A stretch of 47,141 nucleotides of DNA from Candidatus Calditenuaceae archaeon HR02 (GCA_002898395.1 BEHE01000015.1:1-47141), one strand, 5' to 3'. Positions 1 to 47,141 are shown, numbered from the stretch's first letter. Program-made: numbers and translations. Notes: generated by a model not told the origin, from the letters alone.

Positions 1-2
1 AA

Positions 3-338
3 CTATACAAATCCAGAAAAAATGTCTACTACATCAGGATATGGAGGGGCTTTAATAAGAGGTTCTACGAGACTGTTGGCTTCACCATCGAAAGAAAAAG
101 GATAAGGCTAGAAGAATATCTCAGAAGAAGGATGACTAATACCAACCCCTCCCCCCTCTTTTCCCCTCCAAACCTAGCTTCACGCTTACAACCAAGCCAC
201 AGTACCCTCCCAACTATTCCTAGAAAAATAAAGATGTGCGGGCCGCGGGTGGGAATCGAACCCACGACCGCCGGGTCACTGCCGCAGGGTCCACAGCCCG
301 GAGTGCTACCAGCTACACCACCGCGGCCACCACCATGA
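3..338 (+). CDS. 3' end of a putative free-standing LAGLIDADG homing endonuclease (5'-partial at window edge)
   Basis: Frame from nt 3 is open: LYKSRKNVYYIRIWRGFNKRFYETVGFTIERKRIRLEEYLRRR. This resembles the Y-x-L-x-I...RF...(I/V)GF(S/T)I-x-RK...LE C-terminus of archaeal LAGLIDADG domains. It is the same frame as track ORF 132..338 and runs antisense through tRNA-His. Confidence 0.6.
   Translation, partial: LYKSRKNVYYIRIWRGFNKRFYETVGFTIERKRIRLEEYLRRRMTNTNPSPLFSPPNLASRLQPSHSTLPTIPRKIKMCGPRVGIEPTTAGSLPQGPQPGVLPATPPRPPP
241..328 (-). tRNA. tRNA-His(GUG) with 14-nt intron at 37/38 (277..290) and encoded G-1
   Basis: Acceptor GCCGCGG/CCGCGGC with G-1 and C73, anticodon stem CCGGG/CCCGG, T-arm GTGGG-TTCGATT-CCCAC. 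BHB: CUGU pairs with intron GCAG, with bulges GG|A and UG|A. Confidence 0.95.
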
Positions 339-384
339 GTTTCAGATTTCAGGTAATATATTTGAGGATAGTCGGGTCCCGGTT

Positions 385-705
385 TTAGGCGTATTCCCTC
401 CAGGTATAGCCACACTTGGTGCATCTGAAGAACTGTGTCATTGGCTCATCGGCTGACCTTGTTTGGACGCTCCACCAGTAGGCCTCCTGGTTTCCACACT
501 GTGGGCACTGTACGTCTCCGGTCTTCGGTAGAACCTCCTTTTCAACGTCGTCTACTATTACAGTTTTCCTCGTCCTCCTCTGCTTGTGGGTGACAATGTC
601 GCCTGTAGGCTTCTTCACATATCCGCACTTCCTACAGACTAGGACCACGCTATTTGACCTCCGCTCAGTGATTAGGACGGCATCACAGCGGGGGCAGAAC
701 TCCAT
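385..705 (-). CDS. tfs: Transcription factor S (TFS/RpoM family)
   Basis: Two Zn ribbons (CPRC..CRKC; CPQC..CTKC) and the QTRSADEP acidic-hairpin motif. Confidence 0.95.
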   Translation of the reverse strand: MEFCPRCDAVLITERRSNSVVLVCRKCGYVKKPTGDIVTHKQRRTRKTVIVDDVEKEVLPKTGDVQCPQCGNQEAYWWSVQTRSADEPMTQFFRCTKCGYTWREYA

Positions 706-785
706 GCCTCATCCCTCACCTCTCACACCGAGAGAATAGCACCGCACAGTTATTTGATTAACCTTATTCAAGTCCACATCCTCTC

Positions 786-1064
786 CTATGATAGCAGCTG
801 TTGTATCGATTCTCTCAACTCCTTCGCCCTAGAGGAGAGTTCCCGAAGGCCCTTCAACAACACGTCGGCAGCCCTATGCTCCCCGCGAGTCTTTAGTATG
901 AACCTTAGAGTCCCGATTAGAGGGTGTGTTAAGTTGACGCCTGCGTATTCAACCTCCCTGAAGGAGTTTAGAACCTCTTGGAGCGCGTCAAGGATGCTGA
1001 AGTCTATGTCTTTCAGCTCTAGCTCTAAGACATTTTCACCCCTCTCGATTACCTTGACCTCCAG
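786..1064 (-). CDS. rpoL: DNA-directed RNA polymerase subunit L (Rpo11), CTG start; absent from ORF track
   Basis: Manual translation: (L/M)EVKVIERGENVLELELKDIDFSILDALQEVLNSFREVEYAGVNLTHPLIGTLRFILKT...KGLREL, 92 aa. Has the YAG...HPL signature and the canonical csl4-rpoL-tfs context. Confidence 0.88.
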   Translation of the reverse strand: MEVKVIERGENVLELELKDIDFSILDALQEVLNSFREVEYAGVNLTHPLIGTLRFILKTRGEHRAADVLLKGLRELSSRAKELRESIQQLLS

Positions 1065-1660
1065 AGCAGACCACCACCCTCCGGTGAAAGCAATCCTCCA
1101 AACATCTTAAGGAGCGTATTAACCTTCCCGTAGTAGGGGGCTATCGGCCGGTTAGTGTATTTCCTCTTACACCTTACACAGAAGAGGGCTCTACCACTCA
1201 GGGTCAGGGGTGCGCCGCATATGTCGCAGAAGGCCTGGAAGACCCCAAGACCACGCCCCTTGACAGTGAGGCTGTATATGCCGGAGTAGTCATCTCGGAT
1301 TCGCGCCACAATTATGTCTCCGACGGTAAAAATTGGTTTTTCGCGGCGCTGTAGTGCTGCTGCTGTCCAGTGGGTCTTGACCGGGTGGCCAGCGGCGGCG
1401 AGTATGTCGCAGATCACCAGCTTGTCTTGGACTTCTTTAACCTGGCAGAGGACAAGGTCGCCCGACTTGATCTTGACCGAGGGCTTTACGGCCTTGACGG
1501 TGACTGAGTGTCTCTTCAAGTCGTATTCGGCGATCCCCGCGACGGTTGCTACCACATCCCCGTCCTTCAGGGCCTCTGCACCCTCATCTGGCGTGAATTC
1601 CTCTACCACGCACAGTTTATCGCCTGGTAGGACGAGCCTGCCTGACGCCTGATACCTCAC
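1049..1660 (-). CDS. csl4: Exosome RNA-binding protein Csl4
   Basis: N-terminal VLPGDKLCVVEEFTP, S1 domain (GDLVLCQV, VGDIIVARI), C-terminal Zn ribbon CDIC..CVRC. Confidence 0.9.
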   Translation of the reverse strand: MRYQASGRLVLPGDKLCVVEEFTPDEGAEALKDGDVVATVAGIAEYDLKRHSVTVKAVKPSVKIKSGDLVLCQVKEVQDKLVICDILAAAGHPVKTHWTAAALQRREKPIFTVGDIIVARIRDDYSGIYSLTVKGRGLGVFQAFCDICGAPLTLSGRALFCVRCKRKYTNRPIAPYYGKVNTLLKMFGGLLSPEGGGLLWRSR

Positions 1661-1720
1661 TCCGAGCCTAGACGGCTGCGGGGAGTAGATAAAGTAGATG
1701 CTCCATGAAGGCGGTGGGAG

Positions 1721-2320
1721 ATGGATGGGCAGGGATTGATTGTGGCCATCGAAGGAATAGACGGCGCGGGGAAGACAACCCAGGCTAAGAGGCTTGTGAG
1801 ATTCCTCAGGTCGAAGGGTATGGCGGCCAAGTATACTGCGGAGCCAACCAGCTCAGTCCTAGGAAAGATGATTAAATCATATCTGAGGCGGGGAGGAGTG
1901 GACCCCCACCTACTGGCCCTACTCTTTGCAGCAGACAGGATCTACCACCTAAAGAAGACAGTGAACCCGATGCTGGAGAAGGGTCACATAGTGGTTTGTG
2001 ACAGATACCTCTACTCGTCCTACGCGTATCAGGGGGTGATGACGGGGCAGCCCCTCTGGGTCAGGGAGATAAACAGGATGGCACCACACCCCGACATAGC
2101 CGTCCTATTAGACATCAGTGTTGAAGAAGCTCTGAGGAGGAAGAAGAGGAGGATCAGTTTCGAGGACCCGGACTTTCTAGAGCAGGTTAGGGGAGAGTAT
2201 CTTAGACTTTGCGAGTCAGGGTTGATGGTGAAGATAGATGCAGGCGGTGAAATAGACGCAGTCTTCAGGGAGCTAGTGAAGGTGGTTGCGCCGAGGCTTG
2301 GCCTGAAACATGAAACGTGA
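1721..2320 (+). CDS. tmk: Thymidylate kinase
   Basis: IEGIDGAGKTTQ P-loop, LLFAADR and CDRYLYSSYAYQ motifs. Confidence 0.95.
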   Translation: MDGQGLIVAIEGIDGAGKTTQAKRLVRFLRSKGMAAKYTAEPTSSVLGKMIKSYLRRGGVDPHLLALLFAADRIYHLKKTVNPMLEKGHIVVCDRYLYSSYAYQGVMTGQPLWVREINRMAPHPDIAVLLDISVEEALRRKKRRISFEDPDFLEQVRGEYLRLCESGLMVKIDAGGEIDAVFRELVKVVAPRLGLKHET

Positions 2321-2362
2321 CGGGGGCGCCGAGGCCGGATTACTGTACTGATCGTTGGATAG

Positions 2363-2833
2363 TCATTCTCCACATCCGCGTAGCAGATTCTTAATCTCCG
2401 AGGCTACGGATATGCATGCTTTCTCCACTCTTTCGGAGAGGCCTGAGCCCTGTTCGAACCGCTCGCCCTCTATGCCGTAGACTATTGTCTTGGGTGGAAG
2501 TATATTGAGGGATTCAGCCAAACCGATGATCTCTGGCAAAGTCATGGTGTGTGTCGATCTCCACGCCGCCGTCCTTGATAGTTTATCTATTGAGTCGAGC
2601 CTATGGATAGCTCCTGCCCCAGAGAATTTCTCCATCGCATCTACTACGACTAGGAGGTCTATGTCTCCTGTTAGATAGTTTAGGAGCTCGGCGGGCGTCT
2701 GGAGCCTGATAACCTTTGCACCAGCCTCACCTGAGAGTAGGTCGGCGACCCTATGCCCAGCCCCATCGTCCCCCCTATGCAAGTTGCCGATACATGCCAC
2801 CAGTACCCGTCGTCTGCAGTTACTCTTCCTCAA
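2363..2833 (-). CDS. Hydrogenase maturation endopeptidase
   Basis: [16 protein letters not shown] and STH motifs; lies directly after the large subunit gene. Confidence 0.92.
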
Positions 2834-4115
2834 TCTCCAGTTTTAGGAAGTGTGTCGCGCAGGATATACAGGGGTCATAGTTTCTTATCGCCTGCTCAAA
2901 CCTCCAGACTGCCTGGCTGCGGGGAAGCCTCACTATCTCGGGCGCCAGGGCCCTGAGATCCTCCTCGATCCTCTTCTGGTTCTGGGCGGTCGGGGGAACT
3001 ATCTTGGCCGAGAGTATTCGGCCCTCGCCATCCACGTCGTACCTGTGGTAGAGTATGCCCCTTGGAGCCTCTGTGCAGCCACAGCCCCTTCCAGCCTTGA
3101 CCTGCGGCTCCACCCTAGGACTCGAAGGCTCCACATACTCGTCTATAATCCTGAGAGACTCTTCCAAGGCGTAGTATGTCTCAGCCACTCGGGCTATTAT
3201 ACTCTTGAATGGGTTCCTGCAAGGTATCTTGAACCCGATTCTCCTCAGCATCTCTTTGGTGCCGTCGTGGAGCTTGTTATAGTTCAGGTTAATTCTGGAG
3301 AGGGGGCCTACCATGTACGCGCCCCTGCCAACTATGTAGGAATGCAGGGCGTTGGAATGCGGCACCTGCTCTTCCGCAAAATAGTCCTCATACTGGTCAA
3401 CCGAGATGTCTAACCCCTTGTTCGACGCGATCCTTCCCTCGTTCATTGGATACTCATCTGGATGTCTGAGGGAGACAAACTCGTAGTCCTGTTCAAACGC
3501 TGGAAACTCTAGGTCCGCAACCCATTCCAGCAGGTTTCCAACAGTCTCCATGCTTTCTACAAGTCTCTCCCTCAGCCCTATCAGCTCGCGTTTGGAAGGC
3601 GCGCGGTAAAACCCACCGACACAGGCGGCGACGGGGTGAATCTCTCTGCCACCCAGCAGCGAGACTATATCATTCCCAAGCTTCTTCACCTTGAGGGCAT
3701 TCTTCACTACGTCGGGGTGTTTCTTAGCCATCTTGATGGCATCATCATACCCGAGGAAGTCCGGCGCGTGGAGTAGGAAGGCGTGGAGCATGTGGCTCTC
3801 TATCCACTCTCCACAGTAGTAGAGCCTCCTCAGACTCCTCACTGAAGGGTCTATGGCTACGCCGAAGAGCCTTTCAAAAGCGTGGACCGAGCTCATCTGA
3901 TAAGCTACAGGGCAAATCCCGCAGATCCTAGCAGTTATGTCTGGGGCGTCATAATACATCCGGCCCACAAGCAGCGCCTCAAAGAGTCTTGGGGGCTCGA
4001 ATATCCTAAACTTGACGTCTACGACCTCGCGGCCTCTAAGCTTGATGTAGAGCGCCCCCTCACCCTCGACCCTTGCGAGGTAGTCCACGCGGTATTCTCT
4101 CTCCCTCGCGGTCAA
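2820..4115 (-). CDS. hydA: Group 3b [NiFe]-hydrogenase large (alpha) subunit
   Basis: RVEGEG, L1 motif [16 protein letters not shown]2 motif DPCISCATH with a cleavable C-terminal tail. Confidence 0.95.
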
Positions 4116-4882
4116 GTCTCGGCCTCCACCTCCCTGAAGCCAGGCGCCCAGGCGTTGAAGAGTCTGAAAGCCATGACGGCCTCCTCCCGCCGCTTACCCA
4201 GCTCTATGAAATGCTTCATCAGCGATTTTGAGTTCGGAGACTCCTTCGGCCCGTAGCAGCCGTAGCAGCCTCTCCCGTAGGCTGGGCAGATGGCGCCGCA
4301 GCCAGCATGTGTTACGGGCCCAAGACACGGAACCCCCTTAGCCACCATTATACAGGCGGTACCCCTTAGCTTACACTCCACACATACGCTCTGGTTAGGA
4401 ATGCTGGGCGCCCTCCCAGCAAGGTACGCAGACATCACCTCGAGTAGCTGGTACTTGTTTATTGGGCAGCCCCTGAGCTCGAAGTCAACCTGGACATGAT
4501 CTGAGACGGGGGTAGACTTGTCCAGCGTCTCAATGTACTCCGGCTTCGGGTAGACGTATTTCATAAACTCTGCAGAGCCCCTCCAATTCCTGAGGGCCTG
4601 TATCCCACCCGCCGTCGCACATGCGCCTATGGTTATGAGCACCTTGCAGCTCTTCCTGATCTCTTTGATGAGCTCGGCGTCGTGAGGGGTTGTTATGCTT
4701 CCCTCGACCAGCCCAATGTCATACGGCCCCTTGACGACCGCACGGCTAGCCTCCAAGAAGTACGCGATCTCGAATGCCTCGCCGATGGCCAGCAGCTCCT
4801 CCTCCAAGTCGAGGATGCTAAGCTGGCAGCCGTCGCAGGATGCGAATTTGTAGACGGCAATCTTTGGCCTCCTCGCCATCAC
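4112..4882 (-). CDS. hydD: Group 3b [NiFe]-hydrogenase small (delta) subunit
   Basis: [18 protein letters not shown], and C-terminal CVEC..CLGP..GCGAICP..GCYGC Fe-S motifs. Confidence 0.93.
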
Positions 4883-5736
4883 ACCTCCCTCCTACCGAAG
4901 AAGTTTGAGACCTCGGAGAGGCTGAAGACCGGCCCATCCTTGCAGATGAAGAATGGGCCGAACTGGCAGTGTCCACATATCCCGACGCCACACTTCATAT
5001 TCCTCTCCATGGAGATAAAGATCCTCTCATCTGGCAGCCCCTGATTCTTCAGCTCCTGCACAGTGAACTTCATCATTATCTCGGGTCCGCAGACGTAGGC
5101 GTAAGTGCTGTTTGGCTCAAGCCTCAAGTGTCTGAACAGCGTCGTGACCACGCCTATGTATCCGCGCCACTTCTCATCACCCCTATCCACCGTGACGAGT
5201 AGTTGGGTGTCCAGTCTTCCCCTCCAGACCCGCAAGTCTCTCTTATAGAGTAGGTCAGCCGGCGTGCGGGCCCCATAGAGAACATAAAACTTCCCATACC
5301 TCTCCCTGTTTTTTATGATATGCTGGATTGCAGGTCTTAGGGGCGCGAGTCCTATTCCACCTCCCACAATAATCACGTCCTGACCCTCAGCCTCTCTGAG
5401 CGGCCATCCCCTACCGAACGGACCCCTCAACCCCAAGTTAGAGCCTATACGCGCCGACGCCAAGGCCTTAGTCACAGGCCCGACCGCCCTAACAGTATGC
5501 TCTAGCGTCTGCCCATCTGAGAGGGCTCCGCTTATTGAGATGGGGACCTCGCCTACTCCGTAGGCGTAGAGCATGTTAAACTGGCCTGGGTTGTGGGATA
5601 TCTCGCTACGCTGGCGCGGCCGAAGCCTGAGTGTGTAGGTGTCCGGCGTCTCTTTGGCTTTCCCAACAACCTGGCACCACTCGATCTTGAACGTGTCTAG
5701 ACCAGTGGCTGCTCCAAGGCTTTGCTCTGCCATCAC
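4879..5736 (-). CDS. hydG: Group 3b hydrogenase gamma subunit (FAD/NAD(P)-binding, 2Fe-2S)
   Basis: [27 protein letters not shown] and [12 protein letters not shown] motifs. Confidence 0.93.
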
Positions 5737-6218
5737 ACCACACCGGACCTCGGCTCGCCATAGATATCCGCGAGACGCATCCTCGCAGACCTAAGCCTGT
5801 CAGCGACAACCCTCACTATTCGTCGGTAAACCTCGTAGCCGAATTCGACGTCGCTCTCCATCATTCGGAGCATCTTCTCGCTGTCGATTGAGATTGCCAT
5901 GGTGTTCTCAACGGCTACTGCGCCTGCGGTCTTCTTGAACGGCTCTATAAGTGAAGACCAGCCTAGAACCTCCCCGCTGCCGATAGTCTCGAACCGGAAC
6001 TCTCCCTTGGGAGGTATGTTGAAGTAAAGCGCTACAAGGCCATAGACTATAAGGTACAGCCTCTTATGCACTTCTCCTTCACCGAATATCCTTTGCCCCG
6101 CCGTGAACCGTACAATGTTGGCGATTGATGCTAGCTCTTTGACCTTCTCCTCCCGCATGCCCTTGGTGAATGGGTGGTCGCTCAGAAGGGTTATGAGCTC
6201 GACCTGCTGGCTGCTCAA
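5733..6218 (-). CDS. Stand-alone cyclic-nucleotide-binding (Crp-type) domain protein
   Basis: GQRIFGEGE..LYLIVYGLV..GEVLGWSSLIEP cNMP fold with no HTH; overlaps both neighbouring genes. Confidence 0.88.
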   Translation of the reverse strand: MSSQQVELITLLSDHPFTKGMREEKVKELASIANIVRFTAGQRIFGEGEVHKRLYLIVYGLVALYFNIPPKGEFRFETIGSGEVLGWSSLIEPFKKTAGAVAVENTMAISIDSEKMLRMMESDVEFGYEVYRRIVRVVADRLRSARMRLADIYGEPRSGVV

Positions 6219-7354
6219 GTCGCACTCACCTCTAACTCCCTCTGCCTAATCTTTGCCGCCTCCTCCGTAATATCTATCCCCACGGGGCACCAGGTGATAC
6301 ACCTGCCACAGCCTACACACCCCATGACGCCGAACTGGTCAATCCACGTCGCGAGCTTGTGTGCAATCCACTGGCGATACCTGCTCAGCCTGCTCGACCT
6401 GATGGGCCCGCCGTGGATATAGGAGAAGTCGGCATTGAAGCATGAGTCCCACCTTCTCCAACGCTCAGCAACATTGCCTGAGAGAGTAGTGACTTCCTCA
6501 ACAGTCGTGCAGAAACAGGTTGGGCACACAAGTGTACAGTTGGCACACGCGAGACACCTCTCAGCAACCTCCGCGTAGACTGGGCTCTCGAGGTTTCTGT
6601 ACAACAAGTCCTTCAAACCAGTGACGTCCAGACTCTTCCTAAACAGTGTCCGACTCTTCTCCATCCGGGCAGCGGCCTCTGAGACCTCGTCGCCCGTCGC
6701 TCGCCGCACGCCAATGCGCTCGAGGAGACTCTTGCCCGCACTAGAGCCCACCTTCGCTACAAAGTAGTGTATACCATCGCCCACCACCTCAGTGAGGCTC
6801 AAATCGTAGCCCGAGCCTACCTCCGGCCCGGTGCCGACAGACAGGCAGAAACAGTTCTCACCAGGCTCGGTACAGTTGACCGCAACTATGAACAAGTCGC
6901 GCCTCATGGTTGAGTAGACCGGGTCCACATACGGACCACCCATCAAAACCTTATCTAGAACCTGGATTGCTGCTAGCTCGCAGCCTCTAACTCCTATGAA
7001 AGCCATCTTCTTTCCCCCTACATTATGGGTGGTGACCTCACCCTTTCTCGAGACTGTGAAGAGTTTGAAGCGTGGTGGATATAGAAACCTCTTCCATGAG
7101 TGCGGGCCTACGACGAAGCCGAAAAACGCCTTATCACCCCTTTCCTCTAGCCTATAGTATCCGGGCCTCTGCCTATCCCTCAGCCCCACCGGTAACTGAG
7201 ACGCCGATTCAATCTCGTCATATACTATGGCCCCCTCCCTGACGATAGGCCCAATCACAGAGTATCCGAGCCCGCGAAGAACTGAGATTAACTCATCGAT
7301 ATGCGGGGGGTCGAGCAGGTAATAATCACTTTGATCTCTAAATTCCCCCATCAC
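6215..7354 (-). CDS. hydB: Group 3b hydrogenase beta subunit (4Fe-4S)
   Basis: CLACANCTLVCPTCFC and GCVGCGRCITWCPVGID motifs. Confidence 0.93.
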   Translation of the reverse strand: MMGEFRDQSDYYLLDPPHIDELISVLRGLGYSVIGPIVREGAIVYDEIESASQLPVGLRDRQRPGYYRLEERGDKAFFGFVVGPHSWKRFLYPPRFKLFTVSRKGEVTTHNVGGKKMAFIGVRGCELAAIQVLDKVLMGGPYVDPVYSTMRRDLFIVAVNCTEPGENCFCLSVGTGPEVGSGYDLSLTEVVGDGIHYFVAKVGSSAGKSLLERIGVRRATGDEVSEAAARMEKSRTLFRKSLDVTGLKDLLYRNLESPVYAEVAERCLACANCTLVCPTCFCTTVEEVTTLSGNVAERWRRWDSCFNADFSYIHGGPIRSSRLSRYRQWIAHKLATWIDQFGVMGCVGCGRCITWCPVGIDITEEAAKIRQRELEVSAT

Positions 7355-7459
7355 ATATTTTATAGATTAAAAATCAATATAAGTCTATCGTGTACAGGTC
7401 TATGCTTTCATGCTGAATATTATTGAAGTATGTAGACAAGCATGAAGGCTATAGAGCTA

Positions 7460-8236
7460 CTATACCCTTAGGCCGGCATTCCTGAGAACCTGTTTAAGCG
7501 CCTCGGCGAATCGCGTCGAAAGAAGCTCACACCTCTCCAGACTGCCGCCCCGCGAGTTCAGCAACGGGTCAAGAGGAATCCCTCCTAGAAACGCCACACC
7601 TTTGGCACGCGCCAGCTCCCTCGAAGGGCTCTGGAGGTCGCTAATGGACATGTTTTCCACGAGGCCGATTATTTTAAGAGATACTGAGTTCAGAATATCT
7701 ATCAGCCTTCCGGCCACGTTTACTGCTAGATGCGTTGGTGTGGTGACCACGAGTGCTCGGCCATTGCTCTTGACATATTTTGCGGCTGTAAGAAGTTCGT
7801 CTCCAGTTCCTGGAGGCAGGTCTACTAGCAGGTAGTCGAGCCTGCCATAAGATGTTAGGGCTAGCATCTCCTTTACTATCTCCTCCTTGGCGCGTCCAGT
7901 TAGGGGGAGTGGCCTACCCCTCGAGAACAGATCGATGGACATCACCTTCACCCCTTCCACAACCGGCGGGACCAGACCCTCCCCCGACTCGACAGGCCTG
8001 CCCTCAACGCCGAGAAGGAGACATGAGGAGGGGCCGTGTAGGTCAAGGTCAAGTAGCCCTGTTCTGTTGGATGACCGTGAGAGTAGAAGGGCGGCGGTGG
8101 ACGCGATCAGGCTTTTCCCCACCCCACCCTTACCGCCCGTGATCAAGATTACTTGGGAGATCTTTTTCAGGTTCTCCTCGATGAGAGGGTCCCTGTAGTC
8201 GAGCTGTCCCTCACTATCCCTCGGTGAACACGACAT
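7460..8236 (-). CDS. hypB: Mrp/MinD-family ATPase, likely ATPase-type HypB
   Basis: GGKGGVGKS, DLDLHG, DLPPGTGD and ENM motifs; lacks the C-terminal CxxC of ApbC/Nbp35; overlaps hypA. Confidence 0.75.
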   Translation of the reverse strand: MSCSPRDSEGQLDYRDPLIEENLKKISQVILITGGKGGVGKSLIASTAALLLSRSSNRTGLLDLDLHGPSSCLLLGVEGRPVESGEGLVPPVVEGVKVMSIDLFSRGRPLPLTGRAKEEIVKEMLALTSYGRLDYLLVDLPPGTGDELLTAAKYVKSNGRALVVTTPTHLAVNVAGRLIDILNSVSLKIIGLVENMSISDLQSPSRELARAKGVAFLGGIPLDPLLNSRGGSLERCELLSTRFAEALKQVLRNAGLRV

Positions 8237-8621
8237 CTCTCACACTCACACCCCTACCCGAGATAATCCTCAAATCTAGGCTCCCACACCTCCTGCAGGC
8301 CGCATAGGACGCGATAAGATCTGGTAGAAAATGAATCATCTCCCTCTCCTCCTCGCTGAGATGTGAGACGGCCTCGCCGAAGGAGATTATGTTTCCGCAT
8401 GAGCCACAGCTAATTCTGGCAGGCTCAATCTCGATGGAGAAGTCTGCACCCCTAACCTCACTGGCCGCGATCAGCCCCTCCAAAGCCTCACGAAGCACCC
8501 CAATGTCAAGCATACTCAGCTCACCTACCAAGACCTTAAACCTCTTAACACCACAGCCAAAATTTAATGAAAAATTTCTAACAGACTCCACAACCCCCCT
8601 CGCTATCACATACTCATGCAT
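8214..8621 (-). CDS. hypA: Hydrogenase nickel incorporation protein HypA
   Basis: MHE N-terminus, GELS, CGSC...CRRC with the long archaeal insertion (IHFLPD), GRGV. Confidence 0.93.
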   Translation of the reverse strand: MHEYVIARGVVESVRNFSLNFGCGVKRFKVLVGELSMLDIGVLREALEGLIAASEVRGADFSIEIEPARISCGSCGNIISFGEAVSHLSEEEREMIHFLPDLIASYAACRRCGSLDLRIISGRGVSVRDVVFTEG

Positions 8622-8730
8622 ACACTCTTAGAGAAACACTACACTCACCAACCTATAATCATATCCTCGTCAGAGAAGCAGTACACAGGTACAAAGTCGT
8701 CTAGAGGATTTAGGGTCGGGAGTTAAGGGC

Positions 8731-8888
8731 TATCTTCTTTTTGTCGTGCTTTTTAGTTTTATGTTGCATCTAACCCGTTCTGTGTCTATGTATTGTGGGT
8801 GTTTTGAGGAGTATTTAAATCACTTATCATATGCAACGCTACCACCGTCGTAGTAATAGTGAGGTGGCCTAAAGCGTACATAAGTGTC
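8731..8888. repeat. Dispersed repeat, copy A (partners 46234..46344 and 46659..46686)
   Basis: Shared blocks TGTTGCATCT, TCTGTGTYTATGTATTGT, TTTTGAGGAGTATTTAAA and CTACCA; the 28-mer at 8861..8888 matches 46659..46686 at 25/28. Confidence 0.85.
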
Positions 8889-9126
8889 CCAGAAGAGAGG
8901 TGGATGGGGTAAGATGAATGCATATGTGACATATATCTATCCAAAGGATTACCAGAAGATCCTCGATTTTATCGGAACGTCGATGCCTAGAACGCGGCTC
9001 TCATCAAACTCTCAATAAAGAAAGAAGATACGGCATATGGATGGGATAGGAGAAAGGAAGGACTGGTGGGAGATATGCAAAGTATTGCAAAAGGGGATAG
9101 GTAAGATGATGAAGCGCAGACGATAA
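8884..9126 (+). pseudogene. Degenerate C-terminal remnant of a LAGLIDADG-like endonuclease
   Basis: KRGGWGKMNAYVTYIYPKDYQKILDFIGTSMPR, then frame breaks, ending ...GKMMKRRR*. AT-richer than flanking genes and convergent on the tRNA-Arg 3' end. Confidence 0.4.
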
Positions 9127-9183
9127 CCCACTCCCTTTACCCCCTCATATTTACCACATTGAAAAATCCATAATTATTAAAAT

Positions 9184-9279
9184 CGGGCCCGGTGGGACTC
9201 GAACCCACGATCTGCGGCTCTCTTCGCCGCAGCTGGTGGCTTAGGAGGCCGCCGCCTTATCCTTCTAGGCCACGGGCCC
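9184..9279 (-). tRNA. tRNA-Arg(CCU) with 22-nt intron at 37/38 (9220..9241)
   Basis: Acceptor GGGCCCG/CGGGCCC, anticodon stem GCGGC/GCCGC, CT-CCT-A loop, T-arm GTGGG-TTCGAGT-CCCAC, BHB-like intron. Confidence 0.95.
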
Positions 9280-9314
9280 ATCAACATGCTGTCTGACGAA
9301 TTTCAAAAACCTTA

Positions 9315-11119
9315 CTATGGGACTGTTATTGATTTGGCGAGGTTTCGCGGCTTGTCTGGATCATGCCCCTTGACTATGGCTGTGTAGTATGCGAGGAGCT
9401 GGAAGGGGATGATATAGGTTGTGGGTGAGAGGAGGGGGTGGATTTTCGGCATCTCTATGTAGTAGTCGGCCAGCTGCTTTAGCTCTTGGTCCAAGGCGTC
9501 TCCCACGACGACCGTGTAGGCGCCTCTAGCCTTCATCTCCATTATACTGCCTATGTTTAGTTTCCGATACTCATCTGGAGGCGCAACGAATATGACTGGG
9601 ATACCGCTCTCTATCACGCTTATGGGGCCGTGCTTGCTCTCGCCTGCTGGATAGGTTATGCAGGGGATGTAGGAGAGCTCCATGAGCTTGAGCCGGCCCT
9701 CGAGGGCCGTGCTATAGGATACTCCGCGGCCGAGGATGAATACAACCTTGCTCTCAGCAAGACGCCTCACAGGCTCATTAACCCGTGTCAGGGCCTCAGA
9801 GACGGCCTGGGGAATTCTACTCAGCCAAGAGTTGAACTCGTCAATCTCGTACTGAGCTATCTTCCCCCGAAGCCTTGCGAGGCGGAGGGCAATCTTGGCC
9901 AGCACGAGTACCTGCGAGGTGAAGGTCTTGGTGGCCGCCACACCTATCTCAGGCCCAGCGTTCTGGAGGACGTAGGCCCTCGAGACCCTCGTTAAAGTGG
10001 AGCCGACGGTATTGGTGATCCCGAGTATCGTGCAGGCTCGCATCCTCGCATATTCTAGCGCGCTGAGCACGTCGGCGGTTTCGCCTGACTGGCTTACAGC
10101 TAGGATGACTGTGTCAACCCCTATAGAGGCTCCATAGTTAGGTATGAACTCTGAGGCTATGACCGGGAGGGTGGGGAGCCGCGCAAGCTGTGAGAAGAGG
10201 TATGAGCCTGTGACACACGCGTTATAAGAGGTCCCCGCACCGAGGAGGAATATCGTACGCCCCCTGTCTAGGAGCTCCGCGAGAAGGTCCACATACTCGG
10301 TCTGTAGTTTGAGAGAGTTCCGAAGGGTCTCAGGCTGCTCGAATATCTCTTTAAGCATGAAGTGTGGATACCCTTGCTTCTCAGCCATCTCTGCGGTGAG
10401 ATCGACTACTTTGACCTGTCTCTCAACAGTCTCGCCCGTATCTATCCGCAGGACGACGTAGCCGCTGGCGGTCAAAACCACCATATCTCCATCATGTAGA
10501 AAAACCATCTCCTTAGTCATGTCAAGAAGTGCGGTGATGTCTGAGGCCAGCATGTTGAAACCCTTCCCAACACCGATGATTAGGGGAGCATCCCTCCTAG
10601 CAGCAAGTATTTTCTCAGGGCTCAGAGAGGAGACCAGCGCGACCGCATAGGACCCCTCAAGCCTTTGGAGAGCCCTCCTGAAGGCCTGCTCTAACTGCTC
10701 CCCCCTTCTCAAATACTCCTCCACTAGATGAGCTATGACTTCGCTGTCAGTCCTAGATGCTAGGGAGTGGTCGAGGTCTAGGAGCTCCTTCTTCAGTGCT
10801 AAGTAGTTTTCAATTACGCCGTTGTGAACTATGGCGATCCTTCCGCTACAGTCTGTATGTGGATGTGCGTTCACTGCTGTGGGGGCGCCATGAGTGGCCC
10901 ATCTCGTGTGGGCTATCCCAACTGTGCCGGGCATGGACTCCAGCTTCAGCCTCGCATTTATCTCATCAATCCTACCTGCATCCTTCCTGACCAAAATTTC
11001 GCCCGCGTAGACCATCGCCACCCCGCCGAGTCGTATCCCCGATACTCAAGCCTCTTCAAAGCCCTCAACAATATGGGTGCGGCCTCCGCCGTGCCAGTAT
11101 AGCCCACTATGCCACACAT
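9315..11119 (-). CDS. glmS: Glutamine--fructose-6-phosphate aminotransferase, frameshifted at 11021..11024 (error or pseudogene)
   Basis: True start ATG at 11119 gives MCGIVG...[13 protein letters not shown]. One G is missing in a G4 run before the 568-aa track ORF ([28 protein letters not shown]). Confidence 0.9.
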
Positions 11120-11236
11120 CAGGTCGCAGCATATGCTTCTCTTATATTTAATCGCGATTATTTCAGAGGAGTAGCTCTCGGCCTCTCTAAAGATTGGAGA
11201 GGCTGGGCAGGTGTAAATTTAAATGTTCCCCCTGGC

Positions 11237-11455
11237 TTGATGCTGACTGGTGTCCTCCTAATGGTTAGGCTGAAGCCACAGCTTTTTGTGAGGCTGGCTG
11301 TTAAGGCGCTCGGAGTGGTAGGCCTCGTCATCTCGTTGCAGATGATCCAGGCTCTCTCCTCCCTCGAGATGGGTATAATGACTGTCTTCCCATACGTAGC
11401 CATCATAGCGTTCGCCGCCCTCTTAGTCGCCAGTATCCTTGCAATTCTCGCCTAA
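11237..11455 (+). CDS. Small membrane protein (2 TM), hypothetical
   Basis: Hydrophobic 72-aa ORF after a TTTAAA box, ending 16 nt before thrC. Confidence 0.6.
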   Translation: MMLTGVLLMVRLKPQLFVRLAVKALGVVGLVISLQMIQALSSLEMGIMTVFPYVAIIAFAALLVASILAILA

Positions 11456-11471
11456 GCCATAGGTTGAGACG

Positions 11472-12689
11472 GTGCGTCCTCAAGAGTATATGCTTGCATG
11501 TATATCGTGCGGCGAGACCTATCCCTACAACGAGATAGAATACAAGTGTCGGAGGTGCGGCGATCTTCTAGAGGCGAGGATTGAGGGCGGAGAGGTTTTC
11601 AGGCCGGACAGCCTCCAAGGCCGCGTACATAGCATTTGGCGGTATAGGGAGCTACTCCCCGGCTTTTTCACAAGGATAGTAAGTCTCGGAGAGGGGTACA
11701 CTAGGCTTCTCAGGGCTGAGAGGCTTGCAGAGTTGATTGGCGTCCGGGAGCTGTATGTCAAGTTGGAGGGACTAAACCCGACGGGTAGCTTCAAAGACCG
11801 GGGCATGAGTGTGGGCGTCTCGATGGCCTGCACCCTAGGGGCTAGGAGCGTGGTCTGTGCCTCAACCGGCAACACCTCAGCCTCCCTAGCCGCCTACGCA
11901 GCCAGAGCTGGGCTTGAGTGCAGGGTCTACGTGCCTGAGGGAAAGATAGCTTTGGGGAAGCTCTTCCAGGCAAGGATGTTTGGGGCCAAAATCCACCAAG
12001 TCGCGGGAAGCTTCGACGACGCTTTGAAGATAGTAATGGAGAGGAGCGGCAGCGAGTCCTACATATTAAACTCGGTGAACCCTTGGAGGATTGAGGGGCA
12101 GAAGACAGCAGCCTTCGAGCTCTGGGAGCAGATGGGCGGGAAGACCGACTATGTGGTCGTGCTGCCGGTAGGAAATTCTGGAAACATTTCCGCCTACTGG
12201 AAAGGATTCCGAGAACTCCTTGACCACGGACTCATCGACACGGCACCCAGGCTGGTGGGCGTGCAGGCCGCGGGGGCCTCACCCATCGTCGAAGTGGTGA
12301 GTAAGGGCTTGGACAGGCTCCCCGATTGGCCTAACCCCGAGACAATAGCAACAGCCATCAGGATAGGCAGGCCGATAAACTGGAAAAAGGGTGTCCGCGC
12401 TATCAAGGAGTCGGGTGGAACGGCTGTCAGGGTAAGCGACGAGGAGATCCTCCAAGCCTTGAGGCTTCTAGCAACAACCGAGGGGATAGCAACCGAGCCC
12501 GCAGGTGCCTCGCCAATCGCCGGGGTGAAGAAGCTGGTGGAGGAGGGATGGCTCGGCAGAGACGACAAGGTAATCTGCATAGCCACGGGAAATATGCTCA
12601 AAGACACCAGCGAGACACTCGTCGCGTGGAACCAGCCACAGAGACACGAACTATCCACTACCCCTACGAGGACGAGATCGATAGGATAA
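11472..12689 (+). CDS. thrC: Threonine synthase
   Basis: N-terminal Zn ribbon, NPTGSFKDRG (PLP lysine), ASTGNTS, PVGNSGN and TGNMLKD motifs. Confidence 0.93.
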   Translation: MRPQEYMLACISCGETYPYNEIEYKCRRCGDLLEARIEGGEVFRPDSLQGRVHSIWRYRELLPGFFTRIVSLGEGYTRLLRAERLAELIGVRELYVKLEGLNPTGSFKDRGMSVGVSMACTLGARSVVCASTGNTSASLAAYAARAGLECRVYVPEGKIALGKLFQARMFGAKIHQVAGSFDDALKIVMERSGSESYILNSVNPWRIEGQKTAAFELWEQMGGKTDYVVVLPVGNSGNISAYWKGFRELLDHGLIDTAPRLVGVQAAGASPIVEVVSKGLDRLPDWPNPETIATAIRIGRPINWKKGVRAIKESGGTAVRVSDEEILQALRLLATTEGIATEPAGASPIAGVKKLVEEGWLGRDDKVICIATGNMLKDTSETLVAWNQPQRHELSTTPTRTRSIG

Positions 12690-12747
12690 TATAGGATAAT
12701 AATAAGAAGTTACATATACGGCCAACCCACGAGAATTTGAGGAGAGT

Positions 12748-12819
12748 GGGCCGGTAGATCAGTGGCAGATCGCCCGGTTCGCGCCCGGGAGGCCGCGGGT
12801 TCGAATCCCGCCCGGTCCA
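12748..12819 (+). tRNA. tRNA-Ala(CGC)
   Basis: Acceptor GGGCCGG/CCGGTCC with G3:U70, anticodon arm CCCGG-TTCGCGC-CCGGG, TTCGAAT T-loop, discriminator A. Confidence 0.96.
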
Positions 12820-12931
12820 ACATTATAATCATTCTAACTGAGGTAAGTATGAGAGGGAGGGAAGGGGGCGGGTTTTCGTTGATGTTGCTTTTCTGGGGTT
12901 CATTTTTAAATATCGGATGTGAGTGGTCTGA

Positions 12932-14386
12932 TTGGGAGGATTTATTGCCAGGGAGTCCGAGAAGTTTGAGAGGTTCAGTGAGTGGTTTGATAACGTCCTC
13001 CTGACGGCGCGGATAGCTGACAACAGGTATCCTGTGAAGGGGTTTATCGTCTATTTAGAGAATGGCTGGTTCGTCATCGAGAGGATTAGGAGGAGGCTTG
13101 AGGAGCTCCTCGAGGAGGATGGCCACCTGCCCATGTACTACCCCATAGTAGCGACACTGGAGAATTTCTCGCGCGAGGCTGAGCATATCAAGGGGTTCAT
13201 GGGCGAGGTTTTCGCAGTAAGCAAGCTCCGGACGGGTGATAATGAGGCTCAGCAGGAAGCCTCACTAATACTTAGACCCACCTCAGAGACCATTATGTAT
13301 CCAATGTTCGCCCTCTGGATAAGCAACCACTCAGACCTTCCACTAAAGGTCCACCAGAGTTGCGCGGTGTACCGCTACGAGACAAAAGCTACGAGGGCGC
13401 TCTACAGGGTCAGGGAGATCCCCTGGAATGAGGCCCACACAGCCCATGCCTCTAGAGAGGAGGCGGAGGAGCAGGTGAAGAAGGCCGTTGAGATTTATAG
13501 AAAGGTGTTGGACGAGCTGGGGATAGCCTACCTCACCCTTCGGAGACCCGACTTCGACAAGTTCGCTGGCGCCGAATACTCTATCGCCTTTGACGCGTGG
13601 AACCCTGACGGAAAGGTCAACCAGGTGGCGACAGTCCACAATCTTGGGACAAACTTCTCCCGGGTCTTCGGAATAGTCTTTGAGAAGAGGGAGGGGGGTA
13701 AGGACTATGCATGGCAGCTCTGCTACGGCTTCGGCTACAGCAGGGTGCTCGCAGCCGTCATCGCACAGCATGGAGACGACCTCGGCCCAATCTTCCCACC
13801 CTGGGTGGCGCCAATCCAGATCATAGTCGTCCCCATACCGTATAAGGATAGAGAGGCCGAGGTATATGGATACGCGAGGGAAGTATATGAACTTCTAAGG
13901 CCGAGTTATAGGGTGAGGCTTGACGACCGCGAAGACGCCACTCCGGGGGAGAAGTACTATTATTGGGAGAGAAGGGGTGTGCCGCTAAGGGTTGAGGTGG
14001 GCCCGAGGGATGTAGAGAAGCGGGCCGTGGTGTTGGCGAGGCGGGACACCGGCGAGAAGTTTAGTGTGCCTATTGAGAGGCTTAGAGAAGAGGTGGGGAG
14101 GGTGCTTGAAGACATAGCCCGGAACCTCTCTGAGCGCTCAAGGAGAAGGCTCTCGGAGCATATAGTAGATACCCCCAGCCTCGAGGAGGGCGCTAGGAGT
14201 ATTGAGCTCGGCAAGATATGCAGGGTTAGCTGGTGTGGAAGAGAAGAATGCGCCCTCTCCCTCAAGACCTCATTAGGCGCCGAGGTGCGGGGGTACCGCT
14301 ATGACGTCGAGGAGAAGACCGATAGGCCCTGCATTGTCTGCGGCTCAGCTGGCAAGACCTACCTCTACGTCTCGAGGGCCTACTGA
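12932..14386 (+). CDS. proS: Proline--tRNA ligase (archaeal/eukaryotic type)
   Basis: LRPTSETIMY, YRYETK, KFAGA and HNLGTNFS motifs, anticodon-binding domain, C-terminal Zn module ending RAY. Confidence 0.96.
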   Translation: MGGFIARESEKFERFSEWFDNVLLTARIADNRYPVKGFIVYLENGWFVIERIRRRLEELLEEDGHLPMYYPIVATLENFSREAEHIKGFMGEVFAVSKLRTGDNEAQQEASLILRPTSETIMYPMFALWISNHSDLPLKVHQSCAVYRYETKATRALYRVREIPWNEAHTAHASREEAEEQVKKAVEIYRKVLDELGIAYLTLRRPDFDKFAGAEYSIAFDAWNPDGKVNQVATVHNLGTNFSRVFGIVFEKREGGKDYAWQLCYGFGYSRVLAAVIAQHGDDLGPIFPPWVAPIQIIVVPIPYKDREAEVYGYAREVYELLRPSYRVRLDDREDATPGEKYYYWERRGVPLRVEVGPRDVEKRAVVLARRDTGEKFSVPIERLREEVGRVLEDIARNLSERSRRRLSEHIVDTPSLEEGARSIELGKICRVSWCGREECALSLKTSLGAEVRGYRYDVEEKTDRPCIVCGSAGKTYLYVSRAY

Positions 14387-14399
14387 AATGGGGTGTATG

Positions 14400-15179
14400 C
14401 TATGTCAGCTCGCCTTGGCTGACCTCGATCAGACCCTTCTCCTCCAGCCTCCTCAGAGCCTCCTCCACCTCCTCCTCAGGTATCCCCAGGGCGCGGGAGC
14501 ACGTCTCAATCTCAAGCACGGAACCCTCTGGGAGGGAGGAGATGTAGTTGTAGATCATGCGTTCTTTGGACGTGAGTGTGGGGACCTCCGGGAAACTCTC
14601 CGCCATCTTCTGGGTGATAATGGCCCTAGCCTCGTCAAGTATCCTCATAGCCTCGTCGGATAGCTCTTCCCGCTCAGCCTCCTGAGAGGGAAGGCTTATA
14701 GACATGCCCGAGCCGGCTATCAAACTATCTATCGCACCGCTCAGGCTGTCTAGGCTCTCCGCGGCCTCAGGAACAACGTTTACAATCTCCAACCTGACGC
14801 GCTCCAGAAGCCCCTTCAATACGGGCGCCAGTCCTATGATCTCCCGGAGCTCCAGCAGACTCTCCATCCTGACCCTAACCTGCTCGAGGACCAGGAGAGA
14901 CTGGAGGACGATCCTTGCTATCCTACGGAGCTCAGCTATCTCACCGGCATAGATGGCCGCATACCCCTCGTCGCCCATCTGGAGGGCCTGAATGCACCGC
15001 TCAAAGTATTCTCTCCCCCGCGCCTCCAGCCCCGCATATTTATTCTTCAGACGGTTAATCTGGGTGTTGAGCATCATAAGGGCTGACGAGAGCCTTGAGC
15101 TATAGGAATCCGGCCCCTCTCTTACGTTGCGCCCCCTCCCCAGAGCCCTAGCACGAATATACTCGACAATCCTTGCCAT
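14400..15179 (-). CDS. cdvB: ESCRT-III protein CdvB with C-terminal winged helix
   Basis: Snf7 core (FERCIQA..AAIYAGEIAELRR..LEQVRVRMES..VPEA), EAMRILDEA, MIM2-like FPEVP, and a wH tail (IYNYI..EVEEALRRLEEKGLI). Confidence 0.85.
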   Translation of the reverse strand: MARIVEYIRARALGRGRNVREGPDSYSSRLSSALMMLNTQINRLKNKYAGLEARGREYFERCIQALQMGDEGYAAIYAGEIAELRRIARIVLQSLLVLEQVRVRMESLLELREIIGLAPVLKGLLERVRLEIVNVVPEAAESLDSLSGAIDSLIAGSGMSISLPSQEAEREELSDEAMRILDEARAIITQKMAESFPEVPTLTSKERMIYNYISSLPEGSVLEIETCSRALGIPEEEVEEALRRLEEKGLIEVSQGELT

Positions 15180-15337
15180 CGTTCAGAGGCCCTGCCGCCC
15201 CTCTCCATAGATAAATGATGAAGATGGGGGGGTCATGGGGCCATTATCCCGTATTACTCGATAAATATCAGGGGAGTCCCTAAGGCATGCCCGGTGGCTG
15301 TGAATGGATAAATATGAGGGGCTGGTATTAGAGGGGC

Positions 15338-15517
15338 GTGTCAGGCTCGCGGAGGCGTAGGAGGGAGGCGCCCCTGCCGGCCACAGGGGCTGGGCTGCTA
15401 AGGTTCTTTGAGGAAGAGACCAAGGGTATTAAGCTCAAGCCCCAGATAATCCTCTTAGCCGGCGGCCTCTTGATAGCCATGGTGCTATTGTTCAGAATCC
15501 TCTTCCCCACACTCTAA
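15338..15517 (+). CDS. secG: Preprotein translocase subunit Sec61beta/SecG; absent from ORF track
   Basis: Manual translation from GTG: MSGSRRRRREAPLPATGAGLLRFFEEETKGIKLKPQIILLAGGLLIAMVLLFRILFPTL (59 aa), with the AGLLRFF..E..IK..P signature and one TM helix. Confidence 0.92.
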   Translation: MSGSRRRRREAPLPATGAGLLRFFEEETKGIKLKPQIILLAGGLLIAMVLLFRILFPTL

Positions 15518-15575
15518 AACCAGAAGATAATGAGAAAAAAAGTAGGAGGTATACGTAGTATCGGCAGGGCCGCGT

Positions 15576-15725
15576 CTACTGGCCCTGTTGTGGCTGTGCA
15601 GGTGCCTCCGTGGGAGCTGGTTTTTCAGCAGGCTTCTTGGCCGCAGCCTTCTTCCGTTTTGCGCGCGCTGCCTTCTTTCCACCCTTCTTAGCCTTGGCCG
15701 ACCTTCTAGCTTTTCGCGCCGGCAT
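15576..15725 (-). CDS. Small Lys/Ala/Arg-rich basic protein (histone H1-tail-like); absent from ORF track
   Basis: MPARKARRSAKAKKGGKKAARAKRKKAAAKKPAEKPAPTEAPAQPQQGQ (49 aa), ATG to TAG. AT-rich TTATAT promoter-like region upstream and a T-rich tract downstream on the coding strand. Confidence 0.72.
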   Translation of the reverse strand: MPARKARRSAKAKKGGKKAARAKRKKAAAKKPAEKPAPTEAPAQPQQGQ

Positions 15726-15789
15726 ACCACACACGCAAAATATAGTGAGATTATCAATAATATAAGAATTTTGCTATCACGGTCATGGT

Positions 15790-16410
15790 ATGAAGGATTT
15801 ATACCGCCACGGCCATCATGTAGTTGTGTTGTCGAGGTTTTCGGTGGTTGTCTTAGCAGCAGGTGGGTCAAGGAGAATGGGGTCGAACAAGCTACTGAAA
15901 ACCCTCTCAGGTAAGCCGCTAGTTTCGTGGAGTGTGGAGGCGGCGCTTTCCTCGGGCTGTGCCGAGGTGGTCGTGGTGGTTGGACATGAGGCTGAGAGGG
16001 TTAAAGGGGCTCTTCCCCCTGGGGTCAGGCCTGTAGTTAACAAGGAGTGGGGGGCGGGTATTTCAAGCAGTATTAAGAGAGGTGTGCAGGAGATCTCCCA
16101 GGACTCAGAGGCGGTTGTCATAATGGTTGCCGACCAACCCCTCGTCCATCCCGCCATCCCCGCACTCCTAGCCAGCCTAGTGCTTCAGGGAGGACATCCC
16201 CTATCCTGCGCCTCCGTGAAGGGTGAGCCGCGAAACCCCGCCGCCTTTCACAGGAGCCTCTACAATGAGCTGCTTGGACTTGAGGGTGATAGGGGTGCAA
16301 AGAGCGTGATTTTCCGGCATCTCCCCGAGGCCGCACTTCTTGAAGTGCCCGAAGATATGCTAATGGACGTGGACACGCTCGAGGATTTGGAGAGGCTGAC
16401 AAAACCCTAA
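15790..16410 (+). CDS. mocA: Molybdenum cofactor cytidylyltransferase (MocA-like NTP transferase)
   Basis: LAAGGSRRMGSNKL, GISSSI, ADQP, GDRGAK and DVDT motifs; the real start is probably slightly downstream. Confidence 0.82.
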   Translation: MKDLYRHGHHVVVLSRFSVVVLAAGGSRRMGSNKLLKTLSGKPLVSWSVEAALSSGCAEVVVVVGHEAERVKGALPPGVRPVVNKEWGAGISSSIKRGVQEISQDSEAVVIMVADQPLVHPAIPALLASLVLQGGHPLSCASVKGEPRNPAAFHRSLYNELLGLEGDRGAKSVIFRHLPEAALLEVPEDMLMDVDTLEDLERLTKP

Positions 16411-16451
16411 ACCCCACTAGGTAAATTGATTTATCCTTTGTTGGGCTTGGA

Positions 16452-17237
16452 TTGGGGAGAGGCTGGGCGGTCGTGGGCAGGCTTGATGGGCTCGTAGCAT
16501 TGGTAACCGGTTCGAGCAGGGGTATTGGGAGAGGCATCGCTGTGGAGATGGCGAAGGAGGGAGCCAAGCTAGTAATACACGCAACACGAAGAGAGGGTTT
16601 GAAGGAGACTGCGCAGATACTCACCGAGCTTGGCGTCGACTTTGTAGAGCTAGCCGCAGATCTATCCCAAGTAAGTGCCTGTGAGAGGGTGGTTGACGAG
16701 ACGGTTGAGCGGATGGGCAGGATCGACATACTGGTAAACAACGCGGGGGTTAACGTTGCTAAGCCAGCATCAGAGCTAAGCCTTGACGAGTGGGACTGGG
16801 TGTTGGCAGTGAACCTTAAGGCGCCCTTCATATGCTCAAGGCATGCCGCCAAGTATATGTCAACCCGGAAGTGGGGCAGGATCATCAACATAGCCTCGGT
16901 AACGTCTTTTATGGGGATTGGTGGTAGAGCGGCCTATGCCTCCTCTAAGGCTGGTATACTGGGTCTGACCCGCACATTGGCGCTCGAGTTGGCTGCACAC
17001 GGGGTCACGGTTAACGCGATCGCGCCGGGCTTCATAGCGACCGACATGGTTAGGCGGCGGATAGAGGAGGGAACGCTCGATCTCGAGAGATTACTCAAGA
17101 GGATACCCTTAGGCAGGCTCGGAACCCCTGAGGAGGTGGGTAGGCTGGCGGCATTCTTGGCAAGCCCCGAGGCCTCCTACATCACTGGCCAAGTCTTCGT
17201 GATTGATGGGGGCTTTTTAGCCAACGCCACGCCTTAA
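16452..17237 (+). CDS. Short-chain dehydrogenase/reductase (FabG-like)
   Basis: [17 protein letters not shown] and NAIAPG motifs. Confidence 0.92.
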
Positions 17238-17276
17238 AAAGCTCTAATACGTTATATAGGGGATTAGCCGTTCTGG

Positions 17277-17882
17277 TTGAGGATGCCTAAAAAAGGTAGG
17301 AAGGGGGCGAGTGTCAGAGGAGGACGTCTCAGGTTCTCACACATAGTCGCCCTTATCCCCGCAGTTGTCTTCATAGGACTTATCGTGTTTCTATTTTTAC
17401 AACCAGCCGCTCAGCCGCCCATCACCAAGATAACCTCATCAAATGAGGGAGGGGAGGCGCCAGACTTCGTATTAAGGAGGATCACCCCCAACGGCCTGAG
17501 CGATGAGACATTTATCCTATCGTCTACTAGGGGGAGGGTGGTCTTCCTAGACTTTGCATGGTGGCGGTGCCCGCACTGTAACAACATGGAACCGGTGATC
17601 AGGGACCTCTACTCGGAGTTTAGCAGTCGTGGAGTCGTCTTCGTTACCGTGTTGCTCGATGACAGGCAGAGCAGTATCTCTGATAGCGCCCGATTCGTCG
17701 CCCAGCATGAGATTCCTTGGACTGCTCTCTGGGACGAGGGAGGGAGAGTCTTTGACCGGTACGGTGTAACGGGGACCCCAACCTATGTCATAATAAACGA
17801 GGAGGGTAGGATTGTCAGGGTCTTGACCGGTGAGCAGCCGAAGCAGGTTCTCGCAGACATTTTGAGCTCGGTTCTAAGGTGA
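17277..17882 (+). CDS. Membrane-anchored TlpA-like thiol:disulfide oxidoreductase
   Basis: N-terminal TM helix, APDF, WRCPHC active site, GTPT cis-Pro loop. Confidence 0.88.
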   Translation: MRMPKKGRKGASVRGGRLRFSHIVALIPAVVFIGLIVFLFLQPAAQPPITKITSSNEGGEAPDFVLRRITPNGLSDETFILSSTRGRVVFLDFAWWRCPHCNNMEPVIRDLYSEFSSRGVVFVTVLLDDRQSSISDSARFVAQHEIPWTALWDEGGRVFDRYGVTGTPTYVIINEEGRIVRVLTGEQPKQVLADILSSVLR

Positions 17883-17885
17883 TAG

Positions 17886-18338
17886 GTGGGTTCTTTGGGC
17901 TACTGGTCGCCTTCACGATTGGCGCACCTATCCTCAGCCATCCTCTCAGCCGTAGGTCTCCCCCTCTCAATCTATCTAGTCTCACCAGGCGACCTCCCCC
18001 AGTTCTGCGAGATTGGCAGCAGATTCTCCTGCGGGACGGTAATCCATAGCGAATACTCTAGGTTCATGGGCATACCAATTGCATACTTAGGAGCCGTATG
18101 GTTCGGCGCAGCCCTGGCCTTGTCCCTCGCAGCGGTGGCTGGGCTCAGGGTCGGGAACATCCTACTATACTGGTCAGTTCTAGGCGTTCTCGGAGCACTG
18201 GCCCTCCTGCTCGTAGAGATATTTATAATAGGTAGTATATGCCTGCTCTGCAGCTTTGCGCACGCGGCGGGGGCAGGGGTCTTTGCGGCGGCCTATCTAG
18301 CACGCCTCTGGTCTCAGCCGCCCATAACCTCTGGGTAG
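17886..18338 (+). CDS. Vitamin K epoxide reductase (VKOR) family protein
   Basis: Loop cysteines C..FSC, SEYS, CLLC active site, 4 TM segments. Confidence 0.9.
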   Translation: MGSLGYWSPSRLAHLSSAILSAVGLPLSIYLVSPGDLPQFCEIGSRFSCGTVIHSEYSRFMGIPIAYLGAVWFGAALALSLAAVAGLRVGNILLYWSVLGVLGALALLLVEIFIIGSICLLCSFAHAAGAGVFAAAYLARLWSQPPITSG

Positions 18339-18553
18339 AAGTAGAAAGTCTTCCCCACCTCCCTGACGACCTCCCCCACCCCAGCAGCCTCGTCTATCAC
18401 TTTCCCCTTGCCTACTAGCCTAAAGAAAGCGCCAGATACGCCGATCTCCCTCGAAACCCTATCTATAAGCTGACCGACCCGCTCGTCGGGCCCCACCTCT
18501 ACTCTGACCCTCCGCGCAGGGCCTATGAGCGGTATGATCTCTATTACCTCCAT
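18314..18553 (-). CDS. Ubiquitin-like protein with terminal GG
   Basis: 79 aa, beta-grasp pattern (VEVGPDERVGQL..FRLVGKGKVID), ends in VMGG*. Confidence 0.8.
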   Translation of the reverse strand: MEVIEIIPLIGPARRVRVEVGPDERVGQLIDRVSREIGVSGAFFRLVGKGKVIDEAAGVGEVVREVGKTFYFYPEVMGG

Positions 18554-18711
18554 TCCGCCGTCCCCCTTCGCATCCCCATATTTTAACAGAGCAGGAGCCG
18601 CAAAATTGGAGATTTCTTGGGTATGTAGGGAAAATTATCTACCACTGCTTAGATATACCGCGGAGAAAACTCTATTATCGGTTAAGGACGTTTAGCTGTG
18701 AGCTGAGAGGC

Positions 18712-19158
18712 TTGGGAGCGGGGCTAGACGAGGTGGATAGAAAGATCATAGAGCTAATGAGACTTGACGCCAGGAGGAGCTACCAATCAATCGGTAAAGA
18801 GCTCGGGGTCTCGGAGGGGGCCATCAGAAAGAGGGTGAAGAGGATGATAGAGGCAGGCGTCATAAAGCGATTCACAATCGAGGTTGAGAAGCCACAGCAG
18901 GTCCAAGCAATATCTATGATCTCCGTGGACCCGTCAGTCCCAACCCCTACCGTGGCCGAGAAGCTTGCGAGGGTCAGGGGCGTCGAGAGAGTATACGAGA
19001 TCACCGGAGAGTACGACGCCCTAGTGGTCATATCTATGGACAGTATATCTGAGCTTAACAGATGTATCGAGGAGATTAGGACGATCCAGGGTGTGAGGGA
19101 AACGAACACCGCGATGGTACTCAGGGTTGTGACCCCTTCCCCTCAATCAGCTGGATAA
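18712..19158 (+). CDS. lysM: Lrp/AsnC-family regulator, LysM type
   Basis: HTH (GVSEGAIRKRV, GVIKRFTI) and RAM domain with PTP, VYEITGEYD and IEEIRTIQGV, as in Sulfolobus LysM. Confidence 0.75.
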   Translation: MGAGLDEVDRKIIELMRLDARRSYQSIGKELGVSEGAIRKRVKRMIEAGVIKRFTIEVEKPQQVQAISMISVDPSVPTPTVAEKLARVRGVERVYEITGEYDALVVISMDSISELNRCIEEIRTIQGVRETNTAMVLRVVTPSPQSAG

Positions 19159-19669
19159 GCTTTTCAACAGCCTCCCTCGGAGTGTGGGCGCTGTGTATGA
19201 TGGCTTTACGTCTCTCATCTATGTACTTGCCAGCATATTCATCCGCCACGCCCCCTGAGCCCACTAAAGCGACTATGGGTTTTCCCTCCAAGTAGGCCAC
19301 TGCCACCTCTATCAAGGTACCCGCACCTCCGCCAATCACTATGACTCCGTCCGCCGACCAGACGTTTACCATGTTCCTCATGTGACTCAGCCCTGTTGCG
19401 ATCTTGACCTTGCTGTATGGGTTGGCCAGCGAAGTGTCTTTCTGGGGTAGGATAGATACCGTAATACCGCCACGCTCGTAAGCGCCCCTCGCCGCAGAGG
19501 CCATCACTCCCCCAAGCCCACCAGTCAGTAAAACATGTCCACGGCGCGCAATCTCCGCACCCACCTCATAGGCTAAAGCCCTAGCTACATCGGTGCAGGA
19601 CTCCTCGTTATAGCCGACAACCAGTATCTGATACACGTGAATCCACCCCCAGCACTTCCATCCCACCAC
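19121..19669 (-). CDS. LOG-family nucleotide-binding protein
   Basis: TGGLGGVM, RN..NV, GGGAGTLIE and GSGG motifs; probable start near MYQILVVG. Confidence 0.85.
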   Translation of the reverse strand: MVGWKCWGWIHVYQILVVGYNEESCTDVARALAYEVGAEIARRGHVLLTGGLGGVMASAARGAYERGGITVSILPQKDTSLANPYSKVKIATGLSHMRNMVNVWSADGVIVIGGGAGTLIEVAVAYLEGKPIVALVGSGGVADEYAGKYIDERRKAIIHSAHTPREAVEKLIQLIEGKGSQP

Positions 19670-19689
19670 CGTCTCAAAAAAAGACTCTT

Positions 19690-20217
19690 TCAGGGGCGGT
19701 GCCGCCTATGCCTACCCTCACCCTTGGCCTGGTTTATTGCCGTATCCACGATGTTAGCGTCCATCAGGGCGAGTAAGAGTTCGTCATAGTTCTTCTCAAT
19801 ATCCACTAGGGCGCTGTCGGGGGAGGTTATATCCACCATTCTTTTACATTTCCAGATATATCCCCCACCCTTAAGATTTAGCCTGGTGAACACCCCAACA
19901 AGCCTTCTATCCAAGTCGTAGTTGGGCCACGGCAAGATGTATTCGACGAAGCAGAACCTATACGCTTTTTCATGAACATCGCCGTAGAAGGTGTTGAAAT
20001 AGAGGTTAAGTGGCTCATCCCTCACATAAGTCTCCCAAGTCGTGAAACGCGTGAAAAACGGGACCCAGCCATCCTCCCGTAGCTCCATATCCTCCAGAGA
20101 GACTGGGCGCTTCCAGGCCGATGGAAAGAATCCACGCATCTCGAGAAGCGGTATAATCGCCCTCTGGATAATCCCCTGCCTCATCAACTCTATCCTCTCC
20201 CTGAGACTAAGATTCAT
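19690..20217 (-). CDS. Hypothetical protein
   Basis: 175-aa ORF with SD-like GTGATGAGGG and no recognised motif. Confidence 0.65.
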   Translation of the reverse strand: MNLSLRERIELMRQGIIQRAIIPLLEMRGFFPSAWKRPVSLEDMELREDGWVPFFTRFTTWETYVRDEPLNLYFNTFYGDVHEKAYRFCFVEYILPWPNYDLDRRLVGVFTRLNLKGGGYIWKCKRMVDITSPDSALVDIEKNYDELLLALMDANIVDTAINQAKGEGRHRRHRP

Positions 20218-20325
20218 CCCTCATCACTCGCCAAGCTGCTCGGCCCCGACCCGTGAGCCAATTATTCTCCGCCAAACGGACGCTAAATCTTACTACATAG
20301 CGGTTTAAATAACCTTAACTCGATT

Positions 20326-21120
20326 ATGTCAGAGGGGCAAATGATAGTCGTGGACGCGAATGAGGCGTCTGAGAACTCTAAGATGGTTGAGGCTCTTAAA
20401 AAAGTGGTGGAGGTGGCTGTCAGGCCTCTGGACGCGGGAGACTACCTGATACTCGGCTCGAGGGGGCAGGTCCTTATCGAGAGGAAGAGGATCTTCGACT
20501 TCTTAAACAGCTTGAAGGGGAGGCTGTGGGACCAGCTTACAGTTCTTAAAAGCTTTGAGGGCGAGAAGCTGCTTATTCTTGAGGGCTATTTAGGGCTTTA
20601 CAGGAAGAGTAAGTGGAACGAGACGGCGGTCCTCGGACTCATCGACCGAATCGTGCTGGAGTGGGGGATACCAATTATACCTACGCCCGACGTAAAGGCG
20701 ACCCTCACCTATCTGGTGTGGAAGCATAAGAGGCTGGGCGAGGAGGAGGAGATCAGAGAATACCCTTTGAGGGTTAGTGGGAGGGAGATGACGCCTCAGG
20801 AGCAGGCATTATATACCCTCGAGGGTCTATGCGGACACAAGACGGCCAAGGCTCTGTTAGCCCAGTTCAAGACGCTGGGAAATGTCATTGCCCTCTTCCA
20901 CAACCGTCCAATACTCGAGGTCGAGAAGGCTCTCAGAGACGTAAAGGTAGGTGGGCGTAGAATACCTTCCACTACGATAAAGAAGATGCACGTCGCTGTG
21001 AACACAGTTTATACGGAGCCCAGCCAGGCTGATGTAGAGGGTGTCGATGCCCAGCCCAGCAGAGAGGGCGGAGAGAGTGATAGCAGCGGTCAGGAAGCTC
21101 AAGGAGAAGGGGAGTTATGA
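20326..21120 (+). CDS. xpf: XPF/ERCC4 structure-specific endonuclease (short form)
   Basis: VDANE, GDYLI and ERK..DF motifs, HhH (EGLCGHKTAKALL); no helicase domain. Confidence 0.88.
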   Translation: MSEGQMIVVDANEASENSKMVEALKKVVEVAVRPLDAGDYLILGSRGQVLIERKRIFDFLNSLKGRLWDQLTVLKSFEGEKLLILEGYLGLYRKSKWNETAVLGLIDRIVLEWGIPIIPTPDVKATLTYLVWKHKRLGEEEEIREYPLRVSGREMTPQEQALYTLEGLCGHKTAKALLAQFKTLGNVIALFHNRPILEVEKALRDVKVGGRRIPSTTIKKMHVAVNTVYTEPSQADVEGVDAQPSREGGESDSSGQEAQGEGEL

Positions 21121-21469
21121 GCATGCCTACGAGCTGATCAACCAGATCAAGGACCTTTGCCCGCCGGGCATAGAGTGGGGCTTCGAGCTGGCTAGGCTGG
21201 CCGGCGTCTCATACATCGCAGAGGGTGGCAGGATAGTGGCACTAAGCATCTCGAGGGGCGAGTTCGGCCCCTTCATGGATTCGCGGATGAAGGAGATCCC
21301 GGTGAATAGTATCCCCGTTAACGCCCTATCGCGCATGGTATCTGACCCCGAGGGCTTCCTCAACTCTTTCGTCAACCACTTACTCCAGTGGCTTAAGAGC
21401 TCTTCCACAAACAGCCCATTGCGCGCTGAGGTGTTGGATTTTGTCAACACGCTCTCAGCGAAGAGATAG
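21041..21469 (+). CDS. Hypothetical protein overlapping the xpf 3' end
   Basis: 142-aa ORF, codirectional with xpf. Confidence 0.65.
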   Translation: MSMPSPAERAERVIAAVRKLKEKGSYEHAYELINQIKDLCPPGIEWGFELARLAGVSYIAEGGRIVALSISRGEFGPFMDSRMKEIPVNSIPVNALSRMVSDPEGFLNSFVNHLLQWLKSSSTNSPLRAEVLDFVNTLSAKR

Positions 21470-21478
21470 GAAGTCCAC

Positions 21479-21949
21479 CTACCCTCTCAGCCTCCCTATT
21501 ATCTCCTCCACCTCAAGCTTACCCTTCTCGGAGAGTTTGTACGTCTTCACTCCCGACTGATCAGTGTCGGCCACGAAGTGGTCCTTGTAGGGCTTTCTGA
21601 AGAACTCGGTATCTAGCCAGCTCCTCGGCACCTCCTTCCCCAGCTCTCGCGTCCTCTGGTTTATCTGCTCCCTACTCATTGGTCCCTCAAAGTAGAGCAG
21701 CAGCTCAACGAGCTCTCTATATGTGAGTGATTCGAGGTGTTGCAAAAGGTCCTGTGGAAACCTCTTAGCAGCATGCTGGCCTGAGGGTGCGTACTCTTGG
21801 GCTAGGCGGCCTACCAACTCTTGGGCGAGCGCCACTGCCTCCCCGAGCCCCGACGCCTCAACCAAGCCTCGAACCCTGAGCTTCACTGTGGGCGATAGCT
21901 GGAGCTCGACCTCTACCTCATACGCTCTATTCTTTTCTCCGTGATGCAT
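21479..21949 (-). CDS. Hypothetical protein with C-terminal winged-helix-like region
   Basis: LLLYFEGPMSREQI..YKLSEKGK pattern. Confidence 0.65.
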   Translation of the reverse strand: MHHGEKNRAYEVEVELQLSPTVKLRVRGLVEASGLGEAVALAQELVGRLAQEYAPSGQHAAKRFPQDLLQHLESLTYRELVELLLYFEGPMSREQINQRTRELGKEVPRSWLDTEFFRKPYKDHFVADTDQSGVKTYKLSEKGKLEVEEIIGRLRG

Positions 21950-21981
21950 GACATAAGATATGGTTAGATATAATAAATCCT

Positions 21982-22587
21982 TTAACCACCGGGCCGAGGC
22001 TCAAGCCTTCCAAGGCTCAGTATCTGTGAGGGTCTGAGTACTGAAATACCCGTGACGCCTCCGAGGACCTCGACCAGCACTATCCAGTCAGGATTCTCAA
22101 GGCTCACCCTCCGATCCACCCTAGCCGCTACCGCCTCAATCAATTCGCGGCTCGAGAGCTGTGTGTGCCGCTTCTCCACCACGACCTTGTACGTCGCATC
22201 AGGCGGTATCTTATCCTTAAGCAGGTCTACAGATGCAGCGATCTCCTCCACCCTGCTCCGGGCCACAAGCTCGACCGGTATTAGCCGCATGATTCCTTCC
22301 ACCTTGAACGGCTCCTTAGAGGCTATCTCCCTAGCCCTCTCGACCACTAGGAATGGATCGAGCCTAGTATATGCTGTCAAAACGCCTTGTATCCTAGTTA
22401 TCTCTACTTTGGCGCTCTCGTCACCCATCTCGGCGAGGAGGCTGGAGAGGGTGGCTACACCCAAGACTTCTTGGCCTCTAAGGGTTGTTGCTATTAGGTT
22501 GAATGCGCTTGCCATCCAGCTAGTTGAGGAGTGCGCAGTAACAAAAACATCGCCCACCCCCTTAAAAGGAGTTGGCGGCCCACACAC
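21982..22587 (-). CDS. THUMP-domain RNA-binding protein
   Basis: TYKVVVEKRH..SRELIEAVA..VSLENPDWIVLVEV motif; probable start at MASAFNLIATT. Confidence 0.88.
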   Translation of the reverse strand: MCGPPTPFKGVGDVFVTAHSSTSWMASAFNLIATTLRGQEVLGVATLSSLLAEMGDESAKVEITRIQGVLTAYTRLDPFLVVERAREIASKEPFKVEGIMRLIPVELVARSRVEEIAASVDLLKDKIPPDATYKVVVEKRHTQLSSRELIEAVAARVDRRVSLENPDWIVLVEVLGGVTGISVLRPSQILSLGRLEPRPGG

Positions 22588-22649
22588 CCTTCACCATCCT
22601 CCACAAGAAGTAACTTTTATTATAGGAGGCCCACGCTGTTGTAGTTGAA

Positions 22650-23216
22650 ATGAGTGAGGAGTGGTGGCGTAGGAGGAGGTTCTTGAGACCTTTCGAATTC
22701 ATTGACGAGATGATGAGAGAGTTTGAGCGCTGGTTTGAGGAGGAGTTTAGAAGGTTTGAGAGGGAATGGCCCAAGGAGCTGGTTAGAGAGGTTAGGACTC
22801 CGACTGGCGTGCGGAGGGAGATAGGCCCAATAGTCTATGGATACTCAATAACGATAGGTCCTGATGGGCGACCAGTCGTCAGAGAGTTCGGAAACATAAG
22901 GCCGAGCAGGCGCGGAGAGCTCCCAGCCCTCACAGTAGAGAGGGAGCCGCTAGTCGACTTGATAGTTGAGGATGAACAGATAAAGGTGGTCGCCGAAGTT
23001 CCGGGCGTCAGGAAGGAAGACATCAAACTGACGGTGAGGGACTCCAAACTCATCATCAGGGTGGATACCGAGACTAGGAAGTACTATAAGGAGCTGGATC
23101 TGCCCGAGGAGGTTGAGCCCGAGAAGGCCAAAGCCACCTACAACAACGGAGTCCTCGAGGTGGTGTTGCCGAAGAAGGGTGGCGGCCCCCCGCCGAGGAC
23201 TATTAAGGTCGAATAA
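22650..23216 (+). CDS. hsp20: Small heat-shock protein Hsp20
   Basis: GPIVYGYSITIGPDG, AEVPGV, ATYNNGVLEV and IKVE motifs. Confidence 0.95.
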   Translation: MSEEWWRRRRFLRPFEFIDEMMREFERWFEEEFRRFEREWPKELVREVRTPTGVRREIGPIVYGYSITIGPDGRPVVREFGNIRPSRRGELPALTVEREPLVDLIVEDEQIKVVAEVPGVRKEDIKLTVRDSKLIIRVDTETRKYYKELDLPEEVEPEKAKATYNNGVLEVVLPKKGGGPPPRTIKVE

Positions 23217-23255
23217 CCAGCACCGAAGTGCAATTTTTTGTTATTCTAGTTTATT

Positions 23256-23582
23256 CTAGTCTGGCCAGCTCCAGTACTTGTAGAGTATGTAGGCTTCTCC
23301 GCGCTTGAAGAATCTGTGTTTTACCTCGCTAAACCTGAACCTCCATGCTTCGGGGCTCGGATTCATTCTTTCAGCCCCCTCCACCTCGACTATCTTGAAG
23401 CCTATGATGTCGCCGATCTTTGAGCCGTAGGGGTGGGCGGCATTCCTCATTCGCGTGTCTATCAGATATGATGCGACGTTTTCGGCCTCCTCCCTCGTTT
23501 GCAGCCCGCCACTTAGTCCAAGCTCCTCTTGGGCTACCCAGCCCCTACCCTGGACGAAGAATTCTATGACATATAGACCCAT
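23256..23582 (-). CDS. Hypothetical protein
   Basis: 108-aa ORF in tandem with the upstream gene. Confidence 0.6.
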   Translation of the reverse strand: MGLYVIEFFVQGRGWVAQEELGLSGGLQTREEAENVASYLIDTRMRNAAHPYGSKIGDIIGFKIVEVEGAERMNPSPEAWRFRFSEVKHRFFKRGEAYILYKYWSWPD

Positions 23583-23588
23583 GAGCCT

Positions 23589-24068
23589 TCACCCGTGGCT
23601 TCTAGGCCCCATCCTCCTTATTGAGACCTCGTTTATGATGCTTGTGGCTGCGAGCGCGGCTAGTAGAGTCGCGCCACCTGTTTCCACAATTGGCTGCTGG
23701 CCGGGGTAGACCAGGTGCACTATAGTCAGGGCTGCGCCTAATCCGGCTGCTGATAGGTTTCCTAGCGTCGAAGATGTGAGGGAGAGCGTTAATGCGGCGA
23801 GGGGCGCTATTATGGGTAGGGGCCAGGGGAGAAGCCGAGCTACAGCTGTGCTCGGATTGAAGATTGTGAGGAGGAGATAGGCCCCGGCAAGTATTGGGGG
23901 AACATATCCTAGGAAAGGAGGCCTAGCCCTCTTCTCCTCACTAGCCACGATGACCAGGGTGAATCCGCTTCTACACGAGGGACACTCGGCCTTCCATGCC
24001 TGGAGGTAGACTTCATGTCCACAGTTGGTGCATCTAAAGAGTCGAAGCTTCTTGTCCACGAAATCCAC
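23589..24068 (-). CDS. Zn-ribbon membrane protein, hypothetical
   Basis: CTNC..CPSC followed by about 4 hydrophobic segments. Confidence 0.65.
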   Translation of the reverse strand: MDFVDKKLRLFRCTNCGHEVYLQAWKAECPSCRSGFTLVIVASEEKRARPPFLGYVPPILAGAYLLLTIFNPSTAVARLLPWPLPIIAPLAALTLSLTSSTLGNLSAAGLGAALTIVHLVYPGQQPIVETGGATLLAALAATSIINEVSIRRMGPRSHG

Positions 24069-24079
24069 GTGTTGCGCTC

Positions 24080-25135
24080 ATGCATATATATTTGTGCGGC
24101 GCAACTAATCCTGTGATGGGTTTAGAGACTGCTGATAGCTTATACGATATAGTCATAATCGGTTCTGGGCCCGCGGGATATACTGCAGGCATATACGCCG
24201 CTAGGGCTAACCTCAAGACGGTTATAATAGCAGGAGTCACGCCGGGTGGGCAGCTCATGCTGACTGGTGTGGTCGAGAATTTTCCGGGATTCCCCGATGG
24301 AGTTCAGGGGCCTGACTTAATGGAGAATATGCGGAGGCAGGCAGAGAGCGCTGGCGTAGAGATAGTCTATGACGACGCGGTGGACGTAGACTTCACCGCC
24401 TATCCGAGGAGGATAATAACCTCTGACAGGACCTTCCTCGCTAAGACAGTGATAATAGCTACTGGCGCCTCGCCTAAATGGCTTGGGCTCGAGTCTGAGA
24501 GGCGTTTACTCGGGCGCGGCGTATCTAGCTGTGCGACATGTGATGGCCCGCTATTCAAAGGTGCAAGGTGCGCCGTCGTTGTTGGTGGCGGAGACTCTGC
24601 CATGGAGTATGCCCTCTTCCTATCCAAGCTGGTTGAGAAGGTGGTTGTCGTCCATCGAAGGGATAAGCTCCGGGCGTCGAAGATTATGCAGGATAGGGTC
24701 TTCTCGGAGCCGAAGATAGAGTTTGTGTGGAATAGCGTTGTCGTGGATGTGCTTGGGAGTGAGAGGGTTGAGGGCGTCAAAGTCAGGAATAGGCTGACTG
24801 GTGAGGAGTGGATTATACCCTGCAGCGCGGTGTTCGTCGCAATAGGACACGCGCCGAATACAGAGTTTTTGCGAGGCAAGCTGGAGCTCGATGAGGAGGG
24901 ATATATTAAGGTGAATAGCAGCCTAGAGACCAGTGTTAGAGGCGTCTTCGCTGCGGGCGATGTCCACGACAAGCGGTATAGGCAGGCGATAACTGCTGCA
25001 GGGTTTGGATGCATGGCGGCGATGGAGGCGATAAGGTTCATCGAGGAGGGGTATCCGGAGAGGCTTGAGCAAGAGTATCGCGCTGGTCACCCAGAGGTGG
25101 TTTCTGGGCCTACGGACCCCTCAGAGAACTTTTAG
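24080..25135 (+). CDS. trxB: Thioredoxin reductase
   Basis: GSGPAG, CATCDG, GGGDSA, HRR and AAGD motifs; probable start ATG at 24116. Confidence 0.95.
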   Translation: MHIYLCGATNPVMGLETADSLYDIVIIGSGPAGYTAGIYAARANLKTVIIAGVTPGGQLMLTGVVENFPGFPDGVQGPDLMENMRRQAESAGVEIVYDDAVDVDFTAYPRRIITSDRTFLAKTVIIATGASPKWLGLESERRLLGRGVSSCATCDGPLFKGARCAVVVGGGDSAMEYALFLSKLVEKVVVVHRRDKLRASKIMQDRVFSEPKIEFVWNSVVVDVLGSERVEGVKVRNRLTGEEWIIPCSAVFVAIGHAPNTEFLRGKLELDEEGYIKVNSSLETSVRGVFAAGDVHDKRYRQAITAAGFGCMAAMEAIRFIEEGYPERLEQEYRAGHPEVVSGPTDPSENF

Positions 25136-25739
25136 AGACCTTGTGCGCCTCCTGCAGGGGAATTAGCAGGCCGATCCCCAGAGAGTCAACCAGCATGACG
25201 ATAGACTCGACATCAACCATGTGTCCCACGCTAACATAGTATTTCCGCCCACCCCTCCCTCTGAGAACCACTCCTACCCGCTCACCGCCGGCCTCGAGAT
25301 ATTCCACACCATCCTCAACCCTGGTCTCGCCGTAGAGAAGCGATTTCGCAACACCCACTGACGGAGTGTCTGCAAGTAGGCCGACAATGCTTGCTAGGCC
25401 CGCCTTCCTGGGATGGGCCAGGCCATGCCCATCCACTAGGAGTAGGTGTGGCCTAGCTGATAGCCTCTTGGTGGCAGCTAGCATTAGTGGGGCTTCACGG
25501 GCATAGAGCAGGCCGGGGATATAGGGGAAGGGTATGCCTCCGCAGAATGTAACTGTCTCTATCACCCGCCGCCCAGTCCTAGACCATAGGACTGCCGCGG
25601 CTGCGCCTTCCTCTCCGCTGTAGGAGACGTCGAGGCCGCACAATGTCTCAACACTTTCAACCTTAAGTCGTGTGACCCGTATCTGTCTTGCTAAGAGCAG
25701 TTGGATTCCCTTGAAGAAGTCGACCATATGGGATGTCAA
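25110..25739 (-). CDS. nfi: Endonuclease V
   Basis: GLDVSY, PYIPGLL.ARE, DGHGLAHPR, GVAKS and YVSVGH motifs. Confidence 0.93.
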   Translation of the reverse strand: MTSHMVDFFKGIQLLLARQIRVTRLKVESVETLCGLDVSYSGEEGAAAAVLWSRTGRRVIETVTFCGGIPFPYIPGLLYAREAPLMLAATKRLSARPHLLLVDGHGLAHPRKAGLASIVGLLADTPSVGVAKSLLYGETRVEDGVEYLEAGGERVGVVLRGRGGRKYYVSVGHMVDVESIVMLVDSLGIGLLIPLQEAHKVSKSSLRGP

Positions 25740-25801
25740 TCCAGGTAGAGTGATGCAGTATTGGCGGATATATGTATGGGCTGTGCCGTCGGATGGTTGT
25801 A

Positions 25802-27016
25802 TTAACGCTTTGCGGATAGCGGCTCAACAGCGCGGCTATTCTCTAGCACCATCTCTATCGACTTTGAGAGATCGGCGAGGCTCCTCGCCCTAGCCACTAC
25901 CCCTTTCACTTCTGCTGGGCCTAGCACGATGAGTGGAATACCTTGCTGGGCTATCGTCTCGGCGAGTATGTGGTTCGCTGAGTTTAAGGGGCCTATTGGT
26001 GGAGAGGTGTAGATTGCGGCTGCGCAGTCTCGCGACTCTTCAAGCGCTCGACGCACGCTCTCTGGGCTGATGGGCTGGAATGCCTGTTCAGTAATCACCA
26101 CACCTCCGAGGAGAGACGCGACATAGTAGTCTATGTCGCCCTCATGCAGTACTCCTGTTGAGAACTGATAGCCTAGCCTGGCGAGCATCCTGTAGACCAG
26201 AGAGCCACTCCCACCGCCCGCCACGATGAATAGTCTCGGGCCGCCCTCTATCCTTGGTCTGAACTCAACCGACATGAGCTCTGGAGAGAAAGTGGACTCG
26301 CCGTCGAGGCCGTAGAGATGGATGGGGCCGCCCAGGGCCACGAACTCCTCGGGCGAGTCGTAGAGCGCGACTCTGCCCCCCGAGACTACTATGAGGCGGT
26401 CGGCCATTCTGAGGGCTAGCTCGACCTCGTGGAGTGAGGCAATTACTGCTATTCCTCTCTCCCTGGCAACCCGCTTAACCGTGAGCAGTATCTCCACCCT
26501 CGCCTTCGGGTCTAGATAGGTTACGGGCTCATCGAGTATGAGGACGCGGGGCTCCTGAGCCAGGGCCCTCGCTATCATCACCTTCTGCCTCTGCCCGTCA
26601 CTAAGCTCGCTTAGCCGCCTAGAGGACAGGTGTGTTATGCCCGCGTCGGCTAGGGCCCTCCAGACCTCGCTCCTATCCCTCCCCGTTAGAGTATGCATGG
26701 GGTTGGTGTAGGGGTATCTGCCAAGTGAGACGACCTCGAAGACCGTGAGCTGCGTCGGCCGCGGCTGCTCTGTGAGAACGGAGCCCACGAGGCGGGCAAT
26801 CTCTCTTGCAGCCATCCTCGAGGTGGTGGTCCCAGAGATGTATACTACGCCGCCCAGCGGCTTTAACAGGTTGGCGAGGGTTTTCAGGAGTGTAGTCTTC
26901 CCCGCTGCGTTCGGGCCTATGACCGCGACAAACTCGCCGCGCCTAACCGAGAGGTTGACACCCGCGATGACAGGCCTCCCCCCATACCCCGCTGAGAGGT
27001 CTACAGCCTCGATCAA
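25802..27016 (-). CDS. Fe-siderophore/cobalamin ABC transporter ATPase with C-terminal extension
   Basis: GPNAAGKTT, LSDGQRQ and LDEP motifs; C-terminal AGGGSG domain. Confidence 0.9.
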   Translation of the reverse strand: MIEAVDLSAGYGGRPVIAGVNLSVRRGEFVAVIGPNAAGKTTLLKTLANLLKPLGGVVYISGTTTSRMAAREIARLVGSVLTEQPRPTQLTVFEVVSLGRYPYTNPMHTLTGRDRSEVWRALADAGITHLSSRRLSELSDGQRQKVMIARALAQEPRVLILDEPVTYLDPKARVEILLTVKRVARERGIAVIASLHEVELALRMADRLIVVSGGRVALYDSPEEFVALGGPIHLYGLDGESTFSPELMSVEFRPRIEGGPRLFIVAGGGSGSLVYRMLARLGYQFSTGVLHEGDIDYYVASLLGGVVITEQAFQPISPESVRRALEESRDCAAAIYTSPPIGPLNSANHILAETIAQQGIPLIVLGPAEVKGVVARARSLADLSKSIEMVLENSRAVEPLSAKR

Positions 27017-28080
27017 ACCTGAACTCCCCTCCCCCTGAGGAGTAGGTAAATCACAAGAGGTGCGCCGAAGAGCGCTGTTACCGCTGTGATGGGTATCTCT
27101 ATGGGCTTAAGGGCTAGGCGTGAGATCAGGTCTGCTGCTGTAGCCAGGGTTGAGCCGAGGAGGGCTGATGCGGGAATAATTGTGAAGTGGTTTGAGGTTC
27201 GCGTGAGCTGCCGGGCCAGGTAGGGTGCTGAGAGGCCTATGAAGCCCACTGAGCCTGCTATGGTCGTAACGATTGAGACTGGCAGGGCCGCTGCAGCGAC
27301 TATCAGCATCCTCGCCCTATTCAGGTTCATCCCCATACTCCTCGCATAGTCCTCGCCAAGGAGCAGGGCATTCAAGGGCTTGCAGAGGAACACCATCGCA
27401 GCAAGAAATATGAGAAGGAATGGTAGGCCTAGGCCTAAGATGCTCCACCTAGCACCCGAGAAGCTACCCATAACCCAATAGGTGAAGGCACGTAGCTTTT
27501 CGATGTCGGCGAAGACCTGAAGTATGCTTGTCACTGCATATGCGAGGTATGAGAACATTATCCCCGCAACTAGTATAGTTGTGGTAGTCCGCACAACTCC
27601 GGAAAGCACTATCATGACTATGACGACTACGAGGGCTCCGATGAAGGCGGCCGTGTAGAGGGAGTAGGGGTTTGTAGGTGTCCAGAGGCCAAGCGTGGCT
27701 CCAGTGAGGATTGAGAGGGCGAGGAAGAGGCTTGAGCCAGCCGAGACGCCCAATATGTATGGGTCTGCCAGCGGGTTTCTGAAGAGGGCTTGAAGTATTG
27801 CGCCGGCGACGCCTAGGGAGGCTCCACCAAGCATCGCAGCTAGAGTCCTGGGAAGCCTGATGGATTCGACAATGAGCGCAGCCTCGCCTCTCCCCCCTCC
27901 AGATAGGGCGGCCAACGCGTCCCATGGTTGAATCGCGTAGCCGCCGAGAACTATGGAGACTATGAATAGTGGTGCAATTGGTAGGCTGAGTAGGAGCAGT
28001 ACACACCTGCTCCGCGGGGACTTATACTCGGCCTCTGCACCCAGCTCCGTCAAAGCCTCGCCTCTCAGCAGCCTCACCAC
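27013..28080 (-). CDS. FecCD/BtuC-family ABC permease
   Basis: IRLPR, RNPLADPYILG, LGEDYARSMG and GFIGL motifs. Confidence 0.92.
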   Translation of the reverse strand: MVRLLRGEALTELGAEAEYKSPRSRCVLLLLSLPIAPLFIVSIVLGGYAIQPWDALAALSGGGRGEAALIVESIRLPRTLAAMLGGASLGVAGAILQALFRNPLADPYILGVSAGSSLFLALSILTGATLGLWTPTNPYSLYTAAFIGALVVVIVMIVLSGVVRTTTTILVAGIMFSYLAYAVTSILQVFADIEKLRAFTYWVMGSFSGARWSILGLGLPFLLIFLAAMVFLCKPLNALLLGEDYARSMGMNLNRARMLIVAAAALPVSIVTTIAGSVGFIGLSAPYLARQLTRTSNHFTIIPASALLGSTLATAADLISRLALKPIEIPITAVTALFGAPLVIYLLLRGRGVQV

Positions 28081-28083
28081 GCC

Positions 28084-29376
28084 TCAGCCTCCCAGCTTCA
28101 CGAAGTATTTCGCCTCTCCGCCCGGGTAGAGGTTTGGGTAGAGTATGGTTGCGAGGCCCCTGACCCAGCCCTCAGTGTCGTAGTATCCCAGCTGGTATAT
28201 GGTAGGAGAGTAGGCGTAGACCCTGCCCTCCTTGAAGGCCTTGAGCTCCTTTAGCTCAGGAGCCTCGGACAGGATGTCCGAGAGAGACGAGACGAAGCTG
28301 GTTGGATAGACTACGACGTCTGCGTCCCTGCACCTTGAGAGCACCTCCTCGATATTGACTGTAACGCTGCCGGTCGACTTTATGTCAGAGAAAGCATACC
28401 TGGCACCAAGCATTCTCAGCGCATTGGCTGGGAAGGACTCTCCCCCAGCAACGTAAACGGTGCCCCTGTATACCATGAGCCAGCACACTAGTGGGGAGTT
28501 AAGCCTAGACCTCTGAATATCGCTGACGACCACGCCAACCCCCCTCTCAACCTCCGAGAATATTCGATATGCTTCCTCATCTAGTTCAAAGAATGTTGCT
28601 ATCAGCTTAATCCACTCGAAGCGGCCGAGCGGGTTTGTCTCCAAGTATTCGTTGTCCACCACGTAGGGTATTTTGAGCTCGCCGAGCCTCTGGGGGAGGT
28701 CTGAGCCGGGGAAAGTGTATATGACAACAAGGTCTGGCTTGAGGGCTATGAGCTCTTCCAAGCTGGGCGAGTAGTCTGGACCCACATCCTTTATCACGCC
28801 CTTCTCAAGCCGCTCCGCCACCTCCTCAAAATACCACTCATACTGTTTTCCCCACATGATGCCAACCACCCTGTCAAGTATCCACGGCGCAAATTCCCTG
28901 AGCCGCTCAATCAGCGCCACCTGAGTGGCAGACATGAGCACAACTCTCTCTACAGGTGTGTAGACAATGATGCCGCTTATGCCTGATGGCGGCTCACGGC
29001 CACGTGGCACCAGTATGAGCGTCCTGTTCAGGGCGTCTTTCACAACCTTATACCCGTCAAAGAATTTTATACTGAACAGTTTAGAATACTTGACCTCAAG
29101 CTCGAGCGGGAGGCTGGGAGCCTGTGTGACAGTCTCGGTCAGCCCAAGAGTAGTAGTTATAGTCCCCGTGACCGTCCTCTCGCTAGAGATCAGCACGGTA
29201 TAGATGTCGGTCTTCATGCTGACTCTAGTCTCTGTGACCGTGAGGCTTGTGGTTCGCGGTGGGATTATTGGTGTAAGAGCGGCGGTCGCAATGCCGGCTA
29301 TGAAGCCTGAAATGATGAAAAGTGCGGCGAGTATGGATATGGTTTTGCGCCCCGATGACATGGATGGATATTCCAT
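28084..29376 (-). CDS. BtuF/FepB-like substrate-binding protein with Thr-rich linker
   Basis: N-terminal TM, Thr-rich stalk, PVERVV, EELIALKPDLV and PLGRFEWIK motifs. Confidence 0.88.
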   Translation of the reverse strand: MEYPSMSSGRKTISILAALFIISGFIAGIATAALTPIIPPRTTSLTVTETRVSMKTDIYTVLISSERTVTGTITTTLGLTETVTQAPSLPLELEVKYSKLFSIKFFDGYKVVKDALNRTLILVPRGREPPSGISGIIVYTPVERVVLMSATQVALIERLREFAPWILDRVVGIMWGKQYEWYFEEVAERLEKGVIKDVGPDYSPSLEELIALKPDLVVIYTFPGSDLPQRLGELKIPYVVDNEYLETNPLGRFEWIKLIATFFELDEEAYRIFSEVERGVGVVVSDIQRSRLNSPLVCWLMVYRGTVYVAGGESFPANALRMLGARYAFSDIKSTGSVTVNIEEVLSRCRDADVVVYPTSFVSSLSDILSEAPELKELKAFKEGRVYAYSPTIYQLGYYDTEGWVRGLATILYPNLYPGGEAKYFVKLGG

Positions 29377-29400
29377 CCAACGAAATATAAATCTATTTTC

Positions 29401-29616
29401 TCAAACACCCTGCGAGCCACCCCTAACCCGCTCCCTAAGCCTCTCAACCTCCCTACGGACCCTCTCAAGCCTCGCCTCCAACCGCGAAACCCTATCATCA
29501 TCTATGAACTCGCCAAGAACCCTCTCAGCACGCTCCAGATCCTCAGGCGCAGCAGATATAATCCTTGGGGGGCGGCCGCCTCTGAGTAGCCGTGAAAGCC
29601 ATTTGAGGACCGGCAT
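29401..29616 (-). CDS. Small coiled-coil hypothetical protein
   Basis: SD GGAGG before ATG; RLEARLERVRREVERLRE heptads. Confidence 0.6.
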   Translation of the reverse strand: MPVLKWLSRLLRGGRPPRIISAAPEDLERAERVLGEFIDDDRVSRLEARLERVRREVERLRERVRGGSQGV

Positions 29617-29721
29617 AGGAACTCCGCCTCCAGTTCAGATTCATGACGGCCCTCAAGCACTATTAAAATTGGGCACACGGCGCATGGGCCTGGCTAGCCC
29701 TGGGAAATACCCCGCGGTCTA

Positions 29722-30477
29722 GTGTGTCCTTGCGCGGGTGGCAAGCTTATGGGCTGGCTTAGTGGCTTGCTTCTAGAGGTATGGGAGGGATTGGAGGCAG
29801 ACAGGGGTCTCGAGTCTGTAATCAGGCTGGCTGTTGAGAGGGTTACTGGCCTCGGCCGCCGAATCGTGCTGGGGCTTGGTAGCGGGAGGACGTCAGCAGC
29901 CTTCATCAAGTCTCTGGCCACAGCTGCTGGTGCGCGGATTATCGAGGCAGTTGTCCCGACATCTATGCAGGCTGAGGCGGCCGCCTCTGAAAACGGCTTC
30001 AGGATAGGGAGCCTCTACAACTACGGGGGAGTAGACATCTACGTAGACAGCTTCGACCAGTGCAGCCTCTCGGGCGACCTAGTTAAGGGGATAGGCGGGG
30101 CCCTCGCCAGGGAGAAGCTCTTGATGAGGCTGGCCGGCTCTGTGCTCCTGATAGGGACTGAGGAAAAACTCGCCGAGAAGCTGTCTTCGCCGATACCGCT
30201 CGAGGTCCTACCATACGCAGCCCCCGCACTCCCAAGACTGTTGAGAGACAGGGGATGGAGTGTAAGGCCCAAGACCGGCGAGGGGAAGGCTGGACCAGTC
30301 ATAACAGATAATGGAAACGTCTTGATGCTTGTTGAGGTTGGTGTCGTGGAGGACCCACCGTTTATTGAGAGGGAGTTGAAGATGACACCTGGCGTCATCG
30401 AGGCTGGAGTCTTCCCAAACAGGGGCTACAAGGTCATTGTCGGGATGAGGGATGGCACAATCAGGGAGATAACATAG
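29722..30477 (+). CDS. rpiA: Ribose-5-phosphate isomerase A (divergent)
   Basis: GLGSGRT, VPTS, DSFDQ, KGIGGALAREK, GPVITDNGN and PGVIEAG motifs; probable start ATG at 29749. Confidence 0.88.
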   Translation: MCPCAGGKLMGWLSGLLLEVWEGLEADRGLESVIRLAVERVTGLGRRIVLGLGSGRTSAAFIKSLATAAGARIIEAVVPTSMQAEAAASENGFRIGSLYNYGGVDIYVDSFDQCSLSGDLVKGIGGALAREKLLMRLAGSVLLIGTEEKLAEKLSSPIPLEVLPYAAPALPRLLRDRGWSVRPKTGEGKAGPVITDNGNVLMLVEVGVVEDPPFIERELKMTPGVIEAGVFPNRGYKVIVGMRDGTIREIT

Positions 30478-30625
30478 GCGGCTCCGCCCCCCGCAGCAGG
30501 GCGCCTCTCCGAATCCCCCACACAGCCCCAGTAAGGACTGTTAAAACGGTTAGGAACAATCGCGAACCAGGATACGGGAAATTCTAATCTAGGAAGGCTT
30601 TTACCCCGCATACTAGCAGTACGCG

Positions 30626-31447
30626 TTGATGACACGCCACTCAATCCCGCTCTCGGCAACCATACTAGCCTTGATGCTACTCTCCACTGGGCTGTTCAGT
30701 AATTGGGCAGCCGCTCAAGAAGGGGGGACAAAAGACCTGCCACTAGGGCTTCAGCTAACCGAGACACTACACACGATTATAGAGGAGCATAAACAGGCTA
30801 TAAGGGATGCTATTCTAGAATTCAAGCTTAGGCAGGAGGGGCTGATAGAAAATAAGACAGAGCTGATAAGGAGCTTTATCGAGGAGAGGATTAACAGGAC
30901 AATAGCGATAAGGGAGGCCATACGTGAGCTAAACATGCTATACGCCGCAGGAAACATTACTCGTGAGGAGTACCTGGCGAGGCTAAGCGAGCTGAGGAGC
31001 GAGCTAAAGGCCCTGGCAAAGTCGTCGGAGAAGCTCGGTAGACTCCTCCAAGAATACGCATCAGAGATGAAGGAGATCGTCAAGGAGAAGGTCGAGAAGC
31101 TTAGGGAGATAAATAGGGAGTTTGGTAAGAGAGTCTCAGAGGCGGCGAAAGAGATAGGGGAGAGGGTGAAGGATGAGCTGAAAGGAATGGGGGAAGAGTC
31201 AAACTCGACGACCACAACCACTCAATCCCAGAGCGGGGAGCATAGGGGTAGGGAGAGAGGCCATCACTCCACTAGTACAAATACAACAAATACTCAGTCG
31301 GAGGAGGCTGGAGAGCAACATAGAGGCAATGGGCATGAAAACCGTAATAGAGGTCATGCAGAATCTACATCCACTACGACGGTCGTAAACGATGATGAGG
31401 GGAGGGGTAGGGGGGAGGGGCGTGGGCGATCTAACGGGAGAGTGTAG
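30626..31447 (+). CDS. Secreted coiled-coil protein with low-complexity Thr/His/Gly/Arg tail
   Basis: Signal peptide ending AAA-Q, GNITREEY coiled coil, repeated T-run/GE(Q)HRG units. Confidence 0.75.
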   Translation: MMTRHSIPLSATILALMLLSTGLFSNWAAAQEGGTKDLPLGLQLTETLHTIIEEHKQAIRDAILEFKLRQEGLIENKTELIRSFIEERINRTIAIREAIRELNMLYAAGNITREEYLARLSELRSELKALAKSSEKLGRLLQEYASEMKEIVKEKVEKLREINREFGKRVSEAAKEIGERVKDELKGMGEESNSTTTTTQSQSGEHRGRERGHHSTSTNTTNTQSEEAGEQHRGNGHENRNRGHAESTSTTTVVNDDEGRGRGEGRGRSNGRV

Positions 31448-31546
31448 GGCGAATAGCCGAATCACCCATAACCAATTGCGTGGAAACCATAATTATGTAG
31501 TAGTGGGTTAGAGGATAGTTGCGGCTGGCCTACAGGGTAGGTAGGA

Positions 31547-32416
31547 ATGCTCTGGATTATTGCGCTTGCAACGGCTCTAACACTCCCCTCCTACACCATG
31601 TATCATCTAACTATTCTCCCCGACGGCTCCGCAGGCTGGGTGATAGAGCACCGATTCCCCCTCTCCACACCCGATGAGATTGAAATATTCAAGAAAATGA
31701 CTACCCATGCCGAGAACCTCACATCAGACTACAGCGCGAGGATCGGAGCCATAGTCTCCAACGCTTCCCGAGTGCTTGGGCGGAGCATGTCGATTGAAGG
31801 CTTCAGTATAGACGTAGAGACAGTTGAGACCGTAAGCGGGAAGATGGGGCTAATCAGGATCGAGTTTACTTGGAAAGGCTTCACAAAGACCACGCCTAGT
31901 GGCGCGATCGATCTGGGTGACGTTTTCATAGGAGGCTTCTACCTCTCCGAGGGTGAGACACTCAGAATCAAGATCCCGGCGGGATTCGAGGTGGCTGAGG
32001 CCAGACCAGCACCCACAGATAAGGGAGCAGACTATCTCGAGTGGAGGGGCAGAATGGTCTTCACAGACGGAGAGCCACGACTCTTGTTGAGACACGCCGC
32101 CGCACAACCCCAGGCACCGGCCCTACAGTGGGGCGGCCCGACCCTACTCTATATCGCAGGCGGGGCAGCCGCCTCAATATCCGCAGCATATATCGCTTAT
32201 AGCCTGCGGGGTCGGAAGAAGCCGGGGGAGAGCGAGCTTGACATAGTAATCAGAATCATCAAGAGGCATGGCGGGGTGGTTTACCAGTCCCAGATCGTGC
32301 GGGAGAGCGGCCTATCAAAATCTACTGTCAGCACCATTCTTAAGATGTTGGAATCAGAAGGTAGGGTTATGCGGGTGAGGGAGGGGCGCGAGAACATTGT
32401 CAGGCTTACGCGCTGA
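31547..32416 (+). CDS. Membrane-anchored protein with extracellular domain and C-terminal wHTH
   Basis: Signal peptide, beta-rich ectodomain, one TM, and GGVVYQSQIVRESGLSKSTVS..LESEG..REGREN HTH. Confidence 0.82.
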   Translation: MLWIIALATALTLPSYTMYHLTILPDGSAGWVIEHRFPLSTPDEIEIFKKMTTHAENLTSDYSARIGAIVSNASRVLGRSMSIEGFSIDVETVETVSGKMGLIRIEFTWKGFTKTTPSGAIDLGDVFIGGFYLSEGETLRIKIPAGFEVAEARPAPTDKGADYLEWRGRMVFTDGEPRLLLRHAAAQPQAPALQWGGPTLLYIAGGAAASISAAYIAYSLRGRKKPGESELDIVIRIIKRHGGVVYQSQIVRESGLSKSTVSTILKMLESEGRVMRVREGRENIVRLTR

Positions 32417-32481
32417 GAGAGGAGGGCGTCGGCGCTAGCATTTATTCTAGAACCTCCTGCTCTGATGAGAGTGGCTGTGGG

Positions 32482-33921
32482 ATGACCTTCCGACTCGGCA
32501 GGCTGAGGGTCGAGATGCCGCGGGATATCGCCGAGTATACATCCTCCCTGAAATTCGACCAAGAGATCTACCGCGAAGTAATAGTGATAAATGCAGTCCA
32601 CCTCAAGATGCTGGCGAGGCTCGGCCACCTAAGCGGCGACACACTAGCCAGGGGGCTTTCAGCCCTCAGGGAGGCCTATGGTAACCCGTTGGAGAAGGGG
32701 GATCCGCGACTTGAAGACGTCCACATGGTTGTTGAGGACTATCTCGTCAAGGCTGTGCCGGAAGCCGGCGAGAACCTGGCACTCGGCAAGAGCAGGAATG
32801 ACTCTGTTGCGACTGCAATAAGGATGAGGGCTAAGTCTGGGGCCTTGGCTTTGATGGAGTCGGCGATTGTGCTTGTTGAGGCCCTGCTAGTGAGGGGGGT
32901 GCGGGATGCGGAGACGGTCTACCCGGCCACAACCCACCATCAGACGGCCGCGCCCGCCACCTTCGGCTTCGCACTCACGCACTACGCCTCCAGAATATTA
33001 TCGGCCCTCAACAGCCTAGTCCGGGCCTACGAGGAGCTGGATCAATGCCCCCAAGGGGCAGTGGCCTGCAGCGGCTCCACCCTACCAATCGACAGAGAGT
33101 GGCTTGCGGAGCAGCTGGGCTTTAAGCGGGTCTTGGCGCACGCCCTCGACGCATCCTCTAGCCGCGACTTCGCAGTCGACATCCTATCAGCGGCTCTGAA
33201 GCTCCTCATTGTTGTGTCGGACATGGCCGAGTGGCTGATACACGACTTCACACAGGGGCTGCTCGATATGGGTGACGAGTTCTGCTCGACCAGCAGCATA
33301 ATGCCTCAGAAGAGGAACCCGGTCCTTCTCGAGGTTGCGCGAACTAAGGCGTCTGAGGCTCTGGGCGAGGTTGTCAGGGTGGCCTCTATGATTCAGAGGA
33401 GGGCTGGGGGGTATGTCCTCGACCTGCAGCAGGCGACCCCCTCTATCTGGAGGCTGCTCAGAGAGGCGGAGAGCACCGTGAGAGTGCTGTCCACGCTGGT
33501 GGGGACGCTGAGGGTTGACGCCGAGGCCGCCCTTAGGAGGTGTGGGATGGAGGCCGGGATGGTGGAGCTCGCAAACTACTTGACGTTAAAGTATGGCATC
33601 GGATTCAGGCGAGCCCACAAGGCTTGTGGCAAGATTGCGAGGATACTGGCTGAGAAAGGCCTCACAGAGGAAGCACTGCTGCGGGTGTGTGAGGAGGAGG
33701 GGATACCTGCGAAGCTCACCATAGGGGAGGTTTCCGAGATTCTAGACCCGCGAAGAATTGTCTCCAACTATGCCACGCTTGGGTCGGCGAACCCTAGCGA
33801 GGTTAAGAGAATGGTGGAGGAGATGGGGCGTAGAGTAATGGAGCTGAGGGCTTGGGTCTCTGAGAATAGGAGGATGCTTGAGGCTGTGGTGGAGAGGGCC
33901 TTTAACGCTCAGGCCCTATAG
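32482..33921 (+). CDS. argH: Argininosuccinate lyase
   Basis: EDVH, GKSRND and SSIMPQKRNP motifs. Confidence 0.92.
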   Translation: MTFRLGRLRVEMPRDIAEYTSSLKFDQEIYREVIVINAVHLKMLARLGHLSGDTLARGLSALREAYGNPLEKGDPRLEDVHMVVEDYLVKAVPEAGENLALGKSRNDSVATAIRMRAKSGALALMESAIVLVEALLVRGVRDAETVYPATTHHQTAAPATFGFALTHYASRILSALNSLVRAYEELDQCPQGAVACSGSTLPIDREWLAEQLGFKRVLAHALDASSSRDFAVDILSAALKLLIVVSDMAEWLIHDFTQGLLDMGDEFCSTSSIMPQKRNPVLLEVARTKASEALGEVVRVASMIQRRAGGYVLDLQQATPSIWRLLREAESTVRVLSTLVGTLRVDAEAALRRCGMEAGMVELANYLTLKYGIGFRRAHKACGKIARILAEKGLTEEALLRVCEEEGIPAKLTIGEVSEILDPRRIVSNYATLGSANPSEVKRMVEEMGRRVMELRAWVSENRRMLEAVVERAFNAQAL

Positions 33922-34969
33922 AGGTGGTGCTGAGGAACTCCTCTACCGCTCCGGCTATGACCTTAGCGGCTAATTCGAGTTCCGCTATACTAACCGCCTC
34001 CTCAGACGTGTGAGCGAGGAGGGAGTTGCCGGGCCCATAGGCTGCTATGTTTTGCGTGAGTCTGTAGAGGATGTTCATGTCACTTGCTCCTGTCTTCTTG
34101 AGTATCCGCGGCTTTCCACCCTGCTTGAGGATGGAGCGGGTGAGCGCCCTGACGATTGGTGAGGAGAGCCGGGTCTCTACTGGCTCCGTCAGGTCAAGCA
34201 CCTCCATCCTGCAACGGTGAAGTGTTACAGCCGCCTCCACCCTCTCCAATATGGAGAAGGCCTCTATACCGGGTGGGTATCTGATATTTACTATGGCCTC
34301 GGCAGCTTCTGGGAGTTTTGTCGGCCAATCACCTGCGCGTATCATCGTTACGGCGGATGTGGGGTTCTCGTAGCTCCTGCCAGCGAAGCTCAGTCTGATG
34401 TCCTGTATTGCATCGAGTAGCTTGTCCAGAGCTGACTCTCCCATGTACGGTGCTGAGCTGTGGCCGCCCCTAGCGGTTGCATAGATTTTGACGGTTAGGC
34501 TGCCCCTATAGCTCACTGCAATGCCGTTGCCGCCCGTGGGCTCGCCTATGATGATGCCTTCTGGTCTCAGTCCCCTGCCGAGCAGCTCATGCGCCCCCCT
34601 ACCCTCACCCTCCTCGTCCACAAGCCCCGCGACAATAACGGTTGCGGCATCGGAGTCAATCTTCGCCATAGATGCGCCCACTAGCATGGCCGCCAGAGGG
34701 CCCTTAGCGTCCACAGCCCCCCTGCCATAGACCTCCGAGCCCCTAAGACCATATCCAAACTCTCCTGGGACGGTGTCGACGTGGCCAGCCAGCAAAAGGA
34801 CCCTCGGACCACTCCCCCTCCTCAAGAGATAGTTCCCGGCACCGTCTATCTCGAGTGAGTCATAGCCAAGCTTGCGGGCCAGGACGCCCATCGTCTCGGC
34901 GAGCCCCTGCTCCATACCAGTCGGAGTGTACTTGCTGAGGAGTTCCAGTAGTACCTCCTCAACCCTCAA
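33902..34969 (-). CDS. lysK: [LysW]-lysine/ornithine hydrolase
   Basis: GHVDTVPG, GRGAVDAKG, EE, GEP, GASDMN and YGPG..AHT motifs. Confidence 0.92.
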   Translation of the reverse strand: MRVEEVLLELLSKYTPTGMEQGLAETMGVLARKLGYDSLEIDGAGNYLLRRGSGPRVLLLAGHVDTVPGEFGYGLRGSEVYGRGAVDAKGPLAAMLVGASMAKIDSDAATVIVAGLVDEEGEGRGAHELLGRGLRPEGIIIGEPTGGNGIAVSYRGSLTVKIYATARGGHSSAPYMGESALDKLLDAIQDIRLSFAGRSYENPTSAVTMIRAGDWPTKLPEAAEAIVNIRYPPGIEAFSILERVEAAVTLHRCRMEVLDLTEPVETRLSSPIVRALTRSILKQGGKPRILKKTGASDMNILYRLTQNIAAYGPGNSLLAHTSEEAVSIAELELAAKVIAGAVEEFLSTTSIGPER

Positions 34970-36132
34970 CCTCCCGCACCTCTGATAGACTGTTGAAGAA
35001 CCTTTTCCAAGGCCGATATGGAGACGCTAACATCCTCTTCGTTTATCAGGTATGGAGGAAGGAACCTGACAACAATGAGCCCAGACCTGAGAGCCAACAC
35101 ACCTTCCCCCTGGAGCCTCGTTATCACTGGAGAGGCCTTCGCCTTAAGTTCGATTCCGATCATCAAGCCCTTACTCCTCACCTCCCTCACAATTCCTGAA
35201 AACTCGGATGCAACCTCTCTCAGCCGGGAGGCAAGAATCTCACCCATCCTGGCTGCCGCCTCAGGGACATTCTCACATTCAAGCGCTTCAACACCTCCTA
35301 CAACAGCAGCCAACGCCAAAGGATTACCCCCATGCGTAGAGCCGTGCTCACCCTCCTCCACCCCGGCCGCCACCTCTTCTGAGACAGCAACCACGCTCAC
35401 TGGGAATCCACCGCCAATAGACTTACCCGCTACCATGATGTCGGGCCTGACGCCGTACTCCGTGTGGCTCCAGACGCGGCCAGTCCTGCCGAACCCCGCC
35501 TGCACCTCGTCTACTATGAGGTAGGCTCCGACCTCCCTGCACCTCTCCTCCAAAGCCCTCATGAACTCGCGCGTAGCTATGTGTATGCCGCCCTCGCCCT
35601 GGACAGGCTCCACTATCACCGCCGAGACCCTCTCGTCAATAGTCTTAAGGGCCTCGACATTGTTGAAGGGTAGGAAGAGTGTCTCGCCCGGGAATGGGTC
35701 ATAGCCCTGCCTGTATCTCTGGTTGTGGGTGACGCTGAGGGCGGCCATCGTCCTGCCATGGAAGCCTCCGGTAAAGGATGCAAAGACTTTTCTACCACTC
35801 CTCTTCCTTGCAAGCTTCAAGGCGAGCTCAACGGCCTCGCTCCCACTATTCATGAAGAATACATGTCCGAGATGGCTAGGCAGGACCCTCCCTATACTTT
35901 TCAGAGCCTCTTCAAGTATGTCCGTATCGAAGATGGGGGGCAAACAGGTTATCGATTCCAGCTGGCTCCTAAGCCTGGCAATAACGTATCTGTTCCTATG
36001 ACCCAGAAAAGCCGCTCCATGACCAGTGTGAAGGTCCAGGTATCTCCTCCCCCCGGCATCCCAGACATACTGGCCCTCAGTTCTGGAGACCTTCAGACCC
36101 CTAGGGGCAGAGAATCTCAGGAGTGCTGGCAT
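34966..36132 (-). CDS. lysJ: [LysW]-aminoadipate/glutamate semialdehyde transaminase
   Basis: NSGSEA, FHGRT, EPVQGEGG, DEVQAG and HGSTHGGNP motifs. Confidence 0.92.
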   Translation of the reverse strand: MPALLRFSAPRGLKVSRTEGQYVWDAGGRRYLDLHTGHGAAFLGHRNRYVIARLRSQLESITCLPPIFDTDILEEALKSIGRVLPSHLGHVFFMNSGSEAVELALKLARKRSGRKVFASFTGGFHGRTMAALSVTHNQRYRQGYDPFPGETLFLPFNNVEALKTIDERVSAVIVEPVQGEGGIHIATREFMRALEERCREVGAYLIVDEVQAGFGRTGRVWSHTEYGVRPDIMVAGKSIGGGFPVSVVAVSEEVAAGVEEGEHGSTHGGNPLALAAVVGGVEALECENVPEAAARMGEILASRLREVASEFSGIVREVRSKGLMIGIELKAKASPVITRLQGEGVLALRSGLIVVRFLPPYLINEEDVSVSISALEKVLQQSIRGAGG

Positions 36133-36140
36133 GGGTTCAC

Positions 36141-36989
36141 CTAGCTCCTCAATACTTGGATGGTCTTCTCGACAATCTTTCCCGCTAGATCGTAGCCTGT
36201 CACCTGCACCGTGTTCCTAAACTCGACGACGGCATTAACCTCGCTGACGAGGGTCTCACCCTCACGCGTCTCTAAGAGATCTATTCCCAAGACTCCCCCA
36301 CCCATGGCGTCTCCTGCGCGAATTGCAAGGTCTACCTGCTCCTCTGTAAGGTTGGCGGGGGCGGCCTTTCCTCCGAGGGCGGTGTTTGTCTTCCAGCGCT
36401 GACTAATCCTGTAGATGGCGGTGGGGACTTCACCCCATACGTAAAAGGCCCTGATGTCGCGGCCCGGCTTCTCCACATACTGCTGGATATAATGTATCTT
36501 GAAGTGGGGAGAACTCATTGCCTCTCTGAAGTCCATTATATCGAGAAGGTCTTCTTCACTCTTGGCCCGCGCTATCATCCTTCCCCAGCTCCCCATTATT
36601 GGCTTGATCACTACAGGGTAGCCGATCTCGCGCGCAGCCATGAGCGCCCCCTCCCTGCTGTAGGCTATAGCTGTCCGTGGAACCCTCACCCCCCTACTCG
36701 CAAGTCTAGCCGTCGTGACAAGCTTATCCCCACTATCCCTGATTGTCTCATACGAGTTTACGACCCGTATGCCTCGCGACTCGAGTATCGCGGTGGTGGC
36801 GAGGGCCCTGTAATGGCTGACACACCTCTGGAAGACAAAATCGACGTCATCGTGTCTACTGTCAGCGCCAAGGAAGTCTATCTTTTCCGGTATGAAGACT
36901 AGTCTAAGTCCTTGTCCACGGTTCCTAATAGCCTCTATCAGCATCCTCTCCTCGTGCCGCAGCAGGTCGTAGACTAAGCCAATTATCAC
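36141..36989 (-). CDS. lysX: Alpha-aminoadipate--LysW ligase
   Basis: GSWGR, AIYR...WKTNTALGG and EVNAVVEFRN (LysX-type signature); adjacent to lysW. Confidence 0.88.
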   Translation of the reverse strand: MIIGLVYDLLRHEERMLIEAIRNRGQGLRLVFIPEKIDFLGADSRHDDVDFVFQRCVSHYRALATTAILESRGIRVVNSYETIRDSGDKLVTTARLASRGVRVPRTAIAYSREGALMAAREIGYPVVIKPIMGSWGRMIARAKSEEDLLDIMDFREAMSSPHFKIHYIQQYVEKPGRDIRAFYVWGEVPTAIYRISQRWKTNTALGGKAAPANLTEEQVDLAIRAGDAMGGGVLGIDLLETREGETLVSEVNAVVEFRNTVQVTGYDLAGKIVEKTIQVLRS

Positions 36990-36993
36990 TACT

Positions 36994-37176
36994 CTACTCT
37001 CCCCAGTCCTCCCCCACTTCCTCGGCCAACCTCAACGTCTTGGACCCGTTGCTCGTGACTAGTTCGAGTTGGGCTCCACACTCCTCGTGCTCAAAAAGCT
37101 CTCCGTCGAGGGCGTCATCCGGGATTTTGACGTCGCCGAAGCAGACGGGACACTTGAGTTCCGGCAATAGGCTCAC
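36994..37176 (-). CDS. lysW: Amino-group carrier protein LysW
   Basis: CPVC..HEEC Zn site and C-terminal EDWGE. Confidence 0.96.
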   Translation of the reverse strand: MSLLPELKCPVCFGDVKIPDDALDGELFEHEECGAQLELVTSNGSKTLRLAEEVGEDWGE

Positions 37177-37283
37177 CTATTCCGTACCTAAACCACACGA
37201 ATTCTTATTGATAAACGTATCTCGAGTGCCGTAACTCGTATTTCCCTGGTCGGATATAGTATTCTCAAAGTCTTTACACGGTG

Positions 37284-38096
37284 TCAAGTACCGACGACCG
37301 TACCCCTGCCGGCTAACGCCGCTGTAAGAGGGTTCTCGCCAAGCCCACTAGCTATCACGACCCTCCTCACACCACCCAGCACCGCCTCGGCGGCCAGCGC
37401 GAGCTTCCTGTTCATCCCTGGGCCAATCTTCATAGACAGTTCAGACGCCTCACTGGGGGAGATTCTATCCACAACCTTTCCATCCACTATTACGCCCTCG
37501 ACGTCGCTGAGAAAGACAAGCATATCCGCGCCCACTCCTCGAGCGATCCATGAGGCGGCCTGGTCGCCATCGACGTTCAGAATCTCCCCCTCTGTTCCGA
37601 GCGCTAGGGGGGCTATTACTGGGAGATACCCTGCCTGGAGTATCTGGGCTATTAGGAATGCATTTACCGTCTTTATGCTTCCCGTATAACCTCCAGGGAT
37701 TATCCTCTTCCTTCCCCGCTCATCCACGATGATTATCTTCTTCTTCCTCTCAGCTACGAGTAATCCACCATCGACGCCTGAGAGCCCAACTGCTTTACCG
37801 CCATACCGCTGTACAGCCGAGACTATCTCCTTGTTTATCTTCCCGGCCATCGCCATCACATAGACCTCCAGCTCTCTCTCATCTGTGTATCTGCTCCGGA
37901 TTCCCGAGGGCGACATGACTATGGTTGGCGTCACTCCAAGCCTCTTAGAGTACTCTGTCACTATGTCTCCTCCCCCGTGGACGAAGACTATTCCTTGGCC
38001 ACTGCTGCGGGCTAGGCTCTTAGCGATGTTCTCCATGTTGCTCTGGAGGACCCGGCCACCAGCCTTAACAACAGTCACCAAACCGCGCCCCTTCAC
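37284..38096 (-). CDS. lysZ: [LysW]-aminoadipate/glutamate kinase
   Basis: KAGG, VHGGG, GIRSRYT, GGYTG, NVDGD and GMNRK motifs. Confidence 0.93.
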   Translation of the reverse strand: MKGRGLVTVVKAGGRVLQSNMENIAKSLARSSGQGIVFVHGGGDIVTEYSKRLGVTPTIVMSPSGIRSRYTDERELEVYVMAMAGKINKEIVSAVQRYGGKAVGLSGVDGGLLVAERKKKIIIVDERGRKRIIPGGYTGSIKTVNAFLIAQILQAGYLPVIAPLALGTEGEILNVDGDQAASWIARGVGADMLVFLSDVEGVIVDGKVVDRISPSEASELSMKIGPGMNRKLALAAEAVLGGVRRVVIASGLGENPLTAALAGRGTVVGT

Positions 38097-38106
38097 CCCA
38101 ATTTCC

Positions 38107-39162
38107 TCACACAGGGCTTATGGGCAGCATGTTTAACCCCTCCCTCTCGTCCATACCCAACATGATATTCATGCACTGGACCGCCTGACCTGCTGCCCCC
38201 TTCATCAAGTTGTCGATCGCGGCGAACAGGGCTGCCCGCCGCCTGGAGAGCTCGACCGCGAAGCCTATGTCGCAGAAGTTGCTTCCAATCACGTATTTCG
38301 GGTCGGGATACTTGACTGGGCCGGAGCGGACTATGCGTATGAAGGGCTCCTTCCCGTAGTGTCTTGCATATGCCCTCCATATGGTGGTCTCGTCGAGGGA
38401 GTCTGAGAGCCAGACATGAGCCGTCGCCAGTGCACCCCTAACGTTTCCGACAGCATGGGGGACCATGGCTATCTGGAGCCTTTTGCCGCAGAGGAGCGAA
38501 AGCTCCTGCTCGACCTCCGCTACGTGCCTATGCCCCTCTGCCTCATATGGTCTGATTACGTTGGCCCTCTCAGGGTGGTGGCTTCCCTGGCTGGGCTGCC
38601 TCCCCGCCTCACTGCTCCCTACCTTGACGTCCACGGCTATGTGCTCCACATCTATCAACCCCTCCCTCAAGGCAGGGGCCAGAGCAAGTATGGCGGCTGT
38701 AGCGTTACAGCCCGGGCAGGCCACAACCCTAGCGTTCCTAATCTCATCCCTGTGGATCTCGGGTAGACCATAGACACTCTCTGCCAACAGCTCCGGGTCT
38801 CCATGCGTAAACCCATACCATTCCTCATAGAGCCTAGGATCTCTAAGCCTGAAGTCAGGGCTTAAGTCCACAACCCTAACACCGGCCTCAACCAGCCGCC
38901 TAGCCATTGTGTGCGACACACCCGCGGGGACGCTGAGAAAGACCAGCTCGGCCTCCGAGACGATCTTCTCCATGTTGAGTTCGGAGAACTTCATCGTGCC
39001 CAGAACTGAGCGGAGGTTTAGGTGAATAGCTGCTACAGGTTTCCCTGCATACTCGCGCGAGGTAGCTGCAACGACCTCTACACGTGGGTGCATTGCTAGG
39101 AGTCTTAAGGCCTCGCCACCAGTATAGCCGCTCGCACCTATAATAGCAATCCTAGTGGTCAC
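38107..39162 (-). CDS. lysY: [LysW]-aminoadipyl/glutamyl-phosphate reductase
   Basis: GASGYTG, YGLPE, PGCNAT, HHPER and DNLMKGAAGQA motifs. Confidence 0.93.
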   Translation of the reverse strand: MTTRIAIIGASGYTGGEALRLLAMHPRVEVVAATSREYAGKPVAAIHLNLRSVLGTMKFSELNMEKIVSEAELVFLSVPAGVSHTMARRLVEAGVRVVDLSPDFRLRDPRLYEEWYGFTHGDPELLAESVYGLPEIHRDEIRNARVVACPGCNATAAILALAPALREGLIDVEHIAVDVKVGSSEAGRQPSQGSHHPERANVIRPYEAEGHRHVAEVEQELSLLCGKRLQIAMVPHAVGNVRGALATAHVWLSDSLDETTIWRAYARHYGKEPFIRIVRSGPVKYPDPKYVIGSNFCDIGFAVELSRRRAALFAAIDNLMKGAAGQAVQCMNIMLGMDEREGLNMLPISPV

Positions 39163-40004
39163 CGCCTCATCACCGAGACTATATACTTCGCAAGCTCGTC
39201 CGCAACACTTATCCCAGTCGCCTCCATGAAACCCTTAAACTCTGGCACACCGTTCACTTCGTTCAGATAGAGTTGGCCGCTTTTCTTGTCCTCGAGGATG
39301 TCGATCGATATGAACTCGCCCCCAATAATCTTGGCCGCCTGGAGGCTTAGCTCGGCTATCTCACCATTAACCTTGATCGGTTCAGTCTTTCCTCCGAGCG
39401 CTACATTGGCCCGCCACTCGTCCCTAGCGCTCTTCCTGACAACAGCGCCAATCACCTCGCCACCTATCACTATTGTCCTGATGTCCCGCCCATCACTCTC
39501 TATATACTCCTGCACGATGTGGGTCCTCAACTGTTGGCTCTGCATCATCTGCCTGTGCTCTAAGACGCTCCTCCAAGTACTTTTATCCCTCACGAGAGTT
39601 ACGAGCCTACCCCAGCTCCCGATGGGGGGCTTATCAACGAAGGGCTTGGGGAAACGCCTATACGCTACTTCCGCAGACTCTGTGCCCAATACAACCATGC
39701 TCCGAGGAATCCTAAGCCCATGAGCCTTCAGCCTGCTCAGGGTTAGAATCTTGTCGCCGCAGAGCATGAGTGCTGTGGAGCTGTTTATAGCGGTTGCGCC
39801 GGCAGCCTCCCTGATGGCGGCAGAGTAGAGGGCCTTCTGCATTGAGACAACCCTGACTAGGGCGACCTCTGCAGCCGCCTCGCCTATTAGCAGTGGCATA
39901 GTGTTGACGTTAGTGAGTTTGACCTCTACTCCCCTCTGCCTGAAGCTCTCTATCATCAGCTTCTCTTCAAGCCGCGGCATATCGTACAGCAGCTCCACCT
40001 CCAT
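39159..40004 (-). CDS. argX: Glutamate--LysW ligase
   Basis: GSWGR, EWRANVALGG and EVNGVPEFKGF (ArgX-type signature). Confidence 0.85.
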   Translation of the reverse strand: MEVELLYDMPRLEEKLMIESFRQRGVEVKLTNVNTMPLLIGEAAAEVALVRVVSMQKALYSAAIREAAGATAINSSTALMLCGDKILTLSRLKAHGLRIPRSMVVLGTESAEVAYRRFPKPFVDKPPIGSWGRLVTLVRDKSTWRSVLEHRQMMQSQQLRTHIVQEYIESDGRDIRTIVIGGEVIGAVVRKSARDEWRANVALGGKTEPIKVNGEIAELSLQAAKIIGGEFISIDILEDKKSGQLYLNEVNGVPEFKGFMEATGISVADELAKYIVSVMRR

Positions 40005-40141
40005 TCCCTCTTCTACACCCTCCCCGTCTAGATCATCCCTCCGCTAATGCGTGATAATGAGCCTGAATAAAAACCCATACTAAAACTTAAGAAAATTAAG
40101 AATACTGTCACAATTACTAAAGAATCTACAGACACGTCCAC

Positions 40142-40834
40142 TCACCTAATCAGCGGGAAGATGTTAGTGACTATGTAGTCTATAAACTCGGGCTCCGGCA
40201 TCTTTGTGAAGGCGGTTACGACAGCATTTCTCGTTAAGCCTATAATCTTTCCACCAGCTCGCGTGGTGTAGACAATGTACCATATCTTACCGTGGCTGAG
40301 ATATTCCTGGTAGAGTGACGTATCCATGAGCGAGGGGCCGGCAAGGGCGAGCTTATCAACACCAGGTATATCGACTTGGTCAAACCAGATTAGCTTTGTC
40401 CCCTCCGGGTTGGACTCGTGTATCTGCTGCATGTTTTCTGGAGGGATATAGGCCTCGACGATGCTCTTATAGTTGAGGAAGAGGGCGTTCGAAAGGGTTG
40501 TGGCGGCCGAGTTTGCAAAGTGCTTCTCCTGGGCAATTGTCAGGAGTATCTTATCCCCCCTATTCCGAAACTCCACATAAGCCTCAATGGTCTTCACAAT
40601 CGGCAGCTGCTTTCCCCTCTGCTTGATCCTGACAAGCTTATCCCTGCTGAATATCCCCGAGATGTAATCCTTCCCCGCATTAATGTCACGCACATCGGTT
40701 AGCAGCTCAATATCCCTATCCTCCTCCTTAACCAGCTGCCTCTCCCTAAACTCGCCAAGCTTAGCCGCTATCGTGGCTAGAGAAACATCCTCCCTAATCT
40801 CGAAGATCTTAGCAGTAAGTACCATCGACTCCAT
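40142..40834 (-). CDS. Conserved-looking hypothetical protein
   Basis: 230-aa ORF with a TTAAATA box about 25 nt upstream. Confidence 0.75.
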   Translation of the reverse strand: MESMVLTAKIFEIREDVSLATIAAKLGEFRERQLVKEEDRDIELLTDVRDINAGKDYISGIFSRDKLVRIKQRGKQLPIVKTIEAYVEFRNRGDKILLTIAQEKHFANSAATTLSNALFLNYKSIVEAYIPPENMQQIHESNPEGTKLIWFDQVDIPGVDKLALAGPSLMDTSLYQEYLSHGKIWYIVYTTRAGGKIIGLTRNAVVTAFTKMPEPEFIDYIVTNIFPLIR

Positions 40835-40996
40835 GACACACGAGTTACGGCCGTATTTAAGAGATGATGAGCACGCGTTATGCCACGCTGTCTGGTGGGT
40901 TAGATTGAAGGGTAGATATTGAGGGCTATGAGATACTTTTGATAGTGGGGAAGGCGTCCGTCTGTATGAGTCAAACCTCTAGCCAGGCGCTGCGGG

Positions 40997-42790
40997 GTGG
41001 TTGACACAGTGCTCCGAGTCGCAGTCATAGATCTTGACCATTGCCAGCCAACAAAGTGTGGGACACCATGCATAACATTCTGTCCGCCGGTCAGAAATAA
41101 GATAGAGGCAATCAAGATGGGTGAGAATGGGTTTCCAATAATTAACGAGGAACTCTGCATCGGCTGTGGGATATGTGTAGCCAAGTGCCCCTTCGAGGCG
41201 ATAGCCATAGTAAATCTGCCGTCGGAGCTAGGAGGCGACCTCATACACCAGTATGGAGTGAACTCGTTTAGGCTCTATAGGCTCCCATACGCTGAGCCGG
41301 GGACAGTCACGGGGCTTCTCGGAAGAAACGGTATCGGGAAATCCACCGCTCTATCGATTCTGGCAGGACAGCTCAAGCCCAACCTGGGAAAACTCGAAGA
41401 TGGACAAGGCTGGGAGGAGGTTGCTAAGAGGTTTCGGGGCACATTGATTCAAGACTATTTTAAAAGAATGTCGGCCGGGATGCTCCGCGTGACCTACAAG
41501 CCGCAGAACATAACTCAAATCCCCCGAGCGGTGAAGGGCAGGGTCCGCGAGATTCTAACCCGCATCGCAGGCTCTAAGCCGATAAACGATGTCGTAGAGA
41601 GGCTCGAGCTAGAACACCTCCTCGATAGAGAGGTCTCCGCTCTGAGCGGGGGCGAGCTCCAGCGGCTAGCAATTGCAGCGGCTATACTGAGGGGTGGGGA
41701 TTGCTATATTTTCGACGAGCCCTCCAGCTTCCTTGACGTGAGACAGAGGGTAAGGGCGGCATCAGCGATTCGAAGCTTGGTGGGAGAAGGGGCGCGGGTC
41801 TTCGTCGCTGACCATGACCTCTCATTCCTCGACTATGTCTCCGACACCATATTCATCTTCTACGGCGAGCCCGGGGTCTATGGAATAGTCTCGGGCCCCT
41901 ACAGCCTAAGCGAGGGAGTCAATACCTATCTAGAGGGCTACGCACCCCTCGAGAACGTCAGGTTCAGAAGGTATGAAATAGCCTTCTCGTCTCATAGCCC
42001 TCCGGCACCTGACTCTGCGGGGGGACCGTCCATCTACTGGTATCGGATGGCGAAGACGTATGGGTCTTTTAGGCTGGTAGTTGAGGAGGGTAGCGCCAAG
42101 ATGGGAGAGGTGGTGGGGATTGTTGGGCCGAACGGCATAGGCAAATCCACCTTCATCAAGCTTCTAGCAGGGCTTGAGTCGGACGATTCGGGTAACAGGA
42201 TTGAGTATAGGTCGCTCAGCTATAAACCACAGCACCCGGAGCCGAGAGACGAGACAGTCGCCGACGCCCTGAGGAGGGCGGCTGGAAAAGACTTCGACAC
42301 TGAGCTCTATAGGTCGGAACTACTGAGACCCCTCGGCCTCGACAGACTCCTAGATAGAAACATGATGGACCTTAGCGGTGGAGAGCTACAGCGCGTGGCT
42401 ATTGCCGAGACGCTGTCTAAGGAGGCCGCGATCTACCTCTTAGATGAGCCGAGCGCGTTCCTAGACGTAGAGGAGAGATACGTTGTTGCGCGGCTACTTA
42501 AGAGGCTGGCCAGGGAGAAGGGTGCCTACATATTCTTAGTGGAGCATGACTTGATGCTGGTTGACTTCTCCGCTACGAGGCTGATGGTCTTCACGGGAAA
42601 GCCGGGAATCGAGGGACGCGCCCTCCCGCCGATGAGTATGAGGGAGGGTTTCAACAGATTCCTCTCGGAGCTTGGCATAACATTCAGGCGCGACAAGAAA
42701 AGTAATAGGCCCCGCGTAAACAAGCCCGACTCGCGGCTTGATAGGGCCCAGAAGGAGATGGGAGAGTACTACTATGTTGAGGCGGGATAG
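40997..42790 (+). CDS. rli: Ribosome recycling ATPase ABCE1 (RLI)
   Basis: N-terminal 2x[4Fe-4S] (CIGCGICVAKCPF), two NBDs (GRNGIGKST, GPNGIGKST, LSGGELQR), RPRVNK..GEYYY. Confidence 0.96.
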   Translation: MVDTVLRVAVIDLDHCQPTKCGTPCITFCPPVRNKIEAIKMGENGFPIINEELCIGCGICVAKCPFEAIAIVNLPSELGGDLIHQYGVNSFRLYRLPYAEPGTVTGLLGRNGIGKSTALSILAGQLKPNLGKLEDGQGWEEVAKRFRGTLIQDYFKRMSAGMLRVTYKPQNITQIPRAVKGRVREILTRIAGSKPINDVVERLELEHLLDREVSALSGGELQRLAIAAAILRGGDCYIFDEPSSFLDVRQRVRAASAIRSLVGEGARVFVADHDLSFLDYVSDTIFIFYGEPGVYGIVSGPYSLSEGVNTYLEGYAPLENVRFRRYEIAFSSHSPPAPDSAGGPSIYWYRMAKTYGSFRLVVEEGSAKMGEVVGIVGPNGIGKSTFIKLLAGLESDDSGNRIEYRSLSYKPQHPEPRDETVADALRRAAGKDFDTELYRSELLRPLGLDRLLDRNMMDLSGGELQRVAIAETLSKEAAIYLLDEPSAFLDVEERYVVARLLKRLAREKGAYIFLVEHDLMLVDFSATRLMVFTGKPGIEGRALPPMSMREGFNRFLSELGITFRRDKKSNRPRVNKPDSRLDRAQKEMGEYYYVEAG

Positions 42791-42798
42791 GAGACACC

Positions 42799-43215
42799 CT
42801 ATCTCTTCAGCATCACCTCGTGCTGATTTTCCCAGCTATGCCTGACAGCAGCTGCCACCTCGTTACAGGCAACCAACATTAACGCCTTCTCCAGTTTCCG
42901 AAACATCTTAGCCACCTCTCTCTGCCTCATCTTCAGGGCCTTCGCAGCCCTGTCCAAATCGTATCCAATGGGTGTGTAAAACTGGGATAGGTCAACGGGC
43001 GGCTGCGGCTTGTAGTCTCTGACGCGGTAGCACGCCTCAAGCCATGTGGAGGCCTCCTCCTTAGACGCGACATGCCTACTGCTCCAGAGCCTCAAGACGC
43101 CGCTCTTCTGGGGCATTAGCTCACAGACAAGATCGGTTAAAGCCTCCCAAACGATGATGCTCCGTCTATCAGAGAAGGTCAAACCCTCAACGATGCAGAT
43201 AATATAGCTCGTCAT
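42799..43215 (-). CDS. Hypothetical protein
   Basis: 138-aa ORF downstream of the ABC operon. Confidence 0.6.
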   Translation of the reverse strand: MTSYIICIVEGLTFSDRRSIIVWEALTDLVCELMPQKSGVLRLWSSRHVASKEEASTWLEACYRVRDYKPQPPVDLSQFYTPIGYDLDRAAKALKMRQREVAKMFRKLEKALMLVACNEVAAAVRHSWENQHEVMLKR

Positions 43216-43306
43216 ATCGAGGAGGCTCTAAATTGTATCCCAACTTAATTTCAACTTAAAGAGTTTCCCACTCAACTCCAATTTCTCAGATGGCGGAGAG
43301 TAGCCA

Positions 43307-44050
43307 TCATAGTCTGCTTCTAAGCCGTCTAAGGAATTTCTCTGTCCTCTCCTTCTTCGGCCGCTCAAGGACCTCCTTAGCATCACCCTCCTCAACGATT
43401 AAACCTTCGTCTATGAAGACTACCCTATCTGCCGCCGCCTCAGCGAAGTCAAGCTCGTGTGTGACAATGAGCATGGCCCTGCCCTGTTTCGCTACCTGAT
43501 AGAGGGTCTCGACAACCTCGTATCTCAGCTCAGGGTCCAGCGCAGAGGTGGGCTCATCAAGTAGGAGCAGCTTAGGGTCAATTGCCAAGGCCCTAGCTAT
43601 GGCGGCCCTCTGCTGCTGGCCGCCTGAGAGCTCCAGAGGAAACTTTTCAGCTAACTCTCCGAGGCCGAGCACATCTAGGATGGACTGAGCTATCTTCTCT
43701 GCCTCGCGCCTACTCATCCCCTTGCCAAGCTCTAAGGGGAGGGCTACATTTCTAATAACTGTCATGTGGGGGAATAGATTGTACTGCTGGAAGACGAATC
43801 CTGTACTCGCCCTAATTCTCCTTAGGGTGGCTGGGTCAGGGTTAACAACGAGGCCGTTAATGCGAATCTCCCCGCTCCAAGGCCTCACCAGGTATGGTAT
43901 GCACTTTAGGAGGGTGCTCTTACCGGAGCCGCTTGGACCCAGAATAACGACTTTCTCACCCTTCTTAACGCTCAGATTGATGCCTCTTAGGACCTCAATC
44001 CTCCCGTAACCGGCCCTTAACCCGCTAATTTGTAGCAGCTCCCCACTCAA
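43307..44050 (-). CDS. glnQ: Polar amino acid ABC transporter ATPase
   Basis: GPSGSGKST, FQQYNLFPHMT, LSGGQQQR and DEPTSALDPE motifs. Confidence 0.92.
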   Translation of the reverse strand: MSGELLQISGLRAGYGRIEVLRGINLSVKKGEKVVILGPSGSGKSTLLKCIPYLVRPWSGEIRINGLVVNPDPATLRRIRASTGFVFQQYNLFPHMTVIRNVALPLELGKGMSRREAEKIAQSILDVLGLGELAEKFPLELSGGQQQRAAIARALAIDPKLLLLDEPTSALDPELRYEVVETLYQVAKQGRAMLIVTHELDFAEAAADRVVFIDEGLIVEEGDAKEVLERPKKERTEKFLRRLRSRL

Positions 44051-44715
44051 ACTAGCGCCCTCTTATACCCAGGAATAGCATAACGGGTCTCCAGCATCTT
44101 GGAGAACTGAGATGTGGGTAGGCAGATAGCGAGATATATCGCAGCGGCCAGCAAGTAAATCTCGGGCATAAACGTATAGGAGACCATATACTCAGTCCTT
44201 CTAAACAGCTCTGCGACACCAATAATCGAGGCCAGCGACGTATACTTGATGAGGGCTACAAACTCGTTGACTAGGGCAGGCGTGGCAACTCGGATGGCCT
44301 GTGGGAAAATGATGAATCGATAAGTCTGGACAGTTGTCATTCCAAGCGACTCTGCAGCAAGATACTGCTCTTCGGGAATACTCTTAATGGCCGAGCGGAG
44401 AATTTCGGCCTGATAAGCCGCACTATTAAACCCGATCGCTATAACAGAGGCCGTGAAGGCGTCCAGCCTAATGCCTACTGCAGGAAGACCAAAGTAGATA
44501 AAGAATATCTGCACAAGTAGTGGGGTTCCGCGGAAGAATTCAATGTATGAGCGGGAAAACACTGAGAGGGGTTTCGACCCAAAGACCCTAGCCGCAGCCA
44601 AGACCGAGCCTAGAGCCAAGCCGAGAGAGAAGGAGAGAAGCGTCAGCTGCATCGTGACGGGTATGCCCTCCATCAGGTAGGGGAGAATCTGGAACAAAAA
44701 ACGGCTAATGTCCAA
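44047..44715 (-). CDS. glnP: Polar amino acid ABC transporter permease
   Basis: FRGTPLLVQ, AYQAEILR and EAA-like loop. Confidence 0.92.
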   Translation of the reverse strand: MDISRFLFQILPYLMEGIPVTMQLTLLSFSLGLALGSVLAAARVFGSKPLSVFSRSYIEFFRGTPLLVQIFFIYFGLPAVGIRLDAFTASVIAIGFNSAAYQAEILRSAIKSIPEEQYLAAESLGMTTVQTYRFIIFPQAIRVATPALVNEFVALIKYTSLASIIGVAELFRRTEYMVSYTFMPEIYLLAAAIYLAICLPTSQFSKMLETRYAIPGYKRALV

Positions 44716-44729
44716 CTCCTAAATAATTT

Positions 44730-45560
44730 TTACTGCCCAAGCCACTTATTAATTTCTTCCTCGAAAATCCTATTCATCTCACCGGTTGACGTAAGGTCCT
44801 CTATCACCTTATTGACTATGTATTTCAGCTCCTCTTCTCCCTGTGGAATCCCTATAGCGGCGCCACTTAGGCTCCCAATCTTCAAGACTACAGCTAGGTC
44901 TGGGTCGCGGGAAGCGAGCACAGTTGCTATTATGTCGCCCACGATTATCGCGTCGAGGTCGCCTCTCTTAAGCGTCATCACCATCTCGGGGTAGACACGG
45001 TCGTAGGAGACTATGTTAGCCTTTCCCCCCAAGTTCTCTTTGGCCCACTCCTCCTGTATCGTGCCCTGCTGGACGCCGATATTTTTGCCGACCAGCGAGG
45101 ACTCTGAGGTGATTTGGGACGCCTTGCTCTTAAGCACCACGACCGCGGCGTCGTATGCCACATAGTATCCCTTCGAGAAGTCAATCTCCCTTTCACGCTC
45201 CGCCGTGTGATGAAGGTCAGCCAAGATAAGGTCGATCTGCCCGGCCTTCAAGGCCTGAATCAGAGCACCAAACTTCATATCGCGGATCTCAAGCTTGACA
45301 CCGATCTCCCGTGCAATCCTATCAGCAATCACCATGTCTATACCCGCGAAGTTCCCCTTCGCGTCTATGTACTCGAAGGGCGGCCAGTCTGCGCTCGTAC
45401 CGACGATCAGAACTCCTCTACTCTTAATCGTTTCAAGTAGCGACGGCTTAGATGGTGGAGCCATGAGTGAAGAAGCTGCATAAAACCCGCCGGCGCCGAC
45501 AACGATACCAACAACCAGCGCCACTGCAATCCATACTGCACCGACGCTTTTAGCCGCCAT
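44730..45560 (-). CDS. Polar amino acid ABC transporter substrate-binding protein
   Basis: GTSADWPPFEY and GVQQGTIQE motifs, N-terminal TM anchor. Confidence 0.92.
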   Translation of the reverse strand: MAAKSVGAVWIAVALVVGIVVGAGGFYAASSLMAPPSKPSLLETIKSRGVLIVGTSADWPPFEYIDAKGNFAGIDMVIADRIAREIGVKLEIRDMKFGALIQALKAGQIDLILADLHHTAEREREIDFSKGYYVAYDAAVVVLKSKASQITSESSLVGKNIGVQQGTIQEEWAKENLGGKANIVSYDRVYPEMVMTLKRGDLDAIIVGDIIATVLASRDPDLAVVLKIGSLSGAAIGIPQGEEELKYIVNKVIEDLTSTGEMNRIFEEEINKWLGQ

Positions 45561-45713
45561 ATTCGGTTAGAGTAAGGATGTGTTTTATTTAAAGCTTTTT
45601 AGAAGAATACACAATATTTGCTATATTTACAACTTTAGTCTAGGGACTAGTTTAAAGCCTTTAGGAGGACAGAAGGCTACAACCCATATTGCTCTACAAT
45701 AAGAAGATATATA

Positions 45714-46076
45714 TTGTGGGGAAAGGCTGGTATAAGCATGTCGCGTTATAAGGCCCCCGATCTTCCGGCAGAGAAGGTGACCCCGGAGCTGGTTAGAGAC
45801 GAGCTGCTGAAGTGCTTTGAGAGCGCTAATAGGGAGTTCCTGGAGATTTTAGGCCAGCCTTATCAAGACGATGTGCTGAAGCAACAGGTACGCCAGTTCC
45901 TCGAAGGAGTGTTTAAACAGTGTGGTGTAAGCATCGAGAAGCCGACTAAGGAGGGGCTCTTGACGGCGATAGAGGCGTGTAAAGCTAATGCTGAAAAGAT
46001 GATGGGAGAGAAGGGTGTAGCAGTTATCAGACATCACTATGAAGAGATGATGAAGCTGATAAACAAGCTCCGCTGA
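45714..46076 (+). CDS. Hypothetical alpha-helical protein
   Basis: Probable start ATG at 45738, TATATA box upstream. Confidence 0.7.
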   Translation: MWGKAGISMSRYKAPDLPAEKVTPELVRDELLKCFESANREFLEILGQPYQDDVLKQQVRQFLEGVFKQCGVSIEKPTKEGLLTAIEACKANAEKMMGEKGVAVIRHHYEEMMKLINKLR

Positions 46077-46233
46077 GACGCGTCTTACCTATTGAAATCA
46101 TAAAAATACTGGGTTTGGTGACTGGTTCTCTTATACTCCTTTAAGCCAGGAGCTCGGCCTTCACCAGCGCATCTACGAGTTCCTTTATCGGTTCTCGAAT
46201 CTTCTTGACTGGCGTTAATTTGCTCACCCCCAT

Positions 46234-46344
46234 TATCTTCTTGATTTGTTTCTAAGGTTTTGTGTTGCATCTGGGGCATCTGTGTTTATGTATTGTTGAG
46301 ATTTTGAGGAGTATTTAAACCCCCTACCATACGCACCACTACCA
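46234..46344. repeat. Dispersed repeat, copy B (partner 8731..8844)
   Basis: Colinear blocks TATCTTCTT..TGTTGCATCT..TATGTATTGT..TTTTGAGGAGTATTTAAA..CTACCA. Confidence 0.85.
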
Positions 46345-46703
46345 GCGGCTGGATAGTATCTGAGCCTTAACCCCTCAAGCCTTACTTTAAGAATGTCTGA
46401 GGAGTAGTCTTACCCTGATTGGCCTATCCCTGTTTAATAGTAGTTCTGAGGCCTTGGCAGTTATCCTTACCCTAAGCCTGCCTGAGTCGATATCGTATTC
46501 TAGGCTCCCTGATATAGAGGCCGTCCTCGAGTGGAGTCTCGATGACAGCCTTACCGCCTCCGTTAATCATTCCCTCTAGTTCTGGTGTCTTAATCTTGTG
46601 CCTCGGCCCTCCACTGTGGTGTGTTGCTGAGGGCTAGGCCTATTCGGGAATGTAGGGAGAGGTGGCCTAAACCGTATATTAGTGTCGATGGGATGGTATA
46701 GAT

Positions 46704-46919
46704 ATGAGATACTGTGATGTTCATAGGAGAAGAGACGACACCGGCTTCCGGATAACCTATACAATGGATGGTGAAAACTTTAGATACACTGATTCTCCAT
46801 TGGAGATTCCAGTAGGTCCTGGAGATCAGGTATTCGTGGATGTTATACCAGTAGTCCACACGGATGGTTTTATTGGGCTTCTTAGGAGGGGTGTCGAGGT
46901 ATACTGCCTCGCTACGTAG
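46704..46919 (+). mobile_element. Truncated IS110-like (DEDD RuvC) transposase N-terminal fragment
   Basis: MRYCDVH resembles GIDVH, QVFVD the second acidic strand, and LLRRGVEVY the L..xG..V motif; stops after 71 aa. Confidence 0.45.
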
Positions 46920-46985
46920 GTATAGGAGGTCTAGGATAGGTGGGAGGGCCAGGATCAGGGCTAGGGTTGTTGCGCGGCTAAGGTG

Positions 46986-47141
46986 ATGCTCCACGTAGGG
47001 TTTGATGAAGGAGCCTTGAACGAGCTGGTGTATGTAGGCGGGGGGTTCGGCTCGAAGATTCACTGCTACGGTGCTGAGGCGGTGGTACTTTACCTGGCTA
47101 TGAAGTTGGGCGTTCCTGTAAAGTGGATTGAGACGAGGGAG
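46986..47141 (+). pseudogene. Internal fragment of a xanthine dehydrogenase/CoxL-family molybdoprotein large subunit (runs off window)
   Basis: [36 protein letters not shown]; an in-frame TAG at 46962 means the N-terminal part is missing. Confidence 0.72.

Follow-up and report, generated by a model that had tools for sequence, protein, structure and literature searches.

The G-rich motif that recurs directly behind unrelated tRNA genes in the genome of a hot-spring archaeon is, in all likelihood, the conserved tRNA-proximal end of a mobile endonuclease cassette and no tRNA signal. The analysis established the repeat family, the family and fold of the protein, the exact junction with the tRNA gene and the occurrence of empty and filled alleles. 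The motif was studied in the window, i.e. the whole stretch of 47,141 nt that was analysed, which is part of the 1.73-Mb Aigarchaeota genome G000, and the congeners G002, G004, G005, G006 and G007 served as comparison genomes.

Results

The following features of the window are referred to below:

1-239, plus strand, family-B cassette remnant behind tRNA-His, cut by the contig start
240-327, minus strand, tRNA-His(GTG), 88 nt, intron-containing by length (ARAGORN)
8659-9182, plus strand, whole family-A cassette remnant, about 514-524 nt, not present in empty alleles
9120-9182, minus strand, family-A cassette end behind tRNA-Arg(CCT) (nhmmer E 4.5e-12)
9183-9280, minus strand, tRNA-Arg(CCT), 98 nt, intron-containing by length (ARAGORN)
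12747-12821, plus strand, tRNA-Ala(CGC) (ARAGORN)
12822-12880, plus strand, solo family-A cassette end (scar) behind tRNA-Ala(CGC) (nhmmer E 0.0021)
15309-15321, plus strand, promoter-like look-alike TAAATATGAGGGG, unrelated to the cassettes, 17 nt upstream of the GTG of a 59-aa ORF

A first-pass annotation of the window had reported a shared motif at three tRNA genes, and its coordinates and strings were recovered as given when the window was re-read. The likeness of the Ala and Arg motifs is real and goes beyond composition: their local alignment score of 28 was matched by 1 of 2000 composition-preserving shuffles, and the pattern GGTAARTATGAGRGGG, with at most 2 mismatches, has 3 matches in the window against 0.09 expected. 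The "looser copy" claimed for tRNA-His did not hold up, being no better than composition (its score was reached by 696 of 2000 shuffles for Ala-His and 1094 for Arg-His). The G-rich tract at this site is the analogous tract of another cassette family, B. Because the His copy belongs to family B, and the Arg and Ala copies to family A, the window does not hold three decay states of a single element, as had been suggested.

At tRNA-Arg(CCT) the cassette begins immediately past the discriminator base, and the nhmmer motif model likewise places the start of the cassette end 0 nt past the tRNA. In this copy the A/T-rich TTTTAATAATTATGGATTTTTC is followed by the motif (9125-9158) and then by GGGTTATCG, the complement of which contains a TAA stop directly past the codons for ...MMKRRR. 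The region 8893-9156 (+) is the C-terminal third of a LAGLIDADG gene, decayed and with in-frame stops (2 TAA), which at 8911-9156 matches residues 211-291 of A_full in tblastn with 51% identity. Among contigs assembled from three DNA runs, one bridges 8610-9210 and none has a different allele, which is uninformative as to polymorphism. In the family-B remnant at tRNA-His a conserved LAGLIDADG C-terminus was found at 3-86 (+; tblastn), so the convergent LAGLIDADG-like sequence proposed for both the His and the Arg site was confirmed by tblastn as well as by translations. The frame of the His copy is open across the pyrimidine tract, which lies opposite the G-rich 136-178, and continues into sequence antisense to tRNA-His; the remnant is 91-93% identical to copies behind tRNA-Leu on C6 and C7. 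The Ala site keeps the motif alone, as had been noted: the endonuclease sequence is all gone, about 51-58 nt are left and the nhmmer match begins 7 nt past the tRNA. Compared to G002, G004 and G007 the site has a surplus of about 51 nt (12822-12872), and since the final GGTTTTCG of the scar also occurs in the native trailer, it represents a microhomology at the deletion point.

The idea of a mobile LAGLIDADG family behind many tRNAs was supported by the whole genome, where 33 of 47 downstream tRNA flanks are cassette-like, resembling the downstream flank of another tRNA, compared to 4 of 47 upstream flanks. The predicted enrichment of the motif behind tRNAs was also seen genome-wide: the nhmmer motif model gave 17 matches at E<=0.01 in 1.73 Mb, 15 of which start 0-11 nt past a tRNA end. 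One orphan motif copy adjoins a tRNA-Ser cut by a contig end, and for five (C29 11465, C9 27267, C31 9524, C1 149859 and C2 62757) neither ARAGORN nor blastn with the tRNAs of the genome revealed a tRNA. A copy apparently linked to 5S rRNA proved to lie behind a cryptic intron-bearing tRNA; at seven cassette loci Rfam, at gathering score, gave tRNA and 5S rRNA only. Seven contig ends of G000 are located at most 550 nt downstream of a tRNA.

Family A has 27 matches in G000 and at most 36% identity in 20 relatives, and on this comparison it expanded in G000 only. In G000 the majority of copies are broken or truncated, and no intact family-A copy was found there. Relatives in other Aigarchaeota likewise adjoin tRNA 3' ends. 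At the loci of 12 relatives a further tRNA 3' of the gene was not detected by Rfam at E<=0.05, and antisense tRNA-like ends were made out on reading in L008, L014 and L024 (T-arm regex) and in L022 (by eye).

The motif had alternatively been regarded as a host signal, i.e. a tRNA terminator, a 3'-processing mark or a promoter, antisense or for a downstream gene, which the need of the cell would preserve. The position right behind tRNAs would suit such a signal, as would the frequent T4-T5 runs in the A/T-rich start, the recurrence of TAAATATGAGGGG ahead of the short ORF at 15338 and the somewhat better preservation of the tRNA-proximal part (mean pairwise identity 0.77-0.80 vs 0.51-0.72 for the decayed ORF). 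However, a comparison of alleles in the congeners, which the first-pass annotation had recommended, revealed both empty and filled states at the Arg and Ala sites. The tRNA-Arg(CCT) site is empty in G004 and G006; in G000 it contains the family-A remnant of 514 nt and in G002 an insert of 1471 nt that bears an open B-like gene. All its junctions lie after ...GGGCCCG. The tRNA-Ala(CGC) site is without the motif in G002, G004 and G007, has the solo motif in G000 and is filled in G006, while in G005 the contig breaks 72 nt past the tRNA, in a cassette-like trailer. Of 30 tRNA trailers in G004, 0 were alike and 0 matched the motif model. As orthologous tRNAs of the congeners do without the motif, and G004 has no shared trailers (0/30), the motif can be dismissed as a host tRNA signal. 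The confinement of family A to G000 argues in the same direction. The sequence TAAATATGAGGGG is indeed present at 15309-15321, upstream of a 59-aa ORF with a GTG start (15338-15517) that we take to be Sec61-beta/SecG, but its TAAATAT part is absent from the other family-A copies, where it becomes TAGGTAT, CAAGTGT or GAGAAAG, and a promoter reading of TAAATAT was therefore dropped. In addition, the prolyl-tRNA-synthetase-like gene past tRNA-Ala keeps its own TTTATTTTTAAATA box in all congeners. The host-signal reading, including the proposed termination, processing and antisense promoter functions, is largely refuted by the congener comparison, and we consider it very improbable.

The cassette gene, convergent with the tRNA and tail to tail with it, is predicted from its sequence to encode a free-standing, monomeric, two-motif LAGLIDADG endonuclease of ~285 aa with an N-terminal helix-turn-helix. 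In the three cassette ORFs scanned, LAGLIDADG_3 was the sole Pfam family above threshold (E 5e-17, 3e-13 and 5e-18); neither the ORF in the tRNA-Arg insert of G006 nor the 1.1-kb repeat ORF had a Pfam match. I-DmoI, I-Tsp061I and the endonuclease domain of PI-PfuI belong to the same family with E 1e-6 to 1e-8, PI-PfuI (1e-8) and I-DmoI (1e-6) being PDB sequence matches. The GDG Asp and the xAEG Glu align with the motif residues of I-DmoI, so that both catalytic acidic positions correspond, and the GDG Asp and (S/A)EG Glu are invariant in 5/5 copies of alignment A1, two of which are intact genes. An AlphaFold2 model (mean pLDDT 75.2, from a shallow 5-row alignment) has the alpha-beta-beta-alpha-beta-beta-alpha double-domain fold and an extra N-terminal helix-turn-helix of ~60-70 aa. 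The top Foldseek match of the model is I-DmoI (E 1.4e-7, target TM-score 0.73).

Domestication is known for other LAGLIDADG proteins, and WhiA is among the Foldseek matches. Together with the extra helix-turn-helix and the nucleotide-level box kept beside the gene, this could suggest that the tRNA-linked proteins are domesticated host factors, such as tRNA-gene regulators or maturase-like proteins, with the motif as a putative binding site. Such a role is hardly credible for a gene of which the majority of the G000 copies are broken or truncated, which varies in presence at the same site among congeners and in number from 0-2 matches per genome up to 27, and which has kept its catalytic acidic residues throughout alignment A1.

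Archaeal integrative elements target tRNA genes, according to the part of PMC3293823 that was available, and the cassettes could thus be passengers or remnants of integrase-driven elements of the SSV or pNOB8 type, the LAGLIDADG gene having no part in their movement. A displaced, att-like 29-nt 3' fragment of tRNA-Ala distal to the cassette in G005 is consistent with this, as are the other repeats that flank some cassettes. However, the junctions at tRNA-Arg and tRNA-Lys lie exactly past the discriminator, and no stretch of the tRNA is repeated at the distal end of these two inserts, where elements of this type would carry an att copy; the G005 fragment is the exception to this pattern. The inserts are just 0.5-1.5 kb in size and LAGLIDADG_3 is the sole Pfam family in the three ORFs scanned; moreover, one family is found at >20 different tRNAs, and the same site is occupied by different LAGLIDADG families in different species. 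We regard movement by an integrase as improbable.

On the opposite strand, the G-rich tract of the cassette end reads as a tract rich in pyrimidines and poor in G, which is located at or after the stop codon of the endonuclease gene. The 3' flank of the gene in the loci of 23 relatives had a median pyrimidine fraction of 0.775, compared to 0.575 in 958 control ORFs, and 18 of the 23 were at or above the 95th percentile of the controls, with 0-4 G per 40 nt, which marks the tract as a trait of the whole family. As the 80 nt past 958 long ORFs are flat in composition, the tract is unlike the usual 3' flank of the organism, and on the same ground the idea of a generic terminator was rejected. G-richness alone was also rejected as a special mark, G-rich, C-poor tracts being common (678 across the genome, of which 21 lie in flanks of tRNAs). 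In 10 of 20 loci the tract includes the box CCAGCCAA(A)CC, and since it is found in each of the codon phases 0, 1 and 2, the box is conserved as nucleic acid; the orthologous spacers of L027 and L053 differ by a 1-nt indel. A stop codon is located just ahead of the tract in the C2 and C29 copies (intact or near-intact) and in the Arg copy of the window. In some copies the frame is open through the tract, and these may have a Pro/Ser-rich protein tail. An nhmmer model of five B-like spacers taken from other genomes had no match in G000 at E<=10, and homology of the tract between families is thus supported by composition and short words alone.

On the endonuclease strand, T-runs of at least 5 were found in 7/23 relatives vs 11% of the 958 controls and runs of at least 4 in 12/23 vs 29%; family A has no run of 4 or more on this strand, TTT being the longest. 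The tRNA strand of cassette trailers is not clearly enriched in T-runs compared to native G004 trailers (at least 4: 13/31 vs 8/30; at least 5: 11/31 vs 2/30). A canonical G-quadruplex takes four G-runs of 3 or more with loops of 1-7; the Arg copy of the window and many relatives do not have four such runs, and the genomic G4 motifs in tRNA 3' flanks (7/111) are copies of one repeat family. Our best guess, at slightly less than an even chance, is that the tract, placed between the converging transcripts of tRNA and endonuclease, acts as an insulator in both directions or as a 3'-end signal. It is considerably less probable that it is a neutral by-product, and a little less probable again that it is a putative docking or autoregulatory site for the enzyme.

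Discussion

Homing endonucleases are usually seen as tenants of a single conserved site in an intron or intein. The enzymes of the I-DmoI type reside inside rRNA introns or inteins at one such site, whereas the cassette enzyme is free-standing: no intron or intein housing was found, since the cassette is external to the tRNA, its start being past the discriminator, and has no extein context. It further differs from the I-DmoI type in its N-terminal helix-turn-helix and in its occurrence at the 3' end of >20 different tRNA genes in one genome. As is typical of homing elements, the cassettes show presence/absence polymorphism, and copies degenerate at fixed sites (tRNA-Arg and tRNA-Ala in G000, G002 and G004-G007). 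Phage T4 SegB, a GIY-YIG enzyme capable of intronless homing, is also encoded by a free-standing gene among or next to tRNA genes and would spread via cleavage of the endonuclease-free allele with co-conversion of the flanks. Unlike the LAGLIDADG cassettes, which occupy tRNA 3' ends throughout an archaeal chromosome, it is found at one phage locus and has no fixed discriminator junction.

In tRNA sense, the cassette end runs from an A/T-rich stretch, often with T-runs, through the G-rich, C-poor motif to the complement of the last codons of the endonuclease. We suggest that the endonuclease cleaves at or close to the ends of tRNA genes and that the cassettes spread by the subsequent repair from a filled copy, with a recognition that may be generic to tRNA genes. 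As the cassette end would arrive with each invasion, every invaded tRNA would obtain the same trailer. Family A probably invaded ~20 tRNAs in the G000 lineage and then died, its gene being lost by deletions from the far side. Since deletions running into the tRNA gene would disable the tRNA, the tRNA-proximal 40-60 nt would survive longest, leaving a half-decayed copy as at tRNA-Arg and a solo motif as at tRNA-Ala. The counterpart of the motif on the endonuclease strand, rich in pyrimidines and poor in G, would be a cis element conserved as nucleic acid.

Cassettes that are very much alike occur at tRNAs whose 3' ends differ. When cassette similarity was compared with tRNA 3'-end similarity in Mantel tests, the outcome was null, with r -0.12 (p 0.91), r -0.08 (p 0.63) and, for the proximal trailer, r 0.18 (p 0.08). 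No sequence-specific target can be named. Generic recognition might rely on the T-arm box, which is near-palindromic and lies at a fixed distance, or on GC-rich acceptor DNA. A target wholly within the tRNA would leave filled alleles cleavable, which counts against the proposal.

Endonuclease insertion at tRNA gene tails has scarcely been described in print. Our literature searches found no paper on LAGLIDADG genes at archaeal tRNA 3' ends, and a term look-up in PMC3218864 and PMC8044849 gave nothing relevant. A possible precedent is the 'a+b' insertion at tRNA-Thr(GGU) of Candidatus Caldiarchaeum subterraneum, a member of the same phylum (Sugahara et al. 2012, PMC3293823). As far as the accessible part of that paper goes, ORF 'b' has 813 bp and seven paralogues, its insertion starts where a tRNA fragment ends, and a further copy adjoins tRNA-Thr(CGU). 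The insertion is termed a transposable element; integrase-type recombination is proposed, with the conclusion that tRNA-Thr alone is targeted. LAGLIDADG is not named in PMC3293823 (0 occurrences). The size of 'b' fits the cassette family, and a homologue 55% identical to the cassette endonuclease (L013) was found in a C. subterraneum MAG. By description only, ORF 'b' is likely to be a member of this endonuclease family.

In one genome, a single endonuclease family has thus reached the 3' end of most tRNA genes and left recognisable scars, and its cassettes turn over fast between the species of one genus. Cassettes break assemblies, as the seven contig ends close to tRNAs illustrate, and their ends can be mistaken for tRNA regulatory motifs. 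LAGLIDADG enzymes serve as scaffolds in genome engineering, and if it is true that the enzyme reads a 'tRNA gene end', this would be a new targeting logic for them. A far-reaching version, in which a LAGLIDADG and helix-turn-helix family reads tRNA gene ends generically, inserts at any discriminator and brings its own trailer, with a pyrimidine/G-box module that is conserved at nucleotide level and serves as insulator or docking site, and in which repeated invasion, decay and replacement at the same sites are a major cause of rearrangements, of displaced tRNA fragments and of tRNA genes that are split or contain introns in Archaea, is speculative and in our opinion rather unlikely. The 2012 Caldiarchaeum study, in the part accessible, put such rearrangement at a tRNA locus down to an integrase-type element (PMC3293823). 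The cassettes provide a concrete candidate agent for the long-standing question of why rearrangements, displaced half-genes and introns are concentrated at archaeal tRNA loci.

tRNA sites in the window

ARAGORN predicted three tRNA genes in the window (contig C15 of the HR02 genome, G000), of which tRNA-His and tRNA-Arg carry introns, as judged from their lengths, a trait suggestive of an archaeon. A cassette is here a free-standing LAGLIDADG endonuclease gene lying tail to tail with a tRNA gene. The three sites represent two cassette families, A at tRNA-Arg and tRNA-Ala and B at tRNA-His.

tRNA genes and cassette remnants in the window
3-86, + strand: C-terminus of a family-B gene, the frame continuing across the tract and along tRNA-His in antisense (tblastn, translation)
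240-327, - strand: tRNA-His(GTG), 88 nt (ARAGORN)
8893-9156, + strand: final third of a family-A gene, interrupted by stops (tblastn, translation)
9183-9280, - strand: tRNA-Arg(CCT), 98 nt (ARAGORN)
12747-12821, + strand: tRNA-Ala(CGC) (ARAGORN)

The first-pass annotation had reported a motif shared by the trailers of these genes, and the three strings it quoted are present in the window at their positions. The likeness of the tRNA-Ala and tRNA-Arg strings was borne out: they align over their whole length with a score of 28, reached by 1 of 2000 composition-preserving shuffles, and GGTAARTATGAGRGGG with at most two mismatches occurs three times in the window compared to 0.09 expected. The supposed copy behind tRNA-His can be explained by composition alone, 696/2000 and 1094/2000 shuffles equalling its score against the other two strings. 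The motif is real for tRNA-Ala and tRNA-Arg and only compositional for tRNA-His.

Elsewhere in the window, a 59-aa ORF with a GTG start at 15338 follows a pair of TATA-like boxes, GATAAATATCAGGGG and GATAAATATGAGGGG, spaced 47 nt apart (15260-15340); the ORF may be a leaderless Sec61-beta-like gene.

A repeat behind the tRNA genes of HR02

The genome (1,733,307 bases in 36 contigs, 51 % G+C) has 47 predicted tRNAs, a few of them doubtful (ARAGORN), and the 120 nt behind each include two large sets of near-identical trailers. When the 200-nt flanks of all 47 were compared all against all (blastn, E<=1e-5), 33 downstream flanks had a match among those of the other tRNAs, compared to four upstream flanks. 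A family-A trailer profile built from 11 copies had 17 matches in the whole genome at E<=0.01. Fifteen of these, read in the direction of the tRNA, begin 0-11 nt past a tRNA end called by ARAGORN. Both window copies are included, Arg with E 4.5e-12 and Ala with E 0.0021. Six more cassette-end copies have no annotated tRNA; one adjoins a tRNA-Ser cut by the contig end, and for the other five a tRNA was searched for alongside and not found. Contigs end at seven places no more than 550 nt behind a tRNA, the expected effect of a repeat on assembly.

LAGLIDADG similarity was found at about 36 places in the genome (tblastn), about 29 of which, by our reading, abut a tRNA 3' end tail to tail. A cryptic intron-bearing tRNA lies 130 nt past the 5S rRNA gene on contig C6 (91772-91871; L005 773-872), with a family-B cassette directly behind it. 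It was missed by ARAGORN and scored only 19.9 bits with Rfam, and therefore standard tRNA counts understate the association with cassettes.

tRNA-Ser(CGA) is present in two copies, on C23 (19609-19725) and at the end of C25 (18786-18885), which are 100 % identical over 99 nt. The C23 copy has a native-looking trailer and the C25 copy a family-A cassette, and the pair may reflect either allelic variation in the sampled population or a gene duplication. ARAGORN also called tRNA-Pro and tRNA-Gln genes with introns of 974 and 574 nt, respectively (C16 5484-6549 and C18 3538-4207). Their 3' ends are unlike those of other tRNAs, no LAGLIDADG similarity was found inside them, and both are probably spurious. 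A second repeat of about 1.1-1.2 kb (C2 61470-62650; L001 about 1970-3150) adjoins the 5' end of some LAGLIDADG cassettes, and further copies, 83-92 % identical, lie at contig ends of C24, C3 (both), C18, C29 and C31, where the assembly is broken. Its longest frame contains an SPPY tetrapeptide and has no Pfam match.

The cassette gene and its protein

The tRNA-linked repeats are 0.5-0.9 kb long and encode, convergent with the tRNA, proteins with two LAGLIDADG motifs after a helix-turn-helix head. Family-A copies are 68-94 % identical and all truncated or interrupted by stops, the longest (C25 17476-18366) having an in-frame stop. Family-B copies are often more than 90 % identical, with near-intact relatives behind tRNA-Met (C2) and tRNA-Asp (C1). 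Family C consists of two intact genes, one on C28 (8963-9835, - strand) coding for 290 aa and one on C29 (518-1402, + strand) coding for 294 aa.

Pfam was searched with three copies, both intact family-C genes and the near-intact C2 copy, and all matched LAGLIDADG_3 (E 5e-17, 3e-13 and 5e-18). Against solved structures, a five-copy profile matched PI-PfuI (E 1e-8) and I-DmoI (E 1e-6), and two residues invariant in all five copies, the GDG Asp and the (S/A)EG Glu, align to the I-DmoI motifs. The AlphaFold2 model (pLDDT 75, from a shallow alignment) is closest to I-DmoI (Foldseek E 1.4e-7, target TM-score 0.73), with an additional N-terminal three-helix head. The cassette protein would thus share with I-DmoI the fold and both catalytic motif residues and differ from it in the predicted head. 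Homologues in public databases carry no more specific label than 'hypothetical', 'LAGLIDADG family homing endonuclease' or 'intein-encoded DNA endonuclease-like'; the closest come from Candidatus Calditenuis, HR01 and Caldarchaeum MAGs, the source organism itself being an Aigarchaeote.

A profile of families B and C was used to fetch 24 loci from other genomes. In eight, a convergent tRNA has its 3' end -104 to +81 nt from the stop of the frame. At L020 a tRNA-like 3' end directly precedes the spacer, and antisense tRNA-like ends were seen on reading the sequence of L008, L014, L024 and L022, so that a tRNA or tRNA-like 3' end lies at the endonuclease gene in 13/24 loci. At five others the only tRNA is co-oriented and lies 207-2109 nt upstream; the rest lack a tRNA or end at a contig edge.

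Empty, scarred and filled alleles in related genomes

Seven genomes of the same genus were available for comparison. The genes flanking tRNA-Arg(CCT) are collinear in G002, G004, G006 and G007.

Alleles at two tRNA 3' sites in HR02 (G000) and congeners
tRNA-Arg(CCT), G004 and G006: empty, only ~53 nt from the tRNA to the next gene
tRNA-Arg(CCT), G000: 514 extra nt, a family-A remnant
tRNA-Arg(CCT), G002: an insert of 1471 nt holding an open B-like LAGLIDADG gene, at about 1600-2690 of L042, in convergent orientation to the tRNA
tRNA-Arg(CCT), G007: 538 nt without a tblastn match to any LAGLIDADG query
tRNA-Ala(CGC), G002, G004 and G007: tRNA followed directly by the native trailer
tRNA-Ala(CGC), G000: ~51 extra nt, the solo motif
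tRNA-Ala(CGC), G006: B-like gene
tRNA-Ala(CGC), G005: cassette-like trailer for 72 nt past the tRNA, where the contig breaks off

At tRNA-Arg(CCT) the divergence starts in every case directly past ...CACCGGGCCCG, the discriminator, and the old trailer (AGGATAGGATTATGGGTTGG...) resumes intact past the insert. At tRNA-Lys, where the junction is again at the discriminator, G000 has a family-A remnant in place of a membrane-protein gene found in G002, G006 and G007. The endonuclease gene at tRNA-Ala of G000 was probably lost by microhomology deletion, since the solo motif ends in GGTTTTCG, which is also present in the native trailer.

Separately, the tRNA-Arg(CCT) orthologue of G006 (L043 3897-5531), whose 3' site is empty, has a 1541-nt insert at the anticodon-loop (intron) position according to ARAGORN. 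It contains a 260-aa ORF (4444-5226) with no Pfam match and no LAGLIDADG similarity.

In G005 a displaced 29-nt 3' fragment of tRNA-Ala, comprising T-arm and acceptor strand, lies directly before the native trailer (L047, about 2040-2075). This is the distal side of the tRNA-Ala cassette, and the syntenic tRNA was read with anticodon TGC, not CGC, which suggests that the cassette arrived together with part of another tRNA. The fragment keeps alive the main rival to spread by the endonuclease, namely that an integrase acting in trans inserts the cassettes, but the tRNA-Arg and tRNA-Lys junctions have no duplicated tRNA segments and we disfavour this explanation.

Family A, with 27 matches in G000 and at most 36 % identity in 20 relatives, is confined to G000. 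Among the best 30 of 43 tRNA matches in G004, none has a trailer like another's and none has a trailer matching the motif model; one G004 trailer (L073) carries a different cassette. Because the alleles differ, family A occurs only in G000 and the G004 trailers lack the motif, the motif comes with the cassette. A host tRNA signal, which the first-pass annotation had considered as a termination or processing signal or an antisense promoter, is rejected on the empty alleles and these congener trailers. The main proposal of that annotation, a mobile family inserting behind many tRNAs, is supported by the flank statistics and by the empty, scarred and filled alleles.

The pyrimidine-rich tract

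The complement of the motif is a pyrimidine-rich, G-poor tract on the endonuclease strand. Read along the tRNA strand, spacers from 14 relatives have an A/T-rich beginning followed by G/T-rich, C-poor sequence, and the 11 spacers of 62-85 nt contain 1-6 C each. Over the best 40-nt window of 23 loci, the median pyrimidine fraction of the endonuclease strand was 0.775, compared to 0.575 in 80-nt flanks behind 958 long G000 ORFs, ordinary genes which have no such tract. The control 95th percentile (0.75) was reached by 18/23 loci, with 0-4 G.

The intact or near-intact genes on C29 and C2 have their stop codon just before the tract, and family-A copies with GGGTTATCG, including the window's Arg copy, have TAA directly past ...MMKRRR; in other copies no stop formally closes the frame within the tract, and some frames even reach the antisense of the tRNA. 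Between copies, G-runs vary in length by single bases, the orthologous spacers of L027 and L053 differ by a 1-nt indel, and the box CCAGCCAA(A)CC, found in 10/20 loci, is read in phase 0 in five, phase 1 in four and phase 2 in one, giving different peptides. These differences argue for constraint on the tract as nucleic acid rather than as protein. Conservation within family A declines away from the tRNA: columns 1-45 score 0.77-0.80, GGGTTTTCGTCTGCGCTTC 0.90 and the deeper part of the dead ORF 0.51-0.72. This mild gradient fits survival of the tRNA-proximal end. A model of the B-like spacers matched nothing in G000, and no homology between the tracts of different families could be demonstrated.

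The tract is a candidate 3'-end signal or insulator. It is placed between two convergent transcription units, T-runs of at least 5 occur on the endonuclease strand in 7/23 loci compared to 11 % of controls, and T5 runs occur on the tRNA strand in 11/31 cassette trailers compared to 2/30 native G004 trailers. Against this role, T-runs on the endonuclease strand of family A do not exceed 3 nt, and T-runs of at least 4 on the tRNA strand are not clearly enriched in cassette over native G004 trailers. The tract is equally a candidate docking site for the enzyme or its helix-turn-helix.

Discussion

No paper describing LAGLIDADG genes that abut archaeal tRNA 3' ends came up in our literature search. 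The closest precedent is the 1,868-bp insertion at tRNA-Thr(GGU) of Caldiarchaeum subterraneum (Sugahara et al. 2012, PMC3293823), on fosmid JFF014_A09, whose main-text description distinguishes a region 'a' of 545 bp from an 813-bp ORF 'b' with seven paralogues. Its authors regarded it as a transposable element and proposed integrase-type recombination; the word LAGLIDADG does not occur in that main text. They concluded that tRNA-Thr alone is targeted, whereas the G000 cassettes lie behind many different tRNAs. The repeat of about 1.1-1.2 kb might correspond to the region 'a' described there.

Near-identical cassettes lie behind unrelated tRNAs, and they may spread by means of their endonuclease. 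Within G000, cassette similarity did not track tRNA 3'-end similarity, and no obvious 3'-end difference was seen between invaded and non-invaded tRNAs. An enzyme landing at any tRNA end would have to read a feature common to tRNA genes, for example the T-arm box or the GC-rich acceptor, and in filled alleles it is predicted to be blocked by the new A/T-rich trailer. From the sequence comparisons, the cassettes appear to be a family of free-standing LAGLIDADG homing endonucleases with putative targeting to tRNA gene ends, and the motif is their terminal scar.
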